DNA of 32,568 bases from NCBI GenBank assembly GCA_964523595.1, contig CAZFZO010000001.1, positions 5,633 through 38,200 of the forward strand, written 5' to 3'. Origin of the DNA: an uncultured Candidatus Saccharibacteria bacterium. GTDB taxonomy: Bacteria > Patescibacteriota > Minisyncoccia > UBA6257 > 1-14-0-10-44-23. Of the stretch, positions 1 through 32,568 are shown piece by piece. Every line of letters starts with the position of its first letter. Within the stretch, counting starts at the first letter, position 1. A program made the position numbers and the translations under genes. The notes below the pieces were generated by a model. The model did not search any database. It saw only the letters and a program-made list of their open reading frames with translations, and was not told where the DNA came from.

Positions 1-699
1 ATCCCAGCGCCAATCAAAATAGAACGGATTCAAAAGTTGACCATTAACCGAACAAGAAGAACCAAGCACGGCGGCAGTGTTTTGAACGTCGAGCGTTAAA
101 AACTTTGGCGCCGAACTTCCCGATCCAGTTCCGATTTGGACCGAAGAAGCAGAGATGTCAGTTTTCAACAGGCTACCATATACGTTTTGCGAAGTTATAG
201 CAAAACCCGTCGCAAGCACCTGCTGACGCGGCGTCATCGACTCAAAGTTGGCGGCGTGACAAGTTGAAGTTGAGTTATTTACCTCAACATTTAAATAAAT
301 TGTATCCGTCGAATAAAAGTTATAATCAAGCGTATCCGCCTGACCAATTGTCGCACTAAAAACACCGTTTACTACGCTTAGCGTCGAAGAAGCGGGAGTG
401 CCTGATGGCCAGACCCTACTCCCTCCAAGGGCAGAGTCATATAATGAAAAACGGAAGCAGTAATTCGTACCACTGCCACCCAAGGCGTTGCCTGACGTAT
501 CAGTTAATCGCCCCTGATAGGAAAGTTTATTCGGCACGCCAACCGCAGCATCAGACGAAGGCGAAAGCCAACGCCCCACCACTAACACGCTCGATAAAAC
601 AAAGGTAAGCGCAACCTCAAGCCCGGTCAACAAAACAAGCGCAAATTTTCTACGCTTCAACTTCGAATCAAATTGTATTTTGTTATCCGTAATAGACAT
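1..699 (-). CDS. Surface/secreted protein, N-terminal part (gene runs off the window start)
   Basis: Absent from the supplied ORF track because it has no stop in the window. Hand translation from the ATG at 699-697 stays open for 233 codons to position 1: MSITDNKIQFDSKLKRRKFALVLLTGLEVALTFVLSSVLVVGRWLSPSSDAAVGVPNKLSYQGRLTDTSGNALGGSGTNYCFRFSLYDS... This gives a basic N-terminus, one hydrophobic helix and a Ser/Thr/Gly/Asn-rich body. There is a 3-nt gap to the stop of the 703-1332 gene. Confidence 0.6.
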   Translation of the reverse strand, partial: MSITDNKIQFDSKLKRRKFALVLLTGLEVALTFVLSSVLVVGRWLSPSSDAAVGVPNKLSYQGRLTDTSGNALGGSGTNYCFRFSLYDSALGGSRVWPSGTPASSTLSVVNGVFSATIGQADTLDYNFYSTDTIYLNVEVNNSTSTCHAANFESMTPRQQVLATGFAITSQNVYGSLLKTDISASSVQIGTGSGSSAPKFLTLDVQNTAAVLGSSCSVNGQLLNPFYFDWRWD

Positions 700-702
700 A
701 CA

Positions 703-1332
703 TTAAAACTTGAGCTGCTCAACAATTTCATCCACTTTCTCATACGCCTCCTCAAACTGCTTTTGTAGCTTTTCTTCTTTAGCGAGTTCACTCGCGCCAA
801 AATGATAATTATAGTGCACCGCTAATTCGAGCGGTGAAGGAATTTTAAGAAATATAACCTCCTGCGAGCGACCACCTTCGCGATCAAGCACAAATTGAAT
901 GCCGAAATCGGAAACGTTTCCCTTCTTTAAAATCTTTTCATCAACAAAATGCTTAAACAAATAATCAGTTGGTATCATCTTTTCAAAACGATACATAATA
1001 TCAAAATTGAAGCCAATCGCATTCAACTGTGCTTGTTTAAACAATTTAGGATAAATACGCACCGCCTCATGTATAAGTATAGACGAACCAGGAGCTGCTT
1101 TCGAGTCATCATCAATACGCAAGCGCACATTTTCAAGCGTTACCCGAAGTTTGAGCCTCGGGACTACCATGAATTTTGAACGAATCACTGGGTCGTCAAC
1201 GAATTGCGAGCCAGCCGAATCAGTAGACCCAAACAAATCTACAAAATCCCGATTTTCAGGAGCAGTAGTTTTTTGCGGATCAATCACGAAAATAATGTTC
1301 GATTGGGAAAGTGACTTAAAATTAGGCTTCAT
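703..1332 (-). CDS. Hypothetical soluble protein (209 aa), no recognisable motif
   Basis: ATG-initiated ORF packed tightly between neighbours (19 nt and 3 nt spacers). No hydrophobic segment and no catalytic motif recognised. Confidence 0.6.
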   Translation of the reverse strand: MKPNFKSLSQSNIIFVIDPQKTTAPENRDFVDLFGSTDSAGSQFVDDPVIRSKFMVVPRLKLRVTLENVRLRIDDDSKAAPGSSILIHEAVRIYPKLFKQAQLNAIGFNFDIMYRFEKMIPTDYLFKHFVDEKILKKGNVSDFGIQFVLDREGGRSQEVIFLKIPSPLELAVHYNYHFGASELAKEEKLQKQFEEAYEKVDEIVEQLKF

Positions 1333-1351
1333 AGTATCAATATGACAATAC

Positions 1352-2995
1352 TTATTCTACTTGAAACGGAACAACTGATGAAATTGGAATCCAAGAACCA
1401 CTCTCTGTCTGACTCGCCACAAGCAAGTGATAAGTACCAGCCTTCAAACTGCCAATACTCTCAACAACCGGTCCAAGCGCAACAGAGAAAGCTCCATTAC
1501 AAATAGATGCGGAGTTGTAAATGGCAGAACCAGGGCGCTGCTGATAGTCATTCGCTCCACGAAACACGAGCACTACATAATAATCTTCATTACAAGTTCC
1601 ATCGAGCACAATATCTTCTCGCTCGGCATCATAACTTACCGAAACACGACCACTCAAATCCTTAAGGCGCGCTCGTGCTTCAGTCACGTCCTGCCAGGGA
1701 AGAGAAATAATGCTTGGAATTGATCGACTCGTAAGAAGACGCAGGGCACGCGAAGGAATATATACAAATGGTGACTGTGAAGGATTTAAAAGTGGCAATT
1801 GTTCAGGCAAAAGAGACGGGACCTCCTCTAAAACGCTAGTAGTAGTAGCTGGTTCTGATTCAATTCCAGGTAGAGAGCTTGATGCTGAAGACGAAGTCGT
1901 TTGAATCGGAGCAACTTCAGTAGTTCGCGGAACCTCGGTATACGAAGCCTCAAGAGAAACACCATCAAGATATACCTCATAACGTGTATCAAGCGTCAGC
2001 ACGTCGCTATCAATGCGAATATGAAGCTTGGAAAGATCAGCCCAACTCGAAATCTCTGGACCATGCGTTGTCGACGAAGCGCCGTCAATAACCGGAGTCT
2101 GAAGCACCGGAATTTGATACACTAAATTAGCAAAACTCTTCTCATTAAACATACCAAGGTCATACCAAACCGATCCATCAAATGAGTACGAGATACGCCC
2201 AAGCGGCAACGAACTCTGCACGATATCAATCGCCTGCACACTATCACTCGCCTCTTGCGCTCGAGCAACCGGAACAAGCCAAGAGGATTGCGGACCATTT
2301 TCAGCTGGTGCAGTTGGTGGCACAACAGGAGAGTTAGCATCTTGCTGTGTCGAATTCACGCTAGGAACAGGATTCTCAACAGGAGCTTCAGCTGGAGGTG
2401 GTGTTACCGACTGCTCAGGTAAAACAATCGGCTCACTTGGAGCTACTGGAGTATCCGTCGCTGGGCTACCAGACGAAGAACCGTCTGGATTTAGAATAAG
2501 TTGAACTCCGCCATCAATCGGAGCTGGGTTCTCCCCCTCTGGATTAGCAGAAATCGAAACTTTTTTCACTCCCAAGGAAAAAGACAAGCTCAACGCCTCA
2601 ATAGCAGTTCCCTCTGGGGCTTGAATACCCGAAAAGGTATTACAATCAATACTCTGAACTCCACCAACAAACAATGCCGAGTTAGCCGGCGTAAATTCAG
2701 CTACATCAGCACCAGCGGTTAGTTCAGGTACTCCTTGAGCATTTTGTGCGTTCTGCCACCCACCCACGCAAGTAGCTGGATGAAAAACAAGCGCAGAACC
2801 ACGCGCAGTAAATGAATAGATTAAAAAAGCAGCAACAAATAAAACTCCTAACTCAATTGGATGTAACTTAGTAAACTCAAATATACGACTAGACCACTCG
2901 CTATATTTTTTTGTTTTCCCAAGGAAAACAACCCGCCCCTGTCCGCGCTTACTCTCACGTGAAGTTGTTAGTTTTTTTAAAAAGGGAAATTTCAT
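1352..2995 (-). CDS. Membrane-anchored extracellular protein with Pro/Ser/Thr-rich linker
   Basis: The track ORF starts at a TTG at 3019, and the first ATG is at 2995 (MKFPFLKK...). It has one hydrophobic helix (LGVLFVAAFLIYSF) and a proline-rich low-complexity stretch (PVAPSEPIVLPEQSVTPPPAEAPVENPVPS...PVVPPTAPAENGP). The C-terminal part is Cys-containing and looks beta-rich. The start codon is uncertain. Confidence 0.65.
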   Translation of the reverse strand: MKFPFLKKLTTSRESKRGQGRVVFLGKTKKYSEWSSRIFEFTKLHPIELGVLFVAAFLIYSFTARGSALVFHPATCVGGWQNAQNAQGVPELTAGADVAEFTPANSALFVGGVQSIDCNTFSGIQAPEGTAIEALSLSFSLGVKKVSISANPEGENPAPIDGGVQLILNPDGSSSGSPATDTPVAPSEPIVLPEQSVTPPPAEAPVENPVPSVNSTQQDANSPVVPPTAPAENGPQSSWLVPVARAQEASDSVQAIDIVQSSLPLGRISYSFDGSVWYDLGMFNEKSFANLVYQIPVLQTPVIDGASSTTHGPEISSWADLSKLHIRIDSDVLTLDTRYEVYLDGVSLEASYTEVPRTTEVAPIQTTSSSASSSLPGIESEPATTTSVLEEVPSLLPEQLPLLNPSQSPFVYIPSRALRLLTSRSIPSIISLPWQDVTEARARLKDLSGRVSVSYDAEREDIVLDGTCNEDYYVVLVFRGANDYQQRPGSAIYNSASICNGAFSVALGPVVESIGSLKAGTYHLLVASQTESGSWIPISSVVPFQVE

Positions 2996-3034
2996 CACAC
3001 TATGTATTAAGTTTACCAAATACCAGAGAAAAGA

Positions 3035-4915
3035 CTATGGTTGATGCGAAGCCTGTGAGAGCTGCTGTTTCATTTTCTCGATATCTGAACTCTGCACCTC
3101 CTTTAATTTAGGTTTATCATTGCGCGGATGAAGCTCTGAGAGAGAAACTTCCTTTTTGGGTGCACCGCCCCCACCCCGAGACTGCTGATGAGGCCGCTGC
3201 TCATTGCGCGACTGTGAAGAATGCACAGGACGAGCTTGCTTTGGAGCCTCAAACTCAATACCAATCGAAGCAAGCGAAGAAACACCCTTATCCATATGCT
3301 CCTGCGTTGGCTTTTTAATCGGCTTCACTGGCTTGAGCTCGCCCTTCTGAATCTTATTCATGCAATCAGAGCAATACACTGGCCTGCCAGGCGTTGGCTT
3401 AAATGGCAATTTCGCCTCCTTGCCACACGAAGAACACACCGCGATAGTCATCTCATCAGTTGATCGCTCACTTGAACGAGCAGTTGGGGCACTCGCTGGT
3501 CGCGCAGCATGCGAACTCGCTGACGTCGAAGGAGCTGATGGAGTAGTAGTATCAATATTCGATCGTCGCGGGGCATCATCTTCAGCCTCTACGCCAGTAC
3601 CACTCGCCCAACGATTAATCGCCGCCTCAATATCCTCTCTGCGACGCGCATAACGCTCACGAGAAGCAGTAATAATCTCATCGAGCGTAGCCGAACCACC
3701 CCGGCTCTTAAATGGCGCGATAGTCGCGGCAGAAAATGGACGTGCCGTAAACCCATCAACCATTAATTTAAGATAGATGTGATAGTTCGGAAGGTTCACG
3801 ATATCTTCAACGGTAAATTCAGGAGCGAACTCATTCTCTAAAAACTCCGCATCGGCCGCACCAACACGAAATACCACCATCGTACCAGTGTTACCAAATA
3901 CCGCATCGCGCACCTTTGTCGAAACATCAGTTACGAGCTGACCAACGTACTGGTGAGCGATAATCAAATCTAAGCGATACTTACGCGCTTCAGAGAGAAC
4001 GCTCGCAAACGAATCAGTCGCAAAGTTTTGAAACTCGTCAACATACAAATAAAAATCTTTACGCTCATCCTCAGGAATACGTACGCGCTCCATAGCCGAA
4101 AGCTGAATCTTCGTAATAAGCATCGCACCTAAAAGCGCTGAGTTGTCTTCGCCGATACGCCCCTTCGACACGTTAACCAAAAAGATTTTTCGACTATTCA
4201 TAATGTCGAAAATATCAATCGTACTCGTCGTCTGTCCAACTACGTTACGAATAATCGACGTCGACAAAAACTGTCCAACTTTGTTTTGAATTGGAGCGAT
4301 AGCCTCTGAGCGAAACTTATCCTGCCACTCCTCATACTCATTAACCCAAAACGCTCGCACCACCGGGTCTTTTACGTTATTTACAATACGCTGACGATAG
4401 TTTTTATCGACAAGTAAACGCGGAATACCCAAAAGCGTAGTATTCGGAGTATCAAGCAACGCTAAAATCGCATTGTTCATAATATACTCCATACGTGCAC
4501 TCCACACGTTACTCCAAATCTTAGTAAAGATACCCATAAGTCCAGAAGCAACTAAGTGTTTGTAGCGTGGATCTGGGAGCTCGAGTACATTAAAACCCAT
4601 GTGATAGTCGATATCAGCTGGATTAAAATACACCACATCTTTAATGCGTTCTCGTGGAATCATCGAAAGCACTCCCTCAATCAACTCACCGTGTGGATCA
4701 ACCACACACAGCCCATCACCATTCGCAATATCTTGTGCGATTAAATTATGCAAAAAAGCAGACTTACCCGTACCCGTCTTCCCAATCACATACATGTGTT
4801 GACGACGGTCCTTTCGTTTTATACCAAAAAGTTTCGACGCACCTCGAAAATCAGTGCGAGCAAAATACACAACATTCTGGCTATTATCTGGCGCAGGTTG
4901 AGATGACTGGTGCAT
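3035..4915 (-). CDS. TraD/TrwB/VirD4-like (type IV coupling-protein-like) P-loop ATPase, soluble, with C-terminal CxxC-x17-CxxC zinc ribbon and basic low-complexity tail
   Basis: FGIKRKDRRQHMYVIGKTGTGKS (Walker A). FYLYVDEFQNF (Walker B). ARKYRLDLIIAHQYVGQL motif. No N-terminal TM segment. CSSC-GKEAKLPFKPTPGRPVY-CSDC is encoded at 3362-3436. Confidence 0.8.
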   Translation of the reverse strand: MHQSSQPAPDNSQNVVYFARTDFRGASKLFGIKRKDRRQHMYVIGKTGTGKSAFLHNLIAQDIANGDGLCVVDPHGELIEGVLSMIPRERIKDVVYFNPADIDYHMGFNVLELPDPRYKHLVASGLMGIFTKIWSNVWSARMEYIMNNAILALLDTPNTTLLGIPRLLVDKNYRQRIVNNVKDPVVRAFWVNEYEEWQDKFRSEAIAPIQNKVGQFLSTSIIRNVVGQTTSTIDIFDIMNSRKIFLVNVSKGRIGEDNSALLGAMLITKIQLSAMERVRIPEDERKDFYLYVDEFQNFATDSFASVLSEARKYRLDLIIAHQYVGQLVTDVSTKVRDAVFGNTGTMVVFRVGAADAEFLENEFAPEFTVEDIVNLPNYHIYLKLMVDGFTARPFSAATIAPFKSRGGSATLDEIITASRERYARRREDIEAAINRWASGTGVEAEDDAPRRSNIDTTTPSAPSTSASSHAARPASAPTARSSERSTDEMTIAVCSSCGKEAKLPFKPTPGRPVYCSDCMNKIQKGELKPVKPIKKPTQEHMDKGVSSLASIGIEFEAPKQARPVHSSQSRNEQRPHQQSRGGGGAPKKEVSLSELHPRNDKPKLKEVQSSDIEKMKQQLSQASHQP

Positions 4916-4938
4916 AGATATAATAAGTTACCTCTATT

Positions 4939-4966
4939 AGTATAGCGTAAAATAACCACGCCTCAA
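4939..4966 (-). promoter_or_regulatory. Candidate sigma70-type promoter for the second ATPase gene (TTGAGG-16-TATACT)
   Basis: On the minus strand, TTGAGG is at 4966-4961 and TATACT at 4944-4939, with a 16-nt spacer. It lies in the only sizeable gap (66 nt) inside the operon. Confidence 0.35.
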
Positions 4967-4981
4967 AAACTAAGATAAAGC

Positions 4982-6370
4982 CTAAAAAGAAGGCGGAGGA
5001 ACTGGTACGCGCCCACTCACCGCAGGGTGGCAGTATCTACCACGAAATGTTTTCATAATCTTCTCGCGAGCCGAAGGAGTATTTGGAGGCAGCACCTTGA
5101 GCGTTTCTGCTGAAAATGGATCGCACGGCTCACCGTCAATAACCATCTTAATATAAAACTCACGCTTCCCGAGGTTGATCATATCCTTAACCTTAAATAC
5201 AGGCGCAAGCTCACTCTCAAGTCGCTCCGCATCCTCTCCTCCAATACGAAACACAATTATCGTACCCACGTTACCAAAAATCGACGAGCGAAAATGCTCA
5301 ATAATCTGACCAAGGTACTGATGCGCGATCGTAAATGAGATGTGATACTTTTTTCCCTCAAATAACAAATTCTCAAACGTCTCCGTTATGAGATGATGGA
5401 ACTCATCGACATACACATTAAAATCTTTACGGGTCGCCTCGGGCTGATTCAGGCGTGCCATACCGGCTTGCTTGAGCTTAATCAAAAAGAGCCCGCCAAA
5501 AAAACTTGAGTTCTCTTTACCCAACTTTCCCTTATTAAGATTGATGAGTACGATTTTCTGACTTTTGAGCCAATCATTCACATCAATCGCATTCTCTTGT
5601 TTGGTAAAAATCGAACGAAGAAGTGGATCGGAAAAAAATTGAGCCAGTTTATTTACTAGTGGAGCAACCGCCTCCGCCTCGACTTTTTCCGTTTTCGTAG
5701 ACCAAGCCACAAACTCATCACGCCAAAACCGTTGCACCATCTCATCAGTGATGTGCGGGATAACTTCAGCGCGATACGCGGCATCAGTAAGCATCGAGAT
5801 CATACCGCGCATCGTCGCCTGCGGATAATCAAGAAGCGCGAGCACGATAAAACGAAACACGTGCTCGATATGAGCATTCCAACTCGCACCAAATTGCGAC
5901 TCAAGAATCTCGATAAGCCCTTGAGCAAACTGATGCCTAAACGCAGGCTCGATGCCTGACAACGGGTTAAAGGCCACCGGACAATCAATATCAGATGGAT
6001 CAATAACCAAAACATCTTCAGCCCGACCTTCAGGAATAAAATCCAAAATATCATTAATCAGATCTCCGTGTTGATCAAACAAGCAAACCCCCCTGCCCGC
6101 GCTAATATCCTGTCGAATCATAAGCTCCATAAGCTTCGTCTTGCCCGTGCCACTCTTTCCGATCATGTATACGTTTCGCCGGCGATCAACACGCTTAATA
6201 CCAAACACATACTTCTTCTCTTCGAGTGCCGCAACATAGTTCGTCTTTCCAATAAACGAAGTCTCGACTGTATCAACCTTACCCAGAACTGGAAGCTGCG
6301 CCGGAGGAGGCGCATACTTTACCGTCTGTAATTTTACTGCCGCGGACGCCGCCGGTTGTGGATCAGCCAT
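4982..6370 (-). CDS. TraD/TrwB/VirD4-like P-loop ATPase, soluble paralog of the downstream gene
   Basis: FGIKRVDRRRNVYMIGKSGTGKT (Walker A). FNVYVDEFHHL (Walker B). GKKYHISFTIAHQYLGQI. Collinear similarity to the 3035-4915 product along the whole core. No TM segment and no zinc ribbon. Confidence 0.8.
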   Translation of the reverse strand: MADPQPAASAAVKLQTVKYAPPPAQLPVLGKVDTVETSFIGKTNYVAALEEKKYVFGIKRVDRRRNVYMIGKSGTGKTKLMELMIRQDISAGRGVCLFDQHGDLINDILDFIPEGRAEDVLVIDPSDIDCPVAFNPLSGIEPAFRHQFAQGLIEILESQFGASWNAHIEHVFRFIVLALLDYPQATMRGMISMLTDAAYRAEVIPHITDEMVQRFWRDEFVAWSTKTEKVEAEAVAPLVNKLAQFFSDPLLRSIFTKQENAIDVNDWLKSQKIVLINLNKGKLGKENSSFFGGLFLIKLKQAGMARLNQPEATRKDFNVYVDEFHHLITETFENLLFEGKKYHISFTIAHQYLGQIIEHFRSSIFGNVGTIIVFRIGGEDAERLESELAPVFKVKDMINLGKREFYIKMVIDGEPCDPFSAETLKVLPPNTPSAREKIMKTFRGRYCHPAVSGRVPVPPPSF

Positions 6371-6379
6371 AAAAATAAA

Positions 6380-7030
6380 CTAGAAAGCATCTAGCTCCAT
6401 TAAGAAATCGCGAAACGCCTGAAGCGAGTTTTGCGCATCTTGTTGAGACACGCCAAATCCAGGCGTGTGAACTAAATCATTACGCAAGCGATGCGCCCTC
6501 CAGACTCGCTCCAAGCTCTTGAGCTCACCTGGTTGAATATTACTCAATCTATCCGCCATCGTCTCACCCGCGTACTCGGCGTGCTTTAAAAAATAATCAA
6601 CAAGTGTATCAGCCTCAATAATAGCTAATCGCATATTTTCAGGAGTCCCCGTCCGAAACCGAGCGACTAAATTATTCCAGTGGAGTAAAATCGTCTTATC
6701 TTTTTTCAACTTACGTTTCACCACAGCCACGCTCGGCGTCTCAAACATACTCACCTTAGGAAACGTATGCCAAGACTTCACGCCGCAGTAAATAATAAGA
6801 GCTAATAAGATGATATCGATAATCACAAAACTTGGGACAACCCACTGATGCCACCAAGCTGCCGCAGCAACTCCAGCGGTACCAAGCACATCAGTATTAA
6901 CTAGCTGATCGGCGGTATCAAAACCCGAACGTAAAACCGGCGACAAGATGTACGCTGCGATACCAATAATAACCACACCGACAACAACGGGTTCAAACCA
7001 ACCTGGACCTGATGCGTGTTCGTCAGCCAT
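6380..7030 (-). CDS. Polytopic membrane protein with cytoplasmic helical C-terminal domain carrying an Rx4H motif
   Basis: Hydrophobic segments VVVGVVIIGIAAYIL, GTAGVAAAAWW and FVIIDIILLALIIYCGV. The C-terminal domain reads ...ERVWRAHRLRNDLVHTPGFGVSQQDAQNSLQAFRDFL. There is a 5-nt gap to the upstream gene and a 9-nt gap to the downstream gene. Confidence 0.65.
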   Translation of the reverse strand: MADEHASGPGWFEPVVVGVVIIGIAAYILSPVLRSGFDTADQLVNTDVLGTAGVAAAAWWHQWVVPSFVIIDIILLALIIYCGVKSWHTFPKVSMFETPSVAVVKRKLKKDKTILLHWNNLVARFRTGTPENMRLAIIEADTLVDYFLKHAEYAGETMADRLSNIQPGELKSLERVWRAHRLRNDLVHTPGFGVSQQDAQNSLQAFRDFLMELDAF

Positions 7031-7035
7031 AGTAG

Positions 7036-8328
7036 TTATAAGAATTTATCCAATACCTTTTCATCTGCATAAATCGGTAACCCAGCCGGAGCACCAAACT
7101 TCTTGCTCTCAACACGCTTAGTGTGTGGCGCAGTTAAAACGATACCTGTTGGTGGGTGGAACAACGTCGCGAGCGACTCAGTATTTAACTCAAACTCGGT
7201 TGAGTGAAAATTAAAGTTAAGTGGGTGTGAAGAGATAAGTTTGCCAAAAAACGACTCGATACCAGCTTCACGGTGATGATAGTACCCCCAAAGTCGCTGC
7301 TTACGTAACTTTTTACGGATTCCAGTAAATAAATACGGGAACTTATACGGACTCGCTCCTGTCATCATGCCAAAGTTCTGCCCAAACGCATTAAGATCGC
7401 CAGCAGAGTACTGGTTAAACGCACTAATAATACCGCGGCGAGCAAACGAGTCATAAAAATCAACCTTCGGCCCCATATAGACGAAACGAACTGCACACGC
7501 AAATGGCGGCTTAGAAAAATTACGCTCTACCGCATCAAGTATATCACCCTGACGCTTCGACTTCGGAATCATCATTGGAAAACCACCCTCCTTGTCAGAC
7601 TCAACTTTTCTCGGCTCGCGCAACTTATCAATATCAGCCTCAAAATGCTTAATCCACGACTCGTGATCGTGTGGAATAATGTTAAACTGTAATCCCAAAA
7701 ACTCCTTCTCCTTGACTTGTCCAAGCACCTCCAAAAAGCTAGAGATCGGATCAAACTGCAGTTGCTCATCGGGAGTTTCAAAATCCAAATAACTCTTAAT
7801 CGGATACATCGAAGGCTTTTTAAGCGTCATCTCTGTTCCCCACATCTCATACCCCTGCGCACGAATATCCGCATATGTATGCGGCAGTGAGTGCATATAA
7901 TCATGCACCTCATTGAGCTCAACATCAGGATACGCAGAATAAAAAGCCGCCTCAACTAGTGGACGTAGGTGCTCTTCGCAGCGAATATAAAAATGAATCT
8001 GCCCACCAAAACTCACCATCTCAAGAGTGAACCAATACGTAACCTCACCACCGTTATACCGATCACGCCAAGTGCTTGGCGAGTTTCGAAGCTGATGAAG
8101 TGATTGAAGTACCTGATCCATTCCACGCGGACTCTTCTCGAGTAGCCGCGGAATAATAATTTCTAAAAAGACCCACTTCGTATCTTCGATAAAAAGTTGT
8201 TGCCTCCAAAAAAGATAAGCTGAACGAAAAAGCGGAAAAAGAATAAAAAACAAAACAACCGGCCAAATATTTAAAAGAAAAGCGGCGGCATACCCCCAGA
8301 GCTGTTGTGCAAAATCAAAAAAACTCAT
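7036..8328 (-). CDS. N-terminally membrane-anchored protein (430 aa), first gene of the operon, function unknown
   Basis: The ATG ORF has an N-terminal hydrophobic hairpin (AAAFLLNIWPVVLFFILFPLF) followed by a roughly 380-aa soluble domain. No motif recognised. Confidence 0.7.
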   Translation of the reverse strand: MSFFDFAQQLWGYAAAFLLNIWPVVLFFILFPLFRSAYLFWRQQLFIEDTKWVFLEIIIPRLLEKSPRGMDQVLQSLHQLRNSPSTWRDRYNGGEVTYWFTLEMVSFGGQIHFYIRCEEHLRPLVEAAFYSAYPDVELNEVHDYMHSLPHTYADIRAQGYEMWGTEMTLKKPSMYPIKSYLDFETPDEQLQFDPISSFLEVLGQVKEKEFLGLQFNIIPHDHESWIKHFEADIDKLREPRKVESDKEGGFPMMIPKSKRQGDILDAVERNFSKPPFACAVRFVYMGPKVDFYDSFARRGIISAFNQYSAGDLNAFGQNFGMMTGASPYKFPYLFTGIRKKLRKQRLWGYYHHREAGIESFFGKLISSHPLNFNFHSTEFELNTESLATLFHPPTGIVLTAPHTKRVESKKFGAPAGLPIYADEKVLDKFL

Positions 8329-8341
8329 ACGTTCTGTATTA

Positions 8342-8370
8342 AGTATATCGCCCTTTGCCTATTGCCTCAA
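8342..8370 (-). promoter_or_regulatory. Candidate sigma70-type promoter of the 8328->1 operon (TTGAGG-17-TATACT)
   Basis: On the minus strand, TTGAGG is at 8370-8365 and TATACT at 8347-8342, with a 17-nt spacer. It sits directly after the upstream terminator hairpin. Confidence 0.4.
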
Positions 8371-8371
8371 G

Positions 8372-8398
8372 AATCAAAACGAGCCCCGGAGGGCTCGC
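8372..8398 (-). terminator. Rho-independent terminator after the sigma-r4/HARE-HTH gene
   Basis: The 7-bp GC-rich stem CGAGCCC/GGGCTCG (8380-8397) has a 4-nt loop. On the minus strand it is followed by TTTTGATT. Confidence 0.6.
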
Positions 8399-8406
8399 TT
8401 TAATTC

Positions 8407-9462
8407 TTATGCGCTTTTCAGCTTGTACTTACCTTCAGCAGTGCGCTCGAAATACTTCTTATTCTGGAGGTTAAACAAGATAGTGTTTTCCTTGAAGATA
8501 CGGCGCTTGAGGACTTCAGCCATAATATCTTTTGGCTTCATCGGTCCAGACTTCTTTAAGATATGAACAAGCACTTCACGAATTGTTCCTGCAGGAAAAT
8601 CATCATTCTCACGTAGACCGTAGATGCCACGGCCAACTAAGATAAAGCGCTTATCCTTGATGAGTTCGTTGTGAATCGTCTGGGTGTTAGTCTTTTTCTC
8701 ATTACGCATTCTGCGGATCTCCTCGGCGATCTCATTGAAGTGCATCGGACGATTCGCCTTCTTGAGAATCAAGTAAATCCAGTCACGAGAAACCTTTGGG
8801 TTGACCTCTTCCCACTCCGTGAGACCGAAATCACCAAACTTGTTTTTGCCGAACTTTTTAGAAATCGTAAGATAGTGACGAGCAACCTTCTCTTCAACTT
8901 TGTGAAGTTTCGTTACCTCACGGAAGAAGTCATCAAACTTCTTGCTGTGGAGAGTTTCCTGCTTCTTATCCTTGAGCTGCTTAATGAGCGTATCAAGGAA
9001 ATCAAGTGCACGCTTCTGGTGCTCTGCGGAAAGATGCCAGTGCGAGAAAAGCTCCTCGTCTTCGCGGTGATAGGTTAGTGCTCCGGAGAGCTCGAGCAAG
9101 AAACGAACTTGATTACCAAAACTCTTATTGAGATCTGATGGGTGAGCAAAAATCTTTATCTCCTCAAGCAAATTGCCCTCATGGCGAACGCCAGCAGAAT
9201 CTTTGAGTCGGTCAACAGATGTACTAACAATTTCATTCAAATGACCACCCTTCGCCTTTTTACCTACCTCTTTTAAAGCGAGTGCTTCGATCTGACGAAT
9301 ACGCTCACGCGTAACGCCAAACTGCTTACCAAGTTCGGCCAACGTCATCTCGTCGGTCGTATCAAGTCCATAACGCTTAACTAAAACTTTGCGCTGACGC
9401 GGATCAAGATCAGAGAACAACTCTTCTATGATTACGTTTGTAGTTTTTGACGGATTCGCCAT
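8407..9462 (-). CDS. Sigma-70 region-4-like HTH protein fused to HARE-HTH/winged-helix domains (no region 2 visible)
   Basis: The N-terminus RQRKVLVKRYGLDTTDEMTLAELGKQFGVTRERIRQIEALALKEV is a classic sigma region 4.2 signature. The C-terminus RPMHFNEIAEEIRR...LIKDKRFILVGRGIYGL is HARE-HTH-like, followed by a second winged-helix-like repeat. Confidence 0.75.
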   Translation of the reverse strand: MANPSKTTNVIIEELFSDLDPRQRKVLVKRYGLDTTDEMTLAELGKQFGVTRERIRQIEALALKEVGKKAKGGHLNEIVSTSVDRLKDSAGVRHEGNLLEEIKIFAHPSDLNKSFGNQVRFLLELSGALTYHREDEELFSHWHLSAEHQKRALDFLDTLIKQLKDKKQETLHSKKFDDFFREVTKLHKVEEKVARHYLTISKKFGKNKFGDFGLTEWEEVNPKVSRDWIYLILKKANRPMHFNEIAEEIRRMRNEKKTNTQTIHNELIKDKRFILVGRGIYGLRENDDFPAGTIREVLVHILKKSGPMKPKDIMAEVLKRRIFKENTILFNLQNKKYFERTAEGKYKLKSA

Positions 9463-9574
9463 ACCGTTAGGGTTAATTTAGTTATATAAATAGGGCCTTT
9501 TTCGATTGATAATAAGATATCATAATAAGGGAATAGCGTCAACCCCCTAGGCCACGGGAGCCTGTGGATAGTCA

Positions 9575-9616
9575 AATTTGATAAGCGGGCGGACTGACCC
9601 ATTGTCAGCCGCCCGC
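9575..9616 (-). terminator. Long hairpin 9 nt after the stop of the 9625-9993 gene (terminator-like, weak U-tract)
   Basis: GCGGGCGGACTGAC (9585-9598) pairs with GTCAGCCGCCCGC (9604-9616) with one bulge. On the minus strand it is followed by TTATCAAATTT. Confidence 0.45.
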
Positions 9617-9624
9617 ACAAAACA

Positions 9625-9993
9625 CTATCTTCCGTCCATCCCCGCTTCTTCGGCACTCTGCTGCTTAATCTTGTCCGAAAGCTCCAGCATTCGCTTCCGA
9701 AACTCTTCATCGGTGAGCCCAATGTTCGAGTTGAGCCGAATCGCCGCGGCCAACACCGACTGCTTGCAGGCGCGCACCTTGGCGATCGCATCATCGATCT
9801 GGTCAAGGAGCTTCTTTTGCTGCGCCCGCTCAGCCTCAAGCTTCTCAAGGATCGCCTGCACCTCGGGCTCAACTCGATCAAGAGTGGCCGACTGATTCTT
9901 GACCTCCTCTTTCGCTTGAAGCAAAAAGATCGCCACGAAGAGGGCCAAGACCACGCCACACACAGACAATACGCCAGCCGTACGATTCGACAT
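9625..9993 (-). CDS. Small membrane-anchored coiled-coil protein (122 aa), high G+C
   Basis: N-terminal TM segment (GVLSVCGVVLALFVAIFLL) followed by heptad-like charged helices. A GGAG Shine-Dalgarno precedes the ATG. Preferred over the overlapping Arg/Ser/Cys-rich 203-aa frame. Confidence 0.55.
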   Translation of the reverse strand: MSNRTAGVLSVCGVVLALFVAIFLLQAKEEVKNQSATLDRVEPEVQAILEKLEAERAQQKKLLDQIDDAIAKVRACKQSVLAAAIRLNSNIGLTDEEFRKRMLELSDKIKQQSAEEAGMDGR

Positions 9994-10028
9994 ACGCAGT
10001 CTCCAGGGAAAGGAAATGACCTACCAAC

Positions 10029-10056
10029 ATCATACGTGCACACCCTAAAATGTCAA
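10029..10056 (-). promoter_or_regulatory. Candidate promoter for the 9625-9993 gene (TTGACA-16-TATGAT)
   Basis: On the minus strand, TTGACA is at 10056-10051 and TATGAT at 10034-10029, with a 16-nt spacer. Confidence 0.4.
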
Positions 10057-10098
10057 AATAAAAATACCGCTGACCATTTCTGGCCAGCGGTATTTTTA
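10055..10098 (-). terminator. Rho-independent terminator of secDF (symmetrical, could act both ways)
   Basis: ATACCGCTGACCA (10064-10076) pairs with TGGCCAGCGGTAT (10081-10093) with one mismatch. The stem is flanked by A-run and T-run tracts and starts 7 nt after the secF stop. Confidence 0.7.
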
Positions 10099-10104
10099 TT
10101 TTAT

Positions 10105-11004
10105 TTATTTAGCCTTTGCAGACTTATTCCAGAGAACGAGTAATGGCGAGGCAACGAAAATCGAAGAGTATGTTCCGACGACCGTACCAACCAAGATCGT
10201 TAAGATAAAGTACTTAAGCGTTGTGGCTCCAAGTAGAAGCAAAACCGCAAGCACAATAAACAAGGTAAGCGAAGTATTGAGCGAACGAGCAAACGTCTCG
10301 TTAATACTGCGGTTAACCAATTCGCTAAAATGAACCTTACTCGTATCAGTGTGACGAAGATTTTCACGAATACGGTCAAACACAACAATCGTGTCGTGAA
10401 CCGAGAAACCGATAACGAGCAGTACCGCAACAATAAAGTTAGTATCAATTTCTACTCCCAGGAAGTGTCCGAGGAAAGTGTACATACCCAGCGGGATAAT
10501 CGCATCGTGGAAAAGTGTAATCAAGGTGATAAACGCATACTTCCAGCTACTTACCGGATACGAAACCTTACGAAACGCGTACGCGACATACAGCGCAATA
10601 CCAAACAAGTTGATGCCTAACGCCCAAAATGCTCGATTAACTAACTCTGAACCAATCGCCGCACCGATCGCCTGGAAACTCAACTCGGTCATCGGACCAA
10701 AACTCTTTATGAGCGCTTTATTATAAGCCTGGTGGTCCGCTTCAGTAATCTCTTTTGCCTTGATAATAAATCCTCCGGTCGACTCCTGCTGGTTTACTAC
10801 CGCATCAGCTAATTTCAAATCAGTTTGTACAAATGTACGAATCGCCGAAAGCTCTACTGGCTTACTAAACTCAACCTGCCAGTACGTACCACCGGTAAAA
10901 TCAATACCCTTCTCAAGACCAAAGGCGAAAAGACCAAAAACGCTCGCAACAATCAAGAGACTAGAAAACGTCAGAAAAATCCACTTGTGTTTAATGATGT
11001 TCAT
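10105..11004 (-). CDS. secF: Protein translocase subunit SecF
   Basis: GIDFTGGTYWQVEF signature, six-TM architecture, directly downstream of secD. Confidence 0.9.
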   Translation of the reverse strand: MNIIKHKWIFLTFSSLLIVASVFGLFAFGLEKGIDFTGGTYWQVEFSKPVELSAIRTFVQTDLKLADAVVNQQESTGGFIIKAKEITEADHQAYNKALIKSFGPMTELSFQAIGAAIGSELVNRAFWALGINLFGIALYVAYAFRKVSYPVSSWKYAFITLITLFHDAIIPLGMYTFLGHFLGVEIDTNFIVAVLLVIGFSVHDTIVVFDRIRENLRHTDTSKVHFSELVNRSINETFARSLNTSLTLFIVLAVLLLLGATTLKYFILTILVGTVVGTYSSIFVASPLLVLWNKSAKAK

Positions 11005-11015
11005 AGAAGTAGTTG

Positions 11016-12323
11016 TTATACCGTTTTAGGAGCGCTCGGCTTACGATCCTTAATAAAGATAGTGATAAGCGTACGAGTAACCGTAATCGCCGTAAACATA
11101 CTCACGATTACACCAACAAGCAGAGAGAGCGCAAAACCCTTAATGAAACTTGAGGTTAAGTTATAGAGCACGAGTGCGGTAATAATCGTCGCAATGTTAC
11201 TGTCACGAATCGACGGCCAGGCACGGCGAAAACCTTCGGAAATCGCACCGGTTTTGTGCAAGCCTTTCTTAATTTCTTCCTTAGTGCGCTCAAAGATAAG
11301 AATGTTCGCATCCACGGCCATACCAATCGTCAAAATAATACCAGCGATACCAGCCAAGGTCATTGTCACACCAAACAACTTAAAGATCGAAAGCAATAAG
11401 ATGGTGTAGATAATCAGAGCGAGCGAAGCAAACACTCCAAGTCCGCGGTAGTAGATGAGCATAAAGAGCATGACTAAGATGGCACCGATAAGTCCAGCCC
11501 AAAGCGTCTTCGCCAGACTGTCATTACCGAGTGAAGCACCGATCGTCTGCTGACTAATCAACTTAATCGGAGCTGGAAGCGCACCAGCATTAAAACGCTC
11601 AACAAGCTGACGAGCATCAGCGATAGTAAAGTTACCAGTGATTTGTGCACGTCCACCCGCAATCGCCTCGTTTACGCGAGGAGCGGTAATGATCGCACCA
11701 TCAAGATACACGGCAAGTGTCTTATTTACGTTTTTCGCAGTAACCTGCTCAAACAACTTCGCACCCTCATCATTGAAAATCAAAGAAATTTCAGGCGAGC
11801 CAGTGTACTGGTTAAAGTTCAACTGCGCGCTCTTCACGTAGCGACCCGTAAGTTCAGTTGGGCGGTACTGCTCTTGCTGAGGAGCAACGTCCAATTTCTG
11901 ACCATCAGCAGTCGTCGCCTGCACACCACTCACTGCACCCGCGCCAGTCTCTTCAGCAAAATACAAAAATGGAGTCTCGCCAATCTGCTTAATCGCGGTG
12001 GCAACATCCTTAATACCAGCGAGCTCAACAATTAAACGATAGCTCCCACCAGTTTGCGCAGTCAGTACTTGCGGTTCACTTACACCAAAAAGGTTTACAC
12101 GGCGCTCAATTACATCACGCAGACCCGAAAGCACACTTCCGCGATCAGCATCAAGCACGTCGGTCATATCAACCTCATATACCAAGTGACTTCCTCCGAC
12201 CAAATCAAGACCAAGCTTCCACGGACGAGTCGTTGTCCCCCAAAAATCTGGGTGAACAAAGAAGACGCCTAAGGCCGTCACGATAAATACTAAAAAGATA
12301 AAAAATAATGATGTTTTCTTCAT
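11016..12323 (-). CDS. secD: Protein translocase subunit SecD
   Basis: LGLDLVGGSHLVYEVD signature, large periplasmic loop, C-terminal RND-like TM bundle. Confidence 0.9.
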   Translation of the reverse strand: MKKTSLFFIFLVFIVTALGVFFVHPDFWGTTTRPWKLGLDLVGGSHLVYEVDMTDVLDADRGSVLSGLRDVIERRVNLFGVSEPQVLTAQTGGSYRLIVELAGIKDVATAIKQIGETPFLYFAEETGAGAVSGVQATTADGQKLDVAPQQEQYRPTELTGRYVKSAQLNFNQYTGSPEISLIFNDEGAKLFEQVTAKNVNKTLAVYLDGAIITAPRVNEAIAGGRAQITGNFTIADARQLVERFNAGALPAPIKLISQQTIGASLGNDSLAKTLWAGLIGAILVMLFMLIYYRGLGVFASLALIIYTILLLSIFKLFGVTMTLAGIAGIILTIGMAVDANILIFERTKEEIKKGLHKTGAISEGFRRAWPSIRDSNIATIITALVLYNLTSSFIKGFALSLLVGVIVSMFTAITVTRTLITIFIKDRKPSAPKTV

Positions 12324-12339
12324 AAATTAAGATGTACCG

Positions 12340-12368
12340 ATTGTAGTCAAAATAAGGCAAAAAAGCAA
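12340..12368 (-). promoter_or_regulatory. Candidate secDF promoter (TTGCTT-17-TACAAT)
   Basis: On the minus strand, TTGCTT is at 12368-12363 and TACAAT at 12345-12340. Confidence 0.35.
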
Positions 12369-12374
12369 TAAACT

Positions 12375-12414
12375 GAAATAAAAATGGGCCCCGACAACGC
12401 TGTTGTTGGGGCCC
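12375..12414 (-). terminator. Rho-independent terminator after the HD-like gene
   Basis: A 13-bp stem GGGCCCCGACAAC/GTTGTTGGGGCCC (12386-12414, one G-U pair) is followed on the minus strand by ATTTTTATTT. Confidence 0.6.
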
Positions 12415-12445
12415 GACGCCTCGCCTTTCGGCAAGACGACCAGCT

Positions 12446-13189
12446 CTACGAAACGACGACACCCGAGAAGATCTGCGGATACGGCACGAGTCCGTAGTCC
12501 TCCCGACACTTGAGCACCTGCGCGACGTAGTCACGCAGGAATCGGAAGTAGGGACGTCCGATCTCGATCCCATAGGAACTCCGCAGACGGTACCGCGGGT
12601 CCGCATCAGGATGCTCACTATCCCACTTCGTGGACATGTAATGAAGATCCCAGAGCACCGACCCAGGGGCGAAGTAGCTCGCGTTCGGATCGCCAAGCAG
12701 GTACACCGGATCCACGTCGAAGATGTCGGGCTGGAACTGCCCAGCCCGCATCACCACGTCCGGCATGATGTTCACCAGACGATCGGCGTCCTGGAGAATC
12801 ATCAACACAACGTGCCCATCGATGTTCGGCCCCGCATGACGCACGACCGCGTCGACGACCGCATCCCGCTCCTCCTCGTTGAGGTCGGTTGCAAGCAGCC
12901 ACTCGAGCACGAGTGCCCGAACCTGCTCGGCAGGCACGTCCTTGCGCCCACACTGGAGCCGCTTCTGAAGAACCCGGTCCGCATTGTGACACAGACCGGC
13001 GACTCCGGCGACCAAGGCACGACGAGCACCAGAGTCATCCCGCCCGTGACAGGCGAGCTCGAGCGCCATCTGCCCCACTCGCAACGGGTGGTCGAAACTG
13101 TGCCCACTCGCCACGAGTCCGCACGCATCATGGCTCGCCTTGATGGCGGCCGTCAGCGCCGGAAACAGCTCCCAGATACGCGTTTGCAT
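12446..13189 (-). CDS. HD-superfamily-like metal-dependent phosphohydrolase (divergent), high G+C
   Basis: GHSFDHPLRV ... LCHNADRV ... LQDADRLV resembles the H...HD...D pattern of HD domains, but with HNAD in place of HD. ATG start with an AAGAGG Shine-Dalgarno. Confidence 0.55.
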   Translation of the reverse strand: MQTRIWELFPALTAAIKASHDACGLVASGHSFDHPLRVGQMALELACHGRDDSGARRALVAGVAGLCHNADRVLQKRLQCGRKDVPAEQVRALVLEWLLATDLNEEERDAVVDAVVRHAGPNIDGHVVLMILQDADRLVNIMPDVVMRAGQFQPDIFDVDPVYLLGDPNASYFAPGSVLWDLHYMSTKWDSEHPDADPRYRLRSSYGIEIGRPYFRFLRDYVAQVLKCREDYGLVPYPQIFSGVVVS

Positions 13190-13240
13190 CGAAATACCTC
13201 TTTAGAAAAGCTCCACAGCCGATTGCTAAGGAGTAAATAC

Positions 13241-13269
13241 ATTATAGCATAAAAACTAGATAAAGTCAA
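13241..13269 (-). promoter_or_regulatory. Near-consensus sigma70 promoter for the HD-like gene (TTGACT-17-TATAAT)
   Basis: On the minus strand, TTGACT is at 13269-13264 and TATAAT at 13246-13241, with an exact 17-nt spacer. It lies in an AT-rich spacer inside the GC-rich patch. Confidence 0.55.
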
Positions 13270-13283
13270 TAATGAATACTTGT

Positions 13284-13320
13284 AATAAAAAGGCGCTCGA
13301 CGATGCTCGTCAAAGCGCCT
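13284..13320 (-). terminator. Rho-independent terminator after the Fis-HTH gene
   Basis: The AGGCGCT/AGCGCCT outer stem and GACGA/TCGTC inner stem (13291-13320) are followed on the minus strand by TTTTTATT. Confidence 0.6.
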
Positions 13321-13326
13321 AAAAGA

Positions 13327-13956
13327 TCAACCCGCCAGATTCGAAGCGAGGAACACCCGCTCCACTGCGGAGAACCTCCGCCACAACTGCTGAATCAGCT
13401 CAACATCGATGTCGAGCGCAAGCATTCGATTGTAGAGCGTCTGACGACAGATACCCAAGGCGTCAGCCGTACGCTCACAATGCCAGTCGTACTTCGCAAG
13501 AACGCTCACGAGCACCAACCGCTCGAGTGGCGCGACAACCTCGCTATACGACCCACTCGGTATCGACAACGAAGACACGGCGAACGGAATGGCAAAGTGC
13601 TCACCGGTGAGAACATGGAACATCGCCGCCGCCGCCCAGATAAGCGACCTCGAGGAGACGAGAATCGTCTGATGAAGCGGAGAGTCTGCGACCTCGCGCC
13701 GCACAATGATCAAACTCTCGGTCTGCTGATCGCGACACTCCCCCTCAGCAAGAGCAGAGCCTCTGATCGTCGCTCGGAACACGTACTGCGTTCCGGCGTC
13801 TCGCAGAGAAATCTCACGCAAGAAATCGGCATGTTCACGATCGCAGATCCAAATCTCCCGACCAATCGGATCTTTCGTGATAGGAGTCATCGCCTCGATC
13901 ATCTCGGGGCTAAGACGCTTCCTCCAGTCAGCGCAAAGCGAAACGGTTACCTGCAT
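13327..13956 (-). CDS. DNA-binding protein with C-terminal Fis-type HTH, unknown N-terminal domain, high G+C
   Basis: The C-terminus LERLVLVSVLAKYDWHCERTADALGICRQTLYNRM matches the NtrC/Fis HTH_8 pattern. The track ORF begins at a GTG at 14001. The ATG at 13956 is preceded by GGAGG with 7-nt spacing, so that start is preferred. Confidence 0.65.
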   Translation of the reverse strand: MQVTVSLCADWRKRLSPEMIEAMTPITKDPIGREIWICDREHADFLREISLRDAGTQYVFRATIRGSALAEGECRDQQTESLIIVRREVADSPLHQTILVSSRSLIWAAAAMFHVLTGEHFAIPFAVSSLSIPSGSYSEVVAPLERLVLVSVLAKYDWHCERTADALGICRQTLYNRMLALDIDVELIQQLWRRFSAVERVFLASNLAG

Positions 13957-14064
13957 CGGAGAACCTCCAAATGTAGTCCCGTCATAGGATACGGAAAACA
14001 CCCTAAATTGGCAAATCCCATTTGAAACCTATTTCTAAATGTGGTATAACAAACAACATTGTAC

Positions 14065-14135
14065 GCCTCCATAGCTCAGTGGTAGAGCAACGGACTTTTA
14101 ATCCGCTGATCATGGTTCGATTCCATGTGGAGGCA
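14065..14135 (+). tRNA. tRNA-Lys (anticodon TTT)
   Basis: Hand-folded cloverleaf. Acceptor GCCTCCA/TGGAGGC. D arm GCTC-AGTGGTA-GAGC. Anticodon loop CTTTTAA. T arm CATGG-TTCGATT-CCATG. Discriminator A. One A-C mismatch at the top of the anticodon stem. No encoded CCA. Confidence 0.9.
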
Positions 14136-14258
14136 CCCATAAACCAGAGTCGCTACTGCGACACGGTTTAGGGTAGGCATGAACCGTGCTTTGCTCTGGT
14201 TCATGCCACCTCTCCCTAAAAAATCTTTTGCCACTGATACTTACTCCTACATTCAAAA

Positions 14259-14287
14259 TTGACACTTTATTTATAAAATCGTAGGGT
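14259..14287 (+). promoter_or_regulatory. Candidate promoter (TTGACA-17-TAGGGT) plus leader hairpin for the 14344 gene
   Basis: TTGACA at 14259-14264 and TAGGGT at 14282-14287. Downstream are the hairpin GTCAGCAGGG-TTT-CCCGCTGAC (14294-14315) and a strong AAGGAGG Shine-Dalgarno at 14329-14335. Confidence 0.4.
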
Positions 14288-14343
14288 CAAGAGGTCAGCA
14301 GGGTTTCCCGCTGACATTCTCACGACGAAAGGAGGGTGTAGGT

Positions 14344-15084
14344 ATGACCACACCCAAAAACGCTAGCGAACTCTTCTTCCGCAAGGAGCCGCCGACCGAT
14401 GCCGAGTGGCTCGATCTCATCGAGACACTCCGAACGATCATTACGCCGCTCCTCGAAGGAATTCGGCTGGAAACACTCAGCAAGATCCAGCTATGGAAAA
14501 GCGACCACGCCGGCACGATCCATTCTCGACTCGGAGAGGCTCCGCCGACCATCGGAGAAGGACAGCCTGAACGCTCCGACAGCAATAGCAATATCGGCGT
14601 CCGCGGACTTTTCTGGCTGGAAAAGATTGACGCTTCGTACGGCCAAACCGGATACGTCGAGCGCGGTAACCCGCCCTTCCGTATCCTATCTGGACAAAGC
14701 GATAATCCGATCAAGCAGGTTCGCGAGTACGTCTTCTGGGGTCTGAGTCGGCACGGCCAGTGGATTCTGGTTGAGCTCGAAGCCAAACTAGACCAGCGAG
14801 AGTTTTCGATCTATCGCAATCGGTTTTTCCGAGCAACGCGCGTCAAGACAACGCTCGTCAACGGTCCGATCGAGATCGTTAACGCGATGGCAAGAATGAA
14901 CTACAACTGGCATCGCGGCCTACCCGGCATCTGGCTCGCACTAACCCAGATGATCGAAAACATCTACAACTACGCCTGCGGTAGGTTCAAGAACGCCGAA
15001 GAGGCGAGAGATGCGATGCGTAGCGAAGTCACGCTCATCAGAGGCGCCAACGCAGCCAGCTGGCGCATACAAGACCTGTTCTAG
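14344..15084 (+). CDS. Hypothetical protein (246 aa), high G+C, no recognisable domain
   Basis: ATG with a strong Shine-Dalgarno and its own terminator. No TM segment and no motif recognised. Confidence 0.6.
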   Translation: MTTPKNASELFFRKEPPTDAEWLDLIETLRTIITPLLEGIRLETLSKIQLWKSDHAGTIHSRLGEAPPTIGEGQPERSDSNSNIGVRGLFWLEKIDASYGQTGYVERGNPPFRILSGQSDNPIKQVREYVFWGLSRHGQWILVELEAKLDQREFSIYRNRFFRATRVKTTLVNGPIEIVNAMARMNYNWHRGLPGIWLALTQMIENIYNYACGRFKNAEEARDAMRSEVTLIRGANAASWRIQDLF

Positions 15085-15092
15085 CTCCCCGT

Positions 15093-15130
15093 CCCGCCAA
15101 AGACTTCGGTCTGCGGCGGGCTTTTTATTT
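15093..15130 (+). terminator. Rho-independent terminator
   Basis: CCCGCC..AGAC-TTCG-GTCT..GGCGGG (15093-15120) is followed by CTTTTTATTT. Confidence 0.7.
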
Positions 15131-15136
15131 CTGCAT

Positions 15137-16225
15137 CTAATCGAGTTCGTTTTCCAAATCAGTCAAAAGCTGTTTAGCTTTCGAACTAATCTTTTTCGGA
15201 GTCTTTACCTCAAAACTCACATATAAGTTTCCGCGACTACTACTCCCAAAACGTGGCATACCCTCGCCCGAAACCTTAAGTTGTTCAGCTAAGTTAAATC
15301 CCGCCGGGATCTCAATCGAAATCTGCTTTCCCGAAATTGACGGCAATGAAAGTTTTTTATTCAGGAGCACATCCGTAAGTCGTACCTCGTGTTTAATAAA
15401 CAAATCCTCCCCCTGACGGCGAAATACTTTATCAGGCGCGATCATCACCTGTACATACAAATCTCCGGCTGGCGCTCCACGCTCACCCGCCTCACCCATT
15501 CCGGCGAGCTTAATAAGCTGCGTATCACTTACGCCCGGCAAAATATCTACCGTTAATACTTTCGTTTGCTGGGTTCGCCCCGCACCCTTACACGTATTAC
15601 AAATCTTATTTGGAATCTGCCCAGTGCCGAAACACTTATCACACGCACGCACCTGTTGGAAGTTGCCAAAAAAACTATTGCGCACCTCCTTTACCTCACC
15701 ACGGCCATTGCACGTCTCACACTGTTTCGTCCCCTCTTTTGAAAAATACCCAAGACCAGTACACGGCTCACATGCGATCATCGTCTTAAAGCGCAGCTCT
15801 TTTTTCACACCCGTAAAGGCTTCTACGAGCGTAATCTGCTGAATCGCCTGCAAATCATTGCCACGAGTATACGTCTTGCGTCGCTTGCCGCCCATACTGC
15901 CAAACATCGACTCAAAAATATCCCCCAAATCTCCCATCTCTCCCATATCAAAGTTAATATTGGAGAAATCAAATCCCTGAAAACCAGAAAAACCAGCGCC
16001 CCCACCCTGGCCGCCAGTAAACGTCTTTCCAAAACGATCGTACTGCGCACGCTTCTCTTTATTTGAAAGCACCTGATACGCCTCGTTAATCTCTTTAAAC
16101 TTCTGTTCGTTTCCCGAAGCTTTATCCGGATGATACTGCTGCGCTAATTTACGATACGCCTTTTTAATATCATCATCAGACGAGTTCTTCTCAACGCCTA
16201 AAATTTTATAGTAATCTCCAGCCAT
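15137..16225 (-). CDS. dnaJ: Molecular chaperone DnaJ
   Basis: J domain (DYYKILGV...HPD), Gly/Phe-rich linker, and four CxxCxGxG repeats ([32 protein letters not shown]). Confidence 0.95.
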
Positions 16226-16228
16226 AGG

Positions 16229-17242
16229 TTATTTAACAAGAATAATCTCCTTATTTCTTGGTTCGGTACTAATATATACAACCTTGGTCGCTAAGAGCAA
16301 GTTGTAGATCACGAGCTGACAGAACCACGCGATCGGATACCGATAAAAGAAAAAGAGAAGTTTCAAGGTGAAATAAATAAACAAAGCAACACCGAGCATA
16401 GGAATAACGCCAGCACCATCAGCGCTAAACCGTGAGATGTAGCGATTCGCGATACGATAAAAATACTGCAATATCGTCTCGCGTGAATCTACCGGCGTCT
16501 GCGTAACTTCAGAAACTTTTACCTGAAGTTGATTGCCAAGTTCAGCGTACACGCGTTGCTTATCAGCCTCGGAGAGTTGTGCAAGCTGCGGATTACTACG
16601 GAACTGAAATCCTGCAAACGTTCTAAAAAACTCATCGGTCGACATCTCCGGCGTAAACCCTGGCACAAATGTACGCACAACTGCCGGCGCACCGTTCGCA
16701 GTCAAGAACCGAAACGCATCAAACGAGATACTGTTAGCCTGTTGATACAGACTCGCGTAGAAGAAAGAGATAAACAAAACAAATCCAGTTGTCGTCCACG
16801 CTAGCACGATCCGCGCAAAGCGACCAAACTGAATACGCATACGCTCATTTAAGTGAACCTTCCCCTCTTTAAAGCCAATCAAAACTGAAAGGATAAATAA
16901 AGCGAGTCCAAAAATAGACCAGCTCGAAATATCACTCAGGAGAAATATGAAAAGACAGATACCTTCAGTCAGGGCGACGATCGAACTCAAAAACGAGCTT
17001 TTAATAAGGAGTGACTGAAACACAATCACCGAAAACAAACCAGCGATTGAGAGCGCGGTATAAAGCAACCACAGAGAGCTTGGAAGTGCGTTAAAACGCG
17101 CCAAGCAAAAACTCGTCAACAGAGAAAAAAGCCCACCCAAAACAATCAACACAAAAAAGTGCTTCAATGACCAATCGACATCAGTCGTTCGAATATCCGC
17201 CCCCGAAACACTACTCAGGCTGTTTTGTTGAAGAAGCATCAT
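16229..17242 (-). CDS. Polytopic membrane protein encoded between dnaK and dnaJ
   Basis: At least six hydrophobic segments. The stop is 3 nt before the dnaJ ATG. The track start (ATG at 17305) would overlap dnaK by 95 nt, so the ATG-ATG at 17242/17239 (32-nt overlap) is preferred. The start remains uncertain. Confidence 0.6.
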
Positions 17243-19055
17243 CGGCTTTATTCTCTTTATTGTACATCGCCCCGCCGATTTTCTGAATCTCCGCCGAAAG
17301 CTCATCCGTCGCTTTCTTGATGATTGCTACATCCCCACTGTCTTTAACCTTCTTCAAATCGTTAATCTTCGCCTCAACGCTCGCACGAATTTCTGGAGTC
17401 ACCTTATCGCCAGCATCTTTGAGTGACTTCTCGGAAACATAAATTAAGTTCTCGGCAATGTTACGAGCTTCGGCCGCATCGCGCTTCTTCTTGTCCTCAT
17501 CCGCGTGCTTTGCCGCCTCTGCCTTAAGTTTCTCAATCTCTTCTTTCGACAATGAGGTAGAAGCCTCGATACGAACCGACTGGCTCTTGCCACTCGCCTT
17601 ATCTTTCGCCCCTACATTCAAAATGCCGTCCGCATCCATATCGACGTTCACCTCAACCTGCGGAGTGCCACGTGCAGCTGGAGGAATACCATCAAGAATA
17701 AATCGCGCGAGCGTCTTGTTGTCAGCCGCCATCTCGCGCTCGCCTTGGAGTACGTGAATCTCTACACTCGTCTGATTATCAGCTGCGGTGGAAAACACCT
17801 GACTCTTTGCTGTTGGAACAGTTGTGTTTTTCTCAATCAACTTCGTAAATACGCCACCAAGCGTCTCAATACCAAGTGAAAGCGGAGTAACGTCTAAAAG
17901 TAAAACGTCTTTTACATCTCCTTGAAGCACACCAGCCTGAACAGCCGCACCAGCCGCAACTACCTCGTCTGGGTTCACACCCATGTGCGGATCCTTGCCA
18001 AATAACTTCTTCACCGCCTCCTGCATCGCTGGCATACGCGTCTGTCCACCAACCAAAATCACCTCATCAATATCTTTGAGTTCAAAACCAGCCTCCTTAA
18101 CCGTCTTGCGGGTAAGTTCGATCGAGTGATCAAGATAGTCCTGTACCAAACTCTCGAGCTTAGCTCGACTCATCTTCATCAAGAAGTGCTTTGGACCAGA
18201 AGCATCCGAGCTAATGTATGGCAAGTTAATCTCGGTCTCGAGTGAAGTAGAAAGTTCGTGTTTGGCTTTTTCCGCCGCCTCTTTTAAGCGCTGCAGTGCG
18301 AGTGGGTCCTTGCTAATATCCACCCCCTCCTGCTTTTTGTATTCCGCAACCAAAAACTCCTGAATGCGCTTATCAAAATCATCACCACCAAGGTGCGTGT
18401 CACCACCGGTAGACTTAACCTCAACCACGTCATCGCCGACTTCAAGAACCGAAATATCAAAAGTACCACCTCCGAAGTCATACACAACAATCTGCTCATT
18501 TTTCTTTTTGTTAAAACCGTACGCAAGCGCCGCTGCAGTCGGTTCGTTGATGATACGACGAACTTTAAGCCCAGCAATCTCACCAGCATTCTTAGTCGCC
18601 TGACGCTGGCTGTCATCAAAATATGCCGGCACCGTAATTACCGCCTCTTCAACTTTTTCACCTAAGCGCGCCTCGGCATCTGCCTTAAGCTTAGCCAAAA
18701 CCATCGCCGAAAGTTCTTCTGGCGTAAGCCACTTGTCACCCATCTTTACTTCAACACCACCAGCTGCGCTCTCGCGAATATCATATGGCAACCACGCCTT
18801 GTCACGCTGAACTTCTGGGTCAGAAAACTTGCGTCCAATTAAACGCTTAACCGAAAAAATAGTGTTTTTAGGATTTGTAACCGACTGACGCTTCGCCAAT
18901 AAACCCACAACACGCTCACCGCCCTTTGTAAGAGCGATAATCGAAGGAGTTGTGCGATTTCCCTCTGCATTCTCTAAGATCTTTGGTGCACCACCCTCCA
19001 TGACCGCAACCGCCGAGTTCGTTGTTCCTAAATCAATACCAATTATTTTAGCCAT
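17211..19055 (-). CDS. dnaK: Molecular chaperone DnaK (Hsp70)
   Basis: [18 protein letters not shown] and [11 protein letters not shown] signatures over the full length. Confidence 0.97.
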
Positions 19056-19079
19056 ATGTGTGAATAAATTAATGACTTG

Positions 19080-19613
19080 TTAATTTACTTTACCTACTCT
19101 TACTTTCGCAGGACGAATCACTCTTCCATTAAGGGTATACCCACTCGCCAGCTCGTCAACAATCTTTCCGGCAAGCTCATGTTTTCCCTGAGGAACTTCG
19201 ATCTCACTCATCATCTCGTGTATGCGTGGATCTGGCTCATCGCCGGCGCGCACTGCTATCTTCTCTACTCCATGCTTTTTCAAAATACTATCAAACTGAC
19301 CACGAATCATCTCGACTCCTTTGCGCGCCTGCTCATCATGAGTAAACGCACTCGAAGCAAGGTCAAAACTATCTAGCACCGCAATAAGTTCTTTGATAAT
19401 CGAGAGATTGCCAAACGAAACTACTTCTTCGATACGCTTCGCCTCTTCTTTTTTATAATTAAGAAAATCTGCTTTTGAACGTCGCCATCCATCAAGATAT
19501 TCGTCGCGTTCGCCCGTCAACTTCTGGACTTGAGCTTGAAGCTCATCAGGAGGAAGAGACGAGGAGGATGACTGATTCGCAGATGATTGTTTTTCATTCT
19601 GTAACTCGTCCAT
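19080..19613 (-). CDS. grpE: Nucleotide exchange factor GrpE
   Basis: Position upstream of dnaK, an N-terminal coiled coil, and RRSKADFLNYKKE and GYTLNGRVIRPAKV motifs typical of GrpE. Confidence 0.9.
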   Translation of the reverse strand: MDELQNEKQSSANQSSSSSLPPDELQAQVQKLTGERDEYLDGWRRSKADFLNYKKEEAKRIEEVVSFGNLSIIKELIAVLDSFDLASSAFTHDEQARKGVEMIRGQFDSILKKHGVEKIAVRAGDEPDPRIHEMMSEIEVPQGKHELAGKIVDELASGYTLNGRVIRPAKVRVGKVN

Positions 19614-19623
19614 AGTGAAAACT

Positions 19624-19651
19624 AGTTTAAACTAAAAAACAGCTTTGTCAA
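19624..19651 (-). promoter_or_regulatory. Candidate grpE-dnaK promoter (TTGACA-16-TAAACT) overlapping a 12-nt palindrome
   Basis: On the minus strand, TTGACA is at 19651-19646 and TAAACT at 19629-19624. A second TTGACA lies at 19663-19658. The perfect palindrome TAGTTTAAACTA is at 19623-19634. Confidence 0.4.
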
Positions 19652-19670
19652 GGTGTCTGTCAAGTGATAC

Positions 19671-20210
19671 TTACAACTGCACACGTCCAATTAAGCTCGC
19701 CTTATCGATAAGCCCAAACTGCGAACTATCCATCGTACCATCTGGCAAATTACCAAGTACTAAATACGCATTATCAGGGATAACTCCTTGATAATCACGA
19801 ATGTACAAGGAAAAAACCCGTGCTTTTTGTGCACTAAAAACATACGGCGCACCAGCACTGGTAAATACTGGGCGATGATTAATTAAAAGTGTTTGCCCGC
19901 CACTTACTGGCTCGAGCCCAAATACATCACCCGGTACACCCTTTATTACCTTGATAAGTGGATTTTTATTTCCTGCATACCGAATCGCCGCTACCTCGTC
20001 ACGGAGTGGAACATGACAACTATAGTAGCCATATAGGATAGTAACAACGCTCCCATCTTCGACAATGCCTCGTAAAGAGCTCCCTTCAACAGCTTCGCGC
20101 TGACTCCGCATCGGACAAAGCACAAAGTTGCTCTGGAAAAAGAGGTAAAAGAAAACCGCCAATACTCCAACAACTACAATAACTTGAAAACGGCTATAAG
20201 GCTTACGCAC
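19671..20210 (-). CDS. S26-family signal peptidase I-like protein
   Basis: N-terminal TM segment. EGSSLRGIV corresponds to the GSSMxP Ser box, IKVIKGVPGD to the KRvIGlPGD Lys box, and LGNLPDGTMDSSQFGLI to the GDNxxxSxDSR box. GTG start. Confidence 0.65.
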   Translation of the reverse strand: MRKPYSRFQVIVVVGVLAVFFYLFFQSNFVLCPMRSQREAVEGSSLRGIVEDGSVVTILYGYYSCHVPLRDEVAAIRYAGNKNPLIKVIKGVPGDVFGLEPVSGGQTLLINHRPVFTSAGAPYVFSAQKARVFSLYIRDYQGVIPDNAYLVLGNLPDGTMDSSQFGLIDKASLIGRVQL

Positions 20211-20220
20211 AAGGTAAAAA

Positions 20221-21012
20221 TTATTTCACGCAAACACGACACGTATTGCATCCATAGCTATTGCAAGCGGTAAGAACTGCATTCGAACCGCCAACGCCAA
20301 CCGCAGCACCCGCTTGCGCATACGTTGAATCATATACAAATGCATAAGGAACTGCTGAACAAATTGAATCAGTGCCAATTACCGCCGCATCAGGGACGTC
20401 TAACTCAGTCTGCTCTCCCGACTGTCCGCTCGCATCATTATTTGCCGTACCGTACCACGTAAACATCGTATTCATTGGCCCATACCCCGCATATACTTCA
20501 GTCCAACCATTTGGGCACGAGGCAGTACCAGATCCCGCTACGACGGGCGCAACTGGAGCGCAGGCAGCAGTAAACAAACCACCCAAAATACCACGACAAC
20601 CTGCTCCAATTGCTCCAGCCGGACGTTGATATCTTCCTGCAGGATTCTGACTAAGACCAACGCCATACAAAACGAGCGACCCTCCTCCACCACCAGTCGC
20701 GCCAACCTGTGCATCAACATACGCTTTATTGGCCGCATCGGTATCGCCAATCGGAGTCGCAACATCTTTGATCAAATTACCAACTGCGCTAATCACGCCA
20801 TTTACCGTAAGACTGCTGCTTGGCGTCGCCGCATTAATACCAAGCTTCCCCTGATACGCGGTCAAAATACCACTTCCGCTTGGTGGATTCGCACTTGGAT
20901 TAGTCCAACCGAAAACAGTATTAAGATACGAAAATAAAGCGAGGAACGAAGCAAGGCCTAAAACAGCAACGATCTTAATAAAAAAACCTGAAAATGTATT
21001 TTTTGACTGCAT
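20221..21012 (-). CDS. Membrane-anchored/secreted Gly-Ala-rich protein with Cys-rich C-terminus
   Basis: N-terminal hydrophobic helix followed by WTNPSANPPSGSG...YQGKLGI...DAANKAYVDAQ, a poly-Gly stretch, and 9 Cys in the C-terminal half ending CNSYGCNTCRVCVK. Confidence 0.65.
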   Translation of the reverse strand: MQSKNTFSGFFIKIVAVLGLASFLALFSYLNTVFGWTNPSANPPSGSGILTAYQGKLGINAATPSSSLTVNGVISAVGNLIKDVATPIGDTDAANKAYVDAQVGATGGGGGSLVLYGVGLSQNPAGRYQRPAGAIGAGCRGILGGLFTAACAPVAPVVAGSGTASCPNGWTEVYAGYGPMNTMFTWYGTANNDASGQSGEQTELDVPDAAVIGTDSICSAVPYAFVYDSTYAQAGAAVGVGGSNAVLTACNSYGCNTCRVCVK

Positions 21013-21104
21013 AAGCTAATGAATAAAATATAAAACGAAAACGACCTAGTGCTTCTTCCCTCTATTATACGTTATACTTACATAAAGATATACACAGCAA
21101 TCAC

Positions 21105-22013
21105 ATGCGCACTATTAAAGACAAAGTAACGTGGATTGACGTCCTCAAGCCAAATGACGGCGACATTGAAGCGCTTCGCAAACTCCGGGTCTTTCATCCA
21201 ATACTCCTCGACGAGATAACCCATCCGTCGGTACGTGGCCGTATCGAACAGTACAGTAAGTATATGTTCGTCGCCTACCACATCCCCGTCTACGATCCAC
21301 AAGAAAAAACTTCCCGTCGCGCTGAGATTGATTTTTTGATCACGAAAAACACGATTGTTACTGCGCACCACGAAACACTCGAGCCAATCGAAAAACTTTT
21401 TCAAGAGTTATTGCGTAGCGAAGAAAAAAAGAAAGACATGCTGGGCAAAAACAGCTACGAATTAATGTATAGCCTCCTACAAGAGTTTATCTCGTTCTCC
21501 GCCCGCCAGCTCCATCACATCGAAGAACGCGTCAGCTTCCTTTCAAACGAAATCTTTCACGACCGCAGCGGAGACCTTCTAAAGAAAATCTCATACGTGA
21601 AACGCGACATTCTCGATTTTCGCTTGATTACACGTCCACAAAATATTCTTTTCACCTCACTCCTTGAAAACGGCATTAAGTTCTGGGGCGAAGATAGTCG
21701 CGTCTACCTAGCCGACCTCATTGGCGACAATCAAAAACTCGCGCAAACCCTCGACAACTATTACGAGATTATTGAGTCACTCGAAACTACCAACGCACAA
21801 ATCTTAAGTGCACAAACCAACGAAACAATCAAAAAAATAACTGCTGTCGCCTTTCTAAGTTCAATCCCCCTCTTCTACATCTTCGCTGTCAGCATTCCAT
21901 ACATCGGCGACGTACTGCTGGCGACACCATTTACTTTTTGGTGTACCTTCTTAGCCATGATTGGACTCGTCGGATATCTCACCTATCGATTTAAAAAGAA
22001 AAAGATTCTCTAG
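21105..22013 (+). CDS. CorA-family divalent cation transporter-like protein lacking the GMN motif
   Basis: CorA-like N-terminal domain (WIDVLKPNDGDIEALRK...HPILLDEI) and two C-terminal TM helices ending in KKKKIL. The position of YGMNF reads VSIPY. Confidence 0.7.
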   Translation: MRTIKDKVTWIDVLKPNDGDIEALRKLRVFHPILLDEITHPSVRGRIEQYSKYMFVAYHIPVYDPQEKTSRRAEIDFLITKNTIVTAHHETLEPIEKLFQELLRSEEKKKDMLGKNSYELMYSLLQEFISFSARQLHHIEERVSFLSNEIFHDRSGDLLKKISYVKRDILDFRLITRPQNILFTSLLENGIKFWGEDSRVYLADLIGDNQKLAQTLDNYYEIIESLETTNAQILSAQTNETIKKITAVAFLSSIPLFYIFAVSIPYIGDVLLATPFTFWCTFLAMIGLVGYLTYRFKKKKIL

Positions 22014-22015
22014 CT

Positions 22016-23389
22016 ATGCAAATCTACGACACCCTTACGGGGAAAAAAGAAACACTCAAAAAACCACTCTTCCGCTCACTCAAGATGTTTGTCTGTGGTC
22101 CAACTGTCTACGACCACCCGCATATTGGCAACGCCCGCACCTTTACCGCTTTTGATATCATCGCGCGCTACATCCGAGCTCGCGGATTTAAGCTATTCTA
22201 TCTGCAAAATATTACCGACATTGACGATAAGATTATTAAGAAAGCTCAAGATGAAAACGTCTCATGGGAGGTAATTAAGCAGCGTTATGAGGATATCTAT
22301 AAACAAAACCTCAAAGACCTCAACATCACCTCAATAACAGAGTTCGCTAAAGCCACCGACTACATTCCGCAGATCATCAAACAGGTACAAACCCTTATCA
22401 AAAAAGGCTACGCGTACAAAATCGAGGGTGAAGGTTGGTACTTCGACCTTTCAAAGTTTGCCGACTACGGCAAGCTCGCCAAACGAACCGCAAGTCAAGC
22501 AACTGATGGCACGACGCGTATCGACAATATCGACAAAAAGCGCAACGCCGGAGACTTTTGTCTCTGGAAATTCTCAAAAGAAAACGAACCATCTTGGCAA
22601 GCTGAGTTCGGCGCTGGCCGACCAGGCTGGCACATCGAAGACACGGCTATCACCGAATCATTTTTTGGTCCGCAGTACGACCTCCATGGTGGCGCGATCG
22701 ACTTAAAATTCCCCCACCACGAAGCCGAAATCGCTCAGCAAGAATCAGCGAGTGGAAAGAAGCCATTCGTAAAAACTTGGATGCACGCTGGCTTTTTGAA
22801 TCTCGTTGGTGAAAAGATGAGTAAGTCACTCGGTAACTTCATCACTATCACCGAGCTCCTCAAAAAACACTCCGGCGACGTCTTCCGCATGATGGTCCTC
22901 TCGCATCACTACCGCGCCCCAATGGACTATGGCGACGAACTCGTTGTTACCGCTCAAAAAAATCTAAACGACATCAAATCATTCTTGCTTAAACTAACTA
23001 AGGTGCAAAACGCAAAAGAAGCACTCAAATTTGATGTATCACCTTACGAAAAAGAGTTTACCGCCGCCATGGACGACGACTTCAATAGCCCAAAAGCACT
23101 TGCTACTATCTTTAACGTGATGAACGCGGTTAACAAGCAGATCTGGCAATTAAGCACTGCTCAAGCTAAGCATATCCACACTTTCATCGCTGGTTGGCTC
23201 ACAAAGCTCGGCATCAGCTCGCTCGACATCGAAATTCCTCAAGAAATTGAAAAATTAGCCAACGAACGCGAGTTATACAGAAGTTCTAAACAGTTTACCC
23301 AGTCCGACGCATTGCGTAAGCAAATAGATGCGCTAGGATACCTAGTAGAAGACACGCCAGTTGGACCAATCGTCCTACCGAAAAACTAG
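22016..23389 (+). CDS. cysS: Cysteine--tRNA ligase
   Basis: HIGN (HPHIGNART) and KMSKS class I signatures, plus CysRS-typical GRPGWHIE. Confidence 0.95.
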   Translation: MQIYDTLTGKKETLKKPLFRSLKMFVCGPTVYDHPHIGNARTFTAFDIIARYIRARGFKLFYLQNITDIDDKIIKKAQDENVSWEVIKQRYEDIYKQNLKDLNITSITEFAKATDYIPQIIKQVQTLIKKGYAYKIEGEGWYFDLSKFADYGKLAKRTASQATDGTTRIDNIDKKRNAGDFCLWKFSKENEPSWQAEFGAGRPGWHIEDTAITESFFGPQYDLHGGAIDLKFPHHEAEIAQQESASGKKPFVKTWMHAGFLNLVGEKMSKSLGNFITITELLKKHSGDVFRMMVLSHHYRAPMDYGDELVVTAQKNLNDIKSFLLKLTKVQNAKEALKFDVSPYEKEFTAAMDDDFNSPKALATIFNVMNAVNKQIWQLSTAQAKHIHTFIAGWLTKLGISSLDIEIPQEIEKLANERELYRSSKQFTQSDALRKQIDALGYLVEDTPVGPIVLPKN

Positions 23390-23409
23390 CGCCTCGTCTA
23401 TTAAAAATC

Positions 23410-24735
23410 ATGACTAAATTACCACCTCAAAATATCGAGGCTGAAGAATCAGTCCTTGGCGCACTTATGCTCGACAAAGATGCGATTATTCGCGTCGCTG
23501 ATATTTTACGCGCCGAAGATTTTTACAAACCAACCAACTCGATCATCTACGCAACCTTTTTAAAACTTTTTGAAAAGCGTTTGCCGATCGACATCCTAAC
23601 CGTTACGAACGCACTTCGAGACGCTGGCCACCTCGACCAAATCGGAGGAGCTACCGCACTCACCGTACTCACCGAAAAAGTACCAACCGCAAGTCACGTC
23701 GAACACTACGCCAAGCTCGTCAAAGAGAAAAAAATTCTCCGCGACCTCATTAGCACGTCGGCAAAAATTAGCGAAGACGCGTTTGGAGCGACCGACGACC
23801 TCCCGCAACTCTTAGATCAAATCGAAAGTAGAATCTTTTCGATCTCCCAAGGCTCGGTCAGCCAAAAGTTTTACGCCGTCCGCGACAAACTCAAAGAAGC
23901 AGCCGAACGTATCGAAAAACTTAAAAATGGCGAGGGTCGCCTCCGTGGTATCGGCAGTGGACTCACGCAACTCGACGAAAAACTCTCGGGATTCCAAAAA
24001 TCAGACTTGATCATTATCGGTGCGCGTCCATCGGTCGGTAAAACCTCTCTCGCCTTAGATATCGCCAGACACGCCTCACTACGTGAAGGTAAGCACGTCG
24101 GTATCTTCTCCCTTGAAATGAGCAATGAGCAGGTTATTGACCGTATTATCGCTGCGGAAGCGAGCGTTCCTCTTTGGAAACTTCGTACGGGTAAATTAAA
24201 CGAGGGCGACCTCGAGTTTATTCCGCACGCGTTAGACACCTTATCGCAATCCTCCCTGCACATTGATGACACGCCAAGCCCAACCGTACTTCAAATGCGT
24301 GCGATGGCCCGCCGCTTACAGTCTGAACACGGCCTCGACTTGCTCATCATCGACTATCTCCAGCTTATTCAACCACGTACCACTAGCGACAATATTGTCA
24401 GCCAAATTACCGAGATCAGCCGTGGACTCAAAGGACTCGCCCGTGAACTCAACGTGCCAGTCGTCGCCCTCTCCCAGCTCTCACGTGCAACCGAGCAGCG
24501 CGATGGCGAACCACGTCTCTCCGACCTCCGCGACTCTGGCTCTATCGAACAAGATGCTGACGTCGTTATCTTTATCTGGCGTAAAAACAAAGGTAAGACC
24601 GGCCTCGACCCAGTCGATGAGGGTGCAACCGAGCTTATCGTCGCTAAACACCGCAACGGTCCAACCGGCTCAATCTCCGTCCGCTTCGAACAAGAGATGT
24701 CTACGTTTAGAAATATCGACACCCATCACTCATAA
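23410..24735 (+). CDS. dnaB: Replicative DNA helicase DnaB
   Basis: PPQNIEAEESVLGALMLD N-terminus, Walker A GARPSVGKTS, LIIDYLQL, and SQLSR...DLRDSGSIEQDAD. Confidence 0.95.
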   Translation: MTKLPPQNIEAEESVLGALMLDKDAIIRVADILRAEDFYKPTNSIIYATFLKLFEKRLPIDILTVTNALRDAGHLDQIGGATALTVLTEKVPTASHVEHYAKLVKEKKILRDLISTSAKISEDAFGATDDLPQLLDQIESRIFSISQGSVSQKFYAVRDKLKEAAERIEKLKNGEGRLRGIGSGLTQLDEKLSGFQKSDLIIIGARPSVGKTSLALDIARHASLREGKHVGIFSLEMSNEQVIDRIIAAEASVPLWKLRTGKLNEGDLEFIPHALDTLSQSSLHIDDTPSPTVLQMRAMARRLQSEHGLDLLIIDYLQLIQPRTTSDNIVSQITEISRGLKGLARELNVPVVALSQLSRATEQRDGEPRLSDLRDSGSIEQDADVVIFIWRKNKGKTGLDPVDEGATELIVAKHRNGPTGSISVRFEQEMSTFRNIDTHHS

Positions 24736-24743
24736 CCTCGCCT

Positions 24744-25337
24744 ATGATTCCCTCTGCGATTAAAGAGCTTGCTAAGCGTCTTGCCGAGCTTCCAGGTATC
24801 GGCCCACGCCAAGGATTACGCCTCGCTTTTCATCTCGCCCGCTTACCGAAATCCGAAATCAGTAATTACAGCACAACACTAGGTAGCCTTACGAAACTCA
24901 AAGAGTGCGAGCAGTGCTTTTTAATGCACGACAACGTCGGCCCACTTTGCTCAATTTGCGCTGACCCAAAGCGTGACCAAACAATCGTCGCCGTAGTTGA
25001 AAAAGATACTGACGTCCTAACGCTGGAAAAAGCCAAATCATTCACCGGAAGATACTTGATCGTCGGCGATATTAAAAAAGCTGGCAGTCTCGATATGCAA
25101 CACAAAGCGCGCATCGCCGTACTTAAAAAGACAACCGAAAAAACTGGCGTACTCAACGAGATTATTATCGCCCTCTCACCAACAACCATCGGCGACCTAA
25201 ACGCCTCATTGCTCGCTGGCGAACTCAAAGGCTTATCACAAAAAATCACCCGCCTCGCGCGCGGCATCCCGACTGGAGGAGAGATTGAGTTTGCCGACGA
25301 ACAAACGCTCATCGACTCACTTAAAAATCGTAGCTAA
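24744..25337 (+). CDS. recR: Recombination protein RecR
   Basis: LPGIGPRQGLRLAFHL helix-hairpin-helix, C4 zinc finger (CEQC...CSIC), and Toprim (VVEKDTDVLTLE). Confidence 0.93.
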   Translation: MIPSAIKELAKRLAELPGIGPRQGLRLAFHLARLPKSEISNYSTTLGSLTKLKECEQCFLMHDNVGPLCSICADPKRDQTIVAVVEKDTDVLTLEKAKSFTGRYLIVGDIKKAGSLDMQHKARIAVLKKTTEKTGVLNEIIIALSPTTIGDLNASLLAGELKGLSQKITRLARGIPTGGEIEFADEQTLIDSLKNRS

Positions 25338-25343
25338 AACTAA

Positions 25344-26012
25344 ATGGGAAAAGAAAGCTGCATTTACTGCCAAAAAAATAAAGCTACAAGTCGCGATCAT
25401 GTAATCTCAAAGGGCTTATTCCCTGATAATTATAAAATTAAAAACCCAATAACAGTTCCAGCTTGTCAGGATTGTAACCAAGGGTTTTCTCTTAATGAAG
25501 AGTACTTTAGAACGTTCCTATCCAACTTCCACGAAAATTCTCCAGAGGCAAAAAGTTTATTTGATTCAAAAGTCACTAGATCTTTAAAAAGAAGTCCAAA
25601 GTTAGTTAATAAAATTGCCGAGAGAATGGAATTAGTCCACGCCTACACAAAAGAAAAGGAGTATATTGGCATTAAAACAAAAATCTCCATTACTCCGGAA
25701 GACTGGGAAAGACATTTTAAAGTTCTAGATAAATACGTTAAAGGTCTTTTTTACCACGAATTTAAGCAGCCACTGCCTCCTGACTATCAAATAAGACATA
25801 AGTGGGGAGATAAAGAGAAATTTCATAAAGCTTTTGCCCCAAATATTCTAAAATGGAACAGGGATAATGAAAAAATATTGCTATATGGCTACAACTATGT
25901 CCCCGAAACTATGCAATCCATATGGTCACTCGTCTTCTTTAACACAATCTGCTTTCAAAGTTTTGCATTAAAATTCGAGGATTTTAAAAGAATAGATAAA
26001 ACAAAAAACTAA
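25344..26012 (+). CDS. HNH-like (beta-beta-alpha-metal) nuclease N-terminal motif fused to an unknown domain, low G+C
   Basis: CIYCQKNKATSRDHVISKGLF...ITVPACQDCN resembles the CxxC...(D/E)H...CxxCN layout of HNH_5-type nucleases. The remaining roughly 170 aa are unrecognised. Confidence 0.5.
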   Translation: MGKESCIYCQKNKATSRDHVISKGLFPDNYKIKNPITVPACQDCNQGFSLNEEYFRTFLSNFHENSPEAKSLFDSKVTRSLKRSPKLVNKIAERMELVHAYTKEKEYIGIKTKISITPEDWERHFKVLDKYVKGLFYHEFKQPLPPDYQIRHKWGDKEKFHKAFAPNILKWNRDNEKILLYGYNYVPETMQSIWSLVFFNTICFQSFALKFEDFKRIDKTKN

Positions 26013-26015
26013 TAC

Positions 26016-26040
26016 AAAACCGCCTTTTCGGGCGGTTTTG
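26016..26040. terminator. Bidirectional rho-independent terminator between the HNH-like gene and rplU
   Basis: AAAACCGCC-TTTTCG-GGCGGTTTT. Confidence 0.7.
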
Positions 26041-26048
26041 CTAAGTTC

Positions 26049-26357
26049 TTATTTAATCGCAGTGATCTCTACCTCGGTGAAAGGCTGGCGGTGACCGTTT
26101 TTCTTGCGGCGGCGGGTCTTGCTGTGATATTTAAACACGATCAACTTGTCAGCGCGTCCTTGAGCGAGTACTTTCGCCTCAACCTTTGCACCAGCAACAA
26201 GTGGCTTACCAAGGTTCACCTTCTCACCATCTACGGTAAGAAGCACCTTGTCGAACACAACATTGCCGTTTACTTCGGCCTCTAACTTCTCAACTTTTAA
26301 CTTGTTTCCGGCAGCAACGCGATACTGCTTTCCGCCGGTTTCAATTACAGCAAACAT
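26049..26357 (-). CDS. rplU: 50S ribosomal protein L21
   Basis: MFAVIETGGKQYRV... is the canonical L21 N-terminus, and the size is right. Confidence 0.93.
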   Translation of the reverse strand: MFAVIETGGKQYRVAAGNKLKVEKLEAEVNGNVVFDKVLLTVDGEKVNLGKPLVAGAKVEAKVLAQGRADKLIVFKYHSKTRRRKKNGHRQPFTEVEITAIK

Positions 26358-26362
26358 ATAAA

Positions 26363-26683
26363 TTAGTTATTGACGATAATAACAAAGGTCGCGATAAAAA
26401 GCAAGAGTGCGAGCAGGACGCTAAAAAAAGCTACGATTACCGACAAAAAATGCTCCCGCTTGTTGAGATACCAGGCGACAAACCCATTAGCCAACAGTAC
26501 CCCAAATCCCGTAAAAATAATCCCAAATACATCCATCGAACTCCCTAAAAAATCCACCCCTTGTCGTGGGCTAAAATGAATCGCCAAGAGTGCATCAACG
26601 CCCGCAAACTTCACATACGCAAATGACATCGCGACAATGAGCAATAAAAAGCCAAATCCAAATGTGTACGCGATAAGCTTCAT
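26363..26683 (-). CDS. Small integral membrane protein (106 aa, 3-4 TM)
   Basis: Almost entirely hydrophobic, with a 1-nt gap to the HIT gene and a 5-nt gap to rplU. Confidence 0.6.
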   Translation of the reverse strand: MKLIAYTFGFGFLLLIVAMSFAYVKFAGVDALLAIHFSPRQGVDFLGSSMDVFGIIFTGFGVLLANGFVAWYLNKREHFLSVIVAFFSVLLALLLFIATFVIIVNN

Positions 26684-26684
26684 A

Positions 26685-27086
26685 TTATCCAGTAATCTTA
26701 CGCAAAATCATCTGATACTCCTCTGTCGACGGCTCAACCAGCGTCCCATCAAGGTGCACTTTCGAGGTAATGTCAGTACGTTCTTCGATAGGCACAACGT
26801 GCACGTGCGCGTGTGGCACATCCCAGCCAGCGATAATCAGTCCCACTCGTTTTGGCTTAAGTTTCGCCTTCAAAAGCTTCGCAGTCTTATGCACAGTTAA
26901 CATCATCGCTTGATACGTCTCGGTATCGAGTTCATCAAAGTCAGGATTGTGCTTTTTCGGAATAACCAGCGTATGCCCCGGACGAATCGGCCCCTTAGTT
27001 AAAAAAGCCATTGTCTGCTCATCTTCTGACACCTTAAACGCCGGAATCTCTCCCTTTACGATCTTACAAAAAATACAAGTATCCAT
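26685..27086 (-). CDS. HIT-family (histidine triad) hydrolase
   Basis: CIFCKIVKGEIP N-terminus and the HAHVHVVP histidine triad. Confidence 0.9.
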   Translation of the reverse strand: MDTCIFCKIVKGEIPAFKVSEDEQTMAFLTKGPIRPGHTLVIPKKHNPDFDELDTETYQAMMLTVHKTAKLLKAKLKPKRVGLIIAGWDVPHAHVHVVPIEERTDITSKVHLDGTLVEPSTEEYQMILRKITG

Positions 27087-27304
27087 AGCTAAAATGGTAG
27101 CACAATTTATATAGAATTATCTATTCAACTAAATAGGTGCAATGTATAGTTCAAGATTTTTTGCCAAGCGCAAGGCGCCAAGCCGAAGTTGTAAGACAAC
27201 ATCGAAATAGATAGCGGAGGATTTTCATAGCGGTACGAGGCGCAAGGGCGAAGCTGTACATAAGCAACAGCGTACTGCGAGCCTGCAGCAACAAAGTACC
27301 GCCG

Positions 27305-27336
27305 TAAAAAAACCCGCTAAGTGCGCTGCTTAAGGG
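27305..27336 (-). terminator. Weak terminator-like hairpin plus U7 tract after the duplicated tRNA 3' fragment
   Basis: CCCGCTAAG (27313-27321) pairs with CTTAAGGG (27329-27336) as 4 + 3 bp with an internal loop. The A7 run at 27306-27312 gives U7 on the minus strand. Confidence 0.35.
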
Positions 27337-27350
27337 AATCGAACCCTTGT
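27322..27350 (-). pseudogene. Orphan tRNA-Glu 3' fragment (variable loop end, T arm, acceptor 3' strand, discriminator +2)
   Basis: 29/29 identical to 27713-27741 (tgcgctgcttaagggaatcgaacccttgt on the plus strand). No matching 5' acceptor strand GCTGCTT anywhere in 27351-27712. Confidence 0.85.
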
Positions 27351-27683
27351 CGACCAGTATCCCGACGGTAGCTCTTGCGGCGTTGCAAGCCTGTCGCGCA
27401 CAGGACAAGGAACGCGAAGTGAAAATATCGGAAATATATGAACGACAAGCGACACAGTAATGTGCGCGACAGGCAGCAACCTCCGGACACGATTCCGTGA
27501 GGCAAACTGCTGCGTTGCTCGCACTCAACATATCACCGATATATTCTCGCGCTCGCGCCTTGCATTTCGCCTCACGGAAAGTGTCGCCGCGGAGATTACC
27601 GTCAGGACACTGGTCCTGCCGGAGAGGGCTAGCCCTCTCACGGCGCAAACAAAGACGCGAATACTCCTAGCCAGCACAAAATC
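27351..27683 (-). ncRNA. Candidate structured RNA / element remnant between the tRNA-Glu repeats (strand and ends uncertain)
   Basis: G+C-rich and non-coding-looking. Perfect long-range complements are 27389-27402/27461-27474 (14 bp) and 27493-27503/27569-27579 (11 bp). An 18-nt palindrome lies at 27622-27639, a hairpin at 27603-27618 and a hairpin at 27374-27389. The segment is bracketed by two terminator-like hairpins. Confidence 0.3.
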
Positions 27684-27708
27684 AAAAATGGGACTTTGTC
27701 CCATTTTT
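27676..27708 (-). terminator. Rho-independent terminator directly after tRNA-Glu (perfectly symmetrical)
   Basis: AAAAATGGGAC-TTT-GTCCCATTTTT (27684-27708). On the minus strand the stem is followed by TTTTTGATTTTG. Confidence 0.7.
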
Positions 27709-27714
27709 GACATG

Positions 27715-27786
27715 CGCTGCTTAAGGGAATCGAACCCTTGTTTGCGCCGTGAGAGGGCGCCGTCCTAGCCACTAGACGAAAGCAGC
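27715..27786 (-). tRNA. tRNA-Glu (anticodon CTC)
   Basis: Hand fold of the minus strand: GCTGCTT-TC-GTCT-AGTGGCTA-GGAC-G-GCGCC-CTCTCAC-GGCGC-AAAC-AAGGG-TTCGATT-CCCTT-AAGCAGC-G. All stems are Watson-Crick or G-U. No encoded CCA. Confidence 0.9.
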
Positions 27787-27797
27787 AAACAAAACTC

Positions 27798-29117
27798 CTA
27801 AGCTGACTTTTCCGCTCGCACAGTCAGCCCCTCAACCACGGTTTTAAGTCCCACCGCCTTAGAGGCTTTAATTAAAACTAAATCTCCCGATTTTATCAAG
27901 CTCAAGCAAGCAACTAGCGCATCTTCCGCACTCTTACACACAATCACCGACTTCGCAGGCATCTTCGCCTTTTTCGCCGCCTCCGCCACAACTCCCGCAT
28001 AATCTCCAACCACAACGAGCACGTCTAATGAGCGCGCAGCCAACCGACCAAGCTGTTCGTGTGCCATCTGACTAAACTTTCCCAGCTCACGCATATCTCC
28101 GAGTACACCAATCTTCCGTTTCGCCTTAAGCTCGCTTACCGCCTCGAGCGCATTACCCATCGAAAGTGGCGAAGCGTTATACGCGTCATCAAAAAGAAGC
28201 GACTCGTTAATACCCGCAACAAATTTAAATCGATGAGCTGGTGGCTGATAATACGCAAGCGCATCCGCAATCTTTACCAAATTCATACCGCAGCTAAGCC
28301 CAACCGCTGCTGCAGCCGCACACGCGTACGCCTGGGCTCTGCCAAGAGTTCCCGAAATACGTACTGGCGCAAACGCCCCGTTATACGAAAGCTTAAACGT
28401 CACGCCGATCGGACGCGGGAAACGAATCCCCTTACCCGACTCAACTTTTGTCTCAAAATTATCAACGCGCACCTGCGCCCCCTCGCCAAAACCAAAGGTA
28501 ATCGTCTTCGCACGTGTCTTATCCTTCATTGAAAATACTCGCTCATCATCAGAATTAAGAACCGCGCTGCCGCTGACTAAAAGCGCCTCAAGAAGCCGCC
28601 CTTTTTCAATCGCAACCGCATCTGGCCCATCATAATACTCAACATGAACTGGCATATCGCCAACCGCCGTAACCACGCCGATTTGCGGACGAGCGATCTG
28701 CGTTAAATATTTAATGTCTCCCGGACGATCAGCGCCATACTCAAGAATAAGAAACTCTGGATATGCTTTTGCTGAACCAAACAATAAGCGTGTCGCGCTT
28801 ACTAAAATCACCTTGAGCCAAAAAAACGCCTTGGCCACGACCCTCCCGCCCGGTGCCGCGTCACGACTGATTAAGCGCAAATCTTCCTCACGCCACTCAC
28901 CTAAAATGGCCAACGGAAATCCAACTTCGCTGTTGTGACTATCAGCTGATGCCCGCACTCGAAACGCACTCGAAAGAACCGATTTAATCGCAAACTTGGT
29001 CGAAGTTTTCCCCACACTTCCCGTAACGCCAATCACCACTGGCTTAAACTTAGCCAGCGTCGCCTTCGAGAGTACGCGTAAAATCGACTCGAGAGTTTTG
29101 CGAACAAATACACGCAT
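27798..29117 (-). CDS. murF: UDP-N-acetylmuramoyl-tripeptide--D-alanyl-D-alanine ligase MurF
   Basis: VIGVTGSVGKTSTK P-loop, DDAYNASP motif, and position after ftsI in the dcw cluster. Confidence 0.9.
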   Translation of the reverse strand: MRVFVRKTLESILRVLSKATLAKFKPVVIGVTGSVGKTSTKFAIKSVLSSAFRVRASADSHNSEVGFPLAILGEWREEDLRLISRDAAPGGRVVAKAFFWLKVILVSATRLLFGSAKAYPEFLILEYGADRPGDIKYLTQIARPQIGVVTAVGDMPVHVEYYDGPDAVAIEKGRLLEALLVSGSAVLNSDDERVFSMKDKTRAKTITFGFGEGAQVRVDNFETKVESGKGIRFPRPIGVTFKLSYNGAFAPVRISGTLGRAQAYACAAAAAVGLSCGMNLVKIADALAYYQPPAHRFKFVAGINESLLFDDAYNASPLSMGNALEAVSELKAKRKIGVLGDMRELGKFSQMAHEQLGRLAARSLDVLVVVGDYAGVVAEAAKKAKMPAKSVIVCKSAEDALVACLSLIKSGDLVLIKASKAVGLKTVVEGLTVRAEKSA

Positions 29118-29125
29118 AAAGTAGG

Positions 29126-30760
29126 TTAGTGTGATGGAGCCACATTGTAATAGTTCAACAAGAACTGCGCAAGGTCGTGAAATGCCGGCACAACGGTCTG
29201 TCCGGCCAGCGTCGCCCCCTCTGGCTTATCAATACGGAGTAAGATGGTAAACTTCGGATCGTACGCTGGAGCAAACCCTACGTACGTGTTGATAAGACCA
29301 TCTTCGAAATCAATATACCCTCCCTTCACAAAGTCAGGGATCTGCGCCGTACCCGTCTTACCAGCGACATCATACTGCGGAATGTCAGCTACTTTCGCTT
29401 TCTTAACTGCCGAAACCATCATACCAACAGTCTGCTCGGCCGCTTCAGCGCTAATAACTCTTCGCTCCACATCAGATCGCGATCGCTCATTCACATACGG
29501 CGTAACCATCACGCCGTGATTTGCGATCGCTGAAATTGCAGAGATTAAACGAATCGGCGTAACCGAAACACCCTGACCAAACGAAGCAGTAGCGAAGTTA
29601 ATATCCTGCTTATTCTTCTCGAGTGGAGTAAGTTTGCCAACCGTCTCACCTGGTAAATCGATACCCGTCGCCTCTTTAAAACCAAACTTCACCAGATAAT
29701 CATAAAACGTATCGCGTCCAATTAACTTTTGCGCATACGCAGCACCTGTGTTTACCGACTGCTCAATTACTTCAGTCATCGTAATATTGCCGTGCGCCTT
29801 ATGATCCCAGTTACGAATAACCTTACCGTTCAACTTAAGCTCACCCGTATCATTGAATGAGGTTTGTGGAGTAATCTTACCAGCATCAAGACCAATCGCC
29901 ATAGTGATTACCTTAAAAATCGAACCAGGCTCATACACCGCCTGTACCATCGGATTGAGAAAATGAGAGATAGACGACTTACCGTACTCATTTGGATCAA
30001 ATCCAGGAGCGGCCGCCATCGCCAAAATCTTGCCCGTACTCGGTTCTTGCACAATCACCATACCCGAAATTGGCTTATACGTTTTCATCAAGGTATCTAA
30101 AACCTCCTCGCTATGCGCCTGCACGTTACGATCAATCGTGGTGTATATATCTTGCCCATCAACCGGCAAGGTCAACTTACCATCAGTAAACGATCCAGCA
30201 CGACCCACGAGCAAATCTTGGTAGTAAGACTCTAACCCATACTTACCCTTAACAGTTTGATCATCTTCGCTCTGTGAGGTGAATCCAAGAACGTGAGCAG
30301 CTAACCCACCAAACGGATAAAATCGATCATCGGCAGTATCGATATACACACCCTTAACATGAGCGTCCGAAATCATTTGCGCCTGCTCAGTAGTAGCTCG
30401 CTGGACTAAGCGCTCATACAAATCGTTAGGTTTACTAAGAATCTTCGTGAGTTGATCAACTGGGATATTAACGATCGGACTCAAAATACCACTCGCCTCT
30501 TGCGCATCAACAATCTCCTTAGGAACCGCATAAATAACCGAAGCTTCATGATTAATGGCTACTGGAATTTGACTCCCATTTTTATCAGTAAAATAAATTG
30601 TGCCACGCGCCGGCTCTAAAAACCCAGCGCTAATATTCTGCGCGCTGACCCGTTGAGTATAATACGCACCCTTTTCAATCTGCAGATTGTAAACGTTAAA
30701 TCCAATGAAAAGAAATGCGAGCGTAAAAACGCCAATAAGAAGTGGTAAGCGAAGTCTCAT
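29126..30760 (-). CDS. ftsI: Class B penicillin-binding protein (FtsI/PBP2-type transpeptidase)
   Basis: N-terminal TM segment, SIFK (SxxK), SVN (SxN) and KTGT motifs, in dcw context. Confidence 0.88.
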   Translation of the reverse strand: MRLRLPLLIGVFTLAFLFIGFNVYNLQIEKGAYYTQRVSAQNISAGFLEPARGTIYFTDKNGSQIPVAINHEASVIYAVPKEIVDAQEASGILSPIVNIPVDQLTKILSKPNDLYERLVQRATTEQAQMISDAHVKGVYIDTADDRFYPFGGLAAHVLGFTSQSEDDQTVKGKYGLESYYQDLLVGRAGSFTDGKLTLPVDGQDIYTTIDRNVQAHSEEVLDTLMKTYKPISGMVIVQEPSTGKILAMAAAPGFDPNEYGKSSISHFLNPMVQAVYEPGSIFKVITMAIGLDAGKITPQTSFNDTGELKLNGKVIRNWDHKAHGNITMTEVIEQSVNTGAAYAQKLIGRDTFYDYLVKFGFKEATGIDLPGETVGKLTPLEKNKQDINFATASFGQGVSVTPIRLISAISAIANHGVMVTPYVNERSRSDVERRVISAEAAEQTVGMMVSAVKKAKVADIPQYDVAGKTGTAQIPDFVKGGYIDFEDGLINTYVGFAPAYDPKFTILLRIDKPEGATLAGQTVVPAFHDLAQFLLNYYNVAPSH

Positions 30761-30768
30761 CTGAAAAA

Positions 30769-31101
30769 TTAACGATAGTCAAAAGCGGTTTGAGCGTTTG
30801 CAGAAGCAGCAGAAACAGTTAAAGACAAGTAGCTTGGCTTGGTTTCCTTTACGAGCCCAAGACGTGAAGCAACAGAGACAAGTTGCTTAGAATCGAGAAG
30901 TCCGTACACCTCATTCTTCAGGTTGGCATTTTGCACCTTCAATTTTTCAAAAGCCCCCGTCGTTTCAACGACGTGACGACGCAAAAGCACCGTGTTGTTG
31001 TACGCGTACACACTCACGAGCGCAACAGCGATAATACCAGCAACGATAAGACGCAATACGCAAGCGGCCTGACGATCTCGATTTGGTTGTGCGATAGTCA
31101 T
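30769..31101 (-). CDS. ftsL: FtsL-like small bitopic cell-division protein
   Basis: 110 aa with a single TM segment and a short coiled-coil-like segment. Lies between rsmH and ftsI. Assigned by position and architecture only. Confidence 0.55.
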   Translation of the reverse strand: MTIAQPNRDRQAACVLRLIVAGIIAVALVSVYAYNNTVLLRRHVVETTGAFEKLKVQNANLKNEVYGLLDSKQLVSVASRLGLVKETKPSYLSLTVSAASANAQTAFDYR

Positions 31102-31104
31102 AGA

Positions 31105-32067
31105 TTAATTCACGATTACAGCGCGAAGCTTTGCAGAACGAGCTCGCGGATTGCTTACTAACTCTGCTTCAGTAGCCGTAATCGGCTTTTTTGTAATAAG
31201 AGAGAACTGTTCGACCTTTGACGCTGACTGATCACTCCCCTCTGATTCCTCCCCAGGAATATGAGCCGGAAGAGACTGATCAAGGAACACACCATCTTTG
31301 AAATAATGCTTTACTATTCTGTCTTCAAGAGAATGAAACGTAATAACTGCGACGCGCCCACCAGGTTTCACGATTTGCGGAAGCGAAACAAGAAGCTCTT
31401 TGAGCTGCTCAAGCTCACGGTTAACGTAAATGCGTAGCGCCTGAAACGTACGAGTGGCTGGATGAATCCTTCCATGCTCATACCCTTTCGGCAGCACCTC
31501 TTTAATAACACGTGCGAGCTGACCACTAGTCGTTATTGGATTTTGCTTTTGCACAGCATCAATCGCTTTGGCGATTTTATATGCATAACGCTCATCACCA
31601 TACTCAGTGATAATCCTTGTCAGCTCCTCAACGGAAAGCGTTGGCAGTACATCGCGGAGCGGAGTTACCGCATCGTCATACGTCATGATAAGTGGCTCAT
31701 CACGCATGAAGCTAAACCCCCTACCAACAAACGCTCCATCGATCTGCTCTGATGAAAAACCAAGATCAACCAAAAGCGCATCCGCCTTAGGAAGTGACTC
31801 TCGCACGAGAAGCTGCGATAGATTTGCATAAGAGGTTGAAAAGACTTGCGCATACTTCAACGCACCAGCAAACTGATCGCGCTTACTGCTAAACTCATTC
31901 ACCGCCCGCTGATCTCGATCAACACCAAGGAACATACCGTTGGGCACAATACGCTCGATAAGCGCCCGTGCGTGCCCACCCGCGCCAAGAGTTCCATCGA
32001 TAACAAAATCTCCTGGAGCAACCTTGAGTACATCGATCACCTCTTGTAAAAGAACTGGTATATGCAT
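31105..32067 (-). CDS. rsmH: 16S rRNA (cytosine1402-N4)-methyltransferase RsmH (MraW)
   Basis: HIPVLLQEVIDVL, DGTLGAGGHA and ITFHSLEDRIVK signatures. Confidence 0.95.
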   Translation of the reverse strand: MHIPVLLQEVIDVLKVAPGDFVIDGTLGAGGHARALIERIVPNGMFLGVDRDQRAVNEFSSKRDQFAGALKYAQVFSTSYANLSQLLVRESLPKADALLVDLGFSSEQIDGAFVGRGFSFMRDEPLIMTYDDAVTPLRDVLPTLSVEELTRIITEYGDERYAYKIAKAIDAVQKQNPITTSGQLARVIKEVLPKGYEHGRIHPATRTFQALRIYVNRELEQLKELLVSLPQIVKPGGRVAVITFHSLEDRIVKHYFKDGVFLDQSLPAHIPGEESEGSDQSASKVEQFSLITKKPITATEAELVSNPRARSAKLRAVIVN

Positions 32068-32157
32068 ACAAAAACCTATCGTTAGTTAATTAACATGGTT
32101 AATTGGTGTGTTAGGTAATCAACGTGCTGCTAATTAACTAATTCACCAATCAACCGA

Positions 32158-32568
32158 TTAAAGACCCAACCCCTCCAACTTCTCCGCGATCTCATCAGAA
32201 GAAGCTTCGGTCTTAGCCTTATACTCTTCCCACTTTTTCTCATCCCAGACCTCCAATCGATCATAGAGTCCGGCAACAACTGTTTGCTTTGAAAGACCAG
32301 CATACGAACGTAAATAATCCGGGATCAGAACACGACCCTGACTATCAAGCTCAACATCAACCGCCGCCGCCAACATCAAACGCTGAAACGCACGGTTGTC
32401 AGACTTAGTCATTGGTAACGCGCGAATCTTCCCAGCAAACTCCTGCCAGGCCGATGCGGTATAGATATACAAACAGTGATCAACCCCACGAGTAATCACC
32501 GCCGCACTGTGAAGCGCAGAACGACACTTCACCGGGTTGGACAGTGTGGGTGGGTTCGCTGGTTGGTG
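32158..32568 (-). CDS. mraZ: Transcriptional regulator MraZ, 5'-truncated by the window end
   Basis: VITRGVDHCLYIY...DSQGRVLIPDYLRSYAGL matches the duplicated MraZ/SpoVT-AbrB repeat. The frame stays open from the track's GTG (32532) to 32568 (HQPANPPTLSNP...). The first DxxGR repeat is missing, so the true start lies outside the window. Confidence 0.85.
   Translation of the reverse strand, partial: HQPANPPTLSNPVKCRSALHSAAVITRGVDHCLYIYTASAWQEFAGKIRALPMTKSDNRAFQRLMLAAAVDVELDSQGRVLIPDYLRSYAGLSKQTVVAGLYDRLEVWDEKKWEEYKAKTEASSDEIAEKLEGLGL

Follow-up and report, generated by a model that had tools for sequence, protein, structure and literature searches.

A predicted split, DUF8128-anchored type IV coupling protein in a conserved chromosomal module of Patescibacteria

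The window analysed here is a 32,568-nt stretch of DNA from an uncultured Candidatus Saccharibacteria bacterium (GCA_964523595.1 CAZFZO010000001.1:5633-38200), of which positions 1-8328 are made up of seven co-directional minus-strand ORFs with intergenic gaps of 5, 9, 66, 15, 19 and 3 nt (Table 1). ORF coordinates, gaps and motif positions bear out the genes, spacing and ATPase motifs given in a preliminary description of this DNA, which had also read the seven genes as an operon served by one candidate promoter. That reading has to be revised: the promoter-like motif TTGAGG-N16/17-TATACT is found exactly twice in the window (versus 0.01 expected by chance), the second time in the 66-nt gap. 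Because the motif is present twice, two transcription units are likely, with ATPase B having a promoter-like site of its own. The motif is not kept in relatives. Upstream of the seven genes lies a gene for an RNA polymerase delta-like protein (Pfam: Sigma70_r4, 54.8 bits; HARE-HTH, 39.7 bits; RNAP_delt_lowGC, above cut-off), a conserved neighbour that is probably a separate housekeeping gene.

Table 1. Genes and sequence features in and next to the seven-ORF region
Feature	Coordinates (nt)	Strand	Length or residues	Description
RNA polymerase delta-like protein	8407..9462	-	351 aa	Sigma-70 region 4 + HARE-HTH
Terminator-like element	8380..8397	.		GC-rich hairpin then T-run; between delta-like and DUF8128 genes
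Promoter-like site	8342..8370	-		TTGAGG-N17-TATACT, upstream of DUF8128 gene
DUF8128 (PF26449) protein	7036..8328	-	430 aa	One N-terminal membrane helix, then cytoplasmic alpha/beta domain
DUF8128 C-terminal tail	7066..7182	-	aa 383-421	Near-invariant, LATLFHPP..APH.KRVES.K.G.PAGLPI
216-aa protein	6380..7030	-	216 aa	Membrane-anchored; cytoplasmic four-helix HEPN-like domain, aa ~112-212
Motif of 216-aa protein	6467-6484			RNDLVH
ATPase A	4982..6370	-	462 aa	Soluble T4CP motor domain
N-terminal motif of ATPase A	6281-6316			YAPPPAQLPVLG
Second promoter-like site	4939..4966	-		TTGAGG-N16-TATACT, in 66-nt gap upstream of ATPase B
ATPase B	3035..4915	-	626 aa	Soluble T4CP motor, paralogue of ATPase A
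Zinc finger of ATPase B	3353-3454	-	aa 488-521	CxxC-x17-CxxC, treble-clef
Anchored Pro-rich protein	1352-3019	-	555 aa	Length from TTG start; 548 aa in relative
209-aa protein	703-1332	-	209 aa	Soluble
Anchored Ser/Thr-rich protein	1-699	-	486 aa	Start of gene only; runs off window

The two ATPases, which are 38.6% identical to each other, are of the type IV coupling protein (T4CP) type, as had been proposed. Walker A (GKSGTGKT at aa 71 of ATPase A, GKTGTGKS at aa 45 of ATPase B) is followed ~245 aa later by Walker B (aa 319 and 289), and the sequences YVDEF, which is the Walker B itself, and IAHQY.GQ are common to both. The TrwB_AAD_bind profile scores 40 bits with ATPase A and 48.3 bits with ATPase B (Pfam cut-off 20.5), and the alignments, which cover profile positions 15-311 and 11-313 of 387, span the all-alpha domain region, so that both proteins appear to have the Walker A and B motifs with an inserted region between them that mark a T4CP. 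TraG-D_C also exceeds its cut-off of 22 with both (22.9 and 28.6 bits), T4SS-DNA_transf gives 26 bits with ATPase B, and the best solved-structure match of ATPase B is TrwB. The C-terminal tail of ATPase B is low-complexity and carries the zinc finger (zf_Tbcl_2, 58 bits). It had been left to profile searches to say whether these ATPases belong rather with FtsK or HerA, and both score best to T4CP models. An FtsK/SpoIIIE translocase was rejected, with ATPase B reaching 18.3 bits against a cut-off of 24 over the P-loop only, no match for ATPase A and no membrane domain. DUF87 gives 30 bits with ATPase B (cut-off 23.2) and 21.9 bits, below cut-off, with ATPase A, both weaker than the T4CP models, and neither a profile search of the window nor the gene neighbourhood in a relative revealed a NurA-like neighbour. 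VirB4 was likewise rejected: AAA_10 scores 13 bits with ATPase B, and by blastp the two ATPases match a T4CP at E 1e-62 to 1e-68, versus 0.02 for the VirB4 of the same cluster. No hydrophobic segment was found in either ATPase, in keeping with the earlier statement that both lack a transmembrane anchor; the N-terminal anchor that a T4CP has in the same chain is here encoded separately, in the DUF8128 protein.

A precomputed PF26449 annotation is carried by a protein 98% identical to the 430-aa protein and by nearly all of the 120 homologues listed, one homologue being named 'DUF8128 domain-containing protein' in UniRef. We found no mention of DUF8128 or PF26449 in the literature searched. When the N-terminal 410 aa of a T4CP from an Embleya plasmid were used as a query, 100 actinobacterial proteins were returned, many of which carry PF26449 and PF10412 in one chain, with or without DUF87 and TraG-D_C. 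The Embleya protein has one membrane helix and then RRRR, as does the DUF8128 protein, where the hydrophobic segment is aa 10-41. By hhalign, residues 155-421 of the DUF8128 protein align to residues 160-387 of the fused actinobacterial T4CPs (Prob 91.6%, E 8e-7), and the N-terminal region of the T4CP of Bacillus methanolicus pBM69 is also matched (Prob 94.9%, E 4.5e-8), probabilities that are good, not overwhelming; the first ~95 residues gave no alignment outside the family. Residues 20-445 of ATPase A align to 377-793 of the fused protein (Prob 100%, E 2e-51), and its N-terminal YAPPPAQLPVLG matches the linker of the fused T4CPs. Since the DUF8128 protein and ATPase A align to successive parts of the fused T4CP, the two genes are its collinear halves. 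The near-invariant C-terminal tail of the DUF8128 protein (invariant columns A387, H391, P393, T399, P401, H402, R405, E407, G416 and I419) aligns to the linker ahead of the ATPase in the fused proteins and is likely to be a docking peptide; in the AF2 model of the protein (pLDDT 85), pLDDT is low over residues 398-420.

Both reference T4CPs are found in real conjugation clusters, alongside genes for a VirB4-like ATPase and a replication-relaxation protein. TrbL-like, PrgI and NlpC/P60 genes are present in the Embleya cluster only, and some genes of pBM69 carry the annotation of conjugal transfer proteins. The replication-relaxation genes resemble the pLS20/MOB-L type relaxase family. Taken together, homology, domain collinearity, topology and conserved synteny identify a predicted split T4CP, with the DUF8128 protein as its anchor, or N-terminal half, and ATPase A as its C-terminal half. 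The suggestion that the ATPases are tethered by a membrane protein encoded upstream is thus strongly supported for the 430-aa protein, because the same domain is fused ahead of the ATPase in monoderm conjugative T4CPs. By the same token, the earlier remark that no other type IV secretion system (T4SS) parts accompany the ATPases needs correcting on one point, the 430-aa protein being itself the N-terminal part of a T4CP family.

The predicted fold of the DUF8128 protein matches TrwK (R388) and VirB4 chains specifically. The top 13 Foldseek matches were all TrwK/VirB4 (E 9e-6 to 4e-4, prob 1.0), with modest TM-scores of 0.29-0.38 and the aligned VirB4 region not reported. At the sequence level VirB4 differs from DUF8128, there being no Pfam or PDB sequence match and no hhalign match between the N-domains, and the ATPases of the locus are of the T4CP type. 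VirB4 is a T4CP paralogue whose N-terminal domain mediates membrane and VirB3/VirB8 contacts (PMC12857230). The model comparison hints that the T4CP family with DUF8128 retains a VirB4-like N-terminal domain, which would bear on the divergence of the two T4SS ATPases.

Relatives of the module were detected in 331 genomes, and 79 species-level related loci were compared. The order delta-like gene, DUF8128 gene, 216-aa gene and ATPase A is found beside secDF in about 63-69 of the 79 (relative to DUF8128, the delta-like gene is at -1 in 67, the 216-aa gene at +1 in 69 and ATPase A at +2 in 63), and ATPase B is adjacent to the module or within about 6 kb of it in only ~16. The surroundings are housekeeping genes, with secD-secF-delta-like upstream and dnaK/dnaJ, dnaB, mraW and ftsI nearby in 60-70 of the 79 species. 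Orthologues of ATPase A are ~60% identical, and its mean column identity of 83% fits vertical inheritance and strong purifying selection. The conserved unit is chromosomal and vertically inherited. Conservation of gene order, which the preliminary description had wanted checked, is therefore found for a core of three to four genes, and its seven-gene unit stands for the first three (and the fourth in some genomes). The last three genes, by contrast, are lineage-specific, co-directional but outside the conserved module. They gave no tblastn or cluster match in the 79 other loci, where unrelated genes (cutA, tandem Cys-rich proteins, efp) lie downstream of the module, and identity to a close relative is 75% and 81% for lineage-specific genes versus 92-98% for core genes. 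In a 98%-identical relative, the genes past position 1 encode the 486-aa protein, a 242-aa protein and a class-A beta-lactamase-like protein. No VirB4, VirB6, PrgI or relaxase gene was found within about 10 kb in this relative or in the 79 related loci; the T4SS and/or relaxase genes with which a T4CP would be encoded are thus not at this locus, nor, judging from the gene order of the relative, just beyond position 1, as had been considered.

The idea that all seven genes form an envelope translocation apparatus, in which the anchored surface proteins encoded downstream would be cargo or structural parts, is in our view highly improbable. It draws on the shared direction of the genes and their gaps of 3-19 nt, on the N-terminal anchors of two downstream proteins, whose Pro-rich and Ser/Thr-rich composition suggests that they face outward, and on the last protein, which weakly matches the N-domain of an adhesive fibre (27 bits, short of the cut-off). 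However, no homologue of four downstream genes occurs at or near the module in the 79 related loci, and the downstream genes diverge much faster than the core genes. Nor does the description of the locus as an uncharacterised envelope translocation module agree with its content, since the module has no channel-forming polytopic protein, both of its membrane proteins are anchored proteins with cytoplasmic domains, and the closest relatives are ordinary T4CPs of conjugative T4SS clusters.

The 216-aa gene, which lies between those for the T4CP halves, is an accessory gene specific to Patescibacteria. Its product had been called polytopic; it is a membrane protein, but with only two hydrophobic segments, and one in most homologues. 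The predicted structure (pLDDT 85 overall, above 94 for helices 112-126, 130-150, 173-188 and 196-212) appears to have the HEPN hallmark of a four-helix up-down bundle with R-x4-6-H. In the RNDLVH motif, R183 and N184 do not vary, and conservation of H188 is at least 90%. The top Foldseek match was the HEPN structure 2hsb, with prob 0.97 but E 0.2, followed by several HEPN toxins and Csm6. Pfam matches in the family are weak, HEPN_Swt1 being found in 5 of 38 members (best E 0.0024) and DUF4145 and Hypoth_Ymh in 1-2 members, and a PDB sequence search with the protein returned nothing. We tentatively regard it as an anchored HEPN-like protein. Distant members of the family are found in gatCAB operons and do not accompany T4CPs.

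A HEPN nuclease next to an FtsK/HerA-superfamily ATPase could also suggest a module that belongs to anti-phage defence or to a mobile element, or else a conjugative element in decay, a reading to which we give very little credence. The ATPases match PADLOC mad8 (40-50 bits) and, weakly, HerA, DndH and PtuA, the upstream delta-like gene matches MzaA through sigma region 4, and a HEPN-like domain is present; yet no complete PADLOC system set was found at the locus, the DUF8128 and 216-aa proteins have no PADLOC match, and the locus has neither a relaxase nor an integrase, nor any other component of a defence system. The fixed housekeeping synteny across 60-70 of 79 species and the conservation of ATPase A argue for vertical inheritance, no patchy strain-variable distribution and no flanking integrases or repeats were seen in other genomes, and a search of 2.9 million viral contigs gave no relative.

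For the split T4CP itself, the following model can be proposed. In the conjugation clusters of Actinomycetes and Bacilli the T4CP is a single polypeptide, which in this lineage would have been split, by fission rather than fusion, into the genes for the DUF8128 anchor and ATPase A. The anchor would be held in the membrane by its helix, its domain facing the cytoplasm, and its invariant C-terminal tail would recruit and assemble the hexameric ATPase there, so as to restore a functional coupling protein. In the paralogue, ATPase B, the linker motif would have been lost and a disordered, zinc-ribbon tail acquired; this protein probably binds to the same anchor or enters mixed rings, and may be an alternative substrate- or adaptor-binding motor. 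The model leaves the role of the 216-aa protein unexplained. We think it reasonably probable that the split T4CP serves as substrate receptor and translocation motor for the relaxase-less, MPF-FATA-derived T4SS of the phylum, encoded elsewhere. Such a T4SS would be expected elsewhere in this genome from PMC12102498, where Patescibacteria T4SSs are reported; their proposed MPF-FATA (monoderm) ancestry matches the monoderm affinity of DUF8128 and the ATPases.

It is also possible, if less to be expected, that the split T4CP has been exapted to a T4SS-independent job as a membrane-tethered nucleic-acid motor, for example pulling in DNA via ComEC or dealing with host RNA after its import, in which case the HEPN-like protein would be the processing nuclease. 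T4CP homologues are reported in 2,918 of 3,035 Patescibacteria genomes, versus 2,417 with VirB4 (PMC12102498). In Southlakia, the T4CP homologue is dispensable and comEC non-essential, whereas the T4SS is essential. This wider occurrence and dispensability argue against an obligatory T4SS role. Further, comEC (a Competence/DUF4131 part and a metallo-beta-lactamase part) lies 2-5 genes after ATPase B in at least 8 related loci, but efp, mnmA and trmD interrupt the linkage, which may be mere gene order in a small genome, and comEC is absent from the window. The R-x4-H motif of the 216-aa protein and the zinc-ribbon tail of ATPase B would suit such a job, as would host RNA uptake, reported in 2026 for a cultured Patescibacterium, where the mechanism of uptake was left unresolved; against this, the HEPN assignment is statistically weak, and distant relatives of the 216-aa protein keep other company. 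A bolder combination, in which the split T4CP, HEPN-like partner and zinc-ribbon ATPase form an engine of nucleic-acid import, via a T4SS conduit or ComEC, with the HEPN-like domain cutting at the membrane, is a long shot. If true, it would supply nucleotides to organisms unable to make them and provide a mechanism for the reported host-RNA uptake.

A large part of bacterial diversity belongs to the Patescibacteria, whose epibiotic growth depends on a T4SS. Until now, each genome was known to have ~2 orphan VirD4-like genes, but not in what context. A split, DUF8128-anchored T4CP would explain why coupling ATPases throughout the phylum have no anchor of their own, give a role to a domain of unknown function and tie the orphan ATPases to the monoderm conjugation systems from which the T4SS is also proposed to descend. 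For genetic work in tractable Saccharibacteria it offers a small target of three or four genes, with an unexpected HEPN-like accessory protein among their products.

Among known systems, TrwB (R388), VirD4 and TraD belong to the same ATPase family as ATPases A and B, but these canonical T4CPs have no DUF8128 and carry, on the motor chain itself, an N-terminal membrane domain of two helices, and sequence similarity to TrwB does not extend beyond the P-loop region. That a coupling ATPase can act as a multi-protein complex, with accessory subunits on its C-terminal tail, has a precedent in the DotL coupling complex (T4CC) of Legionella (PMC12857230); DotL, however, keeps its own membrane anchor, and its accessory proteins are unrelated to those here. 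Within the phylum, 5,713 VirD4-type homologues in 2,918 genomes, rarely near virB4, are given by Quinonero-Coronel et al. 2025 (PMC12102498), and the ATPases of this locus are the same genes as these 'orphan' homologues; the published count of ~2 in each genome, hardly ever close to virB4, agrees with the A/B pair (PMC12102498). According to Wang et al. 2023 (PMC10633639), the Southlakia T4SS cluster has no recognisable coupling protein, and in what is available of both papers no DUF8128 partner, split architecture, 216-aa gene or secDF-linked synteny is described. The closest counterparts are the DUF8128-type T4CPs of monoderms, namely the 812-aa protein of the Embleya sp. NBC_00896 plasmid (WP_331738717.1) and the 833-aa 'DUF87' protein of B. 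methanolicus pBM69 (WP_003349917.1), which have the membrane helix, DUF8128, Pro-rich linker and motor in the same order, the same Walker A/B and AHQ motifs, and 28-35% identity to the ATPases. Those proteins are single chains encoded on plasmids, adjoining VirB4-like and relaxase-type genes, whereas here, with no T4SS or relaxase gene nearby, the coupling protein is chromosomal and divided between two genes, with a HEPN-like gene between them and the motor duplicated as ATPases A and B.

All seven minus-strand ORFs that the preliminary description had joined into one operon were found, separated in order by 5, 9, 66, 15, 19 and 3 nt. The coupling-protein motifs quoted for the two ATPases were also present (GIKRVDRRRNVYMIGKSGTGKT in the 462-aa ATPase A, GIKRKDRRQHMYVIGKTGTGKS in the 626-aa ATPase B, and YVDEF and IAHQY.GQ in both), and a Kyte-Doolittle scan detected no hydrophobic segment in either motor. 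The same scan located one hydrophobic segment in the 430-aa protein (aa 10-41), two in the 216-aa protein (aa 8-37 and 60-88) and one apiece in the 548-aa and the last protein. Elsewhere the window holds housekeeping genes of the chromosome (mraW, ftsI, Mur ligase, dnaB, cysS, corA, recR, grpE-dnaK-dnaJ, secD-secF and two tRNAs). Two stretches of ~0.9 kb flanking an HTH_8 gene and a tRNA-Lys gene have a G+C of 0.52-0.55 against ~0.46 elsewhere and both-strand ORFs without a Pfam match. They are missing from L001, a 320-kb contig carrying a 98%-identical 430-aa protein, and may be strain-specific insertions beside the tRNA gene.

Coordinates of the features discussed, in the window and in loci fetched from other genomes or plasmids
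Feature	Sequence	Coordinates	Strand	Remark
351-aa sigma-70 region 4 + HARE-HTH gene	window	8407-9462		
TTGAGG-N17-TATACT, promoter-like	window	8342-8370	minus	upstream of DUF8128 gene
430-aa ORF (DUF8128)	window	7036-8328	minus	ORF read in window
216-aa ORF	window	6380-7030	minus	ORF read in window
462-aa ORF (ATPase A)	window	4982-6370	minus	ORF read in window
TTGAGG-N16-TATACT, promoter-like	window	4939-4966	minus	in 66-nt gap, upstream of ATPase B
626-aa ORF (ATPase B)	window	3035-4915	minus	ORF read in window
555-aa ORF from TTG	window	1352-3019	minus	548 aa as called in relative
209-aa ORF	window	703-1332	minus	ORF read in window
Last ORF	window	1-699	minus	runs off window
G+C-rich stretches	window	12384-13284; 14140-15136		flank HTH_8 gene and tRNA-Lys
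486-aa protein gene, complete	L001	17633-19093		
CxxC-rich paralogues	L008	14169-15932; 15.9-17.7 kb		
comEC-linked locus	L011	14737-21042		
395-aa ATPase	L085	7953-9140		
Distant 216-aa family members	L089; L090; L091	6001-6417; 5938-6495; 1067-1624		directly after gatA (Amidase)

The assignment of both ATPases to the type IV coupling proteins (T4CPs) held up. T4CP models were the best Pfam matches for both, and the top score of either ATPase was not with FtsK or HerA.

Pfam scores of the two ATPases (bits) beside the curated gathering score used as cut-off
Model	Cut-off	ATPase A	ATPase B
TrwB_AAD_bind	20.5	40	48.3
TraG-D_C	22	22.9	28.6
T4SS-DNA_transf	20.1	no match	26.3
DUF87	23.2	21.9	30
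FtsK_SpoIIIE	24	no match	18.3

Among the NCBIfam models, TraD and CD1115-type VirD4 matched at sub-threshold scores only. TrwB was the top sequence match to ATPase B among solved structures, in the P-loop region only (E ~1e-6), and ATPase A had no significant counterpart in the PDB by sequence or by profile. The two ATPases share 38.6% identity. ATPase A is highly constrained at the sequence level, with a mean column identity of 83% among orthologues. ATPase B ends in a CxxC-x17-CxxC treble-clef zinc finger (aa 488-521; zf_Tbcl_2, 58 bits), of whose four cysteines three (C494, C497 and C515) are invariant or near-invariant among orthologues. The idea that these motors replace FtsK was dropped, as the FtsK profile match is sub-threshold and FtsK is discussed for Saccharibacteria TM7x in the accessible part of the literature. 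The best plasmid match was a lone 395-aa soluble T4CP-like ATPase on the Sulfitobacter mediterraneus plasmid NZ_CP081110.1 (L085). It shares 37-40% identity with each of the two window ATPases. Its gene is surrounded by transposase genes on this alphaproteobacterial plasmid, where no DUF8128 partner is annotated, and may represent horizontal transfer of an anchor-less motor.

Homologues of the 430-aa protein carry the precomputed Pfam family PF26449 (DUF8128), of which we found no mention in the searchable literature. What this protein is became apparent from plasmid T4CPs. A tblastn search of 72,556 plasmids with ATPase B matched 538 records, including an 812-aa T4CP of an Embleya plasmid (34.6% identity, E 7e-61) with its ATPase domain starting at ~aa 415. 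It is encoded in a conjugation cluster together with a TrbL-like protein, PrgI (the VirB3 equivalent), a VirB4-like ATPase (domains P-loop_TraG, AAA_10 and TraC_F_IV), a replication-relaxation protein and NlpC/P60. Its first 410 aa, used as a query, returned 100 actinobacterial proteins, many of which carry PF26449 and PF10412 in one chain, with or without DUF87, TraG-D_C or T4SS-DNA_transf (for example, P0183, P0202, P0218, P0241, P0257 and P0281). When 18 such single-chain proteins were aligned and compared profile to profile, DUF8128 residues 155-421 aligned to fused residues 160-387 (Prob 91.6%, E 8e-7) and ATPase A residues 20-445 to fused residues 377-793 (Prob 100%, E 2e-51). Both alignments run in the same order, so DUF8128 and ATPase A are collinear with the fused T4CP. 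The 833-aa T4CP of Bacillus methanolicus pBM69 likewise aligned to DUF8128 residues 95-240 (Prob 94.9%, E 4.5e-8). Its gene has conjugal-transfer genes and a replication-relaxation gene for neighbors, together with the gene of an 860-aa ATP-binding protein that is putatively VirB4-like, judging from its size and position. The fused linker motif VAPPPAIPxPG aligns with both the DUF8128 tail GAPAGLPIYA and the N-terminus of ATPase A, YAPPPAQLPVLG, in which P21, P22, P23, L26, P27 and G30 are invariant; ATPase B has no such motif. The N-domain of a Bradyrhizobium plasmid T4CP was also compared with DUF8128 and proved unrelated.

From these alignments, a monoderm-type T4CP is very probably divided here into two halves, DUF8128 and ATPase A. 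The earlier suggestion that the upstream membrane proteins may tether the motors is thus strongly supported for the 430-aa protein, whose domain is fused ahead of the motor in conjugative T4CPs. The Embleya T4CP has a single membrane helix (aa 34-56) followed by RTRLRRRR, and the DUF8128 domain would be cytoplasmic because the ATPase of the fused chain must be. No DUF8128-ATPase fusion was seen in 79 Patescibacteria loci, including the divergent L005, where the genes were checked and are separate. Since the fused form is present in two other phyla, fission in the Patescibacteria lineage seems more economical than fusion.

An AlphaFold2 model of DUF8128 built from 33 sequences (pLDDT 85, pTM 0.81) predicts a 47-residue N-terminal helix, then alpha/beta domains and a conserved C-terminal tail at low confidence. 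Compared with the PDB by Foldseek, this model had TrwK/VirB4 chains from the T4SS of R388 as its first 13 matches (E 9e-6 to 4e-4, prob 1.0, TM 0.29-0.38), and the matches that followed lay above E 7e-3. For DUF8128, neither sequence nor profile searches of the PDB returned a significant match, and a link to VirB4 did not emerge at the sequence level. When the fused T4CPs were compared with the Embleya VirB4 by hhalign, the ATPase core alone aligned and the N-domains did not.

When 185,579 species genomes were scanned with a pattern based on a DUF8128 alignment, relatives appeared in 331, from which 80 loci were fetched; with the L005 protein as query, only one further genome was added. The closest relatives of the module belong to Paceibacteria/Parcubacteria-type Patescibacteria, including Liptonbacteria, Jorgensenbacteria, Kaiserbacteria and Minisyncoccia. 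Neighborhoods were scored over 79 loci by tblastn and all-against-all clustering of ORFs. Relative to DUF8128, secD occupies position -3 in 56 loci, secF position -2 in 50, a sigma-r4/HARE-HTH gene (RNA polymerase delta-like) position -1 in 67, the 216-aa family position +1 in 69 and an ATPase A orthologue (~60% identical) position +2 in 63. In ~16 loci an ATPase B orthologue (57-75% identical) lies next to these genes or 1-6 kb downstream, and in L005, L010, L028 and L067 it occupies the ATPase A position. None of this strain's four downstream genes had a detectable homologue in any other locus. Of the proposed seven-gene order, what is conserved is therefore a core of three genes with a mobile fourth; the order as a whole is not retained.

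Two gene families near the module deserve mention. The window's sigma-70 region 4/HARE-HTH gene, the HARE-HTH part of which passes the NCBIfam RNA polymerase delta cut-off, is an unusual fusion that stands beside secDF and the T4CP module in the 67 loci. In 51 of the 79 loci, ATPase A is followed by 1-5 tandem cytoplasmic CxxC-rich paralogues of ~550-600 aa (127 genes in total; for example in L008, L018, L022, L027, L047, L049, L050, L066, L071 and others), often preceded by cutA. This family, missing from the window, weakly matches treble-clef zf_Tbcl at its N-terminus (E 0.005), a name related to the finger family of the ATPase B tail.

The hexamer pair TTGAGG-N16/17-TATACT occurs only twice in all 32.6 kb of the window, where chance would give 0.01 occurrences, and upstream of the first site lies a GC-rich hairpin with a T-run, directly after the preceding gene's stop. 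Because the pair recurs ahead of DUF8128 and of ATPase B, it suggests two transcription units, one of DUF8128, the 216-aa gene and ATPase A, the other of ATPase B and the following genes, which the twin sites could co-regulate. Ahead of DUF8128 in relatives, even a relaxed pattern recovers the motif in only 15 of 69. It is therefore not a conserved feature there, and the promoter call stands at the level of consensus.

In the 216-aa family, conservation is confined to the last ~150 residues, and the majority of homologues carry just one membrane helix; the C-terminal domain is placed in the cytoplasm because basic residues come after the helix. Invariant residues include A140, D141, D145, G155, H180, R183 and N184, and H188 is at least 90% conserved; the pattern AIIEADxLxD ... 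WRAHRLRNDLVH includes R-x4-H, as typical of HEPN domains. Profile support is weak: of 38 members, 5 match HEPN_Swt1 (best E 0.0024), and single ones match DUF4145 or Hypoth_Ymh. The predicted structure exceeds pLDDT 94 in the bundle, and HEPN proteins head its Foldseek list at E of at least 0.2; a PDB sequence search was empty. HMMER against 1.84 billion cluster representatives found 3,289 members at E up to 1e-3, the best 150 of which are 112-291 aa long. No counterpart was found within the fused T4CPs or the Embleya cluster, whose XF1762 protein was compared and is unrelated. Distant members in other Patescibacteria directly follow gatA, in L089 in the order gatC-gatA-[X]-gatB, and in L090 and L091 with Cpn10 or a gene without identity downstream. 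Membership of the family thus extends past the T4CP setting, and the placement after gatA hints at an RNA- or tRNA-related role for the wider family. The 216-aa protein itself looks like a lineage-specific accessory, possibly RNA- or nucleotide-directed.

The preliminary description had suggested that the surface-type proteins might be cargo or apparatus. This reading, and with it a seven-gene apparatus with surface cargo, is rejected: the final genes are not conserved in other loci, and a channel-forming protein is absent. Canonical VirB or relaxase genes just beyond the window were looked for in L001, where the module is followed by 548-, 209-, 486- and 242-aa genes and then a class-A beta-lactamase-like gene; VirB4, relaxase and other T4SS genes are all absent downstream of the module on that contig. 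The Pro-rich anchored 548-aa and the 209-aa proteins are 75% and 81% identical to those of the close relative, against 92-98% for the core genes, and the blastn alignment to it ends at window position 1929. These genes (window 703-3019) are fast-evolving and possibly encode surface proteins. The 486-aa anchored Ser/Thr-rich protein, whose gene starts in the window, scored a sub-threshold 27 bits (cut-off 60) against the N-terminal domain of the Bdellovibrio mosaic adhesive trimer fibre and may be an adhesin or fibre.

As to function, the membrane-anchored DUF8128 and its soluble motors show domain-by-domain homology to a conjugative T4CP made as a single chain. DUF8128 would recruit a hexameric motor to the membrane via its invariant tail. 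ATPase B would either stand in for that motor or assemble with it, and its tail and zinc ribbon would hold a substrate or adaptor. Service as a T4SS coupling protein is plausible, if somewhat short of an even chance. Published counts place VirB4 in 2,417 of 3,035 genomes of Patescibacteria, and it nests within the monoderm MPF-FATA class, which fits the monoderm affinity of DUF8128 and the ATPases. In Southlakia, the T4CP homologue is dispensable and the T4SS essential; one report describes its T4SS cluster without a recognisable coupling protein or relaxase (PMC10633639). VirD4-type homologues are present in 2,918 of the 3,035 genomes (5,713 genes, ~two per genome), and only 148 lie near virB4; the authors state that they may have been exapted (PMC12102498).

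Exaptation of the split T4CP as a nucleic-acid motor is, in our estimate, on the unlikely side. It would accord with the HEPN-like character of the accessory protein, with the dispensability of both the T4CP homologue and comEC in Southlakia, with host-RNA uptake by an unresolved route reported in a 2026 preprint (10.64898/2026.06.21.733656), and with the gene order of at least 8 loci (L011, L019, L028, L042, L054, L061, L064 and L078), in which ATPase B is followed by efp, next by mnmA or trmD and finally by comEC. This linkage could be a functional tie to DNA uptake or mere conserved gene order. The comEC of these loci is divided between two genes, one of the Competence/DUF4131 type and one encoding the metallo-beta-lactamase. 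PADLOC matched the ATPases to mad8 at 40-50 bits and weakly to HerA, DndH and PtuA, and the upstream gene to MzaA through its sigma-r4 region, as a defence system might; fixed housekeeping synteny and strong conservation speak against this, and we reject it. The same features led us to reject a mobile element, for which relaxase and integrase are absent and DUF8128 relatives were sought in viral contigs without any being found.

Published counts of orphan T4CP homologues already include the ATPases themselves. What appears undescribed in the searchable literature is the split architecture, DUF8128 as the N-domain common to actinobacterial and Bacillus conjugative T4CPs, its predicted VirB4-like fold, the inserted HEPN-like gene and the class-wide synteny. 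The putative role of the ATPase B tail may be likened to that of the C-terminal tails of TraD and DotL (PMC12857230). In the Embleya and pBM69 T4CPs, DUF8128 and the motor form one chain, whereas in the module described here they are encoded by separate genes.

Follow-up and report, generated by a model that had tools for sequence, protein, structure and literature searches.

A 334-nt structured, non-coding unit under strong purifying selection lies between the tRNA-Glu(CTC) gene and the HIT gene of a Candidatus Saccharibacteria genome, and its helices P1, P3 and P4 evolve with their base pairs preserved. Judged from its sequence, the unit is most likely an RNA read from the minus strand, in the same direction as tRNA-Glu. 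The explanation that we favour, and which we place just on the probable side, is a dispensable, lineage-specific structured non-coding RNA of the minus strand, which would have arisen from partial tRNA-Glu duplications at a recombination-prone site. As far as the sequences compared extend, the unit is confined to one small Saccharibacteria lineage. The original prediction had read the same DNA as the att-like footprint of an integration into a tRNA gene. The duplicated tRNA 3' end, the missing recombinase and the variability of the site are real features of the locus, but the picture of a gutted or passive insert between the two repeats did not hold.

The window, that is, the whole stretch of DNA that was analysed, is 32,568 nt long and belongs to a Candidatus Saccharibacteria MAG (GCA_964523595.1, contig CAZFZO010000001.1, positions 5,633-38,200 of the forward strand). 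The arrangement described here is carried by the window, by L015 and the identical L018 (L016 being a partial copy), and by the L001 type, of which L004, L005 and L006 are further identical members. The lineage is thinly sampled, and its MurF relatives drop from 94% identity (a Candidatus Saccharibacteria MAG) straight to 55%.

The tRNA-Glu gene and the repeats of its 3' part

The genes of the window are housekeeping genes: mraZ, mraW, PBP and murF; HIT and rplU; recR, dnaB and cysS; corA, signal peptidase, grpE, dnaK and dnaJ; and secDF, a sigma factor and two VirD4-like ATPases. Around tRNA-Glu all genes are on one strand, with HIT following after a non-coding stretch. The tRNA gene starts 11 nt past the murF stop codon, and it is therefore probably co-transcribed with the dcw operon. 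It was called on the minus strand by ARAGORN as well as by Rfam, where it scores 63 bits against a threshold of 29 bits, and its sequence is 100% identical in all relatives compared.

The 29-mer TGCGCTGCTTAAGGGAATCGAACCCTTGT is found at two sites only, 27322-27350 and 27713-27741, when the window is scanned with up to three mismatches allowed; 0 matches are expected in shuffled sequence. It is also the sole perfect direct repeat of at least 20 nt within the window. Its exact coordinates and its 29/29 identity were reproduced as first described, with 362 nt (27351-27712) separating the two copies and unlike bases beside each copy on both sides. ARAGORN and Rfam likewise bear out that the right copy is inside the intact tRNA-Glu(CTC), and that the left copy is an orphan; each of them begins in the variable loop and extends 2 nt beyond the discriminator. 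The repeat carries two nucleotides of gene flank (CA) and not CCA, and was therefore copied from the gene, at the DNA level, rather than from a mature tRNA.

A terminator-like hairpin had been proposed after each copy of the repeat, and this is correct for one of the two. The hairpin that follows the intact tRNA, at 27681-27711, is a good intrinsic terminator in the terminator scan. The hairpin at 27313-27336 is absent from that scan, has a local fold of z = -0.7 against shuffles and is not kept in relatives, so that a second terminator at this position is not supported. Downstream of the orphan tail, only a T-run at 10-13 nt is retained in relatives.

A further copy of the tRNA sequence had gone unnoticed. 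The anticodon arm has a perfect 21-nt inverted copy, 27632-27652 against 27738-27758, which is the well-kept part of a 128-nt palindrome (77%) centred on the terminator. Self-comparison revealed a second perfect palindrome of 18 nt, GAGAGGGCTAGCCCTCTC, at 27622-27639. The 3' two-thirds of the tRNA appears three times in all: forward in the gene, inverted, and forward again. The inverted copy is perfect over 21 nt, with the rest decayed to about 60% in an unconstrained spacer; the third, forward copy consists of GCCCUCUC-CGGC, the core, and then ACAAGGG...GCGCA. The junctions between the copies are at the perfect palindromes, namely the terminator (27682-27710) and GAGAGGGCTAGCCCTCTC (27622-27639). 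At the level of the unit, the 3' end represents tRNA positions 45-76 plus 2 nt and the 5' end is antisense to positions ~29-48, and the two ends tile the 3' two-thirds of the tRNA on opposite strands with a 4-nt overlap.

Anatomy and predicted fold of the unit

Going from 5' to 3' along the minus strand, the unit consists of the antisense 21-mer, the hairpin P1a, a 264-nt core that is closed by P1 and branches into P3 and P4, and finally GAC and the tail (Table 1). The sense-like partner in P1a is GCCCUCUC-CGGC. P3 pairs 27493-510 with 27562-79, plus extensions, and P4 pairs 27389-402 with 27461-74. The tail itself is made of a T-arm hairpin, the acceptor 3' strand and a final GCA, and in the predicted fold the first bases of the unit are pairable with its last bases (helix 1).

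Table 1. Features of the tRNA-Glu(CTC) locus, in window positions; substitutions and divergence refer to the window against L001
Feature	Positions	Strand	Remarks
Second conserved non-coding block (3' domain)	27207-27295	-	5.6% window vs L001; modules permuted in L015, L016
U-run 10 nt past the tail; T-rich run in all four variants, surrounding bases vary	27306-27312	-	
Conserved structured unit, 334 nt, proposed ncRNA; 5' end antisense to tRNA, 3' end the orphan tRNA tail	27322-27655	-	
Orphan 29-mer; T-arm-like hairpin 27332-27348; invariant 3' end of unit	27322-27350	-	0 substitutions/30 nt
P1 3' arm	27352-27370	-	
P4: 5-bp + 14-bp helix, AU-rich loop of ~58 nt	27382-27480	-	helices 7-9; 2 double compensatory changes (C-G to U-A, A-U to G-C)
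P3: long branched hairpin	27486-27585	-	helices 4-6; 2 double compensatory changes (G-C to A-U), 4 one-sided wobble changes
P1 5' arm; with 27352-27370 the 19-bp closing helix of the 264-nt core, terminal-inverted-repeat-like	27597-27615	-	helix 3; U-G to C-G in L001
Hairpin P1a: antisense anticodon-arm sequence and sense-like partner; contains GAGAGGGCTAGCCCTCTC	27618-27644	-	helix 2
Perfect 21-nt antisense of tRNA-Glu positions ~29-48 (anticodon stem-loop and variable loop)	27632-27652	-	0 substitutions/40 nt at this end of unit
Spacer: degenerate (~60%) inverted copy of tRNA T-arm and acceptor 3' end; unconstrained, outside the conserved unit	27656-27680	-	28% divergence vs L001
Palindromic intrinsic terminator flanked on each side by A/T runs; midpoint of the 128-nt imperfect palindrome	27681-27711	-	1 substitution/33 nt vs L001
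Proximal 29-mer: variable loop AC, T-arm, acceptor 3' strand, discriminator G, CA	27713-27741	-	
Intact tRNA-Glu(CTC)	27714-27786	-	ARAGORN; Rfam tRNA, 63 bits

The fold of the insert, which the original prediction had missed, is extreme: z is -12 for the minus strand and -14 for the plus strand. In minimum free energy the minus strand is better by 15 kcal/mol, at -170 versus -155 kcal/mol. The unit contains no 7-bp stretch that could serve as acceptor partner of the orphan tail, whose best partner is the intact tRNA's own 5' strand. The tail is therefore tRNA-derived and yet forms no independent tRNA-like domain, a candidate that was dropped on this ground. Also discarded was a local fold of the tail region that resembles tRNA-Sec (15 bits), as the substitutions in L001 break the local hairpin and keep the long-range helix P4.

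Conservation and selection

Between the window and L001, divergence changes abruptly along the locus. It is 0% in the tRNA, 3% in the terminator and 28% in the 25-nt spacer; it is 5.7% in the unit (27322-27655), 27% in the next 26 nt and 5.6% at 27207-27295. At four-fold sites the same pair differs by 0.377 in murF and 0.402 in PBP, and the unit changes about 6-7 times more slowly than nearby synonymous sites. The conservation starts about 57 nt past the tRNA and stops exactly at the last base of the orphan 29-mer. Within the unit, all 19 substitutions in L001 fall in the 264-nt core; the antisense end (40 nt) and the tail (30 nt) have none. Given that near-neutral spacers directly adjoin blocks with 5-7 times slower evolution, a recent recombination tract cannot explain this pattern.

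The conservation is not that of a protein. Substitutions are spread 7/5/7 over the codon positions and the long ORF is interrupted by a stop in L001, and the unit is therefore not coding. The ORFs inside the insert have no Pfam or other family match, and a protein-coding insert was rejected on these three grounds taken together. Additionally, the two spurious ORFs of the element have no homologues outside the locus among 15 billion predicted proteins.

What is conserved is the pairing. With the fold computed solely from the sequence of the window, paired positions account for 13 of the 19 substitutions in L001 and no pair is lost, against 5.0 +/- 1.5 broken pairs when the same substitutions are placed at random (P = 0.0004); the loop of P4 holds five of the six that are unpaired. 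Over three variants the count is 116 pairs, whose cells are 100% paired; four of these pairs changed on both sides and five on one side. With RNAalifold on a longer stretch, 158 pairs are obtained, with 4 double and 11 one-sided changes and 0 broken. All one-sided changes, together with six invariant pairs, are G-U when the minus strand is read, where the plus strand would have A-C mismatches. The support from covariation is thin because it comes from three variants in only two independent lineages, all four double changes stemming from one lineage split.

Every relative with the arrangement keeps it with compensatory changes, which does not fit a gutted or passively carried 362 bp. The original prediction had itself named conservation of this kind among the relatives as the mark of a functional RNA gene rather than an insertion, and this is largely what the comparison returned.

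Two properties of such structures count against the reading as an RNA. Hairpins that are long and nearly perfect can acquire matching mutations in both arms through template switching, with no RNA under selection, and a role in the form of single-stranded DNA would give the same strand-specific wobble pattern.

Relatives and variability of the site

The site varies among close relatives. In the window, the unit alone is present between tRNA-Glu and HIT; in the L001 type, the unit is present together with a patatin gene before HIT. L001, and L001 only, retains about 35 nt of the 3' end of a GIY-YIG gene upstream of the tRNA. The unit thus occurs in two lineages that differ upstream of the tRNA as well, and this is an argument for its age. 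The region is also mosaic, with HIT matching one relative at 67% identity and a second at 97.5%.

The closest comparison without the unit is L008, whose MurF protein is 97.7% identical with four-fold sites 35% diverged. Because a relative so similar in MurF does without it, the unit is not essential. In L008, murF is followed by a broken tRNA-Glu 5' fragment with hairpin insertions, a small GIY-YIG gene, the intact tRNA-Glu and a DUF218 gene. The latter begins directly after ...GCGCA, and there is no orphan repeat in L008.

Among the distant MurF relatives (36-56% identity: L002, L003, L010, L011 and L013), tRNA-Glu(CTC) adjoins murF in four of the five and does so in either orientation; no tRNA was found beside murF in L011. 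Synteny walks found the unit in none of these five. A Kaiserbacteria genome, another distant member of the CPR, contains orphan tRNA-Glu fragments, and there a 26-nt inverted copy of the tRNA-Glu 3' end brackets a nucleotidyltransferase-like gene. The variation of the tRNA-Glu-HIT stretch among close relatives, together with the orphan fragments in a distant CPR genome, therefore marks a recombination hot spot. In CPR bacteria, tRNA-Glu(CTC) beside murF is a recurrent target of rearrangement, as evidenced by the GIY-YIG cassette, the orphan fragments in both orientations and the flipped orientation of the tRNA.

Searches for mobility genes, further copies and known families

The absence of a recombinase from the bracketed DNA was confirmed and extends further, since no ORF of the whole 32.5-kb window encodes an integrase, transposase or reverse transcriptase. 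The suggestion that further copies, or a larger element at tRNA-Glu, might exist was followed in phage and metagenome contigs and yielded none. Neither the rest of the window nor the fetched loci contain the core a second time. Exact scans of IMG/VR with a 23-mer of the tail and a 21-mer of the core gave no match, and the same k-mers gave a sole match in JGI metagenome contigs, L017, a chance hit of the 21-mer. With blastn, phage GenBank gave no match, and a phage or larger element bearing attP was found in none of IMG/VR, phage GenBank and the JGI contigs.

An empty-site allele in the murF-HIT interval had also been suggested. The junction that it predicts, with matching flanks and the tRNA joined directly to CTTAGCGGG, occurs in none of the relatives compared; L008 is without the insert, but there DUF218 follows the tRNA.

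With Rfam 15, only two tRNAs pass the gathering score in the whole window, and at E <= 10 the region 27050-27850 gives only weak matches to its tRNA-like parts. Three known classes of structured RNA were set aside. For tmRNA, ARAGORN and the Rfam tmRNA models are silent, and the unit has no alanine-type acceptor, no tag reading frame and no acceptor partner. For a group I intron, there is no intron model match, the ends are not exon U and intron-terminal G, and the tRNA is intact without splicing. For a group II intron, the boundary bases are unlike GUGYG...AY, no intron model matches, and the tRNA is already intact upstream.

Origin of the unit and competing explanations

In the explanation that we favour, partial duplications of tRNA-Glu at a recombination-prone site would have given rise to the unit. 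The inverted copy would have formed across the terminator hairpin, and the body of the second forward copy may now house the 264-nt core. The pattern resembles what a snap-back (tandem inversion) duplication would leave if the core was gained afterwards. Because the unit would stem from duplications of tRNA-Glu, the 29-bp repeat would be the conserved 3' module of the unit itself and not a fresh attL/attR pair. The original prediction had offered three origins, and a tRNA-Glu duplication with one copy disrupted is the nearest to the likely one; a heavily deleted integrative element and a miniature element mobilised in trans are less so.

No promoter match was found in the interval, and for that reason the unit would be made by read-through or co-transcription from the murF-tRNA-Glu transcript. 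Processing would then set the ends of the unit, and the T-arm-like tail and the closing helix between the 5' and 3' ends would stabilise them. The missing promoter match and the good terminator that stands between the tRNA and the unit speak against the reading as an RNA.

The foremost competitor is an old site-specific integration, in which a miniature integrase-less element entered the 3' part of tRNA-Glu with its recombinase supplied in trans. We regard this as unlikely, though several observations favour it. The element would measure 391 bp, counting one repeat, and its excised junction would read core...GGTCG-29-mer-TGTCAAAAA. The proximal 29-mer with the strong terminator would be attL, the orphan 29-mer with its weak trailer and T-run would be attR, the folded core would be a cis-acting module, and the 21-nt antisense would recognise the tRNA 5' of the crossover. 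The identity block does start within the tRNA and extend 2 nt beyond it, with variable DNA right after GCGCA in every context, and the T-run after the orphan copy is retained, which is what one would expect of an original tRNA trailer. Some relatives have the unit and it is missing from L008, where tRNA-Glu has a GIY-YIG cassette and a displaced 5' fragment; the orphan fragments of Kaiserbacteria point the same way, as does the perfect antisense 21-mer that abuts the repeat with a 4-nt overlap. However, the window contains neither an integrase nor a second copy, no contig bearing attP or the core came from IMG/VR, phage GenBank or JGI, and no empty site with matching flanks was seen. In addition, the position of the unit is unchanged across a synonymous divergence of ~38%, while the spacers alongside evolve at the neutral rate, which argues for vertical descent under selection and not for recent mobility. 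Between a duplication and an old integrase-mediated insertion as such, the data equally allow both, and the selection on the unit holds either way.

The unit could instead be a cis-acting element of the transcript, a processing or insulating segment between dcw-tRNA-Glu and HIT-rplU with no role in trans, serving as a platform for RNase III or RNase P/Z or as a 5' leader. The neighbours are on the same strand, with the tRNA 11 nt after murF and HIT after a non-coding stretch, and the lack of a promoter match in the interval agrees with such a role. In a read-through transcript, the antisense would pair with the 3' two-thirds of the tRNA and form a long duplex tipped by the terminator. Nevertheless, the unit is followed by HIT in the window but by a patatin gene in L001, the sequence immediately before HIT shows no conservation, and L008 has no such element and an ORF directly after its tRNA. 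These points make the cis-acting reading improbable.

Improbable to the same degree is an RNA-only element whose ends address the tRNA-Glu gene, either as a guide-like RNA with which a recombinase or nuclease encoded elsewhere would home into tRNA-Glu, or as a mimic or partner of tRNA-Glu that would serve in regulation or defence, a proposal that would build on the two ends covering the tRNA on opposite strands.

A selfish or neutral palindrome, that is, a MITE-like core of 264 bp that is bounded by terminal inverted repeats of 19 bp and inserted into a duplicated piece of the tRNA, is quite improbable; its compensatory changes would be template switching between the arms, and its low divergence would be recombination between strains. 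In its favour, 17 of the 19 positions agree between the inverted ends, MITEs are typically of this size, the helices are of unusual length and pair almost perfectly, other small hairpin insertions are found in the broken tRNA-Glu of L008, and the region is mosaic (HIT at 67% vs 97.5%). Against it, there is no target-site duplication beside the inverted ends (flanks ...CGGCAG vs GACAAGG...), no other copy in the window and no homologue of the spurious ORFs elsewhere among the 15 billion predicted proteins, recombination tracts cannot yield 25-nt neutral-rate spacers beside blocks at 0-7%, and template switching would not favour one-sided stem changes that give G-U on one strand.

Significance

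When the 3' end of a tRNA is found repeated, the routine interpretation is the scar of an integrated island. Here such a repeat brackets a conserved, structured, non-coding unit, and the signature alone can therefore mislead annotation. If the unit is an RNA, it would add a candidate structured RNA class for Saccharibacteria, whose non-coding RNAs are hardly known, and one whose ends are recycled tRNA sequence. The weight of this is limited by the narrow distribution and the small sample.

Comparison with known systems

Genomic islands in tRNA and tmRNA genes are inserted by tyrosine integrases, and their attL and attR sites derive from the 3' part of the tRNA gene; derivatives that have lost the integrase are the cis-mobilisable elements (CIMEs). 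The locus is like them in its direct repeat of the tRNA 3' part, in the intact tRNA at one end and in a site that varies between strains. It is unlike them in spanning 362 bp, with no integrase and no cargo, and in its structure-preserving purifying selection; moreover, neither an empty site with matching flanks nor a free or larger form was found here.

A MITE would share the 264 bp, the 19-bp inverted ends and the strong fold, but the locus has no target-site duplication, no further copies were seen and its evolution is far below neutral. The likeness to tmRNA consists of the length of ~330-360 nt, a 3' end of T-arm and acceptor type and a long helix from the paired ends into the body. In contrast to tmRNA, the acceptor is that of tRNA-Glu without G3-U70, there is no 7-bp partner and no tag frame, and the unit is absent from L008.

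Tandem inversion duplications in Salmonella are reportedly made of forward, inverted and forward copies joined at palindromes by snap-back replication. The 3' part of the tRNA is likewise arranged forward, inverted and forward, with junctions at perfect palindromes. The differences are that the third copy is split by the 264-nt core, that there is no second copy of the terminator, and that only part of the middle copy is perfect, the remainder being decayed.

ROOL and GOLLD are examples of lineage-specific structured non-coding RNAs of unassigned role near tRNA genes. The unit is smaller than these (334 nt), has no Rfam match either at the gathering score or at E <= 10, and has ends that are copies of a tRNA. 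Like ROOL and GOLLD, it is large, structured and non-coding, it stands beside a tRNA gene, and it is dispensable and patchy in its distribution.

The Region 3' of tRNA-Glu and Its Variability

A different arrangement is seen in L008, the relative that lacks the conserved folded unit and whose MurF protein is 97.7% identical to that of the window. Here the murF stop codon is followed by the 5' remnant of a tRNA-Glu, split by two hairpin inserts: a GC-rich one of 75 nt separates GCTGCTT from TCGTCTTAGTGGCTAG, and one of 21 nt separates TCGTCTTAGTGGCTAG from GACGGCGCCC. Downstream of this broken part lies a small GIY-YIG ORF (Pfam PF01541), followed by an intact tRNA-Glu and, immediately behind it, the beginning of a DUF218 ORF. 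The arrangement looks like a cassette inserted at the anticodon-loop region, bringing its own tRNA copy. In L001, of the sister lineage bearing the unit, the GIY-YIG gene is reduced to a 3' remnant of about 35 nt upstream of the tRNA.

Behind the orphan tail, the 29-nt copy of the tRNA-Glu 3' end, the sequence modules of L015 and L016, which represent a further unit-bearing variant, stand in an order unlike that of the window. The joints between the permuted modules fall at short TTCG motifs, and L015 carries an additional 18-nt palindrome.

The window's HIT gene shares 67% nucleotide identity with the copy in L004 (sister lineage), with 51 of 134 residues differing, and 97.5% and 96% with those of L008 and L015, respectively. 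The genes flanking HIT are about 86–89% identical between the window and L004, and likewise for L008, where murF alone is available. HIT is thus mosaic among relatives and belongs to the variable zone 3' of tRNA-Glu. The L001-type lineage additionally holds a patatin-like phospholipase gene, which is absent from the window.

On the JGI contig L009, whose MurF (455 aa) belongs to the same 90% cluster, the DNA behind the MurF gene is unrelated and contains no tRNA-Glu. This may represent an assembly chimera or another rearranged allele.

Features near murF or tRNA-Glu in the window and other contigs
Feature	Coordinates	Remark
Broken tRNA-Glu 5' part, GIY-YIG ORF, intact tRNA-Glu, DUF218 start	L008:4312-4790	3' of murF stop codon
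Modules behind orphan tail	window 27142-27295; L015:680-900; L016:60-290	
HIT gene	window 26685-27086	mosaic among relatives
Patatin-like phospholipase gene	L004:5053-5766; L005:4957-5766	between conserved non-coding block and HIT
Downstream of MurF gene	L009:2435-3077	unrelated GC-rich sequence
tRNA-Glu copy region	L003:5728-6867	Kaiserbacteria MAG

Additional Observations

Two neighbouring paralogous ORFs of 626 and 462 aa (window 3035-6370) contain TrwB/TraG/VirD4-type coupling-ATPase domains, the larger with a treble-clef zinc finger in addition. A 222-aa ORF (25344-26012) with a weak N-terminal HNH_5 match separates recR from rplU and runs in the opposite direction to rplU; it has a counterpart in L004 and is missing from the more distant L010, where rplU lies directly beside recR. 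At the gene boundary upstream of secF, an AT-rich 40-nt inverted repeat (10037-10120; 78% complementary, 4-nt loop) is probably a terminator or regulatory hairpin.

Comparison with Distant CPR Genomes

The tRNA-Glu(CTC) also adjoins murF in four distant CPR genomes, in varying orientation: the two genes point the same way in L002 and L013, as they do in the window, but opposite ways in L003 and L010. In L003, the tRNA-Glu 3' end has an inverted 26-nt copy (92%; 5964-5989 versus 6791-6816), and the 801 nt between the copies enclose a 202-aa nucleotidyltransferase-like ORF. Another T-arm-like fragment lies at 5728-5743, and the 380-nt non-coding stretch preceding the orphan copy folds moderately (z = -3.8).

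Follow-up and report, generated by a model that had tools for sequence, protein, structure and literature searches.

A probable MITE-type foldback element lies among tRNA-Glu fragments in a small Patescibacteria genome

The locus was analysed in a window of 32,568 nt, the whole stretch of DNA under study, from the 0.73-Mb genome (64 contigs) of an uncultured Candidatus Saccharibacteria bacterium. On the minus strand, a Mur-ligase gene is followed by a tRNA-Glu(CUC) gene, ~630 nt of gene-free DNA and a HIT-family gene (Table 1). The initial annotation had remarked on some 700 bp of non-coding DNA at this place, and indeed the tRNA is the sole gene in the ~710 nt from 27087 to 27797. A Pfam search of the open reading frames within this interval gave no match, and only the tRNA reached the gathering threshold when the window was searched with Rfam 15. 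A terminator scan of positions 26900 to 27950 identified a single site, directly downstream of the tRNA. The same arrangement is found, with 93% identity, in G001, the genome of a sister species in the same genus. There, the HIT gene is separated from the orphan tRNA piece by a gene for a 309-aa patatin-like phospholipase (L005 1916-2845), of which only ~115 nt of the upstream region are left in the host genome (27207-27322). A 10-nt near-repeat, AATACTCCTA and AAAACTCCTA (27660-27669 and 27791-27800), brackets the tRNA-Glu gene together with its terminator, which hints that this block was perhaps itself inserted or duplicated.

Table 1. Features of the interval between the Mur-ligase and HIT-family genes, in minus-strand order
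Feature	Position	Strand	Remarks
Mur-ligase gene (murF)	29117-27798	minus	
tRNA-Glu(CUC), intact	27714-27786	minus	ARAGORN; Rfam RF00005, 63 bits; 100% identical in same-genus G001
Terminator-like hairpin and U-run, directly 3' of tRNA-Glu	27681-27711	minus	13-bp perfect arms
Inverted decayed copy of tRNA-Glu positions 22-71	27624-27675	plus	local alignment score 49
18-nt palindrome GAGAGGGCTAGCCCTCTC	27622-27639		inverted anticodon-arm copy joined to sense anticodon-loop fragment
Foldback (MITE-like) element, four-way junction, 264 nt	27352-27615	minus	architecture common to five other full copies in this genome and to other phyla
Outer helix, 5' arm (terminal inverted repeat)	27597-27615	minus	
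Hairpin 1	27491-27584	minus	covariance model R1, 67.2 bits, E 1.8e-17
Invariant block CAAGGCGCGAG of hairpin 1	27562-27552	minus	
Invariant block GCGAGCAACG of hairpin 1	27522-27513	minus	
Mini-hairpin/linker CCGGAGG joining the long hairpins	27480-27486	minus	
Hairpin 2, decayed inverted copy of hairpin 1	27384-27476	plus	R1, 20 bits, E 1.7e-5
Outer helix, 3' arm (terminal inverted repeat)	27352-27370	minus	one base from orphan tRNA piece
Orphan tRNA-Glu 3' end (variable loop, T arm, acceptor 3' strand and 2 nt)	27322-27350	minus	identical in G001
Third decayed hairpin module, spacer before HIT gene	27214-27315	plus	R1, 19.3 bits, E 2.7e-5 to 0.003
HIT-family gene	27086-26685	minus	

The insert between the terminator and the orphan tRNA piece had been described as G+C-rich and densely self-complementary, and both descriptions hold. 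Its G+C content is 0.559, compared with 0.469 for the window and 0.476 for the genome, and all the complements that had been listed were found, among them a 14-bp complement with exact arms (27389-27402 and 27461-27474), an 11-bp complement whose arms reach 18 nt (27493-27510 and 27562-27579) and the 18-nt palindrome of Table 1. Two smaller hairpins noticed at 27603-27618 and 27374-27389 are present in the sequence but are outcompeted in the predicted fold by the longer helix between 27352-27370 and 27597-27615, which rivals both and is common to the family described below. The predicted minus-strand fold has an energy of -212.1 kcal/mol, against -145.6 +/- 5.5 kcal/mol for shuffled sequences (z = -12.2); the plus strand gave z = -11.3.

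Since five other copies in the genome fold into an element of ~265 nt, the element proper was placed at 27352-27615 (264 nt). Its outer helix is formed by 19-nt arms that are 89% complementary on the plus strand and fully paired, with G.U pairs, on the minus strand, and that can be extended to ~29 nt with bulges; one U.G pair of this helix is C-G in G001. Hairpin 1 carries two internal-loop blocks, whose family form is CAAGGCGYGAG and GCGAGCAACG and which can pair with each other as a GCGAGC/GCGAGC helix with tandem G.A pairs. At the position of the mini-hairpin, other copies have CCGAAGG, CCUUCGG or CCCGAAGGG. Hairpin 2 matches the hairpin 1 covariance model on the opposite strand (33 bits in G001) and shows two double compensatory changes relative to G001. 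The region of the third, decayed module is also present in G001. It is here that the initial annotation had seen a hairpin and U7 following the T arm of the orphan tRNA piece; the terminator scan did not report this site, and the U-run is part of a stem of the decayed module.

The element is surrounded by pieces of tRNA-Glu. A single base separates its 3' end from the variable loop of the orphan tRNA piece, which is one half of a perfect 29-nt direct repeat (27322-27350 and 27713-27741) that brackets 362 nt. On the other side of the element, a 50-nt inverted alignment covers the anticodon arm, T arm and acceptor 3' strand of the tRNA, with a perfect 21-nt inverted repeat over the anticodon arm and variable loop (27632-27652 versus 27738-27758).

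From these features the initial annotation had proposed an RNA of ~370 nt closed by a tRNA-like acceptor/T-arm module; such a dedicated non-coding RNA would resemble tmRNA in plan. The fold is strong, a T arm and acceptor 3' strand are present, and GTGCTG (27677-27672) is complementary over six bases to CAGCGC (27328-27323); the corresponding outer strands of G011, a genome from another genus, also pair (GUGCUA with UAGCAC). However, the T arm and acceptor 3' strand are the perfect direct repeat of the 3' end of the neighbouring tRNA-Glu, and the 5' acceptor-like strand, GUGCUG..GCUAGGAG, is the complement of the inverted decayed tRNA copy, so that the two strands pair because both derive from the same tRNA segment. 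In G001 the 5' strand reads GTGCTA, which introduces an A.C mismatch, and the pairing is used by neither the minimum-free-energy fold nor the consensus fold. The unit lacks a D arm and an encoded CCA, and the Rfam tmRNA and tRNA models gave no match over it. What folds is a core of 264 nt, and it belongs to a multi-copy family of mobile-element type that is found also at places with no tRNA nearby. The proposed RNA is thereby largely refuted and we consider it highly improbable: read as a MITE copy among duplicated tRNA-Glu fragments, the insert would not be a separate RNA gene closed by a tRNA-like module. In this reading, a new tRNA-tailed RNA gene at this locus is a false lead.

The resemblance to tmRNA is limited to a length of ~360 nt and to a T arm with acceptor 3' strand at the 3' end; there is no match to the tmRNA model (RF00023), no alanine-type acceptor and no tag reading frame, and ARAGORN likewise reported no tmRNA over the insert. 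The genome has its own tmRNA elsewhere (contig C14, 85.6 bits), which shows no similarity to the insert. ARAGORN was also silent at the tmRNA loci of this genome (L009) and of G001 (L029), where the Rfam model scores 85.6 and 102 bits, respectively, and thus misses the tmRNAs of these genomes.

The usual att identity block at tRNA genes extends from the variable loop to just past the tRNA 3' end, and the perfect 29-nt repeat, which starts in the variable loop and stops 2 nt beyond the 3' end, has this extent. A direct repeat of a tRNA 3' end that brackets foreign DNA is what attL and attR look like, and in the sister genome an extra gene, the patatin-like one, lies just beyond the orphan repeat. 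The insert might accordingly be read as the recombinase-less remnant of an integrative element at the tRNA-Glu 3' end, although we regard this as improbable. A complete MITE-type element that has inverted repeats of its own takes up 264 of the 362 nt between the repeats, and scrambled tRNA pieces lie beside it, one of them inverted, which is not expected of such a remnant. No integrase is encoded in the 362 nt, and the extra gene in G001 is not a recombinase. Furthermore, G011 has the same junction together with an orphan tRNA 5' half upstream, which integrase recombination does not produce. The only tyrosine recombinase of the host genome (the sole PF00589 match) is on another contig, C22, at 8704-9231; it lies ~1 kb from a tRNA-Leu gene (10239-10321) and may mark an integrated element there. 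Contig C22 also carries a copy of the present element (846-940).

In G011, the right end of the element abuts the variable loop and T arm of a tRNA-Glu. At this locus (L166 1433-1896), a tRNA-Glu-like gene appears to have been interrupted twice: a complete tRNA-Glu(CUC) (1494-1569), surrounded by inverted repeats of 18-22 bp, lies in the anticodon loop of the outer tRNA, and a MITE-like element lies in its variable loop; the orphan 5' half is also present. The orphan acceptor strands still pair, with one double change. A related arrangement was seen in G007 (L163 1437-1620), where a complete tRNA-Glu(CUC) is enclosed by an 18-bp helix, CCCGCCCAAAUUUUAUAU with AUAAAAAAUUUAGGCGGG, which in turn comes after a Glu-like 5' half. 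A decayed remnant of an anticodon stem and T arm follows the nested tRNA, and the flanking inverted repeats resemble those of G011.

Comparison with G001 indicated that the fold has been maintained, since pairing was kept in 17 of 17 variable paired columns (34 columns 3' of the tRNA are variable, 17 of them in predicted pairs). Five pairs changed on both sides, and none was broken. Seven pairs changed on one side, all of them between G-C and G.U on the minus strand. Unpaired columns, too, show mostly U/C changes (9 vs 4), so that a mutational strand bias could yield the G.U pattern, and the double changes can also be produced by arm-to-arm correction of a DNA palindrome. The upkeep of the fold thus reflects either selection on a hairpin or the correction of one palindrome arm by the other, and RNA-level selection on the element is not established.

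A BLAST search of 400 genomes of the order found only members of the same genus and one weak match in G004, from another genus, which later proved real: it corresponds to a homologous three-branch fold with no tRNA nearby. As BLAST was nearly limited to the genus, homologues called for a covariance model. One-genome-per-species contigs were searched for the pattern CAAGGCGYGAG plus GCGAGCAACG with a variable gap between them, and the block pair was found in more than 118 stretches from at least eight phyla among the matches listed, almost always spanning 48-54 nt end to end. The matches listed include Verrucomicrobiota (often several per genome), Gamma- and Betaproteobacteria, Acidobacteriota, Fibrobacter, Lentisphaeria, Brocadiia, Myxococcota and Nitrospirales. 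When folded, their surroundings follow one plan, with an outer helix of 20-30 bp, hairpin 1, a mini-hairpin of the form CC-loop-GG, and hairpin 2. A single match in a viral sequence looks like chance in coding DNA, and viral carriers were rejected.

A covariance model of hairpin 1 (R1) was built from 46 diverse, de-replicated sequences. In these, 84% of the cells of the basal stem are paired, compared with 55% after shuffling, and the stem covaries with a score of 0.675 versus 0.189 in shuffles, none of 500 shuffles scoring as high as the alignment. The loop blocks are invariant across the 46 sequences, an invariance for which the pattern search itself had selected. In the host genome, R1 has seven matches, at this locus and at six other sites, five of which fold into the whole ~265-nt element. 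Among these copies the sequences of the outer helix vary greatly while their pairing is retained. R1 matched at least once in 12 of 12 genomes of the host's Patescibacteria family, and copy numbers in five other carrier genomes were at least 109, 46, 24, 11 and 7; 150 other Patescibacteria genomes had no match at E up to 1e-6. Such patchy spread is expected of horizontally moving DNA. Culturable carriers include Arhodomonas sp. AD133, with at least 109 copies, Intestinirhabdus alba and Stutzerimonas stutzeri 24a75. No constant neighbouring protein of the copies was found, the recurrent neighbours being ABC ATPases.

The search for homologues and covariation thus returned relatives of the insert, and the Rfam models, among them RNase P, 6S, SRP, introns, ROOL, GOLLD and HEARO, gave nothing over it at E up to 10. 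Rfam also gave no family over the motif in 18 loci of other phyla, and nothing at E up to 5 over a proteobacterial copy. Literature searches on the motif letters and on MITEs found no description of this family. The novel structured RNA suggested in the initial annotation therefore stands as a large conserved fold outside Rfam, but belongs to a multi-copy element of mobile type and is not a unique RNA. The family is new to Rfam, and its hairpin core is uncatalogued, its cross-phylum conservation unexplained. One simple hairpin signature defines it from Patescibacteria to Verrucomicrobiota, Proteobacteria and Acidobacteriota, and its covariance model would be useful in RNA and repeat libraries, where it would prevent re-reporting as a novel RNA.

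The G004 copy (L006 1280-1640) is located directly downstream of smpB (1653-2171), a position where ssrA is often found. No tmRNA above the Rfam cut-off was detected anywhere in this genome, which is 91% complete (best score 25.5 bits).

Mobility of the family is visible at contig C8 of the host genome, where a copy occupies a site whose orthologue in G001 is empty. The filled site has the sequence ..ACAA-TA-ATATCTAATT..(252 nt)..AATTAGATAT-TA-TGGATTTC and the empty site of G001 ..ACAACAA-TA-TGAATGATTTC, and the comparison indicates an insertion with duplication of TA. The insertion of this copy (L184 1472-1723, against L192 ~1495 in G001) took place at a TA immediately upstream of a gene: at the right end of the element, the duplicated TA shares bases with the start codon ATG of that gene (MDFIVEK..), whose counterpart in the element-free G001 reads MNDFIVEK. 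The copy at the tRNA-Glu locus is present in both genomes. Near-identical Verrucomicrobia copies begin with TA-GTGCACCGTCTC and end with its complement plus TA, often within CTAG, and the proteobacterial and enterobacterial copies examined have TA on their flanks. In the window copy, TA is lacking at the helix ends, and the ends themselves are unlike those of IS630-type elements. The element thus has features of a MITE: it is 264 nt long and non-coding, with changes relative to G001 that track the stems, has terminal inverted repeats, is multi-copy, and differs in presence or absence between close relatives (the C8 copy). A cognate transposase acting in trans on matching ends was not found in the host family, and was found only in a distant Verrucomicrobia relative.

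This Verrucomicrobia carrier genome has 62 matches to DDE_3 (IS630-family) transposases. Two loci in this genome have the element directly beside an IS630-family insertion sequence, with a single TA in common, and the insertion sequence encodes a 354-aa protein with HTH and DDE_3 domains. The ends of the insertion sequence, TA-GTGCGGCGTAGC and TA-GTGCATTGTAGC, resemble the element end TA-GTGCACCGTCTC. The pair of element and insertion sequence is 98.7% identical between the two loci while the flanks differ, with TA at each bound, and the two have evidently moved as one unit, using one end from each. Mobilisation of the IS630 type is thus suggested for that lineage, as judged from the sequence of one genome. 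The family resembles IS630-family insertion sequences (HTH plus DDE_3, TA duplication) in its TA target, in this likeness of ends to a resident copy and in their joint movement. Unlike them, it has no transposase gene, the ends of the window copy are not IS630-like, and no DDE_3 transposase was detected above the cut-off in the host genome and its family. More broadly, transposases of IS4/IS5 type (PF01609, PF13586) and IS630 type (PF13358) were not found above the cut-off in 12 family genomes, a result to be read with the frequent lack of IS copies in MAGs.

An IS5/IS1031-type origin was weighed against this. ISLrh, of the IS5/IS1031 group, has ends GAACCTGTCTAGTATCT and a TNA duplication (PMC12016507), and the proteobacterial copies of our family begin (A/G)GAGCCTGTC, resembling the ISLrh end. 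The flanks, however, fit a 2-bp TA better than a 3-bp TNA, and no partner transposase of the DDE_Tnp_1_2 family (PF13586) was detected in any of 5 carrier genomes or 12 family genomes. A TA-duplicating, IS630-type relationship is therefore favoured for the family.

Considering these findings, we read the insert as a composite, in which a foldback element of MITE type sits in duplicated tRNA-Glu material next to the tRNA's terminator hairpin, and assign this reading a probability of roughly 0.68. The odd 700-nt non-coding stretch in a very compact genome would then be a transposon relic with tRNA debris. TA duplication is the target signature of DDE transposases of the IS630/Tc1-mariner type, and the element would be a 264-nt non-autonomous foldback transposon whose relatives insert at TA and duplicate it. 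Because no such transposase was detected in the genome or the family, the window copy is most likely an old, immobile relic. We infer that a second copy of tRNA-Glu, now dead, was disrupted by the element within its variable loop and probably rearranged afterwards, giving a palindrome. The tRNA-like closure would be a by-product of the tRNA duplications and not a functional module.

Several features fit this composite reading less well. The transposase link comes from one genome, and the window copy itself has neither TA at its ends nor IS630-like ends. Within the genome the outer helices are divergent yet paired, more like constrained old paralogues than recent movers. Across phyla, the loop blocks are invariant and the terminal repeats variable, even of different classes, which is the opposite of a typical MITE and suggests a core with a function of its own. 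In addition, 11 of 13 copies in the Patescibacteria family lie between co-directional genes in sense orientation, and the seven one-sided changes relative to G001, all G-C/G.U on the minus strand, are a hint of constraint at the RNA level.

The closest known parallels are the ERIC elements and the Correia elements of Neisseria, both TA-duplicating MITEs, of which ERIC has been catalogued as MITEEc1_IS630 (PMC11602168). Like them, the present element is non-coding and multi-copy, has ~250-280 bp and terminal inverted repeats, shows TA target duplication (here in relatives of the window copy), differs in presence between close species and would form long hairpins when transcribed, as our fold prediction indicates. 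It departs from them in that the interior is conserved and not the termini, with two loop blocks letter-identical across phyla, and in that it folds as a four-way junction with one core and different terminal repeats. Its GCGAGCAACGC block may resemble part of the ERIC consensus. No similar sequence was seen in E. coli, where BLAST of 5,426 genomes gave no match, and there was one plasmid match; a relationship to ERIC or to E. coli sequences was rejected. RNase III cleaves Correia RNA at the inverted repeats, and ERIC alters transcript levels (PMC10969869). Read-through transcription from murF and tRNA-Glu towards the HIT gene could likewise yield an RNA in which the element folds as a long-armed four-way junction, and by analogy cutting of this junction, or stabilisation of the transcript by it, would be expected.

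The invariant core could also be seen as a functional structured RNA that rides on mobile elements, either a protein-binding or catalytic domain or a signal for transcript processing. We consider this unlikely; in the small-genome lineage, the core would then have been kept as a multi-copy, sense-transcribed RNA module. The internal-loop blocks are invariant while the stems covary, the core occurs with a different class of terminal repeat, and no pair is broken among the 17 variable paired columns relative to G001. The sense orientation of 11 of the 13 Patescibacteria-family copies would also fit, as would the basal stem of hairpin 1, where G.U exceeds A.C (40:9 in alignment counts and 44:22 with duplex folding). 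The bias of 40:9 did not, however, prove an RNA, as it failed once whole elements were counted: the ratio was 29:29 over whole elements in the copies of this genome and 92:103 for hairpin 1 by minimum-free-energy folding. U/C changes dominate the unpaired columns as well, so that mutational bias could explain the G.U pairs; the five other copies in the host genome fold better on the antisense strand; and across phyla no orientation bias was seen (11 of 30, with crude gene calls). More than 100 copies per genome are typical of selfish DNA. Since the strand evidence is mixed, no promoter-like site was found near the insert and a good terminator follows the tRNA, transcription was treated as read-through only, and an RNA function of the element is unproven.

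The wider form of this idea, equally doubtful in our view, is that the hairpin module is an undescribed functional RNA or single-stranded DNA motif that travels across phyla on miniature transposons with interchangeable ends. It could serve as a docking site for a universal host factor, as a processing signal or as a catalytic core, and in the reduced, transposase-less Patescibacteria family it would have been kept as sense-transcribed structured RNAs. The letter identity of a MITE's interior, and not of its ends, across phyla is the question raised by these data, and the sole part that is possibly new biology.

Three other transposase associations were considered and rejected. The ends of the element do not recur at the IS4/IS5 transposase loci of carrier genomes, and Y1 (RAYT) genes in carrier genomes have no hairpin beside them. 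Remnants of IS630 elements lie beside enterobacterial copies, but this is adjacency only, as the termini are not shared. In Intestinirhabdus alba (L214 1637-1697), a 57-nt mini-palindrome consists of the two terminal repeats of the element without its core; part of an IS630-type transposase gene lies 17 nt away.
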